A DNA stretch of 48,848 bases from NCBI GenBank assembly GCA_034661015.1, contig JAYEKN010000094.1, positions 1,631 to 50,478 on the forward strand. Reading direction: 5' to 3'. This DNA is from Candidatus Cloacimonadota bacterium. Its GTDB lineage: Bacteria > Cloacimonadota > Cloacimonadia > JGIOTU-2. Under the pieces are notes generated by a model. It made no database searches. It was not told the DNA's origin and saw only the letters and a list, made by a program, of their open reading frames with translations. Position 1 is the first letter of the stretch. Every line of letters begins with the position of its first letter. Below, piece after piece: positions 1 to 48,848 of this stretch. Both the position numbers and the translations under genes were made by a program.

Positions 1-1
1 A

Positions 2-1306
2 CAAAAAATATTTGAAATTTCCGAAGCAGACGAAACAGAAATTTTTATCTCAAAATCAAAACATGCTTTAACGCGATTCGCAAATAATTATATTCATCAG
101 AATGTAGATAATGAATCTAACAGCATTCGCATAAGAACTATAATCGGGAAGAAAACAGCTAGCGCTTCTACAAATTCTTTCACCGAAAACGCTCTGAAAA
201 AAACATTGGCAAATGCAATAGATGCCACTAAATTGCAGCATGAGAATCAAAAACTACTACCACTTTTGCCAGCTCAAGAATATAAGCCGAAAGACAATTT
301 TTCAGAAGCAACTAAAAATTTTACTGCCAAAAAACGTGCTGAAATGGTCTCTAAGGCTGTAACTCTTTGTAAAAAAAATAAAATGGAAGCATCCGGTATT
401 TTTTCAAATTTTTTGCAGGAATTTGCAATTGCCAACTCAAACGGTTTGTTCGCTTATGACCGTTCAACTGAGACAGAATTCAGTATTACAGCAATAGACG
501 GAATTGCATCTGGTTGGAATGAAATTCTGAGAAAAGATGTGAATGATGTGGATGTGGAAAAATCCGCTATGATCGCCATTGAAAAAGCAAACTTGAGCAA
601 ATATCCAAATAAAATTGACCCGGGCAAATATGATGTGATTCTCGAACCGGCTGCAGTGGCGGAAATTATTATGTTTTTACTATGGAAAGGTTTCAACGGA
701 ATGGATTATATGGAAGGGACATCTTTTTTAAAAGCGAATTTGAACAAGAAAGTGTTTAGCGACAATTTCTCCATTATTGATGACCCTTTCGATCAGGAAA
801 TCACCTGCCAGCCTTTTGATTATGAAGGTTCACCTATCCAAAAAGTAATCTTGGTTGAAAAGGGGATTCCAAAAAACTTTGTTACAAATCGTTGGATTGC
901 AAAACAAACCGGAGTGGAAAACAATTGCCATGCGATTCCCCTACCGCAGCAAGGTGCTTATCCATTTGCAATGTCTGTGAAAAATGGTACAAGTTCTCTA
1001 AATAAGATGATTGAAAATTCATCCAAAGCAATTTTGGTAACCCACTTTCATTATTCAAATCTGATTGATCCAATGGAATTGGTGATTACCGGAATGACAC
1101 GAGATGGATTATTTTTGGTAGAAGACGGGAAAATTTCTAAACCATTGAAAAATATGAGATTTACCGATAGCGTTTTAAAAATCTTTTCCAATATCGAAGA
1201 AATTAGTCAAAACCGAGAATTTGCCGGTGGCTTTTTTGGGGGTGGCTTCTTGGTCCCAGCTATGAAAATCTCCAATTTTAATTTTTCCAGTTCCACAGAA
1301 TTTTAA
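2..1306 (+). CDS. TldD/PmbA family (metallo)protease-like protein, 5' partial
   Basis: The reading frame is open from the window edge; the ORF track starts at an internal TTG at 206. The upstream translation reads ...HALTRFANNYIHQNVDNESNSIRIRTI. C-terminal part: LVTHFHYSNLIDPMELVITGMTRDGLFLVEDGKI...FTDSVLKIF...GGFLVPAMKISNFNFSS, typical of the PmbA/TldD fold. Confidence 0.8.
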   Translation, partial: QKIFEISEADETEIFISKSKHALTRFANNYIHQNVDNESNSIRIRTIIGKKTASASTNSFTENALKKTLANAIDATKLQHENQKLLPLLPAQEYKPKDNFSEATKNFTAKKRAEMVSKAVTLCKKNKMEASGIFSNFLQEFAIANSNGLFAYDRSTETEFSITAIDGIASGWNEILRKDVNDVDVEKSAMIAIEKANLSKYPNKIDPGKYDVILEPAAVAEIIMFLLWKGFNGMDYMEGTSFLKANLNKKVFSDNFSIIDDPFDQEITCQPFDYEGSPIQKVILVEKGIPKNFVTNRWIAKQTGVENNCHAIPLPQQGAYPFAMSVKNGTSSLNKMIENSSKAILVTHFHYSNLIDPMELVITGMTRDGLFLVEDGKISKPLKNMRFTDSVLKIFSNIEEISQNREFAGGFFGGGFLVPAMKISNFNFSSSTEF

Positions 1307-1491
1307 CCAAAATCTTGAGTTGAATCACCAACTGTAGAGTTGATAAAAGTCTTCTTCAATATTGCACTTAACTTAAATAATTTTTTATCTGAATTTAACT
1401 ACTCAATATTTAGGTGATATATTTTAACAAATCTTGACAACAAAATATTCATTGATGTTTTTTAAAAAAAATTCATAAAACAGGAGTAACT

Positions 1492-2700
1492 ATGTATTTA
1501 GATTTACAGAACGTATTCTCAGACCGTGCCAAAGGCATGAAAAAATCAATAATCCGCGAATTGCTAAAACTAACCGCAAAACCTGAAATAATTTCTTTTG
1601 CCGGTGGTTTGCCATCTCCTCAATCTTTTCCAGTTGAAGAGGTAAAAGAAGTGGTCAATGAAATTTTGATAAACGAGCCGGAAATTGCTCTTCAATATGG
1701 TTCTACAGAGGGTGATAAAGTCCTTGTTGATCAACTTATCATACATTCAAAAAATGCAGGAATGGACATCACAAACAAGAATTTACTTGTTACTACATCC
1801 TCCCAGCAAGGGCTTGATCTTATTTCAAAAATTTTTATTAATCCCGGAGATAAAGTAATCGTGGAACTACCTTCATATGTTGGTGGGTTGGGTGCATTCA
1901 ATGCCTATCAAGCAAAAATGATTGGAGTTCCACAGGATGAAGATGGGATGAGTGCAATAATTTTGCGTGAAAAATTGGCAGAATTAAAACAAAAAGGTGA
2001 AAAACCAAAATTCATTTACATTGTTCCGGATTTCCAAAATCCTGCCGGAATGACTATGACTTTGGAACGTAGAAAAGAAATTCTGGCAATTGCTTCAGAA
2101 TATAAAGTGCTGGTGATTGAAGATAGCCCCTACCGTGAATTACGCTTTGAAGGCGAACATGTGCCCACGATGTATTCCCTTGATGACAAAGGAATCGTTC
2201 TTCTGCTTGGAACATTTTCAAAAATTTTCGCACCCGGTTTCCGAATTGGTTGGATCATTGCCCATCCTGATATCATCAATAAACTTGTTATTGCAAAGCA
2301 ATCTACTGATCTTTGTGCCCCAACTTTTTCACAACGTATTATAGGTCGTTTTATGGAAAAGGGTTACCTGCAAAAAAATATTAAAAAAATTATCGAAATG
2401 TATAGAGAAAAACGCAATCTCATCGTTGAATACTTTGAAAAACACATGCCCGATGGTGTTTCTTGGACAGTTCCGGAAGGTGGCTTATTCTTGCTCGTAA
2501 CAATGCCCAAGGGATATGATTCGGAAATTTTATTCAAGGAAGCTATTGAACAAAATGTGGCTTTTGTGATCGGTTCTGCATTCAATTGTGATGATTCCGG
2601 AAAAAACACAATGCGGATTAATTTCTCCTATGCCACGATTGAGCAAATCAAAGAAGGCACAAAACGTCTCGCCCAAACTATAAGGGATCATAAAAAGTAA
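1492..2700 (+). CDS. PLP-dependent aminotransferase, class I/II fold (ARO8/LysN-like)
   Basis: N-terminal IIRELLKL...ISFAGGLPSPQSFP. The FSKIFAPGFRIGW segment carries the PLP-lysine. AGGAG lies 8 nt upstream of the ATG. Confidence 0.85.
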   Translation: MYLDLQNVFSDRAKGMKKSIIRELLKLTAKPEIISFAGGLPSPQSFPVEEVKEVVNEILINEPEIALQYGSTEGDKVLVDQLIIHSKNAGMDITNKNLLVTTSSQQGLDLISKIFINPGDKVIVELPSYVGGLGAFNAYQAKMIGVPQDEDGMSAIILREKLAELKQKGEKPKFIYIVPDFQNPAGMTMTLERRKEILAIASEYKVLVIEDSPYRELRFEGEHVPTMYSLDDKGIVLLLGTFSKIFAPGFRIGWIIAHPDIINKLVIAKQSTDLCAPTFSQRIIGRFMEKGYLQKNIKKIIEMYREKRNLIVEYFEKHMPDGVSWTVPEGGLFLLVTMPKGYDSEILFKEAIEQNVAFVIGSAFNCDDSGKNTMRINFSYATIEQIKEGTKRLAQTIRDHKK

Positions 2701-2730
2701 ATTAATTTCTTAGATTAATTCAATAAGTAA

Positions 2731-2776
2731 AACTTAGGTCAATCCGGCAACTCGCTGATTGACTTAAGTTTTCTTT
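2731..2776 (+). terminator. Rho-independent terminator hairpin after the aminotransferase gene
   Basis: aacttaggtcaatc / 12-nt loop / gattgacttaagtt (14-bp stem with one G-U), followed by ttttctttg. Confidence 0.7.
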
Positions 2777-2836
2777 GATTACAAACCATGCTGAAACAAA
2801 ATTTGTACACACCTTAACCAACCACAAATTTATTTT

Positions 2837-4036
2837 ATGAACAGAATTCTTCATCTGACTAATCAAAACGAAATTATTACCGAAATGAAAAAAGTCGGAG
2901 TTTCATCACAAGGAATTCGGGCGATGTCTGACAAAGCGTTCGGCTTGGTAATCAAATTGAAACACGTTAAAACAGGTGCTGCCAATATAATCAAGCAAGA
3001 TATGCTCAGTCTTGGTGGAGATGCTGCTGTAGCAAGAGGTGTAGTCAATGGTCAGATAGAACGCTCTGATGTGATAATTCTCGGAAACGAAAATAATATA
3101 AAAAAATTGCTAAACAAATTATCCCATCAAAACATTTTTGAAATTCCCGAATTGCGTAAAGATATTCAACAACTTCTTTATCTGAGAAATAAACAGCAGG
3201 AAAAATTCATTAATGCTCGGGGATACCAACTTAATCTAAATCGGACCTTGATTATGGGCATTGTAAATATTTCTCCTGATTCTTTTTATGATGGAGGAAA
3301 ACATAATCGGAAAGATGAAGCCATTTTACACATCGAAAAAATGATTGAAAACGGAGCGGACATAATTGATATTGGGGGTGAATCCACTCGTCCGTTTGCA
3401 ACAAAAATTTCTGTAGCCGAAGAATTAGAACGCATAATGCCAATTATCGAAGAATCTCTAAAAAAATTCGACATTCCCCTATCAGTTGATACATACAAAT
3501 CCGAAGTTGCAAAAAAGGCTCTCCAAACTGGAGTGCATATTATAAATGACATAAGCGGTTTGAATTTTGACAAAAAAATGGCCTCAACCATCGCACAATA
3601 TTCCGATGTTCCTGTCGTTGTCATGCATATTCAGGGCACTCCCCAAAATATGCAAAAAAATCCTAAATACAACGATGTGATTGAAGATATTATTGATTTT
3701 TTATCTCGAAGCATTCAAATCGGTGAAAATGCCGGAATAAATCAAAATAATTTTATCATTGATCCCGGCATAGGATTCGGTAAAACCGTTTTGCATAACA
3801 TGGAAATCATAAAACGGATATCGGAATTCAAATGTCTTGGCAAGCCGATTTTACTTGGATGTTCAAATAAAAGTTTTATCGGAAAAATTCTAAAATCGGA
3901 GAAATCAGAAAGACTTGAAGGCACCTTAGCCGTAAACAGTTACGGAATAATGAATGGAGTAAATATCCTTCGAGTGCATGAAGTGAGGGAAAACAAAAAA
4001 ATGGCTCAAATGATAGACGCTTTAAGGAAAACATAA
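2837..4036 (+). CDS. folP: Dihydropteroate synthase with an extra N-terminal domain of about 135 aa
   Basis: DHPS signature IMGIVNISPDSFYDGG, then DIIDIGGESTRP, INDISG and DPGIGFGK. The catalytic domain starts near aa 138; the N-terminal 135 aa (GAANIIKQDMLSLGGDAAV...) are additional. Confidence 0.9.
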   Translation: MNRILHLTNQNEIITEMKKVGVSSQGIRAMSDKAFGLVIKLKHVKTGAANIIKQDMLSLGGDAAVARGVVNGQIERSDVIILGNENNIKKLLNKLSHQNIFEIPELRKDIQQLLYLRNKQQEKFINARGYQLNLNRTLIMGIVNISPDSFYDGGKHNRKDEAILHIEKMIENGADIIDIGGESTRPFATKISVAEELERIMPIIEESLKKFDIPLSVDTYKSEVAKKALQTGVHIINDISGLNFDKKMASTIAQYSDVPVVVMHIQGTPQNMQKNPKYNDVIEDIIDFLSRSIQIGENAGINQNNFIIDPGIGFGKTVLHNMEIIKRISEFKCLGKPILLGCSNKSFIGKILKSEKSERLEGTLAVNSYGIMNGVNILRVHEVRENKKMAQMIDALRKT

Positions 4037-4037
4037 T

Positions 4038-4784
4038 ATGAGTTTTCTTACTCCAAGCTTTTTTGATATCCTTGATATTCTGATAGTAACCTATATTTTC
4101 TATCGGATTGTAATGTTATTTAAAGGTTCAAAAACATATCATATAATTTGGTCTCTCGTTGTTCTTTTGATATTCTACTTTTTGGCGGAATTTCTAAATC
4201 TTTCTTTACTCGGTTCAATTGTCAAAATCTTTAAAGATTCATGGTTTCTGATAATAATAATTCTTTTCCAGCAAGAAATTCGTGCCAGCTTGGTTAAAGT
4301 TGGGCAAAACGCTTTTTTTCAGGGCATATTCCCTCCGCAAAAAACTTTTGAGTTCACAGAATTGCTTAATGCAATCCGCACAATGTCCCACAATCGCATC
4401 GGAGGAATTTTTGTAATTGTTCTAAAAGTCGGAATAGACGACTATATAATGACAGGTGAAAAAATTGATGCGTCTATTTCCGAAAAATTAATACTCACAA
4501 TCTTTAACGAGAGGACAATTTTACATGATGGTTCAATCGTGATTCAAGACAACCGTATAGTAGCAGCAAAAGTAATTCTTCCTTTAACTACCCAAAAAAA
4601 GTATGTGCATGAATTCGGAACGCGTCATCAGGCTGGTATAGGGATTTCCGAACAAACTGATGCTTTCGTCATACTCGTTTCAGAAGAAACCGGGAAGATT
4701 TCCACTGTGAAGAACGGCTTGATCCACGAAGATATTTCCATAGATATACTTTCACAGAAATTGCATGATGAAACTGGCGAATAA
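4038..4784 (+). CDS. cdaA: Diadenylate cyclase CdaA-type (three N-terminal TM helices plus DAC domain)
   Basis: N-terminal hydrophobic helices. DAC-domain motifs LHDGSIVI (canonical DGA) and GTRHQAGIGISEQTDAFVILVSEETGKIS (canonical RHR). The start codon is 1 nt after the folP stop. Confidence 0.85.
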   Translation: MSFLTPSFFDILDILIVTYIFYRIVMLFKGSKTYHIIWSLVVLLIFYFLAEFLNLSLLGSIVKIFKDSWFLIIIILFQQEIRASLVKVGQNAFFQGIFPPQKTFEFTELLNAIRTMSHNRIGGIFVIVLKVGIDDYIMTGEKIDASISEKLILTIFNERTILHDGSIVIQDNRIVAAKVILPLTTQKKYVHEFGTRHQAGIGISEQTDAFVILVSEETGKISTVKNGLIHEDISIDILSQKLHDETGE

Positions 4785-5364
4785 AACCGTAATAGGATTA
4801 ACCGGTGGAATTGGATGTGGTAAATCAACTGCAACCAATTTTTTTTTAGAAAAATCAATTCCAATTATTGATGCGGATAAATTGGGGCATAAAATTTTGG
4901 AAGAAATTAAAATAAAGAATGAACTTGTTTTTTCCTTCGGAAAGATAATCTTAGCTGATGGGGAAATTAGTAGGAAAAAATTAGGAAAACTTGTTTTCAG
5001 TGATAAATCCAAATTAGAAAAATTGAATGAAATTGTTCATCCCGTTTTGATAGAAAGAATCCAACAACGAGTAAATTCTCTGCACAATCGTTTCGTGATA
5101 ATTGATGCTGCCCTATTGCTGGACTGGGAAACGGACAATCTTTGTGATTTTATCGTTATTATTAAAGCTGAATATGAAACTAGGGTAAAGCGATTAGAAA
5201 ATTATAAAAATCTTTCCAGAGAAGATGCAGAAGCAAGAATACGAGCTCAAAAATTTGATACAAGCAAATGCGATTTTTTGATTTCTAATAATTCCACTAA
5301 GCATGAATTTTATAGTAAATTGGAAATTGTCTGGAAGAAAATTATAGATTATTCGGGTGGTTAG
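4765..5364 (+). CDS. coaE: Dephospho-CoA kinase
   Basis: P-loop IGLTGGIGCGKST, size of about 200 aa, and a 20-nt overlap with the cdaA 3' end. Confidence 0.9.
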   Translation: MMKLANKTVIGLTGGIGCGKSTATNFFLEKSIPIIDADKLGHKILEEIKIKNELVFSFGKIILADGEISRKKLGKLVFSDKSKLEKLNEIVHPVLIERIQQRVNSLHNRFVIIDAALLLDWETDNLCDFIVIIKAEYETRVKRLENYKNLSREDAEARIRAQKFDTSKCDFLISNNSTKHEFYSKLEIVWKKIIDYSGG

Positions 5365-5393
5365 AAAACCGAAAACAGGGGAATTTTACTTAA

Positions 5394-5633
5394 GTAGTGT
5401 GCATTCGTAAACTCGCATTTTTGCAATGATTCTCCGAATGTGATTCGACGCAGATAAACACTGATTATGCTGATGAACCCCTGTTGAATATTAAAATACA
5501 AAGCATTCAACGGGGCAGACGCTGATATTACACTTTTTACAAAAAAATTTTATCTTGCGAAAATCGGTTTTTTCAGTGTTCATCTGCGTCGAATCCCTAC
5601 TTTACGGATGCACCCTATGTAGTGTGCATTCGT
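5394..5633. repeat. Nested-palindrome intergenic element flanked by a 15-bp direct repeat (MITE/REP-like; probably also a bidirectional terminator)
   Basis: Direct repeat gtagtgtgcattcgt at 5394-5408 and 5619-5633. Outer inverted repeat gattcgacgcagataaacactga (5442-5464) pairs with tcagtgttcatctgcgtcgaatc (5573-5595), 23 bp with 1 mismatch. Inner hairpin cccctgttgaat (5478-5489) pairs with attcaacgggg (5505-5515). Confidence 0.7.
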
Positions 5634-6709
5634 GAATTAGCTTTTCCGCTTCTTTTATAAATTTGGGCTAAAATTTCTGCAACTATTTCATAAAATTCTG
5701 CCGGAATCTCTTTACCCACTTCTGTAACTGGAAATAAACTGCGCGTTAGTTCGGGTTTTTCCAGTACAGGAATATTATTTTCTTTGGCAATTTGGGCAAT
5801 TCTTATGGCAATTTTGAGTTTTCCTTTTGCAAGCACCATTGGAGCGGACATCTTTTTCGGATCATATTTTAGAGCAATCGCATAATGGGTTGGATTTGTA
5901 AGTATCACATCCGCATCAGGCACGCTTCTCATCATTCTGCGTCGCGATAATATTATTTGAATTTTGCGAATTTTTCTCCGTATTTCCGGATTTCCAATCA
6001 ATTCTTTTTGCTCTTCCCGAACTTCTTGAGGAGTCATCCGCAGGTTCTTTCGATAATCGTAACGTTGGTAAATAAAATCAATAATTGCAAGAATTAAAAT
6101 TGCAAAACCGCATCGAAACCCAAGAGTGAGTGCTGTGTTGGAAATGTGTTTGAAAATCTGCCAAGAGGTGCGATCAGCAACCGATAATATTTTCCCCAAC
6201 TCAGATTTTAAAGTCAGATAGGCAATTACTCCCACTATGGATATCTTTAAAATTGTTTTTACAACCTCAAAAAGATTTTTCAGACTAAACAGTTTTTTAA
6301 ATCCATTCACCGGATTGATTCGGGAAAAATCCGGGTTAAGTGGCTTAGTGGCAAAAACAAAACCTGTTTGGATAAAATTGATCAGTAATCCCACCAGAAA
6401 AAGTGTTCCGAAAATTGGAAATAAAATACTTAAAGTATATAAAATTATTTTGGGAGCAAAAAGAAGGAATGAATTTATATTAAGTTCAAAATTTGATGAA
6501 AGAGTAAAAATCCGTTGAAAAGAATTGGTTATATTTTCCATTAAAGTTCCAGAAATTAAGTAGAAAAGCAACAATGAGCTGAGAAGAATTGCGGCAGAAT
6601 TCAAATCTGTACTTTTTGCTACATTCCCCTCTTCCCGGGCTTTCCGCAACCTATATGGAGTAGGTTCTTCTGTTTTTTCCTCTTTGGTTCTATCGTTATT
6701 TTCAGCCAT
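5615..6709 (-). CDS. flhB: Flagellar export apparatus protein FlhB
   Basis: N-terminal EEKTEEPTPYRLRKAREEGNVAKS, four TM segments, and the autocleavage motif NPTHYAIALKY. Confidence 0.95.
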   Translation of the reverse strand: MAENNDRTKEEKTEEPTPYRLRKAREEGNVAKSTDLNSAAILLSSLLLFYLISGTLMENITNSFQRIFTLSSNFELNINSFLLFAPKIILYTLSILFPIFGTLFLVGLLINFIQTGFVFATKPLNPDFSRINPVNGFKKLFSLKNLFEVVKTILKISIVGVIAYLTLKSELGKILSVADRTSWQIFKHISNTALTLGFRCGFAILILAIIDFIYQRYDYRKNLRMTPQEVREEQKELIGNPEIRRKIRKIQIILSRRRMMRSVPDADVILTNPTHYAIALKYDPKKMSAPMVLAKGKLKIAIRIAQIAKENNIPVLEKPELTRSLFPVTEVGKEIPAEFYEIVAEILAQIYKRSGKANSRMHTT

Positions 6710-6715
6710 AATTTT

Positions 6716-7498
6716 TTACCCCGAACCTAATATTTTAATAATTGTTATTACATTTACAGAAAAATAGTTATAAGTTCTAGAAAAAATATAGCGTAAAAAC
6801 GGCATTGAATACATAAGAATAAATATCCCAATCCCAATTTTCAGCGGAAAACTCACCATGAAAATATTCATCTGAGGTGCAACTCTTGTGATAAATCCAA
6901 AAGAAATTTCAACCAAGAGTAAAGTTGCCATAATCGGGAAAGCTATTTGAAGCGCAAATATAAAAGTTGCTTGAAAAAGCCCAGTAAGATTATTAAGTAA
7001 GGATTGTCCGGCAAAAAGATTTCCGAATGGAATTTTCTCGAATGAATAAATCAATGACTCTATCAAACGATGCTGACCGTTGATCGCAAAAAAAATAAGC
7101 ATGCCTGCGATAAAATATAATTCCGAAATTATCGGAGTTTGCGATCCGTCATTGGGATCTATCACTGATGCGACAAAAAATCCCATTTGAAAACCGGTTA
7201 TACTTCCGGCAATTCTAAGACTAAAAAAGAGCAAATGCCACACAAAAGCCACGGTTATGCCAATAAAAATTTCCTGAACTGCCAGGATAAAAAATTGTAA
7301 TATATTTTGAAGAGGAAAAATAGCAGAACTCGTTGCAATTGTGGGGAATAAAATGTAAGCAATGAATAAAGAAATTGCAATCTTAATTTTTCCCGGAATC
7401 ATTTTGGATGAAAAAACCGGCATCAAAATCAGCATTGTGCTTACTCGAAAAAGAATAAGCAGAAATACCTCGATCTTTTCTAAAGGAATTTCAGGCAT
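6716..7498 (-). CDS. fliR: Flagellar export apparatus protein FliR
   Basis: 260-aa polytopic membrane protein located between fliQ and flhB. Contains LLILFRVS...MPVFS and FALQIAFPIMATLLLVEISFGFITRVAPQMNIF. Confidence 0.92.
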   Translation of the reverse strand: MPEIPLEKIEVFLLILFRVSTMLILMPVFSSKMIPGKIKIAISLFIAYILFPTIATSSAIFPLQNILQFFILAVQEIFIGITVAFVWHLLFFSLRIAGSITGFQMGFFVASVIDPNDGSQTPIISELYFIAGMLIFFAINGQHRLIESLIYSFEKIPFGNLFAGQSLLNNLTGLFQATFIFALQIAFPIMATLLLVEISFGFITRVAPQMNIFMVSFPLKIGIGIFILMYSMPFLRYIFSRTYNYFSVNVITIIKILGSG

Positions 7499-7563
7499 AT
7501 TTTTACCTATGGATTTTCTAATCCGCCGATGTTTGCTTTTTCATCGGAACTTTTTATTCAGCC

Positions 7564-7833
7564 TTATCTGGCAACCTGAATTATGTAGCGAAACAGCATT
7601 CTCGTAAAGGAAACAAATGAACTGGTAGCCCAAGGTAAAATTAGAATCACGACAAGCGCAGTAGCCAAAATTTTTGGGATAAAAGTCAAGGTAAATTCCT
7701 GTACTGAAGTTACTACCTGAAAAATACTGATAATTAGCCCCACGACCAAACTTGTAAGCAAGATGGGTGCGGTAACAGTCATACCGATTTTAATTGTTTC
7801 CTGCAGTAAATTGAGTGCTAATTGCTGTGACAT
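7564..7833 (-). CDS. fliQ: Flagellar export apparatus protein FliQ
   Basis: 89 aa with two TM helices, ...APILLTSLVVGLIISIFQVVTSVQEFTLTFIPK. Its start overlaps the fliP stop (TAATG). Confidence 0.95.
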   Translation of the reverse strand: MSQQLALNLLQETIKIGMTVTAPILLTSLVVGLIISIFQVVTSVQEFTLTFIPKILATALVVILILPWATSSFVSFTRMLFRYIIQVAR

Positions 7834-8567
7834 TATTTAAAACCTGACATTAATGAACCCACCAGCAAATACCAGCCATCTGCCAGCACAAAGACAAGCA
7901 CTTTCATTGGTAGCGAGATCATCATTGGTGGAAGCATCATCATTCCCATAGAAAGCAGGACACTACTCACAATAATATCTATCATTAAAAAAGGAAGATA
8001 CAGGATAAAACCAATCTGAAAAGCAATTCGCAATTCACTTATCATAAATGCGGGAATCATTATCGTAAGGGGTAAATCTTCACGCGTTTCCGGTTTAGGC
8101 ATTTGATAATGCTTGATAAATAATTGTATGTCCTTTTGTCTCGTTTGCTTATACATGAAATTTTTTATCCCGGTTTCAGCTACTTTAAGAGCTTCTTTCT
8201 GAGTAATTTTCTTTTCCATGTAGGGCTGGAGAGCATTTTTATTTATATTAGATAAAACAGGAGACATGATGAAAAATGTGAGAAATAATGACAAACCGAT
8301 GAGTATCTGGCTTGGTAATTGATTTAATCCCAAAGCTCGTTTTACGAATTGAAACACAATGATCAGGCGAGTAAAAGAGGTCATCATTATCAATATGGAA
8401 GGTATCAGAGTGAGTACGGTTAACAAACCGAGAATTTTTAATGAGACCGCTACGTTTTCCGGGGAATCACTTGTAGCCAAATCTAAACTAACACCGGGAA
8501 TTGGGGCAGCTACGAGGGGAGCAACTAACATAATGAGTAGTAATGAAAATACTGTGATTTTTTTCAT
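7833..8567 (-). CDS. fliP: Flagellar export apparatus protein FliP
   Basis: Signal peptide, then TVLTLIPSILIMMTSFTRLIIVFQFVKRALGLNQLPSQILIGLSLFLTFFIMSPV and ...PAFMISELRIAFQIGF. Confidence 0.95.
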   Translation of the reverse strand: MKKITVFSLLLIMLVAPLVAAPIPGVSLDLATSDSPENVAVSLKILGLLTVLTLIPSILIMMTSFTRLIIVFQFVKRALGLNQLPSQILIGLSLFLTFFIMSPVLSNINKNALQPYMEKKITQKEALKVAETGIKNFMYKQTRQKDIQLFIKHYQMPKPETREDLPLTIMIPAFMISELRIAFQIGFILYLPFLMIDIIVSSVLLSMGMMMLPPMMISLPMKVLVFVLADGWYLLVGSLMSGFK

Positions 8568-9058
8568 TGTCTTTTTTTCAATATTTTTTGAAATTTTGAA
8601 CTAACGCGTTTTGAAATATTTTGGGAGTCGTTCGAGAATTTCTGCAATGTTTCAGAATCTGTTATTTTTGTAATCAGATTGATATTATTATCAGAGCTCC
8701 CAAGAACGTAGATCTCTTCAAACATTTTAAGAAATAATATTTTTTTCTTTTGGTCAATATAGAGCGTGTGTACTACTTTTATATCATCGGTAGGAACAGA
8801 TTTGCCATATTGAGAAATGCGGAATTTTTTTATAAGATAAATAAAGAGAATGAATAATGCGATTATAAGCAGGAAAAACAAAAACAATTTTCCCATTCCT
8901 TCTACTCCGGAATAATCTACTGATACGAGGCTATCTGCAGGGAGTTGATCCTCTTGTCCCATTAGAATTAGCGGGAAGAAACTGGCAACTAATGTGATTA
9001 AAAAACGTATTATTCTCCCGTAAAAAATCTGTTTTAGGCATAATTTTCGGTTTGGCAT
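8564..9058 (-). CDS. fliO: FliO/FliZ-like flagellar biosynthesis protein
   Basis: Lies immediately upstream of fliP with an ATGA overlap. Has a TM helix (LFLFFLLIIALFILFIYLI) followed by IKVVHTLYIDQKKKILFLKMFEEIYVLGSS. The true start may be an internal Met. Confidence 0.65.
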   Translation of the reverse strand: MPNRKLCLKQIFYGRIIRFLITLVASFFPLILMGQEDQLPADSLVSVDYSGVEGMGKLFLFFLLIIALFILFIYLIKKFRISQYGKSVPTDDIKVVHTLYIDQKKKILFLKMFEEIYVLGSSDNNINLITKITDSETLQKFSNDSQNISKRVSSKFQKILKKRQ

Positions 9059-9059
9059 G

Positions 9060-9950
9060 CTATTTAAGTTTTTTTAATCTATCTTCAGCAGAAATAAGTT
9101 CCATTATTCTCACACCAAAGTTCTCATCCACTACAACCACTTCGCCTTTTGCAAACTTTTTGTCGTTTACATATACGTCCACATAATCACCGCTGGTTTT
9201 ATCGAGTTCGATAACTGAACCAGGGCCGATTTCCAATATGTCTCCCATAAGCATTTCGGCGCGTCCGAGTTCTATTACAATAGGAAGGGAGATGTCAACA
9301 AGCATGCTAATATCTCTACCAAGAGTTTTTCCCTTCCGGGACACACTTTTTTCAATCTGAGGTTTGTCATCTTCCGCAATTTCGCTTGTTGTCGCGGGTT
9401 TACTAATTAAATGGAGTAAATTCTTCACTTCTTCACTCTCCGTGTCCTGAATGTTTAGCAGGTAAGAACTCCATGGTATTTTTCCCCAGATTGGAGCATC
9501 CAATCCAACTTCGAGTGAATCAACATTCGTAAATTCTAAACTAATTTCATTTTCGGATTTTACTGCAGAAGTTACAGAACCAAGAGTTTGGTTGAACAAT
9601 TCTTTGATCGCATCAAGATGTTGGGAACTCTCGTAGGTGGCTGTTCCGTCACCCATCATTAACAAATCTGCGAGATAAGCAGTTGTGGAAGGACTAAGGG
9701 CAAACACTTCTTCAATCTCTAAGTTACTATCTCCTTTTACCGTAACGGGGACGATGATAAAGTTTTCACTAAGAAGCTGCTTTAACTGTTTTGATTCGAA
9801 GTTCGATTTTGGAGAACTTGAAACCGAAATTTTTTTGTCAGTTGCTTTTTCCAGAACTTCAGCTAGGCTAATAACCAAATTTTTGTTGATACTCTCTTGG
9901 ATTTTTTCATTATTTGTATTGGCTGGCATTTTAATATCCTCCTTCTTCAT
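9060..9950 (-). CDS. fliN: Flagellar switch protein FliN/FliY (C-terminal SpoA domain; N-terminal part with one CheC-like motif)
   Basis: C-terminal LPIVIELGRAEMLMGDILEIGPGSVIELDKTSGDYVDVYVNDKKFAKGEVVVVDENFGVRI. DAIKELFN fits the CheC-type D-x3-E-x2-N pattern. An alternative start at M8 (9929) would remove the overlap with fliM. Confidence 0.88.
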   Translation of the reverse strand: MKKEDIKMPANTNNEKIQESINKNLVISLAEVLEKATDKKISVSSSPKSNFESKQLKQLLSENFIIVPVTVKGDSNLEIEEVFALSPSTTAYLADLLMMGDGTATYESSQHLDAIKELFNQTLGSVTSAVKSENEISLEFTNVDSLEVGLDAPIWGKIPWSSYLLNIQDTESEEVKNLLHLISKPATTSEIAEDDKPQIEKSVSRKGKTLGRDISMLVDISLPIVIELGRAEMLMGDILEIGPGSVIELDKTSGDYVDVYVNDKKFAKGEVVVVDENFGVRIMELISAEDRLKKLK

Positions 9951-10923
9951 AAATTCTTGTTAATTGAACCGCTTTTCTTTTTCCATGTTTTATTAAGCGT
10001 CCAAAATATTTGGGAAATTTACCAATGAAAATTGGCAATTCGTCTTTTACTTCATGATCAGTTACAATCAAATCTCCATTTTTAAGTTGCATAAAATCTC
10101 CTATCGTAATATTTACTGGCTTTATTTTTGCTAAAAAATCAATTTTACTATTATAAAGAGTGCTTTTTATTTTTTTGCTTTCTTCTTCACTGACACTTTT
10201 TACTCTGATCTTTTGTGTGGAAATTCCTTTGATTATTGATTCCATTGCATAATAGGGATAACAAATATTCATCGTGTATTTTGTTCCTGCGAATTCCATA
10301 CCGAAAAAATGAACGATTGTGATTTCATTCGGATGTGTTAATTGCACAAGTTGCGGACTGGTTTCAAAGCCTTTATACTGATAATTTACATCAACTACAT
10401 TTCTCCACGAGATGTTCAGATTATTGATAAGTTGGAAGATAATTTTCCTCATTGTCTTTTGTTCTATTGTTGTAGTAGATCGTTCATAGAAATTCCCTTC
10501 ACCTGTTCCACCAAAAACTCTATCTACAATGAGTTGAACAAATCGTGAGTTGATTTCGACTAAAGCATCACCCATAACCGGTGAAGTGATTGTGTAAAGA
10601 CAGGTGGATTCATCAAATGCCGACATATATTCATTGTAGCGAACTTGATCAACTGACAATGTTTCCAGATCGACAATAGTTCTAAGAGAAGCGCTTAAAT
10701 TTGCACTAAAGCTCTTGGCAAACGTATCATGGATAAATTTCAGTATTCTGAATTGAGCCTTGTAAAGAAGTTCCGGGTGCTTGAAGTCATATCTGCGAAT
10801 CTTTTTCTTGGCGATCTTCTTACTTTTCTTCTCCAGCACATCCAGATCAATTTCAGTTTCCTCTTCGTCTGCGGAATCAACGAGTAAGGCATCAATTTCA
10901 TCCTGCGATAATATTTTTTTCAT
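9931..10923 (-). CDS. fliM: Flagellar switch protein FliM
   Basis: N-terminal CheY-P binding peptide LSQDEIDALL, size of 330 aa, position between fliL and fliN. Confidence 0.95.
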   Translation of the reverse strand: MKKILSQDEIDALLVDSADEEETEIDLDVLEKKSKKIAKKKIRRYDFKHPELLYKAQFRILKFIHDTFAKSFSANLSASLRTIVDLETLSVDQVRYNEYMSAFDESTCLYTITSPVMGDALVEINSRFVQLIVDRVFGGTGEGNFYERSTTTIEQKTMRKIIFQLINNLNISWRNVVDVNYQYKGFETSPQLVQLTHPNEITIVHFFGMEFAGTKYTMNICYPYYAMESIIKGISTQKIRVKSVSEEESKKIKSTLYNSKIDFLAKIKPVNITIGDFMQLKNGDLIVTDHEVKDELPIFIGKFPKYFGRLIKHGKRKAVQLTRIYEEGGY

Positions 10924-10956
10924 TCAAACTCCTTAATTTCATGTTAAAATTTATTC

Positions 10957-11637
10957 CTATTGTAAAACAAATTTGGGGAAATAAACATTTTCTATAGTTC
11001 CTTCTCCTAATATTTCCTCAATCAATTCTTTTACTTCGGCTCTTAGCAAAACTATATTTGAAGGATTTGTGTAATAATCCATTCGTTTATTCATCATACA
11101 TTCTATAATATTATCCTTGATAATCGGTTCCCATGTCTTCAAGTCATCCCCCTTCATCTTATCTGTTAATTCCAAAGCAATTGCCACAACCATAAATCGA
11201 ATTGCGTAGGTGTCTTTGGGATTGATGATTATTTCACCATCCAATTCATACATCGTACCCAAACTATGCTTCTCCTTTTTTTCTTTCTTTTTCTCCTCTT
11301 TTAATGTTTCTTCTTTTTCAATTTCTAATTTAGCGATTTTTTCGTGATAATTATTTAAACTATCCAAAACAGTAGTTTGCAAAAGAGAAGTTATTTTTTC
11401 GGGAGTAAGTATGGAATTTTTTAAAACAACATATCTCATTATTCCCAATCCCACAAGAGGTTGCATAACTATTATCGCAATTAAAATGTACAAATTCAGA
11501 TTAAAAACCTTAATAACTTTGAACTTTTTTTGAATAAGTTGCCTTAAACTCGCAAAATTTAATTTGGGATTTGCTTTTTTCGGTTCTTTCTTTTGGTTTT
11601 CAGTTTCTTCTTCTGTTGTTATCTTTTCGTCTGCCAT
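10957..11637 (-). CDS. fliL: Flagellar basal-body-associated protein FliL
   Basis: Charged N-terminus, single TM helix, C-terminal ...EEILGEGTIENVYFPKFVLQ. Sits in the motB-fliL-fliM position. Confidence 0.85.
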   Translation of the reverse strand: MADEKITTEEETENQKKEPKKANPKLNFASLRQLIQKKFKVIKVFNLNLYILIAIIVMQPLVGLGIMRYVVLKNSILTPEKITSLLQTTVLDSLNNYHEKIAKLEIEKEETLKEEKKKEKKEKHSLGTMYELDGEIIINPKDTYAIRFMVVAIALELTDKMKGDDLKTWEPIIKDNIIECMMNKRMDYYTNPSNIVLLRAEVKELIEEILGEGTIENVYFPKFVLQ

Positions 11638-11655
11638 AATATCTCACTTATTAAA

Positions 11656-12354
11656 TTATATTCTCAGTTTTAAATAAAGTTGAACTCGTCTATTTTTAGC
11701 ACGATTTTCCGGATTATCATTCGGAACAAGGGGTCTGTATTCACCATAACCTGTTGCACTCAAACGAGTTGGTGCAATATTGCCGTATTTTTGTAGAAAT
11801 TCTACTACTGCCACAGCTCGTGCAGTTGATAATGCCCAATTAGATGAAAATTCGGGCGTATGTATCGGGGTGTCATCTGTAAATCCTCGCACATCAATAT
11901 TAATGTTACTTTTTGAACTTAAAATATCTGAAAGGGAAAGAAGAAGTTTTTCCGCTTGAGAAGTTAATAAGGCATTTTTTTTTGCAAATAGCAAACTATC
12001 ATTAATATCCATAAAAATGCCGCTAAGATCATATTTCATTACAACTGCACTTGTGGGAATTTTTCCACTTTCCAATGCTTTTTCCATCTGTTGAACGGTT
12101 AAAAGCAATTTATGCCTTTCTCGTAATTCTGCTGCTGGCCTCGGAAGATAAGAAGGTACGCTGGTTTCTGGTTTAGTAATCCCAAAAGCACCTTGTAGTG
12201 AACCCATTGCTTTGTGAAACATTGATGTCTGGATTGATGAAAAGGATACAATAAGCACAAAGAAGGTGAGTAGCAAAGTCATCATATCACCGTAGGTTGT
12301 CATCCAAGCCGGTGATCCTTCTTCACATTTAACTTCGTTTTCTTCTTCAGCCAT
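11656..12354 (-). CDS. motB: Flagellar stator protein MotB (OmpA-like peptidoglycan-binding C-terminus)
   Basis: PAWMTTYGDMMTLLLTFFVLIVSF contains the conserved channel Asp. C-terminal GFTDDTPI...SNWALSTARAVAV...GYGEYRPL...NRRVQL. Confidence 0.92.
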   Translation of the reverse strand: MAEEENEVKCEEGSPAWMTTYGDMMTLLLTFFVLIVSFSSIQTSMFHKAMGSLQGAFGITKPETSVPSYLPRPAAELRERHKLLLTVQQMEKALESGKIPTSAVVMKYDLSGIFMDINDSLLFAKKNALLTSQAEKLLLSLSDILSSKSNINIDVRGFTDDTPIHTPEFSSNWALSTARAVAVVEFLQKYGNIAPTRLSATGYGEYRPLVPNDNPENRAKNRRVQLYLKLRI

Positions 12355-12390
12355 GATTATTTACCATTCCTTTAAGACATAAACACATTA

Positions 12391-14157
12391 TTATATTTTT
12401 CCTTTTTGTTTAATTGGTGAATTGAATTTTTTAATCAAACGAACTTCCTCTATTCCCACATTTAATAACTCCGCAATTTCATCGGTAGATTTGCCTTCTT
12501 TGAGAAGTTCTACGATTTTTTGTTTCAGTTCATCTTCCGCTTGACGTTTTTTTTCGTTCTGAGCCGGATTAGATTTGTCTTCAGAAGGTTTGGTTTCCTC
12601 TTCAATTTCATCTATGGTTTCATCCTTCTTTTCTTTTTCGTGAATTTCAGAAGCAGGTTGCTCCGATTTCTCTTCCGGTTCCTCTTTATTAGAATCATCA
12701 TCAACAGGTTCAGAATCTTTAGCTGAATTGTCTTCTTCCTTTTGGAATTCACCTTTCTTCTTTTTTTTACTTTTTTTTATTCGTTTTACTTTTTTATCTT
12801 TCTTAATTTTTTTTGTTTTCTTTAACTTCTTGGTTTTTTCCTTTTTATTTGATTTTTTCTTTTCCGTTGAAGGTTCATCATCAGTCATAGAAGAAATTTT
12901 CTTTTTCCTTTTTGAAAACAATTTAAACAAAATGAATCCAATAAGAGCCAGAATAAAAATGCCAACCGGAATAAGAATAAATAAATTTGTTCTATGTATC
13001 TGAATATTATTAAAGAAATTTTTCCAAAAAGCAAGTGTGAGTAAAGATGTTAGACCGGATTTTTGTCTATCCGAATTAACGTCTTTCAACAAACGAGCGT
13101 AGGTTGATTCGCATTTTTTTGAATCTCCAATCGTTTGATACAAAACAGCAAGTAGTTGCAAAGCTTCCTCAGAATATTCATTTTTACTGACCGTTTTTTC
13201 AAGAGATTCTATCGCTTTATCGTATTCTTTATTTTGGAAATACCTTTTGCCGTAATAAAAATCGTGACCATATCGCTCGTTAGTTACAATTCTTTTCTTT
13301 GTCTGTTTAGTTGATTTCTCTTTGGCATCTGAGATCGAATTTGAGTGAGCCGGAATTATCGTTATCTTTTCTCCAAAAATGATTTTCTCATCCGAGCCGA
13401 AAGGGGTTGAATGCGTTGTGGTTTTATTCTGTGAGTCAAAATTGATTAGAAGGAGGTTAGAATTATTCAAGAAAACAAAGTTTGTTTTGCTTTCATAGAT
13501 TTTTTTAGCAAATTTTTTCCTATATTTCCAAATATAATCCGGAGTATTTTCCTCTTCGATTATATTCAGGTCTTTTCTAACATTTTTTCCTCTCTCAGAA
13601 TAATTCAAATCATAGAAATGAAAAAAAGGATATGCATTTTTCAGTTTAGAATCAAACCTACCTCCGATTTGATTTGTAAACAGATCAACGGAATCTCGCT
13701 CTGCAGAAATATCGTAATAAATTATCAGAGGATTAGATGAAAGATATTCATTCAGATCAGGATAGAGATTTTGTTCGGGATTTGACTTACGCAATTTTTT
13801 TCCAAAATCCTCTTTATAGATTGCCGAAATACTGAAATTGAAATATATAAAAATATTCACATCATATTTAGTGTAATTTATACTAAATTTGTTCACAGAC
13901 GGTTCGTTTGCAAAAATGTTTTGCATTAGTAACTTTTCCATATCTGAAAAAGTTGCGTTTTTTAGGGTAATTACACATAATGAATTGCAGTAAGATATGT
14001 TGCACGAAAAATTTTTATCATTGAGAAAAGTAAGAACAAAATCATCCTGAACATGTTTTTTTTCCACAACAAGCGTCTCCGCATTGGTAACCCATAAAAC
14101 AGATATGAGCATAATTATAAAAATACTTTTTGAAATTTTTTCTTTAAACGTAAACAT
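12391..14157 (-). CDS. Hypothetical membrane protein. Signal peptide, extracytoplasmic domain of about 360 aa with a TPR-like stretch, TM helix, Lys-rich then acidic disordered cytoplasmic region, C-terminal HTH-like module
   Basis: Signal peptide KSIFIIMLISVLWVTNA-ET. TPR-like YYGKRYFQNKEYDKAIESLEKTV...ALQLLAVLYQTIGD (aa ~296-360). TM helix NLFILIPVGIFILALIGFILFKLF (aa 391-414), followed by SKRKKK. K-rich aa 420-470, D/E-rich aa 470-545. C-terminal KIVELLKEGKSTDEIAELLNVGIEEVRLIKKF resembles a sigma-70 region-4/LuxR-type HTH. I recognise no family for the N-terminal domain. Confidence 0.6.
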   Translation of the reverse strand: MFTFKEKISKSIFIIMLISVLWVTNAETLVVEKKHVQDDFVLTFLNDKNFSCNISYCNSLCVITLKNATFSDMEKLLMQNIFANEPSVNKFSINYTKYDVNIFIYFNFSISAIYKEDFGKKLRKSNPEQNLYPDLNEYLSSNPLIIYYDISAERDSVDLFTNQIGGRFDSKLKNAYPFFHFYDLNYSERGKNVRKDLNIIEEENTPDYIWKYRKKFAKKIYESKTNFVFLNNSNLLLINFDSQNKTTTHSTPFGSDEKIIFGEKITIIPAHSNSISDAKEKSTKQTKKRIVTNERYGHDFYYGKRYFQNKEYDKAIESLEKTVSKNEYSEEALQLLAVLYQTIGDSKKCESTYARLLKDVNSDRQKSGLTSLLTLAFWKNFFNNIQIHRTNLFILIPVGIFILALIGFILFKLFSKRKKKISSMTDDEPSTEKKKSNKKEKTKKLKKTKKIKKDKKVKRIKKSKKKKKGEFQKEEDNSAKDSEPVDDDSNKEEPEEKSEQPASEIHEKEKKDETIDEIEEETKPSEDKSNPAQNEKKRQAEDELKQKIVELLKEGKSTDEIAELLNVGIEEVRLIKKFNSPIKQKGKI

Positions 14158-14404
14158 CGATTGCCATTCCCTTTCCAGTAACTTTTGAATCCGTTTTTGG
14201 TTTAGATGAAGTTTTATCGGATTTTGTTGAATGTTTTCTAACCACAGGTTGCTCTTTAGATTTTTTTTTGTTTTTTAATTTAATTTTTTCTTTTTTGGGT
14301 TGCTTTCTATCGCTTTTATCACCGAAACTATTTTTTGAGAGCTCCCCAACGGTTCTATTTTGATCCGGTTTGCTAATGGATGTTAATTGTTCTTGATCTG
14401 ACAT
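14144..14404 (-). CDS. Hypothetical small lysine/serine-rich (probably disordered) protein
   Basis: 86-aa ORF on the operon strand that fills the gap between the neighbouring genes. It overlaps the next start by 14 nt. No recognisable motif; the composition is low-complexity. Confidence 0.35.
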   Translation of the reverse strand: MSDQEQLTSISKPDQNRTVGELSKNSFGDKSDRKQPKKEKIKLKNKKKSKEQPVVRKHSTKSDKTSSKPKTDSKVTGKGMAIDVYV

Positions 14405-14413
14405 AATTCCTTC

Positions 14414-14671
14414 TTACTTTTTTTTCTTAACCTTTTTGGTTTTTGGGGTGGAATTATCTTTTGGCTTAACATCGAAACCTTTTTTTTGATTAATGGAGAT
14501 TGAAATTATCGTGATGATCAACTGAGCGAACAGGATCAGCAAATATGTAGAAACAAAAATTATCAAACCATTGATCAATACATTGATTGAGACTGCATTA
14601 TTTAGCAGATTTATCATGGCTCCAACTACTGTAACAAGCAAACAGATTTTGATAATATTTGAGTTTTTCAT
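14414..14671 (-). CDS. Hypothetical small membrane protein (two TM helices, poly-Lys tail)
   Basis: 85-aa ORF directly downstream of flhG on the operon strand. Hydrophobic helices IIKICLLVTVVGAMINLL and LIIFVSTYLLILFAQLIITIISI; C-terminal KTKKVKKKK. Confidence 0.4.
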   Translation of the reverse strand: MKNSNIIKICLLVTVVGAMINLLNNAVSINVLINGLIIFVSTYLLILFAQLIITIISISINQKKGFDVKPKDNSTPKTKKVKKKK

Positions 14672-14703
14672 TTCTTGAATGATAATTTGAATTATCGTTT
14701 CCT

Positions 14704-15609
14704 TTATTTTATCTTCCCTTTATTTGAGTGAAATTTTTTAAATTTGTTAAAAATCGCACTCGAAATTGATTTAATATTTTTTGCTACTGATGAATTTGGC
14801 TTATACTTCACAACCGGAATTTGCTTTTTTTCCGCTTGAATACAATCCTCACTTTTTTCTGTATATCCAAGCAGAATTATTTCTTTGGAGAGAAAATGTT
14901 TTATGACAAGATTCAATTTGTCGAAAATTTCCTCCCCTTCGTTTTTACCGGATACCTCATTCACCACAACATGGATGGGCATATCCTCATTTTCCAAAAT
15001 TGCTAATTTTATGGATGCATACGCATCTACAATTGAAGATTGCTCGGGAGTGATCACAATCAAAGTTTCGTCTGAAAAATTAATAAAATCGAGAACAAAC
15101 CGATCGATTCCAGCGGGACAATCAAAAATAATTATATCATAATTTTTTTCCAGTTTTCGGATAACATTCAGGATTCGATCTATCGCGACCTCTTCATTAT
15201 CCAAAATTTCTATAGAACCTGAAGTAGCAGGCAAGAAATCAATGCCGGATTCATGCTTGACGATAATGTCTTCCACATTCAGATCATTTTCAAATACATG
15301 ATGAAGATTTTTCCCTAATTTTAGACCAAGCATAATATCAAGGTTTCCCAGATTTATATCTGCGTCAACAAGAAGAATTTTGTAGGCAAATCGTCCGATG
15401 CTTTGCATAGAAATGGCGATATTCATAGCCATCGTTGATTTTCCTACACCTCCCTTACCGCTTGCAATTGCAATTTTGTATGCTGAATTCGAGTCGAAAA
15501 GTTTTGACTCTCTTTTTTTTATGATCTGAGCAGATTTTCTTAGATTTTCTGCTTGATCAAGCGGATAAGAAATTCTGTTATCAGTTTGCGAAAAACTTTT
15601 TTCATTCAT
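14704..15609 (-). CDS. flhG: MinD/ParA-type ATPase FlhG (FleN)
   Basis: Deviant Walker A IASGKGGVGKST, located directly after flhF. I place the start at the ATG at 15609 (MNEKSF...), 8 nt after the flhF stop. The ORF track extends to 15657. Confidence 0.88.
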   Translation of the reverse strand: MNEKSFSQTDNRISYPLDQAENLRKSAQIIKKRESKLFDSNSAYKIAIASGKGGVGKSTMAMNIAISMQSIGRFAYKILLVDADINLGNLDIMLGLKLGKNLHHVFENDLNVEDIIVKHESGIDFLPATSGSIEILDNEEVAIDRILNVIRKLEKNYDIIIFDCPAGIDRFVLDFINFSDETLIVITPEQSSIVDAYASIKLAILENEDMPIHVVVNEVSGKNEGEEIFDKLNLVIKHFLSKEIILLGYTEKSEDCIQAEKKQIPVVKYKPNSSVAKNIKSISSAIFNKFKKFHSNKGKIK

Positions 15610-15616
15610 AATTTCA

Positions 15617-16774
15617 TTACACCAAATTACTTTCATTTTGAAAAAACAGATTAACATAATTGTCTTCGGAAATTATTCTAATATCATCAGGTACATTCTG
15701 TCCATTCGTGTAATAAGCCAAAGGAACTTCATTCATCATAAGAAAGTTTAGCATTACACCCGGCTGAGAAGTTTCATCCAATTTTGAAAAAATTACTCTA
15801 TCCACATTTCCAATTAATTTGTAGCGATTATAAGCATCATACATATCTCTTTCGTTCATGTTTGCACTCAGAATGAGATGAATTTCATCAATGGCAACGC
15901 CCTCGAATAAATTTAGAAGTTCCAAAATGGATTCACTGTTTCTGGGGCTTCTGCCGATTGTGTCTATCAGAATCACATCCTTATCCTGATTTCGCTGGAT
16001 GGCGGAAAAAAGATTTTTTTTCTTGTATATGATTTCAAAGGGGATATTGGAAATATTGGCAAATGTGCGTAACTGCTGGATAGCTGCGATCCGGAATGTA
16101 TCAATTGAAAAAAGAGCTGTGTTATAATTACCAAAAAAATTTTCATTGGTAGCTAATTTGGCAATCGTAGTTGTTTTTCCCACACCTGTTGGTCCAATGA
16201 CTGCAATAATCAATGGCTTTTTCTTCACTTCGATTTTTTTCATATTGAGATGATAATTAATCTCATCAGAAATGATTCCCTTAATTGAGACAGTGTCGGT
16301 GATTTTGCTCTTCAGGATTTTCTTTTCAGCCCCGGCAATCAAATTTGTTGCAATAGAACGATGTGTCCCATTTCTGGTAAGCCTATTGAAATATTCGGAA
16401 ACTTTTGGAGTAAACTCAATTTCTTTATCGGGAAATTTATCCTTGATGCCGATAAATTCCTGCTGCAACTTATGAAAATCCTCCTTGAGCAAATCGAAAT
16501 CATATTTTTTATTTCCTGAAACATCTGCGTCCATGTCTTGTGAATGTTTTTTAGTGCCATACAATTGACGGTCTCGACGTTTAGGTGATTTTTGAATTTG
16601 TTTGGAATTTAATTGTTCATCATAGGCTGCAATTGCTTTTATAATGTTTCCGTTTTTTACTTTTTCTGATCCGAGATGTTCGGTTTTTAAAATAATAGCA
16701 TCCTCACCAAATTCATTTTTGATTTGTTCAATAACTTCTTGCACACTTTTACCATAAAAAGTATTAACTCGCAT
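15617..16774 (-). CDS. flhF: SRP-type GTPase FlhF
   Basis: IAVIGPTGVGKTTTIAKLA, DTIGRS and FSKLDET G-motifs. Lies between flhA and flhG. Confidence 0.93.
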   Translation of the reverse strand: MRVNTFYGKSVQEVIEQIKNEFGEDAIILKTEHLGSEKVKNGNIIKAIAAYDEQLNSKQIQKSPKRRDRQLYGTKKHSQDMDADVSGNKKYDFDLLKEDFHKLQQEFIGIKDKFPDKEIEFTPKVSEYFNRLTRNGTHRSIATNLIAGAEKKILKSKITDTVSIKGIISDEINYHLNMKKIEVKKKPLIIAVIGPTGVGKTTTIAKLATNENFFGNYNTALFSIDTFRIAAIQQLRTFANISNIPFEIIYKKKNLFSAIQRNQDKDVILIDTIGRSPRNSESILELLNLFEGVAIDEIHLILSANMNERDMYDAYNRYKLIGNVDRVIFSKLDETSQPGVMLNFLMMNEVPLAYYTNGQNVPDDIRIISEDNYVNLFFQNESNLV

Positions 16775-18917
16775 CTATTTCCTCACCATTTTTATTTGTT
16801 TCTGTGTCTTTAATATCGGAATTTCCTTCGGGGTGAAGGGAGGGGATTGAAATCATCCCAATTGATTTTATATCAGTCGTAGGGGGAAGTTCGCCATAGG
16901 AGAGGACTATAACTCCATCGTACAAAGATGATATCAGCTTGGAAACAAATCGTCTGATATTCGGAGCGACCATAAGAATGGGTTTAATATTCTTCTGTTG
17001 AGATTGCAATACAACTTTTTCTATTTCAACCAAGAATTCATTCGCGATATTTGGATGTAAACTCGGATGTGCATTTTTGATAGCTGCCTCCTGCAATGAT
17101 GCCCCGATCTTTTTCTCCAATTTGCTATCCAAAATAAACGTGATTATTTCATTGTTTTCATTCATAAATCTTTGGACAATTGTTTCTTTCAATTCGGAGC
17201 GTATTTCTTCGGTTATCAATTCTGCATCCTGAGTTATTCTTAGCAATTCGGCAGCATTCTCAATAATCAAACCCAGATCATTTATTGGAATGTCTTCGGA
17301 GATTAAATATTTAATAATTTTTTGAAGGAGGCTAAATGAAACTGGTTCCGGAATCGTATCTTCAATCAGTTTTGGATTATCGGTCCGCAAATTTTCCACT
17401 AAATCGTTTACCAGATCGCGGGTAATAAATTTGAAAGCATATTGCTTTATGATTTCCATAAAATGTAAAATTAATATTTCTGAAGATGGGATTATTTTGT
17501 ATCCCTTTTCTTGTGCTTCCTTTTTTACTTCATCATTGATCCACAAAGCATTTGGGAAAAAAGTATTTTCATTTGCTTCAAAATGAATTTCGTCCAGCAC
17601 ATTATCTTCTTCGCGCAGTTCGTTCTCATCTCCTACGGGAGGAATAGCGAGAAAGTAATTTTCCTTTAAGGAAAAACGAGTAACTTCATTACCCCGAATA
17701 CTTATAGTGTAATCATTGGGATTCAATTTTATACTATCACGAATTCTAACTTTCGGCAAAATTATTCCCAAATCCATTGCGAGCTGTTTTCGGATAATTG
17801 GTATTCTGTCTTTTATACTGTTTGGATTTTCGTCAGAAACAAAATTCAATAGATTACTTCCGAGATCAATACTAATCGGATCAACTTGAATGTATGTTCC
17901 TACTAATTTGTCTTTTTCGGTTTTAACTACATCCATTCCTTCTGCAGGTGCCAAATCAATTTGTTGCAAATTTTTACGCCTAAAATATGCAATGCTTCCC
18001 ACAGTTATTGAAATCAGGAAGAAGGGAATAAAGGGCATTCCGGGAATAATTCCAAAAAAGAATGCAACTCCTGAAACTATAAATAAAACTACTGGTTTTC
18101 TTGTAAGTTGTTCTATAATACCTGATGCAACATTCTGTTCTGTAGGAGTTTTGGTTACCAATAAACCAGCTGATGTAGAAATGACCAAAGCCGGAATTTG
18201 GGTAACAAGTCCATCCCCTACCGTTAGTGTGGTGTAAGTCTGGAGAGCTTCCTGAAAAGAAAATCCTTTTTGGAAAACACCAATTGCCAAACCAGCAACA
18301 ATATTTATAAGTGTAATTACGATACCGGCGATTGCATCTCCCCGGATAAATTTACTTGCTCCATCCATTGCTCCGAAAAATTCGGACTCTTCAGATATTT
18401 TTTTTCTACGCTCTCGCGCTTCATTTTCATCGATCAAGCCATTATTTAGGTCTGCATCAATTGCCATTTGCTTGCCGGGTATCGAATCGAGAGTAAAACG
18501 AGCGGCAACCTCGGATATGCGGGTGGCACCTTTGGTGATAACAATAAAATTTATGACAATAAGAATGATGAAAATCATAAAACCTACAATATAATTTCCT
18601 TTGATGACAAAATCCCCGAAAGTGTGAATTATATTTCCGGCATCCGCATCACCCAATATCAATCTGGTGGAAGATACATTCAGGGATAACCTGAATAGAG
18701 TAATGATGAGAAGCATACCCGGAAAAAAAGAAATTTCCAGAGGTTTGTGGATATAAATTACCGTAATAAAAATCGTAATGGATAAAGTTATGTTCAAAGC
18801 GAGTGCAACGTCTAAAAACGATGGTGAAATTGGCAAAATCAGCATAATCACAATTCCAAGAATTGCAATGCTAATCAGAACATCAATTCGTGCTTTTAAC
18901 AATCTTATCAGATCCAT
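16764..18917 (-). CDS. flhA: Flagellar export gate protein FlhA
   Basis: 717 aa. N-terminal polytopic domain with FPGMLLIITLFRLSLNVSSTRLIL, GAMDGASKFIRGDAIAG and TVGDGLVTQIPALVISTSAGLLVT, plus a large cytoplasmic C-terminal domain. Confidence 0.96.
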   Translation of the reverse strand: MDLIRLLKARIDVLISIAILGIVIMLILPISPSFLDVALALNITLSITIFITVIYIHKPLEISFFPGMLLIITLFRLSLNVSSTRLILGDADAGNIIHTFGDFVIKGNYIVGFMIFIILIVINFIVITKGATRISEVAARFTLDSIPGKQMAIDADLNNGLIDENEARERRKKISEESEFFGAMDGASKFIRGDAIAGIVITLINIVAGLAIGVFQKGFSFQEALQTYTTLTVGDGLVTQIPALVISTSAGLLVTKTPTEQNVASGIIEQLTRKPVVLFIVSGVAFFFGIIPGMPFIPFFLISITVGSIAYFRRKNLQQIDLAPAEGMDVVKTEKDKLVGTYIQVDPISIDLGSNLLNFVSDENPNSIKDRIPIIRKQLAMDLGIILPKVRIRDSIKLNPNDYTISIRGNEVTRFSLKENYFLAIPPVGDENELREEDNVLDEIHFEANENTFFPNALWINDEVKKEAQEKGYKIIPSSEILILHFMEIIKQYAFKFITRDLVNDLVENLRTDNPKLIEDTIPEPVSFSLLQKIIKYLISEDIPINDLGLIIENAAELLRITQDAELITEEIRSELKETIVQRFMNENNEIITFILDSKLEKKIGASLQEAAIKNAHPSLHPNIANEFLVEIEKVVLQSQQKNIKPILMVAPNIRRFVSKLISSLYDGVIVLSYGELPPTTDIKSIGMISIPSLHPEGNSDIKDTETNKNGEEIDAS

Positions 18918-18951
18918 ATTCTGAAAATCCTTTCTTTTTCTAACTTAACAA

Positions 18952-18967
18952 AGCAATTATCTTGCCA
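18952..18967 (-). promoter_or_regulatory. Sigma-54 (-24/-12) promoter for the flhA operon
   Basis: The reverse complement reads TGGCAAGATAATTGCT, with GG-N10-GC spacing and a TGGCA...TTGC consensus. The -12 element is about 35 nt upstream of the flhA ATG (18917). Confidence 0.75.
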
Positions 18968-19007
18968 AAACTAATTTTTGTGTAAAATATCCAACACTTT
19001 GACATTT

Positions 19008-19023
19008 TGGCAGGATTTTTGCT
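19008..19023 (+). promoter_or_regulatory. Sigma-54 (-24/-12) promoter for the flgJ-like/cheY/cheZ unit
   Basis: TGGCAGGATTTTTGCT, with GG-N10-GC spacing. It lies 40 bp from the divergent flhA promoter and implies a leader of about 185 nt before the ATG at 19218. Confidence 0.7.
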
Positions 19024-19217
19024 AAATCATACTAATAATGAAATATATAAGTCAAGAAATGGAATATATGATTAAAATGCCTTTAGAACGAATGATTTGT
19101 ACACATGGTTCGATATTCAGCAAACTTTTATCAAGAGGAAATTATTTCCTTGAATGTGGAAATAATGAATAATTCTTTCCTTATTATTCTCAAAATCATG
19201 AAAGATTAGGTTAAATA

Positions 19218-20066
19218 ATGATCGTTGAAAATTTACATAATCCGGCATCCGCATTAGTGGAAACAACTGATTTTCAATCCAAACAAAAAATAATGAGCAC
19301 TTGCAAAAAGTTTGAAGCAATATTTCTGAATCAAATGCTTCAGATGATGCAACAGAATGGCAAAACCGAAGGTGTATTTGGAAACTCCCATTCACTTGAT
19401 ATGTTTAACAGTATGCTCTATTCGAGAATAGCCGAACTGCTTGCAAATTCATCCCAAACAGGAATATCTTCCGAGATATATGAAAGCATCACAGGTGAAA
19501 TGCCAGATGCGAAATTGTTATCTAAATCTGATTCACCCTCACAGATAATATTTAATAAAATTAAAGAAAATTTTCAAACAGTTACAGATAAAATAGGATT
19601 GAATCCCAAAGATATTCACGTAACAGAAGCAATAATGACAAATTTTGAAAAGGCGATTAATAAAATTCTTAAACCGTATTTGGATATTATCAATGCATCG
19701 GCGAAGAAAAATGATGTAAATCCTAATTTAGTTAAAGCTGTAATTCTGCGTGAATCCGCCGGGAATCCTAATGCAATTTCACATGTGGGTGCAAAGGGAT
19801 TAATGCAACTGATGGACGGAACTGCAAAAGATATGAATGTAAAGAATGTATTTAATCCCAAAGATAATATAAACGGAGGAACAAAATATTTAGCGAAAAT
19901 GCTCAAAATTTTTAAATCAGATATTGATTCAAGTCTGGCAGCTTATAATGCAGGACCGAGAAATGTTCAAAAATATAATGGGATCCCCCCATTTAGGGAG
20001 ACGATAAATTATGTAAACAGTGTGAAAACAATTTTTAATAAATTAGAGGGGAATGATACTAAATGA
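19218..20066 (+). CDS. flgJ: FlgJ-like rod-binding protein fused to an SLT-family lytic transglycosylase domain
   Basis: N-terminal rod-binding motif KKFEAIFLNQMLQMMQQ. C-terminal SLT (GH23) motifs ILRESAGNPNAISHVGAKGLMQLM...AYNAGP. Confidence 0.85.
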   Translation: MIVENLHNPASALVETTDFQSKQKIMSTCKKFEAIFLNQMLQMMQQNGKTEGVFGNSHSLDMFNSMLYSRIAELLANSSQTGISSEIYESITGEMPDAKLLSKSDSPSQIIFNKIKENFQTVTDKIGLNPKDIHVTEAIMTNFEKAINKILKPYLDIINASAKKNDVNPNLVKAVILRESAGNPNAISHVGAKGLMQLMDGTAKDMNVKNVFNPKDNINGGTKYLAKMLKIFKSDIDSSLAAYNAGPRNVQKYNGIPPFRETINYVNSVKTIFNKLEGNDTK

Positions 20067-21220
20067 GTTCTGTGGAAAATATTGAAAATCAAGAGCAAGT
20101 TTTGAGAGTTTTCTTTCGCAGAATTGGGAATAAACTTACCGACGGTATGGTGGTCGTAAGTGAGAACCTAACGGTTATGTCTGCAAACCGCAGTTTTCAA
20201 AACATCTTCGGATTTAGTCAAAATGATATTCTTGGGAAAAAACTTATTGATTATTTAGTTTTCAAGAAGGATAGAGAAGAAATTAACGAATTATTTAATA
20301 ATATTCTTTTTGGTGAAACAATTGAAAATAAGAAGGTGATCTTAAAAGCAAGAGATGAAAACAAAACCGCTGTAACTGCAACCTATATTCCGGTTACTTT
20401 AGGCAGAAGAAGAAAAGCAATAATAATATTATACAAAAATATTACAGAATCTTTACAACTAATGCAAAAAAAAGTAGAAGCCGCAAGAATCAATTCCTTT
20501 GAAATTCTGTCGAGGGGTATAGTAACTAATCTACAAACCATTATGGCTAACACCAATAAATTCATTCAGCATGGTCTAAAATTTCTTCATAATCAAGAAA
20601 TTTCCAATAAGTTTTTCTATAATGCCACAATGTCCGTACAAGAATCGAATGTGCTGGTAAAAGAATATTTGGAATTTCTAAAAAACCGAGATTCTTTTGT
20701 GTTAAATTCAATTGAGAATATTGACCAACTTATAAAATTCAAACCTCCGGAGGCTTCCAATACGTATATTGAAACTACAGAAGATGTGGATGAATGGAAA
20801 AATTCAAATGCAAAAGTTTACGGAGAGGATGAAATGTTATCTCTTTACACATTGCGAAAAGCAAAACTTTTTGAAATGGTAAACCATCTTTTGAGCAAAT
20901 TAGAAAATATCCATGAAAGTGAAAATATTCTTATGGATCTTTCGAGAAAAAAGGTTGATAATAGAAATCCCATTGTTGGCCTTGATACAGGGGATTATAT
21001 AAAAATTACATTCTCATTATACAATATTGATTTGAATAGTAAGATTATTCAGAATACTATAAAAAATTTCACTCAACAAAAAAGAAACGTGAAAGATATT
21101 GACAAAGAATTCGGATCTATATATTCTATTGTAAAAAATCATATAGGATTTTTCGGAGCGATTTCATTGCCTGAAAATCAAGGAACAAATTTGTTCTTTT
21201 ACGTGCCAATATTTAATTAA
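20063..21220 (+). CDS. PAS-domain protein with a degenerate histidine-kinase-like C-terminus (no phospho-acceptor His; G1/G2 boxes degenerate)
   Basis: PAS region: MVVVSENLTVMSANRSFQNIFGFSQNDILGKKL. DHp-like segment FEILSRGIVTNLQTIMANT aligns with the H-box ITAGISHDFNNILNII of the kinase at 41572, with Thr155 in place of His. The tail YIKITFSLYNIDL...EFGSIYSIVKNHIGFFGAISLPENQGTNLFFYVPI aligns with the HATPase_c end but lacks DxGxG and GxGxG. Confidence 0.65.
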   Translation: MSSVENIENQEQVLRVFFRRIGNKLTDGMVVVSENLTVMSANRSFQNIFGFSQNDILGKKLIDYLVFKKDREEINELFNNILFGETIENKKVILKARDENKTAVTATYIPVTLGRRRKAIIILYKNITESLQLMQKKVEAARINSFEILSRGIVTNLQTIMANTNKFIQHGLKFLHNQEISNKFFYNATMSVQESNVLVKEYLEFLKNRDSFVLNSIENIDQLIKFKPPEASNTYIETTEDVDEWKNSNAKVYGEDEMLSLYTLRKAKLFEMVNHLLSKLENIHESENILMDLSRKKVDNRNPIVGLDTGDYIKITFSLYNIDLNSKIIQNTIKNFTQQKRNVKDIDKEFGSIYSIVKNHIGFFGAISLPENQGTNLFFYVPIFN

Positions 21221-21241
21221 ACTAAGAAAAGGAGAAGTAAT

Positions 21242-21613
21242 ATGTCTGAGACAAAATTCCTCATTGTGGATGATTCTGCAACTATGCGTCGAATCATAGG
21301 GAACTCTTTGAAGCGTTTGAAATACAGGAATTATGTAGAAGCTGCAAACGGTGTTGAAGCCTTGGAAAAACTTGGTGAAGAAAGTTTCGATGCTATAATT
21401 ACCGACTGGAATATGCCGGAAATGTCCGGGCTTGATTTCACAAAGAAAGTAAGAAGCACTGACAAATTGAAAACCATACCAATTCTTATGGTTACTACTC
21501 GTGGATTGAAAGAAGATGTTATTGATGCAATGAAAGCCGGTGTAAGCAATTATGTTGTCAAGCCTTTCACCCCCACTGTTTTAAAAGAAAAATTGGATAA
21601 GATCCTAAAATAA
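21242..21613 (+). CDS. cheY: Chemotaxis response regulator CheY
   Basis: 123-aa stand-alone REC domain: FLIVDDSATMRRI, ITDWNMPEMSG, MVTT, VVKPF. AAGGAG RBS. Confidence 0.92.
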   Translation: MSETKFLIVDDSATMRRIIGNSLKRLKYRNYVEAANGVEALEKLGEESFDAIITDWNMPEMSGLDFTKKVRSTDKLKTIPILMVTTRGLKEDVIDAMKAGVSNYVVKPFTPTVLKEKLDKILK

Positions 21614-21623
21614 AGGAGTGATA

Positions 21624-22358
21624 ATGGAAACAAATCAAAACGCAGACAAAGCAGCTTTAATCACCCAAAATTTTTGGGGTATTCTCACTAACATTTTGAA
21701 TACTGCAAATGAAGCCCAAGATAAATTTGCAGAAATCAAAGCTACCAAATCTGACAAAAATTATATTGAATTGGAAACGCTTTTTGAAATATTTGATTCT
21801 TTGACAAAACAGGTTAATAAACTTCCTCTGAGTATTGAGCAAGCTACCGAAACTATTAATACGATTGTGGATAGTATCCGCTTAAGCAGGGTTGGTATTA
21901 AAAATTCTGTGGATAGCATGCTGGAAAAAACCAGTGCGCAATTGGGTAAAGTAACAGATGCTACAGAAAGTGCTACGAATAATATTCTGGATGTTACAGA
22001 AAAACTGATGGATTCTCAAAATGGAATTATTGATAAATTAGAAGGAATTAAAGAAAATAAGGAAATTATTGATAATATAATTGAAATGATCAACGAAAAT
22101 CAGGATAACACTTTCCAGATTATGGATTTCCTCCAATTTCAAGACATAACGAATCAACAGATTCAAGGAATTTTGTCAGTGCTTAATGAAACTGAAAAAA
22201 AACTTGGTCACGTGCTCGTTATGCTTACAAACCTTGAGGGTAAGGACGGAGAAAAAATTCAAAAAGAAATTGAAGAAGAAACTATACACTTTGATAAGGA
22301 TGCCGAATTCAGAGATAAAAAGGATGCTCAAAAACTGATTGACGACCTTTTCGATTGA
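21624..22358 (+). CDS. cheZ: CheZ-family CheY-P phosphatase
   Basis: FQDITNQQIQGI matches the CheZ catalytic D-x3-Q motif (E. coli FQDLTGQ). The acidic C-terminal KLIDDLFD resembles the CheY-binding peptide. Long helical protein encoded immediately after cheY. I place the start at the ATG at 21624, 5 nt after AGGAG; the track starts at the GTG at 21618. Confidence 0.75.
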   Translation: METNQNADKAALITQNFWGILTNILNTANEAQDKFAEIKATKSDKNYIELETLFEIFDSLTKQVNKLPLSIEQATETINTIVDSIRLSRVGIKNSVDSMLEKTSAQLGKVTDATESATNNILDVTEKLMDSQNGIIDKLEGIKENKEIIDNIIEMINENQDNTFQIMDFLQFQDITNQQIQGILSVLNETEKKLGHVLVMLTNLEGKDGEKIQKEIEEETIHFDKDAEFRDKKDAQKLIDDLFD

Positions 22359-22374
22359 TTTTTTTTTGGCAGAA

Positions 22375-22420
22375 AACTTGGGTTAATCCCGCCAACCGGT
22401 GGATTAACTCAAGTTTTTAA
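22375..22420 (+). terminator. Rho-independent terminator after cheZ (same hairpin family as 2731-2776)
   Basis: aacttgggttaatcc / 11-nt loop / ggattaactcaagtt, followed by tttaa. Confidence 0.7.
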
Positions 22421-22490
22421 GAAGATTTATTGCTTGATCTTTTAATCGGAACTGTTGTATTTTCTTTTTTCGAAGAATAATATTCATTCA

Positions 22491-22529
22491 AAAAAAAAGA
22501 CCCACGAAAGTTGTGAGTCTTTTTTTTTA
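22491..22529. terminator. Bidirectional terminator (A-run, hairpin, T-run) downstream of the minus-strand response regulator gene
   Basis: aaaaaaaagacccacgaaagttgtgagtcttttttttt, 14 nt from the stop codon at 22543. Confidence 0.7.
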
Positions 22530-22542
22530 AATAAGGTAGATA

Positions 22543-23904
22543 TTACAAGCCCTTTTCTTTTTCGTATTCCTTGAGTTTATTTCTTAATGTTCTTGTTGTA
22601 ACACCCAGAATTTCTGCAACTTTTGATTTATTACCAGAGTATTTTTCTAAAGTTTGCAAAATTTTCATCTTTTCAAGTTCTGCTAAGGGAATATCTTTTT
22701 CCAGTACCTGATCCTCAGGTATATAAAAGGAGTTGTATTCCAGATTAAGATCATCTTGAGATATTTCATTATTTTTAGAGAATATGATTGCTTGTTCCAT
22801 CGTGTTTTCGAGTTCTCGAACATTTCCAACCCAATTGTGGTTTTTAAGCCTTGTAAGAGCACCATTTGAAAGCTGTTTTTTTTCCTTATCGTGTTCTATA
22901 CAATATTTATTGATAAAATGATCGGCTAAATAGGGAATGTCTTCTTTTCTTTTATTCAGAGAGGGTATTTTTATTGAAACCACATTCAAACGATAATAAA
23001 GATCCTCGCGAAATTTTTTTTCATTTAACAATTCTTTCAAATCAGTATTTGATGTTGCAATTACTCTCACATTCACTTTTATCGGTTTATTCCCTCCTAC
23101 TCTTGTGAATTCTTTCTCTTGAAGAAATCGCAATAGTTTCGCTTGCAGATCCAAACGCATCTCACTTATTTCATCAAGTAGGATTGTCCCCTTATCCGCA
23201 TACTCAAATTTTCCGATATGAGTCTTTGTGGCACCTGTAAATGCACCTTTTTCATATCCAAAGAGTTCACTTTCGATCAAATTTTCCGGCAAGGCAGCAC
23301 AATTCAATTTCACATAATTTTTATCAGCTCGATTACTATTAGTGTGAATTGCATTAGCGATGACTTCCTTTCCAGTACCACTTTTCCCCTGAAGAAGAAC
23401 AGTTGCAGAAGTTTTCGAGATTAGTTTAATGGTTTCAAAAATTTCTAACATAGCTGAACTTCTACCAATAATATTGCTGAAAGAAGAATGTTCCGAAAAC
23501 TTTTCTCGCAATAATTGATTTTCCATTTTTAAGGATTTGAAATGATCAACTTTCTGAAGAGTAATATCCAGTTTATTCCGCGAAAATGGCTTTTCTATAT
23601 AATCGAAAGCACCGCTCTTTATCGCATTAACTGCATCGGAGATTTTTGAATAAGCCGTAATTACAATGATTTCGGTATTTGGGCTGATTTTTTTTGCCTT
23701 TTTCAACAACTCCAGTCCGGACATACCGGGCATGCGAACATCGGAAATGATAACATCGTATTCCGTGTCTTGTATCATTTCTATTGCTTTCTCTCCACTA
23801 TTTGCAGAAAAAATATCAAAATCATAATGTTCTAAAATCAAGCGAAGAGCATCAAGATTCATTTCTTCATCATCTACCAATAAGATGTTATTAATATAAT
23901 TCAT
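22543..23904 (-). CDS. Sigma-54-dependent response regulator, NtrC family (FlgR/FlrC/FleR-like)
   Basis: REC domain (LLVDDEE...ISDVRMPGMSG). AAA+ domain with GKSGTGKE, the ESELFGYEKGAFTGA sigma-54 contact loop, and VRVIATSN. C-terminal Fis-type HTH KSKVAEILGVTTRTLRNKLKEY. Confidence 0.93.
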   Translation of the reverse strand: MNYINNILLVDDEEMNLDALRLILEHYDFDIFSANSGEKAIEMIQDTEYDVIISDVRMPGMSGLELLKKAKKISPNTEIIVITAYSKISDAVNAIKSGAFDYIEKPFSRNKLDITLQKVDHFKSLKMENQLLREKFSEHSSFSNIIGRSSAMLEIFETIKLISKTSATVLLQGKSGTGKEVIANAIHTNSNRADKNYVKLNCAALPENLIESELFGYEKGAFTGATKTHIGKFEYADKGTILLDEISEMRLDLQAKLLRFLQEKEFTRVGGNKPIKVNVRVIATSNTDLKELLNEKKFREDLYYRLNVVSIKIPSLNKRKEDIPYLADHFINKYCIEHDKEKKQLSNGALTRLKNHNWVGNVRELENTMEQAIIFSKNNEISQDDLNLEYNSFYIPEDQVLEKDIPLAELEKMKILQTLEKYSGNKSKVAEILGVTTRTLRNKLKEYEKEKGL

Positions 23905-23909
23905 GCTTG

Positions 23910-25214
23910 CTAAATTCCTTTTTCGTTATCTGAAAAATCTACTTTCTGGATAATTGGTAATTCTATTTCAAATGTTGTTCCGTTTTGCGAATCGCTATTC
24001 ACTTTGAAAGTGCCTTTATGATTTTCGACTACCTTTTTTGCAAACGTCAATCCTAATCCTATTTTGTTGGGGTATGTTGAGAAAAAGGGATCAAAGATAT
24101 AACTCATATTTTTCTTTTCAATCCCCCCACCTGTATCATGGATAAATAAAGAGCAACAATTTTTCCAACTATCATAATTTGCATTTATCACAATTTTTCC
24201 GGAATGCACAATTGAGTCAATAGAATTGCTAATAATATTAGTAATTGCTTTTTTCATTGCAAAAATATCAATTTCCAGAAACAGATTTTTTTGACCAATA
24301 TTATTAACAAATTCAATCCGCTTTTCGCCAAAATTTTCTGTTTGAAGCTTGCTATTAGTCTGAGATCCCCTCTTCGAATTTTTCAATCCCTGAATTACAT
24401 AAGTGATTACTTTCATAAGATCGTAGCGAACAAAAGTGGGTTCTGCAAATTTTTCGAATTCGATTACAGATTTGATGATTTCATCTATTCTAGTAAGTCC
24501 TTTTCTGCTCTTTTTTAGCATGTTAGCAGCTTGGGGATTATTTTTATTACAATCCATACAAGCCAGTTCCTCGAGATAAGTAGAAATTCCAAGAAGAGGA
24601 TTTTTGATTTCATGAGAAATATTTGACATCATCAAATTGAGCGAAGTTTCGTTTTGACTTTGAAACTGTTGCTTTTGCTTTTTGTGAATTTTTGTAACAT
24701 CATAGCAAATTTGGATCACACCCAGCCAATTATCAAACATACTGTTTTCATCATCGGAAAAAATGCAGATGTTGCTATATTCCATAAAATTCTCTTTATA
24801 AATTACAGATTCCTTTGTAATATTTTTTTCAGAAGTAAAAGTTTGTTGCAGATTAGTAATTTCAAACCAACTATTTAAAATTTCTTCACCATTATATCCA
24901 ATAAGTGACTTGGCATCCTTTTCAAAAAAATTTACAGCAAAGCAATTTACGAATACTATCTCTTTTTTCGGATTGTAAACAATTATTGCAACATCAATAT
25001 TATCAATAATTTGTAATAGATAATTTTTTAAAACAAGATTTTTCTGCAACGATTCCTTGAGCTCTTGGTTTTGATTCTCAAATTCATCTCGTAAACCATC
25101 AAAACTTTTTTCCAATTTTCTGTATAACAATTGCCAACTATTAGAATTTTTTTCAAAACTCTTGAAGGCTTCAAGGAGTGGAATAATCCCGTCTTTTAGC
25201 AACTCTTTGTCCAT
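23910..25214 (-). CDS. Cytoplasmic PAS sensor histidine kinase (FlgS/FlrB/FleS-like partner of the NtrC-type regulator)
   Basis: No TM helix. H-box MSNISHEIKNPL, N-box ITNIISNSIDS, G1 IHDTGGGI, G2 IGLGLTFAKKVV. Ends 6 nt upstream of the regulator gene. Confidence 0.9.
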   Translation of the reverse strand: MDKELLKDGIIPLLEAFKSFEKNSNSWQLLYRKLEKSFDGLRDEFENQNQELKESLQKNLVLKNYLLQIIDNIDVAIIVYNPKKEIVFVNCFAVNFFEKDAKSLIGYNGEEILNSWFEITNLQQTFTSEKNITKESVIYKENFMEYSNICIFSDDENSMFDNWLGVIQICYDVTKIHKKQKQQFQSQNETSLNLMMSNISHEIKNPLLGISTYLEELACMDCNKNNPQAANMLKKSRKGLTRIDEIIKSVIEFEKFAEPTFVRYDLMKVITYVIQGLKNSKRGSQTNSKLQTENFGEKRIEFVNNIGQKNLFLEIDIFAMKKAITNIISNSIDSIVHSGKIVINANYDSWKNCCSLFIHDTGGGIEKKNMSYIFDPFFSTYPNKIGLGLTFAKKVVENHKGTFKVNSDSQNGTTFEIELPIIQKVDFSDNEKGI

Positions 25215-25243
25215 TTTATGCTCTTTCCATTTGCGATTCGTTC

Positions 25244-25410
25244 TTCCAAATTGTTTCGTTTATAACGTTTCGGAGAAACGTAATACGGTTTTCCAAAGTG
25301 TTTCGTCGTGCTGTTTCGGAGAAACGTAATACGGTTTTCCAAAGCGTTGTGTCGTGCCGTTTCGGAGAAACGTAATACGCTTTTCCAAAGCGTTCTGTTC
25401 ATGCTGTTTC
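25244..25410. repeat. Tandem direct repeat of 46-47 bp, 3 full copies plus partial copies at both ends, each carrying a GTTTC-GGA-GAAAC palindrome
   Basis: Copies at 25267-25312, 25313-25358 and 25359-25405 share gtttcggagaaacgtaatacggttttccaaag (1 mismatch) and diverge in the last ~14 nt. There is a 5' half copy at 25244-25266 and gtttc at 25406-25410. The array lies between the motA stop (25418) and the kinase start (25214). Confidence 0.9.
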
Positions 25411-25417
25411 ATAAAAT

Positions 25418-26182
25418 CTATAATTCATCAACTTCTCGCTCATCCGGCGGAAGAAAAGTCATTAACTTTCTCTTGATCAATCTCGGATTTTCACCCATCT
25501 GGATTGACAAAACACCGGCAATCACTATTTTTTTCTGATTGACTTCTCCATCGGTTCGTTTTATCAATTTTCCAGTCATAGGAATAAAAAACAGGTTAGC
25601 TGCAAAAGCACCATAGAATGTTGTAATCAAGGCAACAGCCATGCCGCTTCCAATCTTGGTTGGATCATCCAAACCTGATAACATTCCGATCAATCCGATC
25701 AGCGTGCCAATCATTCCAAAAGCCGGAGCCTGTTTTCCCATGGCATTCATTACATTTTGGGCTTCTTTATGCCTGTCTTTCATAGCTCTGATCTCTGTTT
25801 CCATCAAGTCAACGATTGTGTCCGGATCGTTACCATCTACTGCGAGAATCAATCCGTTCGCCAAAAAAGAATCTTCGATCGTTTGAATTTTATCATCCAA
25901 TGCCAATAATCCTTCTCTTTTGGAAACATCGGCAAGTTTGACCAAAGAATCAATTACCATTTTTGTATCTGATATCTGCTCAAAAAAGATAAATTTCATG
26001 GTTTTTAGTGTATTTATAACCGCTTCTAACGAGGTTTCTACCAAAACCGCTGCGAGAGAACCACCAATAGTAACAAGTATTGAGCTGATACTGATAAAGG
26101 CAGCAATATCGCCTGCCATCATAATTGAAGCGACGACCAGAATCACACCTCCACCAATGCCGAGCACACTTCCTTTATCCAT
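25418..26182 (-). CDS. motA: Flagellar stator protein MotA/PomA
   Basis: 254 aa with four TM helices. QAPAFGMIGTLIGLIGML and ALITTFYGAFAANLFFIPM contain the conserved prolines of the MotA_ExbB channel. Confidence 0.9.
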   Translation of the reverse strand: MDKGSVLGIGGGVILVVASIMMAGDIAAFISISSILVTIGGSLAAVLVETSLEAVINTLKTMKFIFFEQISDTKMVIDSLVKLADVSKREGLLALDDKIQTIEDSFLANGLILAVDGNDPDTIVDLMETEIRAMKDRHKEAQNVMNAMGKQAPAFGMIGTLIGLIGMLSGLDDPTKIGSGMAVALITTFYGAFAANLFFIPMTGKLIKRTDGEVNQKKIVIAGVLSIQMGENPRLIKRKLMTFLPPDEREVDEL

Positions 26183-26229
26183 AAATCAAAATCCCCCAAA
26201 AAATAAATATATTCACTAATCTGTGAGAA

Positions 26230-26880
26230 TTATGATACTTCCAAAATATCGGAAAGATCATAAAAATTCCCTCCGATAACCATCACCGGTTTATTGTTAT
26301 TATATCGGATCGAATCAACAACCCCTTGGGTTTCGGAGAATGAATTAATCGTTTTCCCGTCAGCATCCGTTACAATCACATTATACGTATAATTTCCAGT
26401 TGCAACTCTGTTGCCGTCATTGTCCACACAATCCCATTGAAACGAAAGGTAATCTCCCGCCTGCAGTTGCCCTGATGATAATTCAATTCTTTGCACTATA
26501 TTTCCGTTCGTGTCCATAATTTCTATATAACCTTGGCTACCTTCCGATGCGATTCCATAGCCAAGCATCACGTTGCCAGAATCGGGAATTTTGATTTGAT
26601 TATCTTCAACAATAACATTTTTCCCCAATAATTGATAGGGATTCAGTTCTTTACTCCCGCTCAGGATAGCCTGAAGGTCTTTACTGATATTTTCCATTTT
26701 TTCTGAATTTGAAAACTGTAAAATTTCCGAAACAATCTTTTCGCTTTTTAGCGGATCGAGTGGATTCTGATTTTGAATTTGAGTTAGTAAAATATTATAA
26801 AAATCTTTTTGGGATAAAGAACTTACTTCAAATTCTTGATCTGTATTTATCGTATCTACCATTGGTATTGGGAATAACAT
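26230..26880 (-). CDS. flgD: Flagellar hook assembly (capping) protein FlgD
   Basis: FYNILLTQIQNQNPLDPL N-terminal motif. Ig-like C-terminal part GDYLSFQWDCVDNDGNRVATGNYTYNV. Confidence 0.88.
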   Translation of the reverse strand: MLFPIPMVDTINTDQEFEVSSLSQKDFYNILLTQIQNQNPLDPLKSEKIVSEILQFSNSEKMENISKDLQAILSGSKELNPYQLLGKNVIVEDNQIKIPDSGNVMLGYGIASEGSQGYIEIMDTNGNIVQRIELSSGQLQAGDYLSFQWDCVDNDGNRVATGNYTYNVIVTDADGKTINSFSETQGVVDSIRYNNNKPVMVIGGNFYDLSDILEVS

Positions 26881-26895
26881 TCTATTCTCCCTTCT

Positions 26896-28044
26896 TTACA
26901 TGAAGATCAATTCGGCTTGTAAAGCTCCCGCTCGTTTAAGAGCCTGAAAAATTCCAATCAAATCTCGGGGTGAAGCACCGAGATTATTGAGAGTTTCCAC
27001 AATGTCTTTCACCGTTGCTGTTCTCGGGATTTCTTTCATTTTCGTGTATTCATCCGTTATCTCAACAATGGATTTTGTTTTTTTACTATCTGCTTGTTCG
27101 GATGATTCTAATTCGATAACATCATCAATTTTAGAAATTTTGATATTAATATTATTATAAGAAATAGCCACAGGTGAAATAGTAACATGCTCACCGACAA
27201 CTATTACACCGGTTTTTTCATTGATGACAATTTTTGGATTTATTTCCTGAGTAATTGGCAAATTCACAATTTCATGAAGATAATTATTCTTCATATTTAA
27301 CGATATTGTAGGATCTAACACTGCGAAAATTGTTTCTCCCTGTTCATCTTTGGATGTGGTGAAAAACATTGAATCCGGAAAAATCACTTCAACAGCACCT
27401 GCACTTCTCACGGAAGCTGCATTATCTGTGATTTTATTTATTTTTTCTGCAATATTCACCGCAGTACTCAAATCCGGATTTTTTAATGATAAAACAATTT
27501 CATCTTCACCTATACTACTGGGGATTCTGCTTAATAGAATTCCACCATCTGAAATGTTTCCGGTAAGCAGATAATTTTTTCCGACCTTGATGTTTTGAAC
27601 TTCCACACTAAAACCACCAACAGATACCGGACCTTGTGCAATTGCGATTTTGCATCCGTCCATTGTGAAAAGATCAGTAGGCAAAAGAGTGCCGTTTTCC
27701 AAACTGCGGGCATCACCTATTGAGGAAACAGTGATGTCAAATTTGCTATCGGTTTGGATAAATGCCGGAATATTTGCGGTAACCATCACAGCAGCCACAT
27801 TTCTTGTCCTCACTTTTCGATCAGGAGTTTTCAAGCCGAATTTCTCTAACATATTTTTCACAGTCTGTTCGGTAAAATAAGATCTGTGATAATCTCCGGT
27901 TTTATTTAAACCCGCCACAAGTCCATAGCCCACAACCGGTGTGCTGGAAACTCCGACTATATTTGTAATATCGCCAATTTTGTTTTCTGAAAATAGAAAA
28001 TTTGCAGAAAAGACGATTAAGATCACTAAGATAATTCTCTTCAT
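26896..28044 (-). CDS. flgI: Flagellar P-ring protein FlgI
   Basis: Signal peptide, then IGDITNIVGVSSTPVVGYGLVAGLNKTGD and C-terminal LNNLGASPRDLIGIFQALKRAGALQAELIFM. Confidence 0.95.
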   Translation of the reverse strand: MKRIILVILIVFSANFLFSENKIGDITNIVGVSSTPVVGYGLVAGLNKTGDYHRSYFTEQTVKNMLEKFGLKTPDRKVRTRNVAAVMVTANIPAFIQTDSKFDITVSSIGDARSLENGTLLPTDLFTMDGCKIAIAQGPVSVGGFSVEVQNIKVGKNYLLTGNISDGGILLSRIPSSIGEDEIVLSLKNPDLSTAVNIAEKINKITDNAASVRSAGAVEVIFPDSMFFTTSKDEQGETIFAVLDPTISLNMKNNYLHEIVNLPITQEINPKIVINEKTGVIVVGEHVTISPVAISYNNINIKISKIDDVIELESSEQADSKKTKSIVEITDEYTKMKEIPRTATVKDIVETLNNLGASPRDLIGIFQALKRAGALQAELIFM

Positions 28045-28045
28045 A

Positions 28046-28609
28046 TTAAAATATCCAATTCATAATTTTATCAATAAAGGAAGACTTCTTTACCTTCTCT
28101 CCCTTACCGATGTGAGTGATTTTTGCATTCAATATATTGTATGAATAAATAATATTGTTCGATTCAATATCTTGGGGTCGAATCGTCCCTGTAAGAACAG
28201 TTGCCTTTTCGACTCCATTTACAATAACTGTTTTTTGACCTTTTATAATGAAATTACCAACAGAATCTATTTTCACGATCTGAGCGGAGATCTTTGTTGT
28301 TAATTGTTCTTGGGAATAAAAATTTTTATTTTTCTCTGAGTCGTTTGAATACTTGCCGGAAAAAGAAACTCCCGTAAAATCGTTAAAACCCTCTACACCC
28401 AATCCTAATCCCAGGTCAGACTTGGAATCGGAATTTGTTCCTGATTTGTTTTGGGCAGTAGATTGCTCGACCACGTAGATCGTAACGATATCTCCTACCC
28501 TGTGTGCCTTTTCATCGGTATATAAAGAGGTGGAAGATTGAAACGGTGCTGCAAAAGACACCTGTGAAGAAAATAAAATGAGTGAAATAATTAAAATTTT
28601 ATAAATCAT
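28046..28609 (-). CDS. flgH: Flagellar L-ring protein FlgH (signal peptide without a lipobox Cys)
   Basis: SLYTDEKAHRVGDIVTIYVVEQSTAQ and ATVLTGTIRPQDIESNNIIYSYNILNAKI. The N-terminus MIYKILIISLILFSSQVSFAAP has no Cys. Confidence 0.9.
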   Translation of the reverse strand: MIYKILIISLILFSSQVSFAAPFQSSTSLYTDEKAHRVGDIVTIYVVEQSTAQNKSGTNSDSKSDLGLGLGVEGFNDFTGVSFSGKYSNDSEKNKNFYSQEQLTTKISAQIVKIDSVGNFIIKGQKTVIVNGVEKATVLTGTIRPQDIESNNIIYSYNILNAKITHIGKGEKVKKSSFIDKIMNWIF

Positions 28610-28623
28610 TTTTATTACCTAAT

Positions 28624-29304
28624 TTACTCGATTAAACCTTTCTTATCACTGCTGATTTTTACTTTTAGAGTTTTTCGGAAACTCGGGTTATAAACTGTAA
28701 TAGTATTGCCGATATATCCATTTTGATGAGCAATACCGGAAGTAGTTGCAATCACATTACCGCATCTTGATACGATGCTTATTTCGTCACCCACTTGCAC
28801 ATCAAATGCAGCGCGAATAAAAGTGGATTTGATAATTTTTCCTGAATTTATTCTCCGGAGTGCAATCTTGCCAACAATATTTTTCGCATCGGTAAAATAA
28901 TTAGTTTTAGTTGTAACATCCTGATTAACATACTTCAGATCGCTGTTTGAGATTGTTTGCCCTTTTGCAATATTATGCGTTGTTGCAATGATTTCCCTGT
29001 AAATTTTTAGGAATACGGAAATTTCTTCCGAGTGAATAATCTCTTCACCTTGCGTTAAATTTACAAATATCAATTCATTTCCTCGTAGATCAGAACTTTC
29101 AGAAAATTCAAAAGTAATCTTCATTCTCGATCTTACATCCGGGAATTGAAATTTTGTTTCAGGAGAAAGATAACGAATATTATACTTTCCGGAAATATTT
29201 TCATCTAAAAATTCCAACAAATCAGTTTTGATAGAATATGCGTAAGTAAGTGATATGAACATCAGAAACAAAAAGAGAATTGAAAAGAATTTGGAATGTT
29301 TCAT
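28624..29304 (-). CDS. flgA: Flagellar P-ring assembly chaperone FlgA
   Basis: Signal peptide, SAF-like NIAKGQTISNSDLKYVN, and C-terminal VQVGDEISIVSRCGNVIATTSGIAHQNGYIGNTITVYN. Sits in the flgG-flgA-flgH position. Confidence 0.85.
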   Translation of the reverse strand: MKHSKFFSILFLFLMFISLTYAYSIKTDLLEFLDENISGKYNIRYLSPETKFQFPDVRSRMKITFEFSESSDLRGNELIFVNLTQGEEIIHSEEISVFLKIYREIIATTHNIAKGQTISNSDLKYVNQDVTTKTNYFTDAKNIVGKIALRRINSGKIIKSTFIRAAFDVQVGDEISIVSRCGNVIATTSGIAHQNGYIGNTITVYNPSFRKTLKVKISSDKKGLIE

Positions 29305-29309
29305 TTTAG

Positions 29310-30089
29310 CTATTTAATATTGTTGGAGATTTTCATCATCTCTTCGGAGGTTTTTATTGATTTTGAAATAACTTCATACGAGCGTTGAGCAACAATCATT
29401 TTCATCATTTCCTCAACTACGCTCACATTGGATTTTTCCAAATATCCTTGGTTTACTTCCCCGAATCCAAGTTCACCAGGATAGCCAATAAGTTCTTCGC
29501 CAGCGGCTGGTGTTGCTTCATACAGATTATCACCAGCACTCCGCAAACCTACCGGATTTATGAATTTGCTCAATTCGATTTGCCCTAATTCTTCCGGTAG
29601 CGGATCGCCCGGATAAGTAGCATTAACGATTCCTTGCTTTGAGATCGTAATTTCCTGTGTGTTTTCCGGAATGATAATATCGGGCTGAACGATGTATCCG
29701 TCGGCTGTTACGAGAGTTCCATCAGATGAAACCTGAAAAGAGCCGTCACGGCTAAAAAACACTTCACCATTCGGCTTCATAATGCGAAAAAGTCCTTCAC
29801 CATTAATTGCTACATCCAAAGATCTTTCTGTTTGCGTTAATACTCCCTGCGAGAAATCTTTTACGGAATCAATCGGTTTGGTTCCATATCCAACTTCCAA
29901 TCCGGCGGGAGAAGGATTTTCAGTTTGCTGAGTTGCATTATTCAGTTGTTTATACATCAGATCTTGAAAATTTATTCTACTTTTTTTAAAACCGGTTGTG
30001 TTCACATTAGAAAGATTATTTGTAATTGTATCAATTATCAATTCTTGCGCTTTCATCCCGGTAGCAGCTGTTTGGAGCGATCTAAACAT
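29310..30089 (-). CDS. flgG: Flagellar distal rod protein FlgG
   Basis: MFRSLQTAATGMKAQELIIDTITNNLSNVNTTGFKK and C-terminal GYLEKSNVSVVEEMMKMIVAQRSYE. Confidence 0.93.
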   Translation of the reverse strand: MFRSLQTAATGMKAQELIIDTITNNLSNVNTTGFKKSRINFQDLMYKQLNNATQQTENPSPAGLEVGYGTKPIDSVKDFSQGVLTQTERSLDVAINGEGLFRIMKPNGEVFFSRDGSFQVSSDGTLVTADGYIVQPDIIIPENTQEITISKQGIVNATYPGDPLPEELGQIELSKFINPVGLRSAGDNLYEATPAAGEELIGYPGELGFGEVNQGYLEKSNVSVVEEMMKMIVAQRSYEVISKSIKTSEEMMKISNNIK

Positions 30090-30101
30090 ACGTCTTCCTT
30101 T

Positions 30102-30815
30102 CTAAACCTTTGATAATTCTTGAATTGATTTTTTTGTGAGTTCGTTAATTATATCAAGAACTCGATAATTTGTTTGATATTCGTTTGATATTTTGATCAT
30201 GTCAATCATCTCAGAGGTGGATGATACATTGGATTTTTCCAAAGTATTCTGTAAAACTTCGCACTCTCCATTTGTTTGCGGATTAAGTATGAATGAGCTG
30301 CCAAGATTTTCAAACAATCCGTTGGATTGTGCTTTCTGAAGCTTGTTAATTTCCTGAAAAGAAACTATTTTCAAGGTTCCACGATATTCATTATCTACCC
30401 AAACGCCACCTTGTTTATCTACGAGAAAATCATTTCCTTCTACTATAATAGGACCATTGTCCGAAAGAACTTTTCGACCCATTTGAGTTACTAAATATCC
30501 TTCGGAATTTTTTGAGAAAGCTCCATTGCGGGTAAACAATTCGTTGTTTCCATCCTCAACAGCAAAAAAACCATCTCCGTTTACAGCAAGGTCAAAGGCG
30601 TTTCCGGACAAGACCATGTTTCCCTGCGTGAAATCGGTTGAAATCTTTGTTTCTGTTATAAAATCATTTTGTTTAGCATCAAAAACCTTCCGGAAATTGA
30701 TCATATCCTTTTTGAATCCATTGGTATTGATATTTGCAAGATTGTTTGAAACCACATCTTGCATTTCCAACTTTTTTGTCATCTCATTTGCTGATGTAAT
30801 AATATTAGATAGCAT
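30102..30815 (-). CDS. flgF: Flagellar proximal rod protein FlgF
   Basis: VVSNNLANINTNGFKKD and C-terminal LEKSNVSSTSEMIDMIKISNEYQ. 237 aa, encoded upstream of flgG. Confidence 0.88.
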   Translation of the reverse strand: MLSNIITSANEMTKKLEMQDVVSNNLANINTNGFKKDMINFRKVFDAKQNDFITETKISTDFTQGNMVLSGNAFDLAVNGDGFFAVEDGNNELFTRNGAFSKNSEGYLVTQMGRKVLSDNGPIIVEGNDFLVDKQGGVWVDNEYRGTLKIVSFQEINKLQKAQSNGLFENLGSSFILNPQTNGECEVLQNTLEKSNVSSTSEMIDMIKISNEYQTNYRVLDIINELTKKSIQELSKV

Positions 30816-30838
30816 TTTGTACCTCGGTTTTTGACTGT

Positions 30839-30854
30839 TGCAATGATTGTGCCA
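30839..30854 (-). promoter_or_regulatory. Sigma-54 (-24/-12) promoter for the flgF-...-motA unit
   Basis: The reverse complement reads TGGCACAATCATTGCA, a full TGGCAC-N5-TTGCA consensus. The -12 element is about 25 nt upstream of the flgF ATG (30815). Confidence 0.8.
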
Positions 30855-30975
30855 AAAGAATAGATGTTTAGTGAGTTAAAAATATCAAGGCTATAACCAC
30901 TTTTCTCGTTGCTATTTTGATTTACTTAAAGAAAATATTTCCATTTATATAAGAAATAATTTTCTTTTTTTTTGG

Positions 30976-31000
30976 AGTAAAATATCCGTGATATTTTACT
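30976..31000. promoter_or_regulatory. Perfect 11-bp inverted repeat; candidate enhancer (UAS) for the flgF sigma-54 promoter
   Basis: agtaaaatatc-cgt-gatattttact, centred about 135-150 bp upstream of the -24/-12 element. The function is inferred from position only. Confidence 0.35.
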
Positions 31001-31050
31001 TTTTGCCGGTTACATGCTTTTTAGAATGAATTTTTCTAGGAGTAAAATTG

Positions 31051-31076
31051 CGTTCCCAAGCGGGGGCTTGGGAACG
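31051..31076. other. Perfect 10-bp stem/6-nt loop hairpin (cgttcccaag-cggggg-cttgggaacg)
   Basis: Read directly from the sequence. The right arm is repeated as ctttgggaacgag at 31093-31105. Confidence 0.8.
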
Positions 31077-31120
31077 AGAAACGGTGGTGTGGCTTTGGGA
31101 ACGAGTGATAGTTTTTCTAT

Positions 31121-31216
31121 CTTTTCCCTTCTCACTTTTCTCTTATCCCTTCTCCCTTCTCACTTTTCCCTTATCCCTTTTCACTTTTCTTTGTGTACTT
31201 TGTGACCTTTGTGTTT
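31121..31216. repeat. Strand-asymmetric C/T-rich degenerate repeat (plus strand) followed by three 9-bp TTTGTGNNN units
   Basis: cccttctcacttttc at 31126-31140 and 31154-31168, and the variant cccttttcacttttc at 31175-31189, separated by (t/c)cttat spacers. Then tttgtgtac/tttgtgacc/tttgtgttt at 31190-31216. Confidence 0.8.
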
Positions 31217-31288
31217 ATTTTTTTCAAATGAGATAAATGGAACAAAATTTGCTGATAGGATTTATAACAAATATTTAATGGATAAAAT

Positions 31289-32548
31289 ATGAAAAGAAAA
31301 ATTATTTATATCGGATCAAACCAAGAGATAGAGAAAAAACTAAGAAAAGTTGTGAAGAGTTTTATTTCAGAAAATAAAATTTTGGTGGAATTTTCTTCAG
31401 TATCTCACTACAAAGACTTTATGAAAATCAGTCATGAAAAAACGGTTCTCATACCGGTTTTTGACTATCTCGGCTTTAATAATTATCAGGATATTTTATC
31501 AATAGCAATCCGCAAAAAAGATATTTTTCCTTATATAATGATTATTTACAAAATAAATCGTGTTCGTTCCGAAGAAATATCTTTTAACCGATTCTTTCTT
31601 CTGCTATCCGGAGCTCCCCAAGTACTTTGGAAGAACGAAATTTCGAGGTTGCTCAACCAAATTGAGACTGACAGATCTATTAATAAGAATAAGAACGAAT
31701 TGACAATCGCTCATGAAATTATCATAGATAAAGACAAAACAATTTATTTTTATAAAAAAAATGCCAAAACTATTCAATCCCAGCTTAATGACAATCTTCG
31801 GAATGCTTACGATTTCTATATTAGACTCGTTGAAATGACCGATTATCTTCTATATGCCCATTCAATGGACGTTAAACAAATTTCGGTTTACATTGCTGAG
31901 GAATTAAATTTATCAAAAAGTGAAATCAGCGAAATAAATTATGCTGCCAGTTTGCATGACATTGGTAAGTTGGCGTTATCGGATGAAATTAATTCCAAAC
32001 GAATAATTGAGCTATCTGTTGATCAAAAAATATTATATGAGCAGCATCCGGCACTTGCTACTTATATGCTGGAATCTGTAAAAGGAACAGAAAGCTCGGA
32101 TAAAATTGTTCTGGATATTGCCCACCATCACGAAAAATTTAACGGTATTGGATTCCCTGATAAATTAAAAGGAAAAGAAATTCCAATTGGTTCGCGAATT
32201 ATTTACATTGCCGATTATTTTTCAAATCAGTACCGGATCAATAAAAATATGGATGCTGATGAAGTATTTGCGGAAATGAAGCAGTATCACTATCAAGAAT
32301 TTGATGAGCAACTATTGGATCTTCTTTCTCACTATGTATCTCAACTTAAAAAAGGAAAACCGGAAGAGAAATTTTTAATCCAACTTCATCAGATGAAAGT
32401 GGGCATGGTCGTTGCAGACGATGTTTACACAAAAAAAGGCTTAATGCTCATCAAAGCAAATACAACTTTGACCGTTCAATTAATTTCAAAAGTGGTAAAA
32501 TACAGCACCTTCGATCCTATTCTCCCGGGTATTTATATAAAGCCGTAA
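31289..32548 (+). CDS. HD-GYP-type c-di-GMP phosphodiesterase (GFP variant) with a degenerate receiver-like N-terminus
   Basis: AASLHDIGKLAL (HD) and HHHEKFNGIGFPDKLKGKEIPIGSRII (GYP position reads GFP). The N-terminal ~120 aa look REC-like but lack the acidic pocket pair. Confidence 0.85.
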   Translation: MKRKIIYIGSNQEIEKKLRKVVKSFISENKILVEFSSVSHYKDFMKISHEKTVLIPVFDYLGFNNYQDILSIAIRKKDIFPYIMIIYKINRVRSEEISFNRFFLLLSGAPQVLWKNEISRLLNQIETDRSINKNKNELTIAHEIIIDKDKTIYFYKKNAKTIQSQLNDNLRNAYDFYIRLVEMTDYLLYAHSMDVKQISVYIAEELNLSKSEISEINYAASLHDIGKLALSDEINSKRIIELSVDQKILYEQHPALATYMLESVKGTESSDKIVLDIAHHHEKFNGIGFPDKLKGKEIPIGSRIIYIADYFSNQYRINKNMDADEVFAEMKQYHYQEFDEQLLDLLSHYVSQLKKGKPEEKFLIQLHQMKVGMVVADDVYTKKGLMLIKANTTLTVQLISKVVKYSTFDPILPGIYIKP

Positions 32549-32690
32549 ATTAATTGAAAAAAAATGGTGCATAATATGGAAAAATTGTCCCAAACAAACA
32601 GCAATTTAATTTTTTTTCAAGATTTTACTTGTTATGTTATCTCGCATAATAAATGGATGTTAGAAATCTAAAACAGTCTATTATGCTTTT

Positions 32691-32705
32691 TGGCATAAAA
32701 TTTGA
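32691..32705 (+). promoter_or_regulatory. Candidate sigma-54 promoter for the flgB unit (imperfect -12 element)
   Basis: TGGCATAAAATTTGA has correct GG-N10 spacing, but the -12 dinucleotide is GA rather than GC. It lies 25 nt upstream of the flgB ATG. Confidence 0.45.
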
Positions 32706-32729
32706 ATGTAATCTCAATATGGAGCTATT

Positions 32730-33131
32730 ATGATATTAAATTCGATTTTTGGAAATTCAGTTAAAATTCTGCAAACTTGTTTGAACGGCTATAAAGCCCG
32801 AAACAGAGCAATTTCTTCAAATATTGCAAATGCAGAAGTTAAAAATTATCGAAAAATCAGCGTTGGTTTCGAAAACAACTTAAAAAAGGCAATAAATGAA
32901 AAATCCTCTGATATTACTCAAACCAATCCAGCTCATCTATCAAAGAATTCTGAAATAAACGAGGAAATGATTTCAGTTGAAAAAAGCAAATTTTCAAATG
33001 TGGGAGAGCATAAAATTTCACTTGATGAAGAAATGGTCAACTTAGTAAATAATCAAATCAACTACCAGACATCCGCCAAAGTTCTCAATAAGATGTTTGG
33101 TATTCTCCGAACCGCTATTAAAGGTAGATAA
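32730..33131 (+). CDS. flgB: Flagellar proximal rod protein FlgB
   Basis: RNRAISSNIANAEVKNYRK and C-terminal EEMVNLVNNQINYQTSAKVLNKM. Confidence 0.92.
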   Translation: MILNSIFGNSVKILQTCLNGYKARNRAISSNIANAEVKNYRKISVGFENNLKKAINEKSSDITQTNPAHLSKNSEINEEMISVEKSKFSNVGEHKISLDEEMVNLVNNQINYQTSAKVLNKMFGILRTAIKGR

Positions 33132-33133
33132 TT

Positions 33134-33601
33134 ATGAAAATTGCAAATTTATACAGCATCAGTTCATCCGGCTTAGCAGCTCAAAGAAAACGAATTGATG
33201 CGATCGTGCAAAATATTGCCAATGCAAACTCCAAAGGATATAAGTATAAAAAAGTGGTTATGGAAAATGTCCCTTTTTCTAAAACCCTAAATTCCTATAT
33301 GGAAAAAAAGGGGAAACTTTCTTTAACAAATTCAAATCATATTCAAAATACAGGTTCAACAAAGATTAATTCGGTCAACGTGAATCAAGTAAAAGCAAAA
33401 ATAGTAGAAGTTGCAAATAGAACAAAAATTGTTTATGATAAGAATCACCCTGACGCAGATGAAAACGGTTATGTGGAACTGCCGGATATAAATATTGTAA
33501 GTGAAATGGCAAATCTCTTGGTAGCCTCAAGAGCCTACGAAGCAAATTTGGCTGCCTTAAACGCAGCTAAAGAAATGGATAAAGAAGCACTTAAGATTTA
33601 G
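33134..33601 (+). CDS. flgC: Flagellar proximal rod protein FlgC
   Basis: SSGLAAQRKRIDAIVQNIANANS and YVELPDINIVSEMANLLVASRAYEANL. Confidence 0.95.
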   Translation: MKIANLYSISSSGLAAQRKRIDAIVQNIANANSKGYKYKKVVMENVPFSKTLNSYMEKKGKLSLTNSNHIQNTGSTKINSVNVNQVKAKIVEVANRTKIVYDKNHPDADENGYVELPDINIVSEMANLLVASRAYEANLAALNAAKEMDKEALKI

Positions 33602-33611
33602 AAGGTAACTG

Positions 33612-33905
33612 ATGAATATTAACGGAATTAGCGGTATCAATCAAAAAGGAATCAAACCTATCCAATCAATTGCGGGAAAAAAAAATACGTCTTTTTTACA
33701 AATAATTAAAAATCAATTGGAAGATGTGAATAAAATGCAGCTCGACGCAAACCAGAAAATCAATGAGTTTGCTACCGGTGATGTCAAAAACGTTCATGAC
33801 GTGATGATTGCAATGGAAAAAGCCGACATTAGTTTTAATTTGATGGTAGAGATTCGTAACAAACTGGTTGAATCGTATAAAGAAATAATGCGAATGCAGG
33901 TTTAA
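33612..33905 (+). CDS. fliE: Flagellar hook-basal body protein FliE
   Basis: 97 aa; VHDVMIAMEKADISFNLMVEIRNKLVESYKEIMRMQV. Sits in the flgC-fliE-fliF position. Confidence 0.92.
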   Translation: MNINGISGINQKGIKPIQSIAGKKNTSFLQIIKNQLEDVNKMQLDANQKINEFATGDVKNVHDVMIAMEKADISFNLMVEIRNKLVESYKEIMRMQV

Positions 33906-33916
33906 AAGGAGCACAA

Positions 33917-35986
33917 ATGGGTGATAATAAATTAAAACTGATTTTTGATAATGCCTCAACCGGTCAAAAAATCGTGATTGCTTCTGTTCTTATTAGCATT
34001 ATTCTCTTTACGACTTTGATTCTGAAATGGACAAATAAACCTGCAATGAGCCTTCTTTACTCCAATCTCAGTTCAAATGATGCCGGAGCTATTGTGGAAA
34101 AATTGGACAAGCAGAACATTAATTATGAATTGAAAGATGGCAATACTATCTTTGTTTCCCAAGATGATATATACAAATTGCGAATATCTCTGGCAAAAGA
34201 TGGACTTCCCACAAAAAAGGGATTCGGTTATGAAATTCTCAATTCAAAGGGATTTGGCACAACTGAATTTTTGCAAAAAATTAATTTTCGAAGAGCTCTC
34301 GAAGCAGAAATTGCTCAAACCATTACTGATTTGGAACCCATACAAGATGTGCGAATACATATTGTAATGCCCGATCAAGCCCTTTTTAAGGAAGATGAAA
34401 AACCTGTAACCGCAGGAGTAACTTTGAAACTTGCTGGTTCTGAGCATTTAACAAAGGAACAAATCCAAAGCATCATCTATCTTGTATCATCAAGCGTGGA
34501 GGGTTTGCAACCACAAAATATAACAGTAGTGGATACAAAAGGTGATATCCTCTCAAGTGAGCAGTATGACGATTTCAAAGGCACTTCAAGCAGTCTAACT
34601 CAGAGGATGGAAGTAGAAAAATATCTAACGGATAAAGTTAGTTCAATGCTCAATAATGTTCTCGGACCCGACAATTCTGTTGTCCGAATTTCGGTTGAAT
34701 TAGATATGGAGAGTATTGACCAAACAGATGAGACGTATGATCCAAATTCTCAAGTTGCCAGAAGTGAATCCATTAGTGAAAGCAGTTCTCAGGACGGTGA
34801 AAAGGATGTGGGAGGAGAAACCAGGGAATCTGAAATCACTACCAATTATGAAATCAGCAAAAGTATAAATCACACGGTTAAAAAATCCGGAAAAATTAAA
34901 AACATCTCGGTTTCTGTTTTAATTGATGGAACATACGTTCAAGAGGAAAATGAAGATGGAAAAATGATTACCAAATATGTTCCCCGTACTAATCAGGAGA
35001 TCAATGATATTACCTTAACCGTGCAAAACGCCATTGGGTCTGATGCTACGCGTGGAGATAGAATAACTGTTAGCAATATGCAGTTTAAAACCAAAGATGA
35101 ATTACCGATGTTGGCAGGAATGAAGAGCGGTGGATTCCAATTACCTGCAGATCTCTTTACAAAAGTGCTTACATTACTTCTTTTGGTATTAGGTGTGTTT
35201 CTGATTAAATCCATTTTAAAAAATTATGATCTTACCGAGTTAACTGCACATATTCGGCCATTAACAGTTCCGGCAGGTGCTCAACCTTCATCAAATATTT
35301 ATCAGCAACACGCAACGCCACAAACAATGACCTCCCCTACCCAAGCAACATCACAAACAAAACCACAAACTGAAATTAAAAAACAATTTACCCCTGAAGA
35401 TGAAAATGAAACAAAACCCGTAGAGAAAACAAAACAATCACCCGAACAAAAGATTGATCAAAATTCCCAAGAAACATCCACCTTAAAAGAGAAGCCAACG
35501 AAAAGTTCAGAAGAAATTAAAAAATTGGCGTTGGAAACTCAGGATTTGGAATTAGAAACCAAAAAAAGGGAAATGGACTTAAGAAAAAAAGCTCTTGAAA
35601 ATTTGGAGCTGGAGGAAAAAGAAATGGAATTCGATGAAAAGAAAAAACAGGAGAGATTAAAGATACTTAAGGAAGTAGAAAATCTTGAACATGAAATTCA
35701 TGGAATGGAAGATTCTATAGCAAGTGGAGAAAAATATGGTGGGTCTTCGGAAATCAATCAACCTACTCAAGAAGATATCGAAATGAAGAAACTTCTTGAA
35801 AGAAAACGAAAAGCACTTGAAAAACGCGAACAGATGAAAATTGAAATGGAAATGATGGCGAGTATTCAGAAAAAACCCGACATAAATCAGAAGAAAAGAA
35901 ATTTGGAAAAAAAACGAGTTAGTGAATATATTCAAAACAATCCTGAAGCAGCCAATGCAATTTTAAGAAGTTGGCTCAGTAAGTAA
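33917..35986 (+). CDS. fliF: Flagellar MS-ring protein FliF with an extended cytoplasmic C-terminal region
   Basis: N-terminal TM helix; LYSNLSSNDAGAIVEKLDKQNINYELKDGNTIFV; RISLAKDGLP; second TM helix near aa 415-435; terminal FliG-binding-like EYIQNNPEAANAILRSWLSK. About 230 aa of low-complexity/coiled-coil sequence lies between the second TM helix and the terminal motif. Confidence 0.93.
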   Translation: MGDNKLKLIFDNASTGQKIVIASVLISIILFTTLILKWTNKPAMSLLYSNLSSNDAGAIVEKLDKQNINYELKDGNTIFVSQDDIYKLRISLAKDGLPTKKGFGYEILNSKGFGTTEFLQKINFRRALEAEIAQTITDLEPIQDVRIHIVMPDQALFKEDEKPVTAGVTLKLAGSEHLTKEQIQSIIYLVSSSVEGLQPQNITVVDTKGDILSSEQYDDFKGTSSSLTQRMEVEKYLTDKVSSMLNNVLGPDNSVVRISVELDMESIDQTDETYDPNSQVARSESISESSSQDGEKDVGGETRESEITTNYEISKSINHTVKKSGKIKNISVSVLIDGTYVQEENEDGKMITKYVPRTNQEINDITLTVQNAIGSDATRGDRITVSNMQFKTKDELPMLAGMKSGGFQLPADLFTKVLTLLLLVLGVFLIKSILKNYDLTELTAHIRPLTVPAGAQPSSNIYQQHATPQTMTSPTQATSQTKPQTEIKKQFTPEDENETKPVEKTKQSPEQKIDQNSQETSTLKEKPTKSSEEIKKLALETQDLELETKKREMDLRKKALENLELEEKEMEFDEKKKQERLKILKEVENLEHEIHGMEDSIASGEKYGGSSEINQPTQEDIEMKKLLERKRKALEKREQMKIEMEMMASIQKKPDINQKKRNLEKKRVSEYIQNNPEAANAILRSWLSK

Positions 35987-36013
35987 AAAACAACAAATTA
36001 TAAAGGAATTATT

Positions 36014-37015
36014 ATGGGTGTAAATTTCGAACATCTATCCGGTATTCAAAAATGTGCTGCCCTTTCTTTAGCATTGGGACCGGAAGTATCTGCCAAACTT
36101 TTTTCTAAAATGAACGATCTCGAACTCGAACAGGTTAGTAGTGAACTCGTGCGTATGGATAATATCTCAGCTGAAGTTACGGGGCAGGTTATTGAAGAAT
36201 TTTTCAACATGATCAGGGCAGAACAATATATCACCATGGGTGGAGTGGATTATGCCAGAAAATTATTGAAAAACGTAATTGGAGATGAAAAAACCGAGGT
36301 CCTCATTGGTAAGATTGAAAGAAATCTTCACAAGAGTGGATTCAGCAAATTTCAGGAAGTGGATCTGCAAGAATTAGTCAGCTTCATTCAGAGTGAACAT
36401 CCACAAACAATTGCTTTGATATTAACCCAACTTTCACCCAAGCAAGCCGGTGAGATGCTTACCATGCTTCCCAAAAAAATTCAACCGGAATTATTGCGTC
36501 GTTTCTCACAGATTGGTGAAGTACCTCCGGAAACTCTAAGGATGGTTGAAGAAGTTTTAGAAGATAAGATCAGTTTTTCCAAATCTATGGGTAAATTTGG
36601 CGGTGTTAAAGCTGCTGCAGAAATGATGAATATGGTTGGTGCTACTGCTGAAAGAGAAATATTGGAAGTTCTTCAAGACACTTCTTCGGATCTGGCAAAT
36701 GAAATAAAAGAATTGATGTTCGTATTTGCAGATATCAAAAATCTTTCCAGCCACTCCATTCGAGAAATATTAAAAGAAGTTGATAATTCCGACCTCGCAG
36801 TTGCCATGAAACATACTGATGAGGAAACAACAAAAATAATTTTCGATAATCTTTCCGAGCGTCAAACAAAACTTCTAAAAGAAGAAATTGGTTATCTTGG
36901 TCCTCTCCGCTTACGAGTTGTAGAGGATATGCAGAAAAAAATCGTGAATACAATTCGTCGTTTGCGCGACGAAGAAAAAATCAGTTTGAATGCTGCTGAA
37001 GAGGTGATGGTCTAA
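36014..37015 (+). CDS. fliG: Flagellar rotor/switch protein FliG
   Basis: LSGIQKCAALSLALGPEVSAKLF, HPQTIALILTQL, SIREILKEVDNSDLAVAMK, MQKKIVNTIRRL. Confidence 0.95.
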   Translation: MGVNFEHLSGIQKCAALSLALGPEVSAKLFSKMNDLELEQVSSELVRMDNISAEVTGQVIEEFFNMIRAEQYITMGGVDYARKLLKNVIGDEKTEVLIGKIERNLHKSGFSKFQEVDLQELVSFIQSEHPQTIALILTQLSPKQAGEMLTMLPKKIQPELLRRFSQIGEVPPETLRMVEEVLEDKISFSKSMGKFGGVKAAAEMMNMVGATAEREILEVLQDTSSDLANEIKELMFVFADIKNLSSHSIREILKEVDNSDLAVAMKHTDEETTKIIFDNLSERQTKLLKEEIGYLGPLRLRVVEDMQKKIVNTIRRLRDEEKISLNAAEEVMV

Positions 37016-37824
37016 TGAAAATAATAAAAAGCGATAAAGTTAAAGAAACAGTTTTTGAAAATTTTAATTCAACCTTACCGGATTTTAGCGATATAATGAA
37101 AGAAAGAAAAAAGGAACTTGAAGAGAAAAAAAAATCTGAACAAGACTATAGAACTCCTTTGCCGATTCGACAAGGTTTCACTGAAAAATTTGATAAAATA
37201 GAGAAATTGTATGATATAAAAGTAAAACGTGCCTATAATCGAGGTTTAAATGAAGGTGCGGAAAAAGCTGCAAAAGAGATTACGGAAAATTTATCAAATA
37301 AATATGAAAACAAAATTGAAGAATTAATAAAAAATAATGAACAAGAGATCAAAGAACTAAAACAAGTAAATATTGAAAAAGTTGATTTAATGTTTAGGGA
37401 TTTCGAAAATCAGATTGATGTTTATAAGAGAAGTTTCGTGAATATTGCAGAAAATTATCATAAAGAAACTGTGAAAATATCTTTGGCAATTATGAAAAAG
37501 ATTATGGTTGAATTATCCGATAAAGATAAGAACCTTATTTCGCGAAATATTCTAAAATCTTTGAACAAAATTGATAAGAAAATCCCTTGCATTCTCAAAC
37601 TAAATCCGGACGATTTGAAATATTTCAAAGATAATTCTTCGGTTTTGGAAGAACTTGCAGAGAGAAAAGGGTATAAAACCGAGAATATCGAGTTGATTCC
37701 AGACGAAAGTATTGAAAAGGGTGGTTGTGTTGTAGAAACGGATTCCTTTGTGATTGACGCCAGATTATCCGAACAATTTGAAAACTTGAAGAAAGCACTT
37801 AAAGAAAACTATATAAGTTTTTAG
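37015..37824 (+). CDS. fliH: Flagellar export ATPase regulator FliH
   Basis: Lies between fliG and fliI. Charged coiled-coil N-terminal half; C-terminal IELIPDESIEKGGCVVETDSFVIDARLSEQ. Confidence 0.85.
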   Translation: MKIIKSDKVKETVFENFNSTLPDFSDIMKERKKELEEKKKSEQDYRTPLPIRQGFTEKFDKIEKLYDIKVKRAYNRGLNEGAEKAAKEITENLSNKYENKIEELIKNNEQEIKELKQVNIEKVDLMFRDFENQIDVYKRSFVNIAENYHKETVKISLAIMKKIMVELSDKDKNLISRNILKSLNKIDKKIPCILKLNPDDLKYFKDNSSVLEELAERKGYKTENIELIPDESIEKGGCVVETDSFVIDARLSEQFENLKKALKENYISF

Positions 37825-37836
37825 GAACGGAACTTT

Positions 37837-39153
37837 ATGAATTCATTAATAAGTACAATTTTTATGGACCCCATTCGTGTGATTGAAAACACCTCTTTGA
37901 TTAGCCAAAAAGGGAAAATCGAAAATGTTTACGGGATGACTGTTGAATCAAGGGGACCTAATGTAAAAATCGGAGAAATTTGTAGAATAATTTCCGGAAA
38001 GAAAAGCTATTTGGCGGAAGTTGTGGGATTTAAGGATAATTTAAATCAACTTATGTGTTTCAATGATTTTAGTGGAATTTCCCCGGGATGCGAAGTTATT
38101 TCCGAACGAGCTAATTTCAATATACCATTTAGTGACCAATTTGTTGGGAGAGTAATCAACGGAATCGGGCAACCAATAGATGATAAGGGTGGTTTGATCG
38201 CCGAAGAATTTCTGCCAATCGGCACTGATCCGATAAATCCCATGAAACGTGTTCGAGTTGACGAGCCACTTTGCACGGGGATTAAGGCAATTGACGCAAC
38301 CGCTACAATCGGAAAAGGTCAACGTGTGGGAATTTTTTCCGGCACAGGAGTTGGGAAAAGTGTTCTCCTCGGAATGATCGCAAAATCATCAACAGCTGAT
38401 ATCAATGTTATTGGCTTGATTGGTGAGAGAGGAAGAGAAGTTAAGGAATTCGTGGAAAATATACTCGGACCGGAAGGTTTGAAACGATCAATTGTTGTTG
38501 CGGTTACTTCGGATGAAAGTCCATTAATGCGAGTGAAAGGTGCATTTCTCATTACAGCAATAGCAGAATATTTTCGAGGTCGCGGCAATGACGTAATGTT
38601 GCTGATGGATTCTATCACACGCTTTGCTCGAGCGTTACGCGAAATCGGTTTGGCAGTAGGTGAACCACCCACCGTAAAAGGATATCCACCTTCAATTTTT
38701 TCAATCTTGCCAAAAATCTTAGAACGTCCCGGCAAAACCGAAGATGGCTCTATAACCGGAATATACACCGTGCTTGTAGAGGAGGATGACTTGAACAATC
38801 CTATTGAAGATGAAGTAAGAGCAATCCTTGACGGGCACATTATTCTTGATAGAAATCTTGCAAATATTAATCACTATCCTGCCATTGATATTTTGGGAAG
38901 TATTAGTCGAGTTATGCGTGGCATTATCTCAGAAGAGCACAAAGAGTTATACGAAAAAATCATTGAAACATATTCTATTTATAAAGAAACTGAAGATCTT
39001 ATCACTCTCGGAGCCTATGCAAAAGGAACAAACAAAAAAATTGATTATGCAATTGAGAATATTGATAGAATCAATCATTTTTTCAAACAGGATATTTCAG
39101 AATCATTTTCCCTTGAAGAAACAATAGACAAACTTAAAAAGGTACTGAAATGA
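37837..39153 (+). CDS. fliI: Flagellum-specific ATPase FliI
   Basis: Walker A GIFSGTGVGKSVLL, Walker B VMLLMDSITRFA, and SITGIYTVLVEEDD. Confidence 0.96.
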   Translation: MNSLISTIFMDPIRVIENTSLISQKGKIENVYGMTVESRGPNVKIGEICRIISGKKSYLAEVVGFKDNLNQLMCFNDFSGISPGCEVISERANFNIPFSDQFVGRVINGIGQPIDDKGGLIAEEFLPIGTDPINPMKRVRVDEPLCTGIKAIDATATIGKGQRVGIFSGTGVGKSVLLGMIAKSSTADINVIGLIGERGREVKEFVENILGPEGLKRSIVVAVTSDESPLMRVKGAFLITAIAEYFRGRGNDVMLLMDSITRFARALREIGLAVGEPPTVKGYPPSIFSILPKILERPGKTEDGSITGIYTVLVEEDDLNNPIEDEVRAILDGHIILDRNLANINHYPAIDILGSISRVMRGIISEEHKELYEKIIETYSIYKETEDLITLGAYAKGTNKKIDYAIENIDRINHFFKQDISESFSLEETIDKLKKVLK

Positions 39154-39602
39154 AAAAATTCTTTTTTAGACTCGAAAAATTGCTTATTTTAAGAAAAAAT
39201 ACCGAGAAAGAAAAAATTAGGATTTTGGCTTTGGATCTACACAAATTATATCAAGCAAAAAGCCAGTTGGAAAATTTGAATGAAGAAGTGGGTATTAATT
39301 GGAATTCTATAGAAAAAAATAGCAAGATGAAAATTTGTAAAAAAAAAGTGAGCGACTTTATTAATTATTACAATTATGATAATTTTCTCAATGAATCACT
39401 CAAGCATCAGATGAATAAAATTGGTAGCATTGATCGGCGTTTGGCAAAAGACAGGATGCATCTGAACGAAGCTATTAACAAACGAAAAATCTTGGAAAAA
39501 CTTAAAGCGAAAAAACAAAAACAATATAATCAGAAACATAAACGCCTCATTAAACATAATGAAGATGAGATAGCCTTAATGGCTTACTTTCAATCCGCTT
39601 AA
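39150..39602 (+). CDS. fliJ: Flagellar export chaperone FliJ
   Basis: 150-aa coiled-coil protein overlapping the fliI stop (ATGA); N-terminal FRLEKLLILRK. Confidence 0.8.
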   Translation: MKKFFFRLEKLLILRKNTEKEKIRILALDLHKLYQAKSQLENLNEEVGINWNSIEKNSKMKICKKKVSDFINYYNYDNFLNESLKHQMNKIGSIDRRLAKDRMHLNEAINKRKILEKLKAKKQKQYNQKHKRLIKHNEDEIALMAYFQSA

Positions 39603-39614
39603 AAAGGAGTAACT

Positions 39615-40460
39615 ATGGCTGACGAAGAAATAAAAGAGACTGAAGAGCAAGCATTAGAAGAAGAGAACGCAGAAAAAGAAGAAGACAAAAAAGGGAAAAA
39701 GAAGAAAAAAAAGAAGAAAAAAAAGGAAAAAAAGGAGAAGAAAGAAAAAAAATCCTTCAAATTTTCTCCGGTTTATTTCTATGTGGGAATCTTTTTAGTG
39801 AGTATTGCAGTAACTTATTTTTTCTCAAGTATGTTTTTTCAGAATATTCAAGATCAGCAAATCAAATTTCTGGAAATCCTTAAGGTTTCGGGATTAGTTG
39901 ACTCCACTGTGGCAGATTCTGTTCTTTCATCAAATATTGTTCAACCGGTAGTGCAAATTGCAGAGACAGATTCAATCAGCACAGACTCACTAATTGCATT
40001 GGATAGTTTGGGAACTCCGGAAACTAAACCGGAAAATAAAATGATTAACGCAAATACCGGTAAAATTGTTGAAGAAGTTATCCCACCGAAACCTTCTGAA
40101 GAAGTTATTATCGTAGAAAATAATAATGCAGATGTCTTTAAGGGTATTGTTGATACCGTGGATAATCCATATCCTTTTGAAGAAGTGATAAAGCAAGCAA
40201 AAAGCAAAATAGCCTTGCCTTCTAAAGATGAAAAAGAAAGCCCCCAATCACCACAGAATGTGAATATTAGCAAGACATTGAAAATTTTAAAATCAATGCA
40301 AATAACTCAAAAGGTTGATTTGCTTCGCAATTTTGATGATGAAACTTTTGCAGAATTACTTATGCGGATGAAAGAACGTGATGCAGCGAAAATCTTGGCA
40401 ACATTACCCACAGAACGAGCTTTCACTCTTACCCAATTAATACTAAATCAAAAAAATTAA
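39615..40460 (+). CDS. YlxF/MotE-like flagellar protein (poly-Lys N-terminus, TM helix, C-terminal MgtE_N-like helical domain)
   Basis: It occupies the ylxF slot after fliJ, as in the Bacillus fla/che operon order fliJ-ylxF-fliK. C-terminal DDETFAELLMRMKERDAAKILATLPTERAFTLTQLI resembles the MgtE_N/MotE motif. N-terminal KKGKKKKKKKKKKEKKEKKEKK. Confidence 0.6.
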   Translation: MADEEIKETEEQALEEENAEKEEDKKGKKKKKKKKKKEKKEKKEKKSFKFSPVYFYVGIFLVSIAVTYFFSSMFFQNIQDQQIKFLEILKVSGLVDSTVADSVLSSNIVQPVVQIAETDSISTDSLIALDSLGTPETKPENKMINANTGKIVEEVIPPKPSEEVIIVENNNADVFKGIVDTVDNPYPFEEVIKQAKSKIALPSKDEKESPQSPQNVNISKTLKILKSMQITQKVDLLRNFDDETFAELLMRMKERDAAKILATLPTERAFTLTQLILNQKN

Positions 40461-40581
40461 TAAACCTAAAGTATCACTTTAGAAATATTACAAAATAACC
40501 TCATTAACTGTAAAATAAGAATTTAAAATTAAATGGAAAATTCTGCAATAATTTCGTCATCAACTGAATAAAAATGGGTGT

Positions 40582-41370
40582 GTGAAAATGGTCTATCTTC
40601 CAATAGTTACGAAAAGTGATCGTTCTGATAAGGTTAAAAAATTTAATTTTTTCTCCGGAGACAAGTTACTTGCTACATCAAATTCCACAAAAAATATTAG
40701 TTTTCACACGATTCTTCAAAATAAAATTTCCTTTGAAAAATTGAGAAAAAATTCTCACAAAATATTTTTCCCGGCAAATTTGCTTACACAGTTCAATTCT
40801 TACAACCATTCTTTTCAGAAGGGAAGAATTCAATCCCAAAATATATTTGATATATCAACTCGTTCTGAGATTGTTAATGGAAACGAAAAAAATTTATCTA
40901 AATTTGTTAGCAATAAAGATGCAAATAGGATGGGATATGCTAGTTTGTTTTCCGAAAAATTAGGCACTTTATCAAGGATTAATTCAAAAATTCACTCAAA
41001 ACAACAACCACCAACTGCAAACAATGTTCTGATCAAATCTTCTTTTGGTCCATATAATATCCGAAATGACTTTTTTTCGTTTAACAAAAGTTCAAACTCA
41101 TCAGGGATTATATCCCAATTTGTTGCTGATCGAATTGCAGAATCCATCAAAGATTATCCAATTAATTTTAGGAATATAAATTTGCAAATTAAATTTTCTA
41201 ATATGGGCAAAATGTATTGTTCTATCTTTAAATCAGGTAAAAATACCAGTGTCAGATTCCGAACCGATTCAAGAAAGCTGTCTCAAATTCTTAATCTATC
41301 CTTTTCATCCATCAGAAGAAATTTGCAAAGGAAAGGATTGCATCTTAGGCTGCTAACTCCGATTTTGTAA
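40582..41370 (+). CDS. fliK: Short FliK-like hook-length control protein (tentative)
   Basis: Lies after fliJ and the ylxF-like gene. The C-terminal part INLQIKFSNMGKMYCSIFKSGKNTSVRFRTDSRKLSQILNLSFSSIRRNLQRKGLHL resembles the Flg_hook domain pattern (L-x-L-x-P-x-LG-x-V-x-V...). The N-terminal part is S/N-rich. The start is uncertain (GTG at 40582 or ATG at 40588). Confidence 0.5.
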   Translation: MKMVYLPIVTKSDRSDKVKKFNFFSGDKLLATSNSTKNISFHTILQNKISFEKLRKNSHKIFFPANLLTQFNSYNHSFQKGRIQSQNIFDISTRSEIVNGNEKNLSKFVSNKDANRMGYASLFSEKLGTLSRINSKIHSKQQPPTANNVLIKSSFGPYNIRNDFFSFNKSSNSSGIISQFVADRIAESIKDYPINFRNINLQIKFSNMGKMYCSIFKSGKNTSVRFRTDSRKLSQILNLSFSSIRRNLQRKGLHLRLLTPIL

Positions 41371-41571
41371 CTTGCATTGTCAAAGATGAATCCAAAAGGT
41401 TTGAAAAAACAGTGATAAACCAGCGGTGTTCAAGGAAAACTGACCGCATTTTATTTGATCCGAAACAATAAGGTATTCAAAAAAAAATCATTGTTTAAAA
41501 CAAAATAACTTGCCATAATCTTACACTTCATAATTTAATGTGAATAAATTTATTCTATTTAGGAGTTTTGT

Positions 41572-44517
41572 TTGAAAAAAGCGAGAATATTAATTATCGA
41601 AGATGAAGTGCTTGTTGGTAAGGATATAAAAATACTCCTTAACAACCATAACTATGAAGCGGTTGGAATAGCAGTCAATGAGGAGCAAGCCTATAATCAA
41701 GCCATTCAATATAAGCCAGATCTTATGCTCGTTGATGTCCATTTACGAAATGGCGATTCTGGAATTGAAGCTTTTAAAAGAATAAAAAGCGAAATTGACA
41801 TTCCATGTATTTTCCTCACAGCATATTCGGACACAAAGATACTGGAGAAAGCCGCTTTCACAAATCCTCAGTCATATCTTATTAAACCTTATCAGGATAA
41901 GCAACTTCTCGTTACCATTAATATCGTTTTACAAAAACAAGAAATTGAAAAAAAATTACGCGAACAAGAGATATGGTTGTCCTCATCTTTTAAAAGCATT
42001 GCCGAGGGAATAATCACCTGTGATAATAGCAGAAACATAAAATTTATCAACCCTTTCGCCAAAAAAATAACCGGTTGGAAAGAAGAGGATGTTATTGGAA
42101 AACCACTTGAAAATTTTTTTAGAATCAGTTGCAATGAAAACTATGTAAATTTTGACAAGTGTATGCTGAATCTTCTTGCTCCGGAGTCTGAAAGCAGTTG
42201 CAACAAAGAATGCAATCTTCTTTTAGAAGACAAAAAAACCATACCTATTTCCGGTAGTGGTTCTGAAATTAGAGATCAGGCGGGGGAATGTTTGGGATTT
42301 GTGTTTACTTTTCGTGATATAACCGAAAGAAAAAAACGCTCTGACGCATTAAAGATGATGAAAGAGAATCTCGAAATTAGAGTAATGGAGCGAACTACTG
42401 AACTGGAAAGTGCAAACCAAGAACTGGAATCTCAAAAGGATGAATTAACAAATCAATCCCAAAATCTTCGAGAGATCAACTCTAATTTGAATCAGGAGAT
42501 CAGCGACCACCAAAAATCAATCGCTAAAATAAATTTTCTTAATCGAACTCTTCGATTTGCAGTTCCGGAAGCTCTAATCATTACTAATAATACAGGGAGG
42601 ATTGATTATGTTAATCCGGCTTTTGAAAAAGTTACCGGATTTCTTTCCAATTCGGTCTTGGGACAAAAAATCCCCTACCTTCACAAAAATCTTTTCGTAA
42701 CAAAAGCAGATTCTTCACAAACAAAAGATGATTTTCGCGGTAATTTGCTTAGGAAGATAAACTCCGACCAAAAATTTTTTAAAAACTTGCTCTTTGGTGT
42801 TGAACATCAATTTTCTGCAGTTTATCTTGAAGAGATGCTACGGGCATTCGATAATAAAGAGCCTTGGAAAAAAAATATAAAAAATCAGAGAAAAACCGGA
42901 GAAATATATTCTGAAAAAACCACTGCCATCCAAGTAGCCAACAATGAAGGTAAAATCGAGAATTATATAATTATCAAGGATGATATCAGCAACGAAAAAA
43001 GATTGGAACAGCAACTGATACACTCCCAGAAAATTGAAATGCTTTCTCGCATCACAGCTGGCATTTCTCACGACTTCAATAATATTTTGAACATCATTCT
43101 ATCCCATGCAGATTACTTAAGTTCTATTTGTATGGATGAAACGCAGCAAACCAGTCTTGAGGCAATTTCAACTTCTGTGGAGAGAGCAGCAAAATTAATT
43201 CGCAATTTACTATCCCTTGGCAGGAATCAAGAAACCTATAAACAACCGATTCAAATTAATATTATTCTCAATAATACTTTGCAATTGATTAAAAATATTT
43301 TTAGTAAAAACCATGAAATCGTAAAAAAGTTTTCTTTGGACAATTGGTATATTTATGCTGATCCGTCCCAAATGGAGCAAGTGATAACGAACATCTGTAT
43401 AAATGCAAAAGATGCAATGCAAGATGGGGGCAAACTAATTGTCCAAACGGAGATTGTAACATTTGATAATGAAGCAATATTCACGAACACAACCCTTAAG
43501 CCCGGAAAATATATCCTTGTTTCATTCAGAGATTCCGGTACAGGTATTTCGCGAGAAGATTTGATACACATATTTGATCCTTTTTACTCGACTAAAGTTA
43601 GTAAAAAAGGAAGCGGTTTGGGTTTATCTATGGTTTCGCGTATCGTTACCGGCCACAATGGTGGTATTTCTGTAAAAAGTAATCCCGGACAAGGAACCGC
43701 TTTTAATCTCTATTTTCCCATATCCGACATGAAACAAAATGAAAAAGTCAAAAAAGATAAACCAGAAAGCCATCCTCATGCAAAACCGTTAGATATTCTT
43801 GTTGTTGACGATGAAGAAACTGTAATTAAAATGCTTATAAATAGACTGAAAAATGAAAATTTCCAGTGTATTTCTGCATTCAACGGGAAAGAAGCCCTTG
43901 AGATTTTCAAGTCTCAACGCGAAGCAATCGACCTGATTATTAGCGATATTGTTATGCCGGAAATGGATGGTATAACTCTTCTAAAAGAGATTAAAAGAAT
44001 TGATAGCAACTTCCCGGTAATCATTTTGACAGGTTCACCCATTAGCAAGAATGAAAAACAATATTTAACTGAGCACTCCGTGGACATATTAAATAAACCC
44101 ATTGAGTTTAGTCAGTTATTGTGGAGAATAAATTCCCTTGAGATCACACCCAGTAGCAAACATCTCAAACCAATGCAGAACGATAGTGAACCAAATCAAT
44201 TGACTGAACAGATTGTGGGCACCGATTCCCAGATGCTTTTTGAAAAAGATCCAAATAGTATTATCTTTCCTCAATATTTGAGTAATCAGGAAATCAACAA
44301 TCTGGAAACTTTAGTTGAAAATTTCTTTAAAGACATTGCGGATGGTAATATCACTATTAATATGTTAAAAATAGAAGAATTCACATTACCTCATGAAAAA
44401 ATTTTTCTCAGAATTATAGTTCTTGCAAGAAAATATAATAAGAAATTGATATTTAAAGCTACAGAAAATATTATTAATACGATTAAGGAACACGGTTATT
44501 CCGTAAAATTTAATTAA
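41572..44517 (+). CDS. Hybrid sensor histidine kinase: REC-PAS-coiled coil-PAS-HisKA-HATPase-REC plus a C-terminal STAS-like tail
   Basis: REC1: ILIIEDE...LMLVDVHLRNGDSG...LIKPY. H-box AGISHDFNNILNII, N-box VITNICINAKDAM, G1 FRDSGTGIS, G2 GSGLGLSMV. REC2: ILVVDDEE...LIISDIVMPEMDG...LNKPI. The last ~120 aa (ITINMLKIEEFTLPHEKIFLRIIVLARKYNKKLIFKATENIINTIKEHGY) have a STAS-like pattern. TTG start 6 nt after AGGAG. Confidence 0.88.
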   Translation: MKKARILIIEDEVLVGKDIKILLNNHNYEAVGIAVNEEQAYNQAIQYKPDLMLVDVHLRNGDSGIEAFKRIKSEIDIPCIFLTAYSDTKILEKAAFTNPQSYLIKPYQDKQLLVTINIVLQKQEIEKKLREQEIWLSSSFKSIAEGIITCDNSRNIKFINPFAKKITGWKEEDVIGKPLENFFRISCNENYVNFDKCMLNLLAPESESSCNKECNLLLEDKKTIPISGSGSEIRDQAGECLGFVFTFRDITERKKRSDALKMMKENLEIRVMERTTELESANQELESQKDELTNQSQNLREINSNLNQEISDHQKSIAKINFLNRTLRFAVPEALIITNNTGRIDYVNPAFEKVTGFLSNSVLGQKIPYLHKNLFVTKADSSQTKDDFRGNLLRKINSDQKFFKNLLFGVEHQFSAVYLEEMLRAFDNKEPWKKNIKNQRKTGEIYSEKTTAIQVANNEGKIENYIIIKDDISNEKRLEQQLIHSQKIEMLSRITAGISHDFNNILNIILSHADYLSSICMDETQQTSLEAISTSVERAAKLIRNLLSLGRNQETYKQPIQINIILNNTLQLIKNIFSKNHEIVKKFSLDNWYIYADPSQMEQVITNICINAKDAMQDGGKLIVQTEIVTFDNEAIFTNTTLKPGKYILVSFRDSGTGISREDLIHIFDPFYSTKVSKKGSGLGLSMVSRIVTGHNGGISVKSNPGQGTAFNLYFPISDMKQNEKVKKDKPESHPHAKPLDILVVDDEETVIKMLINRLKNENFQCISAFNGKEALEIFKSQREAIDLIISDIVMPEMDGITLLKEIKRIDSNFPVIILTGSPISKNEKQYLTEHSVDILNKPIEFSQLLWRINSLEITPSSKHLKPMQNDSEPNQLTEQIVGTDSQMLFEKDPNSIIFPQYLSNQEINNLETLVENFFKDIADGNITINMLKIEEFTLPHEKIFLRIIVLARKYNKKLIFKATENIINTIKEHGYSVKFN

Positions 44518-44530
44518 TGAAGGAGATAAG

Positions 44531-44875
44531 ATGAACAATAAACGACAGTTAAAGAGAAGACATTTGATTTATTATCTACGCGTTTTTGATAGGGATAAAG
44601 ACAAACTTATTGGACATCTTGCTGATATTAATCAGAAGGGTTGCATGTTGATAAGTACAAAAAAAATTGAAATCAATAAAGAATTCAATATGAAAATGCT
44701 TCTTCCAAACCCAATAATGGGAAGTGAAGAATTAATATTTTCTACTCATAGTAAATGGAGTAAAAAAGATATTAATCCGGATTTTTATTTGACAGGTTTT
44801 GAATTTGACGATTTTCCATCTCAGAAGGTTAAAATCATTGATAAACTGATTGATGATTTCGGCTTTAATGATTAA
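44531..44875 (+). CDS. PilZ-domain protein (c-di-GMP receptor type)
   Basis: RQLKRRH (RxxxR) and DINQKGCML (D/NxSxxG-like, with Ser replaced by Asn). 114 aa. GGAG RBS. Confidence 0.75.
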   Translation: MNNKRQLKRRHLIYYLRVFDRDKDKLIGHLADINQKGCMLISTKKIEINKEFNMKMLLPNPIMGSEELIFSTHSKWSKKDINPDFYLTGFEFDDFPSQKVKIIDKLIDDFGFND

Positions 44876-44901
44876 TTTTTATTGATTTTTTAATAGTTAA
44901 A

Positions 44902-45324
44902 ATGAAACCGCAATACTACGCTCTACTCACAGCAATAGCTTGGGGAGTTGGTGGTTATTTTGAGAAAAAAGGTTTGCACCTTGGTAATCTTTCACCTCAA
45001 ATGGGAATTACAATTCGCACATTTATAGCACTAATAATTTTGGGATTTGTAAGTAAACCATACTGGCATCAACTGCGTCATGTAGGACCAAAAGCATTAT
45101 TGTATTTGATTATCGGTGGTGGTGTTGTGGCTGGTTCTGTTGGAATGCTTTGTTTTTATCACGCCATCAAGGGAGCTCCTTTGGAAAAAGTTTTGCCTAT
45201 CGCATTCACTTCTCCCCTATTTGGTGCTTTGATGGGAATAATTTTCGCGAGTGAACCGATTACCTTAAAAAATGTAGTTGGTATGATAATGACTGTCGGT
45301 GGAATTGTAATATTAACTATTTGA
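44902..45324 (+). CDS. Single-EamA-domain (DMT superfamily) small membrane transporter
   Basis: 140 aa with 4-5 TM helices; ALLTAIAWGVGGYFEKKGL and the MIMTVGGIVILTI tail are typical of half-size EamA proteins. Confidence 0.7.
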   Translation: MKPQYYALLTAIAWGVGGYFEKKGLHLGNLSPQMGITIRTFIALIILGFVSKPYWHQLRHVGPKALLYLIIGGGVVAGSVGMLCFYHAIKGAPLEKVLPIAFTSPLFGALMGIIFASEPITLKNVVGMIMTVGGIVILTI

Positions 45325-45333
45325 CAGAAGCAT

Positions 45334-45363
45334 AACTCAATCCGTCAGCTGTTGGATTGAATT
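45334..45363. terminator. Hairpin between convergent genes (related to the 2731 and 22375 hairpins)
   Basis: aactcaatcc / 10-nt loop / ggattgaatt (1 mismatch), with a T-run at 45378-45386. Confidence 0.45.
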
Positions 45364-45400
45364 ACAGAATATTTCTATTTTTTTATAATCCCGGGGTAGT

Positions 45401-45943
45401 TTAACCAATCGTTAACCTTAAAATTCTTTTATAAACTTCAAAATCATTTTCTGAAAAAAGAACAAACCTTATTTCATTGAAATCAAACATTTGTATTTTT
45501 TCCGCAACTGTTTCCAAAGCAATTTTACTTGCTTCCAAGATAGGATAGCCGTATGCTCCGGTACTGATCGAGGGGAAAGAAAGGCTTTTTATTTTTTCTT
45601 TATCTGCCAATTTCAACGAATTTATATAGCAATTTTTCAAAAGTTGCTTTTCATTATCAGACCCACCTCTCCACACAGGACCAACGGTGTGGATTACATA
45701 TTTTGCCGAGAGATTTCCTCCTGTTGTGATAACTGCCTGACCTGTGGAACATCTACCGTATTTACTGCGGATGAGCTTACACTCAGCTAATATTTCACCA
45801 CCACCAGCTCGATGAATCGCTCCGTCAACCCCTCCACCGCCCATCAAAGAACTATTTGCAGCATTTACAATGGCATCTACTTTTTCTTCGGTTATGTCCC
45901 CTATCTTTAAAGATAATGTAGTATTATTAATCTTCACTCGCAT
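45401..45943 (-). CDS. Macro-domain protein (O-acetyl-ADP-ribose deacetylase, YmdB-like)
   Basis: GDITEEKVDAIVNAANSSLMGGGGVDGAIHRAGG, IHTVGPVW and FPSISTGAYGYP. Confidence 0.9.
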   Translation of the reverse strand: MRVKINNTTLSLKIGDITEEKVDAIVNAANSSLMGGGGVDGAIHRAGGGEILAECKLIRSKYGRCSTGQAVITTGGNLSAKYVIHTVGPVWRGGSDNEKQLLKNCYINSLKLADKEKIKSLSFPSISTGAYGYPILEASKIALETVAEKIQMFDFNEIRFVLFSENDFEVYKRILRLTIG

Positions 45944-46026
45944 TGCATCTACTTTCTACTAAAAACCTGGAATAAATAAGCAAAAAAACCCACATTCCTA
46001 TTTTAGAAAATCTCCATTTTTTAATT

Positions 46027-46218
46027 TTATAAACAATTCCTTTTTTTTCTGTCTGAATATTGTTTGAGTTTTTCAAACAACTTTATTGCTCGTTTATTTC
46101 CAATAGTTGCCAAACCTGCTGCTATCAATAAAATTCCCTGTAAAAACGGCAGGAAGAGACCGATTATTCCCAAGCCAACCAGAAATCCTCCGGCAACCTT
46201 CTTTAGAGATTTATTCAT
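46027..46218 (-). CDS. Small membrane protein (PGPGW/YbaN-like pattern)
   Basis: 63 aa; GFLVGLGIIGLFLPFLQGILLIAAGLATIG followed by a basic tail. Confidence 0.45.
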   Translation of the reverse strand: MNKSLKKVAGGFLVGLGIIGLFLPFLQGILLIAAGLATIGNKRAIKLFEKLKQYSDRKKRNCL

Positions 46219-46225
46219 TAAATTA

Positions 46226-46456
46226 TCATTTGATAGCTTTTACGGATTTAATCTCGGGAATTTCTTCCTTGATTTTCTTTTCGATACTAAATTTTAAGGT
46301 CATTTCTGCAAATGGGCAACCTCTGCACGCCCCTTGCAAACGTACTGATACTACATTATCATCAGAAATACCTACAAATTCTACATCTCCGCCATCACCA
46401 AGTAAAGCTGGTCTGATTTTATTTAATGCGTTCTCTACTCTTACTTTTAATTCCAT
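46226..46456 (-). CDS. NifU-like C-terminal-domain (Nfu-type) Fe-S assembly protein
   Basis: IRPALLGDGGDVEFVGISDDNVVSVRLQGACRGCPFAEMTL, with a CxxC motif. Confidence 0.88.
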   Translation of the reverse strand: MELKVRVENALNKIRPALLGDGGDVEFVGISDDNVVSVRLQGACRGCPFAEMTLKFSIEKKIKEEIPEIKSVKAIK

Positions 46457-46591
46457 AATTCATCCTTGTTTTTATTAATAAAGCGGACAGCCTTTTGAAA
46501 TTGCTTGTTTCATGTCAATTATTTTTAGGAGAAAAAACTTTTTGTCCGTTACAAGCTTTTTTAGACTTTTTTCTCTCCTGACTTGGTTAGA

Positions 46592-47557
46592 TTAATAATA
46601 CGAATGAAACCATTTGAAAAATTCATCCAAACCGGATTCGATACTGGTTTTGGGATCATATCCAAATAAATTTCGGGCTTTTGAAATATCGGCAAATGTA
46701 ATCATCACGTCACCTTTGGGAATGGGCTGCCGATTTATTACAATTTCATAGTTGAAATGATTGGATATAACTTCGACTAAGCGAGATAATTTTACGGGTT
46801 CATTATTTCCGAGATTGATAATTTCATAAATGTTCGTATTCTCTCGAATCCATTTCAAAGATTTTTTTAAGCCATCCACAATATCATTTATAAAAGTATA
46901 ATCTCGTGCTGTGGTTCCATCTCCGTAAAATGGGATTGGCTTCTTTTGGTTTACCATTCGAGCGAATTTGTGAATAGCCAGATCGGGTCTTTGCCTTGGA
47001 CCATAAACCGTGAAAAACCGCAAACAGATCATATCAATATCATAAATTTCATGATAGGTGTAACAAAGCAATTCCCCTGCTTTTTTTGTAGCAGCATAAG
47101 GTGAAATGGGGTGATCAACATTGTCCGTTTCTGCAAAAGGAATTTTTTTATTATTCCCGTAAACAGAAGAGGATGAAGCAAAGATGAATTTTTTTACGTT
47201 ATTTTTTTTTGAGCATTCGAGCAGGTTTTGAGTGCCACGCACATTTACTTCTTGGTAGAGAATTGGATCTTCAATAGAGGGACGCACCCCAGCCATTGCT
47301 GCGAGATGGATTATCGTGTCAATGGGAAAATTGTTAAATATTGTTTCCAATCCATTTAAATTTCGGATATCTTCTTCGATGAAAATAAATTTATCCGCAT
47401 TCTCATTCTTTTTGATTATTTCGAGATTATACTTTTTAAGTTCAATATCATAAAAATCGCATAAATTATCTATTCCAACGATTTTTTCTCCGCTATCAAG
47501 CAGTTTTTCAGTTAGATGTGAACCAATAAAACCAGCTGCTCCGGTAATTAATATCAT
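46592..47557 (-). CDS. NAD-dependent sugar-nucleotide epimerase (UDP-glucuronate 4-epimerase-like, extended SDR)
   Basis: ILITGAAGFIGSHL Rossmann motif, catalytic SPYAATKKAGE (YxxxK), and RFFTVYGPRQRPD. Confidence 0.88.
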   Translation of the reverse strand: MILITGAAGFIGSHLTEKLLDSGEKIVGIDNLCDFYDIELKKYNLEIIKKNENADKFIFIEEDIRNLNGLETIFNNFPIDTIIHLAAMAGVRPSIEDPILYQEVNVRGTQNLLECSKKNNVKKFIFASSSSVYGNNKKIPFAETDNVDHPISPYAATKKAGELLCYTYHEIYDIDMICLRFFTVYGPRQRPDLAIHKFARMVNQKKPIPFYGDGTTARDYTFINDIVDGLKKSLKWIRENTNIYEIINLGNNEPVKLSRLVEVISNHFNYEIVINRQPIPKGDVMITFADISKARNLFGYDPKTSIESGLDEFFKWFHSYY

Positions 47558-47570
47558 GCATTTCTCCAGT

Positions 47571-48848
47571 TCATTTTTTCACACGAAGAGACTCGTGTGC
47601 TACGCGAGGATCTGTGATTTTGCCCGTGATAGCAGTAGCAGCCACAGTAGCAGGAGAAGCAAGGTATATTTCTGAATTTTTATTACCCATTCTCCCTTTA
47701 AAATTCCTATTAGCCGTCGAGAGGGTTTTTTCTCCATCAGCCATTACTCCCTGATGCGCTCCAAGGCAAGGTCCACATCCGGGGGGTAAAATCACTGCTC
47801 CGCTTTCACTTAAAATCGAAAGTGTTCCATCCTTCAAAGCCTGTTGATAAATCTCTCTTGAAGCAGGCAGAATTAGCAATCTTGTTTGGGGACTAATTTT
47901 TTTCCCCTCAAGAATTTTTGCGGCAACATGAAAATCTTCCAATCTTCCATTTGTGCAAGTGCCGATAAAACATTGATCCATTTCTATTCCCTCTGCTTCA
48001 GTGATATTTTTACCATTATCTACTGAATGAGGAAAAGCAACCTGCGGAACGATTTCGTCAAGATTGTAAGTAAATTCCTTTTCGTATTCTGCATTTTCAT
48101 CAGCCCAAATAGGTTCGTAATCGGCAACTCCCCTATCCTTCAACCACTTTCGTGTAAGCTCATCAACCGGAAAAGCACTATTTTTTGCACCCATTTCTAT
48201 AGCCATATTGGCGATGGTCATGCGTTCTGAGATTGAGAGATTTTGGATTCCATCACCATGATATTCCACAGATTTATAATTTGCACCATCTGCATGAAGG
48301 TCGTGAATAATGGTGAGGATAAGATCCTTTGCAGAAACATGTTTATGCAATTTGCCTTTCAAGGTGATCTTGTAGGTTCTCGGAATTTTAAACCAAGTTT
48401 GTCCTGTAACCCAGATTCCGGCTGCTTCGGTTCTATCAATTCCGGTTGAGAATGCTCCCAAAGCTCCATAAGTGCAAGTATGACTATCACTACCAACAAC
48501 TACACTTCCCGGCACAGCCAATCCTTGCTCTGGTAAAACCTGATGGCAAACTCCGGTTCCAATATCAAAAAAATGCTTAATTCCCTGATCTTTTACGAAT
48601 TTCCTGATCACTTGATGATTATTTGCAGTTTTTGCATTTGCCGCAGGAGTTACATGATCAAGTATGATAACCAAACGGTCCGGATATTTTACTTTGATAC
48701 CTTCTTTTATCTGTCCAAGTTTTTGCGTTATGGCTGCTGTGTTATCATGGGTAAGAATGTAATCCGGTTCCACAAAGGCGATTTCACCTTCTTGCACAGG
48801 TTTACCGATTTTTCTTTCAATTACTTTCTGGATAAATGTTTTTTTCAT
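47571..48848 (-). CDS. leuC: 3-isopropylmalate/homoaconitate dehydratase large subunit (aconitase family)
   Basis: YILTHDNT, VGSDSHTCTYGALGAF, FIGTCTNGRLED, GCGPCLG and NRNFKGRMG cluster-ligand and active-site motifs. The start codon occupies the last 3 nt of the window. Confidence 0.9.
   Translation of the reverse strand: MKKTFIQKVIERKIGKPVQEGEIAFVEPDYILTHDNTAAITQKLGQIKEGIKVKYPDRLVIILDHVTPAANAKTANNHQVIRKFVKDQGIKHFFDIGTGVCHQVLPEQGLAVPGSVVVGSDSHTCTYGALGAFSTGIDRTEAAGIWVTGQTWFKIPRTYKITLKGKLHKHVSAKDLILTIIHDLHADGANYKSVEYHGDGIQNLSISERMTIANMAIEMGAKNSAFPVDELTRKWLKDRGVADYEPIWADENAEYEKEFTYNLDEIVPQVAFPHSVDNGKNITEAEGIEMDQCFIGTCTNGRLEDFHVAAKILEGKKISPQTRLLILPASREIYQQALKDGTLSILSESGAVILPPGCGPCLGAHQGVMADGEKTLSTANRNFKGRMGNKNSEIYLASPATVAATAITGKITDPRVAHESLRVKK

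Follow-up and report, generated by a model that had tools for sequence, protein, structure and literature searches.

What do the three open reading frames (ORFs) between flhG and motB in the flagellar operon of a Candidatus Cloacimonadota bacterium encode, and what might they contribute to building a flagellum? These ORFs, of 588, 86 and 85 aa and all on the minus strand, lie in the stretch of 48,848 nucleotides that was analysed here (contig JAYEKN010000094.1; 'the window'). A first-pass annotation of the window had described all three as unrecognisable, and had suggested that the largest is either a membrane-tethered transcription or sigma-mimic module, or a landmark-type organiser of FlhF and FlhG specific to this lineage.

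The ORF list places all three where they had first been noticed. Upstream of them, Pfam identifies FlhA, FlhF and FlhG, and downstream MotB, FliL, FliM, FliN, FliO, FliP, FliR and FlhB; no terminator-like site was seen on the minus strand from flhA to fliL. The operon gene flhG spans 14704-15657 on the minus strand, the start at 15609 given previously being an internal ATG, and motB (11656-12354) is the downstream neighbour of the 588-aa gene. Within the trio, the 85-aa gene (14414-14671) begins 32 nt past the flhG stop, and the 86-aa gene (14144-14404), whose ATG is preceded at 5 nt by an AAGGA motif, overlaps the start of the 588-aa gene (12391-14157) by 14 nt. Codon-frame statistics are positive in the annotated frame for all three, with the two short ORFs scoring at the bottom of the range of real genes. 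FlhF and FlhG are encoded two to three genes upstream of the 588-aa gene in the same operon, and a sigma54-type regulator pair is present alongside them in the organism. A genome scan with the FlhA of the window gave no identity above 43%, and a metagenome scan with its FlhG found no close relatives.

The 588-aa ORF is predicted to encode a type-I bitopic inner-membrane protein, with a single membrane anchor N-terminal to a cytoplasmic module. Its putative signal peptide (aa 1-26, MFTFKEKISKSIFIIMLISVLWVTNA; 14080-14157) has a basic n-region, a hydrophobic segment from aa 8 and a cleavage-type site, ...WVTNA/ET. An orphan periplasmic domain of ~265 aa follows from aa 27 to about 290 (13288-14079), and then a pair of tetratricopeptide repeats (TPRs; aa ~291-366, 13060-13287) directly before the transmembrane (TM) helix. 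A hydropathy scan places this helix at aa 392-414 (12916-12984), within a hydrophobic stretch of aa 387-414; it is succeeded by KLFSKRKKK, in keeping with the positive-inside rule. The cytoplasmic linker (aa 415-535, 12553-12915) is predicted to be disordered from its composition and from AlphaFold pLDDT values of about 50-61 across aa 497-536. Its first part (aa 415-470) has 28 Lys in 56 residues and a net charge of +23, and the remainder (aa 471-535) is acidic, at -17. The protein ends in a three-helix, helix-turn-helix (HTH)-like module (aa 536-583, KQKIVELLKEGKSTDEIAELLNVGIEEVRLIKKF; 12409-12552) that contains G555, A562, E571 and L574. Sequence scans thus bear out the signal peptide, TPR-like stretch, one TM helix and Lys-rich then acidic region that had been noticed at first.

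The C-terminal module is recognisable after all, since it exceeds the gathering threshold (27 bits) of Pfam DUF6115 (PF19610), the full protein scoring 28.1 bits and its tail (aa 497-588) alone 34.8 bits. Comparators score similarly: 33.2 bits for the one homologue of the full protein, P0002, and 28.4 bits for a protein from an FCB-type metagenome-assembled genome (MAG; locus L003). DUF2802 (PF10975) reaches 12.2 bits with the full protein and 15.9 bits with the tail, under its threshold of 33.5 bits; many related proteins match both DUF6115 and DUF2802 over one shared stretch, and hhalign joins the window-type and DUF2802-type profiles with 95% probability (E 3.6e-8). DUF2802 is the FlhF-binding domain of FipA, also known as FlrD, the FlhF partner in Vibrio, Pseudomonas and Shewanella, and helps to set FlhF at the pole (PMC11620751). 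FipA has three fully conserved residues, G110, E126 and L129 in VpFipA, of which FlhF binding requires the first and the last (PMC11620751). The same spacing of 16 and 3 residues is found in G555, E571 and L574 of the 588-aa protein, and a bona fide DUF2802 protein from a gammaproteobacterium (L079, 39.1 bits) aligns with equal G-x15-E-x2-L spacing. In a 13-sequence alignment of the module, the G and A are invariant and the L nearly so. By these sequence comparisons, the tail belongs with SwrB (DUF6115) and FipA/FlrD (DUF2802) in the flagellar 'TM+HTH' family. The motif G-x-[ST]-x-x-E-I-A-x-x-L is generic, occurring in many HTH domains and even in designed helical repeats, and the sequence signal of the 45-residue module is therefore modest and partly dependent on context.

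AlphaFold models the tail as three confident helices (aa 531-553, 558-565 and 569-578, pLDDT 89-96), which agrees with the HTH-like fold proposed for it initially. The best Foldseek superpositions were on resolvase and GerE/LuxR HTH domains, with rmsd 0.7-1.3 A over 34-37 residues, none of them statistically significant.

While the tail family is widespread and already in the literature, the periplasmic part of the protein is nearly unique to it, so that the suggestion of a lineage-specific protein holds for this part only. When an HMMER profile of the orphan domain was run against 1.84 billion representative proteins, it retrieved only itself and P0002, a protein from a Cloacimonetes MAG with 31% identity, in which the TM helix is kept and whose gene is likewise directly upstream of motB (locus L001). 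The domain has a conserved Cys pair (FSCN...SLC) and has no Pfam or PDB matches. Structure prediction on aa 27-420 was poor, with a mean pLDDT of 48.9 for the whole model, and Foldseek searches with this model gave TPR matches only, none at E<=1e-3. For the TPR pair, several Pfam models match aa 300-365, each slightly under its cut-off, a profile matches LapB and consensus TPR structures in the PDB at E 5e-8 to 1e-6, and the helices are modelled at pLDDT 58-78. Word-indexed searches that used the full protein or the periplasmic domain as query gave one homologue or none, candidates being swamped by the Lys-rich linker; exhaustive HMMER searches with the periplasmic domain yielded, beyond P0002, TPR proteins only, and those matches that also spanned the TM region were ordinary TPR proteins. 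The L003 protein has the same build of signal peptide, periplasmic domain, TPRs, TM helix, linker and module; an hhalign comparison with its TPR and TM region was not significant (E 0.054). A candidate AMIN-like beta-sandwich common to the proteins of L003, L006 and L055 was rejected: there was no Pfam AMIN match, and hhalign of the N-terminal domains gave 0.2% probability. The orphan domain and TPR pair are a lineage-specific addition.

Proteins combining a TM helix with the module are encoded downstream of flhA-flhF-flhG(-fliA) in Zetaproteobacteria, Desulfobacterota-type MAGs, Bacillus, Lachnospiraceae and a Chloroflexi-like MAG; these loci were gathered through FlhA, and the flagellar context is thus partly built in. 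The sole sample independent of FlhA is three DUF6115 genes (from several long-contig matches) chosen by sequence alone, which lie between sigD and rpsB, after cheA-W-C-D. As SwrB is encoded by the last gene of the sigD-containing operon, these DUF6115 genes occupy the swrB position. A published gene-neighbourhood analysis groups FlhF-FlhG, FlgV, sigma28, FapA, YjfB and a 'TM+HTH' protein (Zamba-Campero et al., bioRxiv 10.1101/2024.01.09.574855); Cloacimonadota are not named in its text. The window has a like order of FlhF, FlhG, a small protein with two TM helices, a small uncharacterised protein and a TM+HTH protein. It differs from the published neighbourhood in being without sigma28 and FapA, and in the large periplasmic extension borne by its TM+HTH protein.

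On balance, and with only modest confidence, we judge the 588-aa protein most likely to be an FlhF-binding factor, anchored in the membrane, for the early steps of flagellar assembly, having acquired a lineage-specific periplasmic part and standing beside FlgV-like and I-D-V-x-V neighbours. The FlhF-binding role is proposed because of the analogy to FipA, the kept G, E and L residues, and the encoding of FlhF two genes upstream. The protein would span the membrane with the N-terminus periplasmic and the C-terminus cytoplasmic, and its working part would be the three-helix module, tethered to the membrane by a disordered linker of about 120 residues. The module would bind FlhF through the surface holding G555 and L574, and FlhF might thereby be concentrated or activated where the MS-ring and export gate first assemble. 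The periplasmic part would probably couple the module to an element of the envelope, with peptidoglycan, the pole and a motor part in the periplasm as candidates, and the 85- and 86-aa ORFs may be the remaining small members of a conserved accessory neighbourhood.

The resemblance to FipA lies in a membrane anchor with a conserved module at the cytoplasmic C-terminus, in a gene within the flhA-flhF-flhG cluster, and in a host that has both FlhF and FlhG. Yet FipA is a protein of about 160 aa with a coiled coil and a periplasmic stub of 5 residues, unlike the 588-aa protein, which has a signal peptide, about 360 residues in the periplasm, TPRs among them, and a disordered, charged linker of about 120 aa. 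The genes also differ in place, that of FipA coming after che genes and that of the 588-aa protein upstream of motB. FipA has been reported as restricted to gammaproteobacteria and absent from Bacillus (PMC11620751).

A point against FlhF binding is that the tail lies closer to the SwrB-type Pfam model, DUF6115, and that descriptions of SwrB have it act via FliP and the basal body, not via FlhF. SwrB (YlxL) is a single-pass membrane protein that activates flagellar export through FliP and the C-ring/basal body, and has a cytoplasmic C-terminal module encoded within the main flagellar operon, as does the 588-aa protein. A SwrB-like mechanism, in which the module acts not on FlhF but on the nascent basal body (FliF/FliG/FliP) and opens the export gate once the MS- and C-rings are complete, is by this analogy an alternative that we regard as somewhat unlikely. 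It would fit the best Pfam match, the swrB position of the family, the known action of SwrB on export, and an operon shared with fliM, fliN, fliO, fliP, fliR and flhB. It is less easily squared with the FipA residues for FlhF binding that are conserved in the 588-aa protein, or with the combination of FlhF/FlhG and a sigma54-type regulator pair, as in the polar flagellates that use FipA. SwrB itself is about 170 aa with no periplasmic domain, is encoded by the last gene of the fla/che operon, after sigD, whereas the 588-aa gene is followed by motB-fliL-fliM, and comes from a peritrichous Gram-positive host, in which FliP and the basal body have been proposed as its target. FipA and SwrB may work by a single mechanism that has been approached from two sides, in which case action on the basal body and binding of FlhF would not exclude one another.

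The idea of a landmark-type organiser of FlhF and FlhG survives in part. The 588-aa protein resembles HubP/FimV in its periplasmic domain, one TM helix, long charged acidic cytoplasmic region and small conserved C-terminal module, and in its link to FlhF/FlhG placement; the relation of its tail to the FlhF-binding DUF2802, with the key residues kept, speaks for such a function. It is, however, no member of the HubP/FimV family: an acidic repeat array is missing, and neither Pfam LysM, whose absence had been noted from the start, nor the NCBIfam FimV models match the 588-aa protein at E<=1, and no sequence similarity to HubP/FimV was detected.

The two short ORFs can be placed mainly by position, topology and a terminal motif. 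The 85-aa ORF is predicted to encode a two-TM hairpin with a short basic tail, and is the positional equivalent of FlgV. Small two-TM ORFs either follow flhG directly or directly precede fliA in seven of our comparison loci (L003, L006, L009, L016, L022, L055 and L062) and in Firmicutes loci. Against an HMM of 11 such members the 85-aa ORF scored E 0.069 (12.2 bits), ranking 16th of 7577 ORFs. The Type-1 signature of FlgV is an intramembrane Arg (RS) in TM2 with an acidic residue at the TM2 start (bioRxiv 10.1101/2024.01.09.574855). Of the 11 relatives in the alignment, 7 have R-[SMG] in TM2, namely L041 and all of the seven FCB/Zetaproteobacteria loci but L009, whereas the 85-aa ORF has L-I-N-G at the Arg-Ser position. 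It appears FlgV-like by its two-TM topology and its place at the post-flhF-flhG junction only.

The 86-aa ORF encodes a small, basic, predicted disordered protein ending ...KGMAIDVYV. Its C-terminal I-D-V-x-V motif recurs in small ORFs of distant phyla: the form [IV]-D-[IVY]-x-[VIG] closes such ORFs immediately upstream of TM+HTH genes in L005, L018, L030 and L085, and others after fliA in L003, L004 and L055. The DUF6115/SwrB-type gene of some Bacillaceae likewise comes after a small ORF, which ends ...IDxSG, just as the 588-aa gene comes after the 86-aa ORF in the window. Pfam gave no match for the 86-aa ORF, a whole-sequence HMM comparison with its counterparts was not significant (E 1.5), and YjfB_motility (PF14070) matched neither this ORF nor six counterparts at E<=10.

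It is quite improbable, in our estimate, that one or both short ORFs are no independent genes, being either filler left by the loss of fliA or a FlgV-type gene split by an in-frame TAA. The two do share a frame with only this TAA and three codons between them, and the read-through product would have two TM helices, a polar tail and a short hydrophobic/basic C-terminal peptide, resembling published FlgV; neither has a Pfam match or a significant HMM score, and A-rich DNA readily yields Lys-rich ORFs. Against this, at least seven other loci have an ORF of the 86-aa type standing by itself with the same C-terminal motif, in several cases not beside a two-TM gene, and the one in the window has its own AAGGA-ATG start. 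Both short ORFs have positive frame-specific codon statistics, no competing ORFs and tight, operon-like spacing.

The window contains no fliA, as had been observed: no sigma factor was found among the window ORFs scanned against Pfam (most of those of at least 110 aa), and tblastn with seven FliA proteins of related loci gave a best E of 0.009 in the window, with no match inside 12.3-14.7 kb. We propose that in this lineage the operon lost sigma28 and FapA, or that these moved elsewhere, leaving the small ORFs adjacent. In relatives, fliA co-occurs with the TM+HTH gene, which argues that the TM+HTH protein is no substitute for it.

Membership of the tail in the sigma-70 region-4 or LuxR families, suggested originally, could not be upheld. 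Sigma70_r4 (12.6 bits against a cut-off of 24.1), Sigma70_r4_2 (13.1 against 25.7), GerE, which is unlisted among the Pfam matches of the 588-aa protein, and other DNA-binding HTH models all fall under threshold; sigma regions 2 and 3 have no Pfam match in the protein, and FliA queries miss the tail. At the recognition-helix position, the third helix opens with two Glu (E-E-V), and aa 553-580 of the module carry a net charge of -1, slightly acidic and not basic. FlrD, the FipA homologue of V. cholerae, was originally presented as activating flagellar gene expression, and swrB mutants have lowered sigmaD-dependent expression; in both cases the effects have been put down to indirect action, via FlhF or via hook completion and FlgM export. 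A membrane-tethered transcription factor, sigma mimic or anti-sigma-like protein, whose HTH would bind DNA, RNA polymerase or sigma54/sigma28 and compensate for the missing fliA, is accordingly very unlikely, and a sigma-mimic role is not supported, even though the HTH fold is confirmed, DNA-binding HTH domains are the nearest structures, fliA is lacking from the window, and both FlrD and SwrB affect transcription.

SwrB has so far been treated as specific to Bacillus, with an unclear mechanism. It is possible, if tentative, that SwrB, FipA/FlrD and the 'TM+HTH' proteins form one ancient cross-phylum family whose tethered module acts at the first step of flagellar assembly, often with a small I-D-x-x-V protein, and that the Cloacimonadota-like fusion to a periplasmic sensor or anchor combines the jobs of HubP and FipA, relaying a signal of envelope or position to FlhF. 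This locus and the comparison loci suggest that FipA and SwrB share one small cytoplasmic module, which recurs beside flhF/flhG in many phyla, borne either by a TM anchor alone or by a large periplasmic domain. Such sharing, if true, would indicate a common mechanism for an early checkpoint in flagellar assembly. A small partner protein that had gone unnoticed is also suggested by the locus, which would in addition offer a natural example of direct wiring between positional input from the envelope and the module.

The three co-directional open reading frames (ORFs) that the first-pass annotation placed between flhG and motB are present at the sizes it described, 588 aa (12391-14157), 86 aa (14144-14404) and 85 aa (14414-14671), and all are read from the minus strand. 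They lie inside an unbroken run of genes, flhA-flhF-flhG ... motB-fliL-fliM-fliN-fliO-fliP-(fliQ)-fliR-flhB, as identified with Pfam and NCBIfam, with a promoter-like site upstream of flhA and no terminator-like site on the minus strand between flhA and fliL. Frame-specific codon statistics favour the annotated frame for all three, with the two short ORFs scoring at the low edge of real genes. Phe-rich plus-strand ORFs of 68 and 91 aa at 12520-13003 are mirror images of the Lys-rich minus-strand coding sequence and not genes. The window also holds flgF-G-A-H-I-flgD-motA and fliF-G-H-I-J operons, and encodes a sigma54-dependent response regulator with its kinase. The motA gene (25418-26182), last in its operon, is unlinked from motB (11656-12354), and its normal slot upstream of motB is held by the 588-aa gene; the operon resembles a circular permutation of a Marinimicrobia locus, L055 (motA-motB-fliL...flhB-flhA-flhF-flhG...). 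At 689 aa, FliF (33917-35986) is unusually long; a FlgJ-like protein (19218-20066) carries both a rod-binding and an SLT lytic transglycosylase domain. No Pfam match (threshold 1e-5 or 1e-4) was obtained for further ORFs in or beside the flagellar operons, at 21618-22358 (246 aa), 32730-33131 (133 aa), 40582-41370 (262 aa) and 44531-44875 (114 aa).

The 588-aa protein begins with a typical signal peptide (aa 1-26), followed by some 265 residues without detectable relatives, a pair of TPRs (aa ~291-366) and a single transmembrane (TM) helix at aa 392-414, after which comes KLFSKRKKK. A Lys-rich stretch (28 Lys in 56 residues, net +23) then gives way to an acidic one (net charge -17), and the protein ends in a module, aa 536-583, predicted by AlphaFold to form three helices (pLDDT 89-96). 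The nearest structures in Foldseek are resolvase and GerE/LuxR helix-turn-helix (HTH) domains (rmsd 0.7-1.3 A over 34-37 residues), so the earlier structural description, including the HTH-like C-terminus, was correct; none of these matches reaches statistical significance, which is to be expected of a domain this short.

While the large protein had been listed as unrecognisable, its tail, judged by profile matches, belongs to a known family and not to a new one. The full protein scores above the gathering threshold of Pfam DUF6115 (28.1 bits), as do the tail alone (34.8 bits) and the orthologue P0002 from a Cloacimonetes MAG (33.2 bits); a weaker match to DUF2802 covers the same residues. An HMM built from the tail and searched against all ORFs of 80 flagellar loci, fetched through FlhA, found proteins with an N-terminal TM helix and this C-terminal module encoded downstream of flhA-flhF-flhG(-fliA) in several groups, among them Zetaproteobacteria, Desulfobacterota-type MAGs, a Bacillus, Lachnospiraceae and a Chloroflexi-like MAG. 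Many of these proteins, as well as short database fragments, match both DUF6115 and DUF2802 on the same residues. In an alignment of 13 modules a Gly and an Ala are invariant and a Leu nearly so, and the corresponding positions of the 588-aa protein are G555, A562, E571 and L574. Compared profile to profile, window-type and DUF2802-type tails match with 95% probability (E 3.6e-8). Short-motif arguments call for caution, since the designed 'CAP repeat' protein PDB 8vd6 gives five matches to the module profile (alignment A3; E 3.6e-32), showing that the core G-x-[ST]-x-x-E-I-A-x-x-L-G-L is a generic helix-turn-helix pattern; G-x-[ST]-x-x-E-I-A-x-x-L recurs across many HTH domains and is found even in designed helical repeats. 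The family assignment therefore depends on the Pfam threshold, on context and on the E-[VA]-x-L signature of the third helix.

FipA (FlrD in V. cholerae) is a small membrane protein, anchored at its N-terminus, whose cytoplasmic domain is DUF2802; it binds FlhF, which depends on it for polar placement. FipA residues G110, E126 and L129 are invariant, and of these FlhF binding requires G110 and L129 (PMC11620751). The Gly-to-Leu distance in the module is 19 residues, equal to that of FipA, and a gammaproteobacterial protein over the DUF2802 threshold (L079, 39.1 bits) has the same spacing. Three DUF6115 genes chosen by sequence alone, matched as fragments near position 5000 of comparison loci L085, L086 and L087, lie between sigD and rpsB, after cheA-cheW-cheC-cheD. 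In Bacillus this position belongs to swrB, with which the fla/che operon ends; the SwrB protein crosses the membrane once and activates the flagellar export gate (PMC4526659). SwrB-type proteins therefore carry the module of FipA, although FipA homologues are stated to be absent from Bacillus (PMC11620751). The last ~40 positions of NCBIfam NF047515 (SpiroCoCo_C), the model of a spirochaete coiled-coil protein family, match the module in L005 (4e-10), L003, L030 and L060; spirochaetes may, from such profiles, carry a long coiled-coil version of these "TM+HTH" proteins.

The periplasmic domain is confined to two known sequences. Profile and Foldseek searches on both ends of the protein, as the first-pass annotation had proposed, yield DUF6115 for the tail, and for the periplasmic domain only itself and P0002 in an exhaustive HMMER search of 1.84 billion representative proteins, all further matches falling on the TPR region. 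Its AlphaFold model (aa 27-420) is poor (mean pLDDT 48.9) and gives no significant fold match. P0002 is encoded directly upstream of motB-fliL-fliM-fliN-fliO-fliP-fliQ-fliR and shares 31% identity with the N-terminal 400 residues, whereas the neighbouring proteins are 42-75% identical to those of the window (FliP 75%, FliM 69%, FliL 42%), indicating a much higher rate of evolution for the 588-aa gene than for the flagellar core. The best FlhA relative among GTDB species genomes has only 43% identity, and the nearest relatives are FCB-type MAGs (an unclassified marine MAG, Zixibacteria, Ignavibacteriota, Balneolales and Marinimicrobia). In L003, the locus of the closest FlhA relative, a 483-aa protein (DUF6115, 28.4 bits) has the same build, running from signal peptide through a beta-rich periplasmic region, TPR, TM helix and Pro/Glu-rich linker to the module, with significant similarity to the 588-aa protein in the module only. 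Ignavibacteriota and Marinimicrobia loci encode shorter bitopic proteins with degenerate modules; thus, a periplasmic extension of the TM+HTH family recurs in FCB-type lineages.

A survey of gene neighbourhoods bears on the short ORFs. FCB relatives keep the order flhG, a small 2-TM ORF, fliA, a small charged ORF, HDOD and sensor genes, and the TM+HTH gene, and the window has this order minus fliA; whole-sequence scores for the small ORFs are not significant. In the nearest relatives, L003 (11654-13968) and L006 (15148-17434), fliA and the TM+HTH gene are separated by genes for an HDOD-domain protein and a GAF/PAS histidine kinase, both absent from the window operon. In a published neighbourhood analysis, FlgV has two TM helices with an Arg inside the membrane, followed by a polar tail and a short peptide at the C-terminus, and is placed at the junction of FlhF-FlhG with a sub-module of sigma28, FapA, YjfB and "TM+HTH" (bioRxiv 10.1101/2024.01.09.574855). 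The 85-aa ORF agrees with the relatives' 2-TM ORFs in position, size and topology, and is FlgV-like in these respects; its score against their HMM is weak (E 0.069) and it lacks the Arg-Ser signature.

The 86-aa ORF ends in ...KGMAIDVYV. An [IV]-D-[IVY]-x-[VIG] ending, rare among other ORFs (about 7 of ~7000), recurs in small charged ORFs that immediately precede the TM+HTH gene (L005:6994-7335, L018:16091-16267, L030:19694-20008, L085:4295-4600) or directly follow fliA (L003:11364-11657, L055:15087-15377, L004:15584-16012). Whole-sequence similarity of the 86-aa ORF to these counterparts is not significant, and Pfam YjfB_motility was not detected in it. These small proteins form an unannotated, charged, disordered family in Bacillaceae, Desulfobacterota-type, Zixibacteria, Marinimicrobia and other loci, with no Pfam match in any of the seven. 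The 85-aa and 86-aa ORFs share a frame, with only TAA and three codons (E-G-I) between them (14405-14416), and a 175-aa read-through product would have two TM helices and a polar tail and would end in a short hydrophobic/basic peptide, resembling the published description of FlgV. Separate genes are nevertheless the more likely arrangement on present sequence evidence, and a fusion the less likely, because the 86-aa type stands independently in other loci and has its own AAGGA-ATG start.

The best-supported reading of the 588-aa protein is a membrane-tethered early assembly factor. The proposal of a polar landmark specific to this lineage survives in part: the protein would be landmark-like and FlhF-linked, and its periplasmic domain is restricted as noted, but the tail family occurs in several groups, and Pfam and NCBIfam find neither the LysM nor the FimV C-terminal domain that characterize HubP/FimV. 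No sigma factor was found among the window ORFs scanned, and tblastn with seven FliA proteins from related loci bore out the reported absence of fliA, detecting no gene or remnant in the window. A membrane-tethered sigma-mimic or DNA-binding factor, as the HTH-like fold had suggested, is unlikely, because sigma and LuxR models score well below threshold, the third helix of the module is acidic, relatives have fliA beside the TM+HTH gene, and the transcriptional effects of FlrD and SwrB are explained indirectly.

As an early assembly factor, the 588-aa protein would, by analogy, use its tail to bind FlhF, as in FipA, or to act on the nascent basal body, as in SwrB, with the periplasmic domain contributing envelope input; the FipA and SwrB accounts may describe a single mechanism from two sides. 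The protein belongs to the known TM+HTH type in a new architecture, and the main value of the finding is the link it provides among SwrB, FipA and the "TM+HTH" proteins, together with their small partner ORF.
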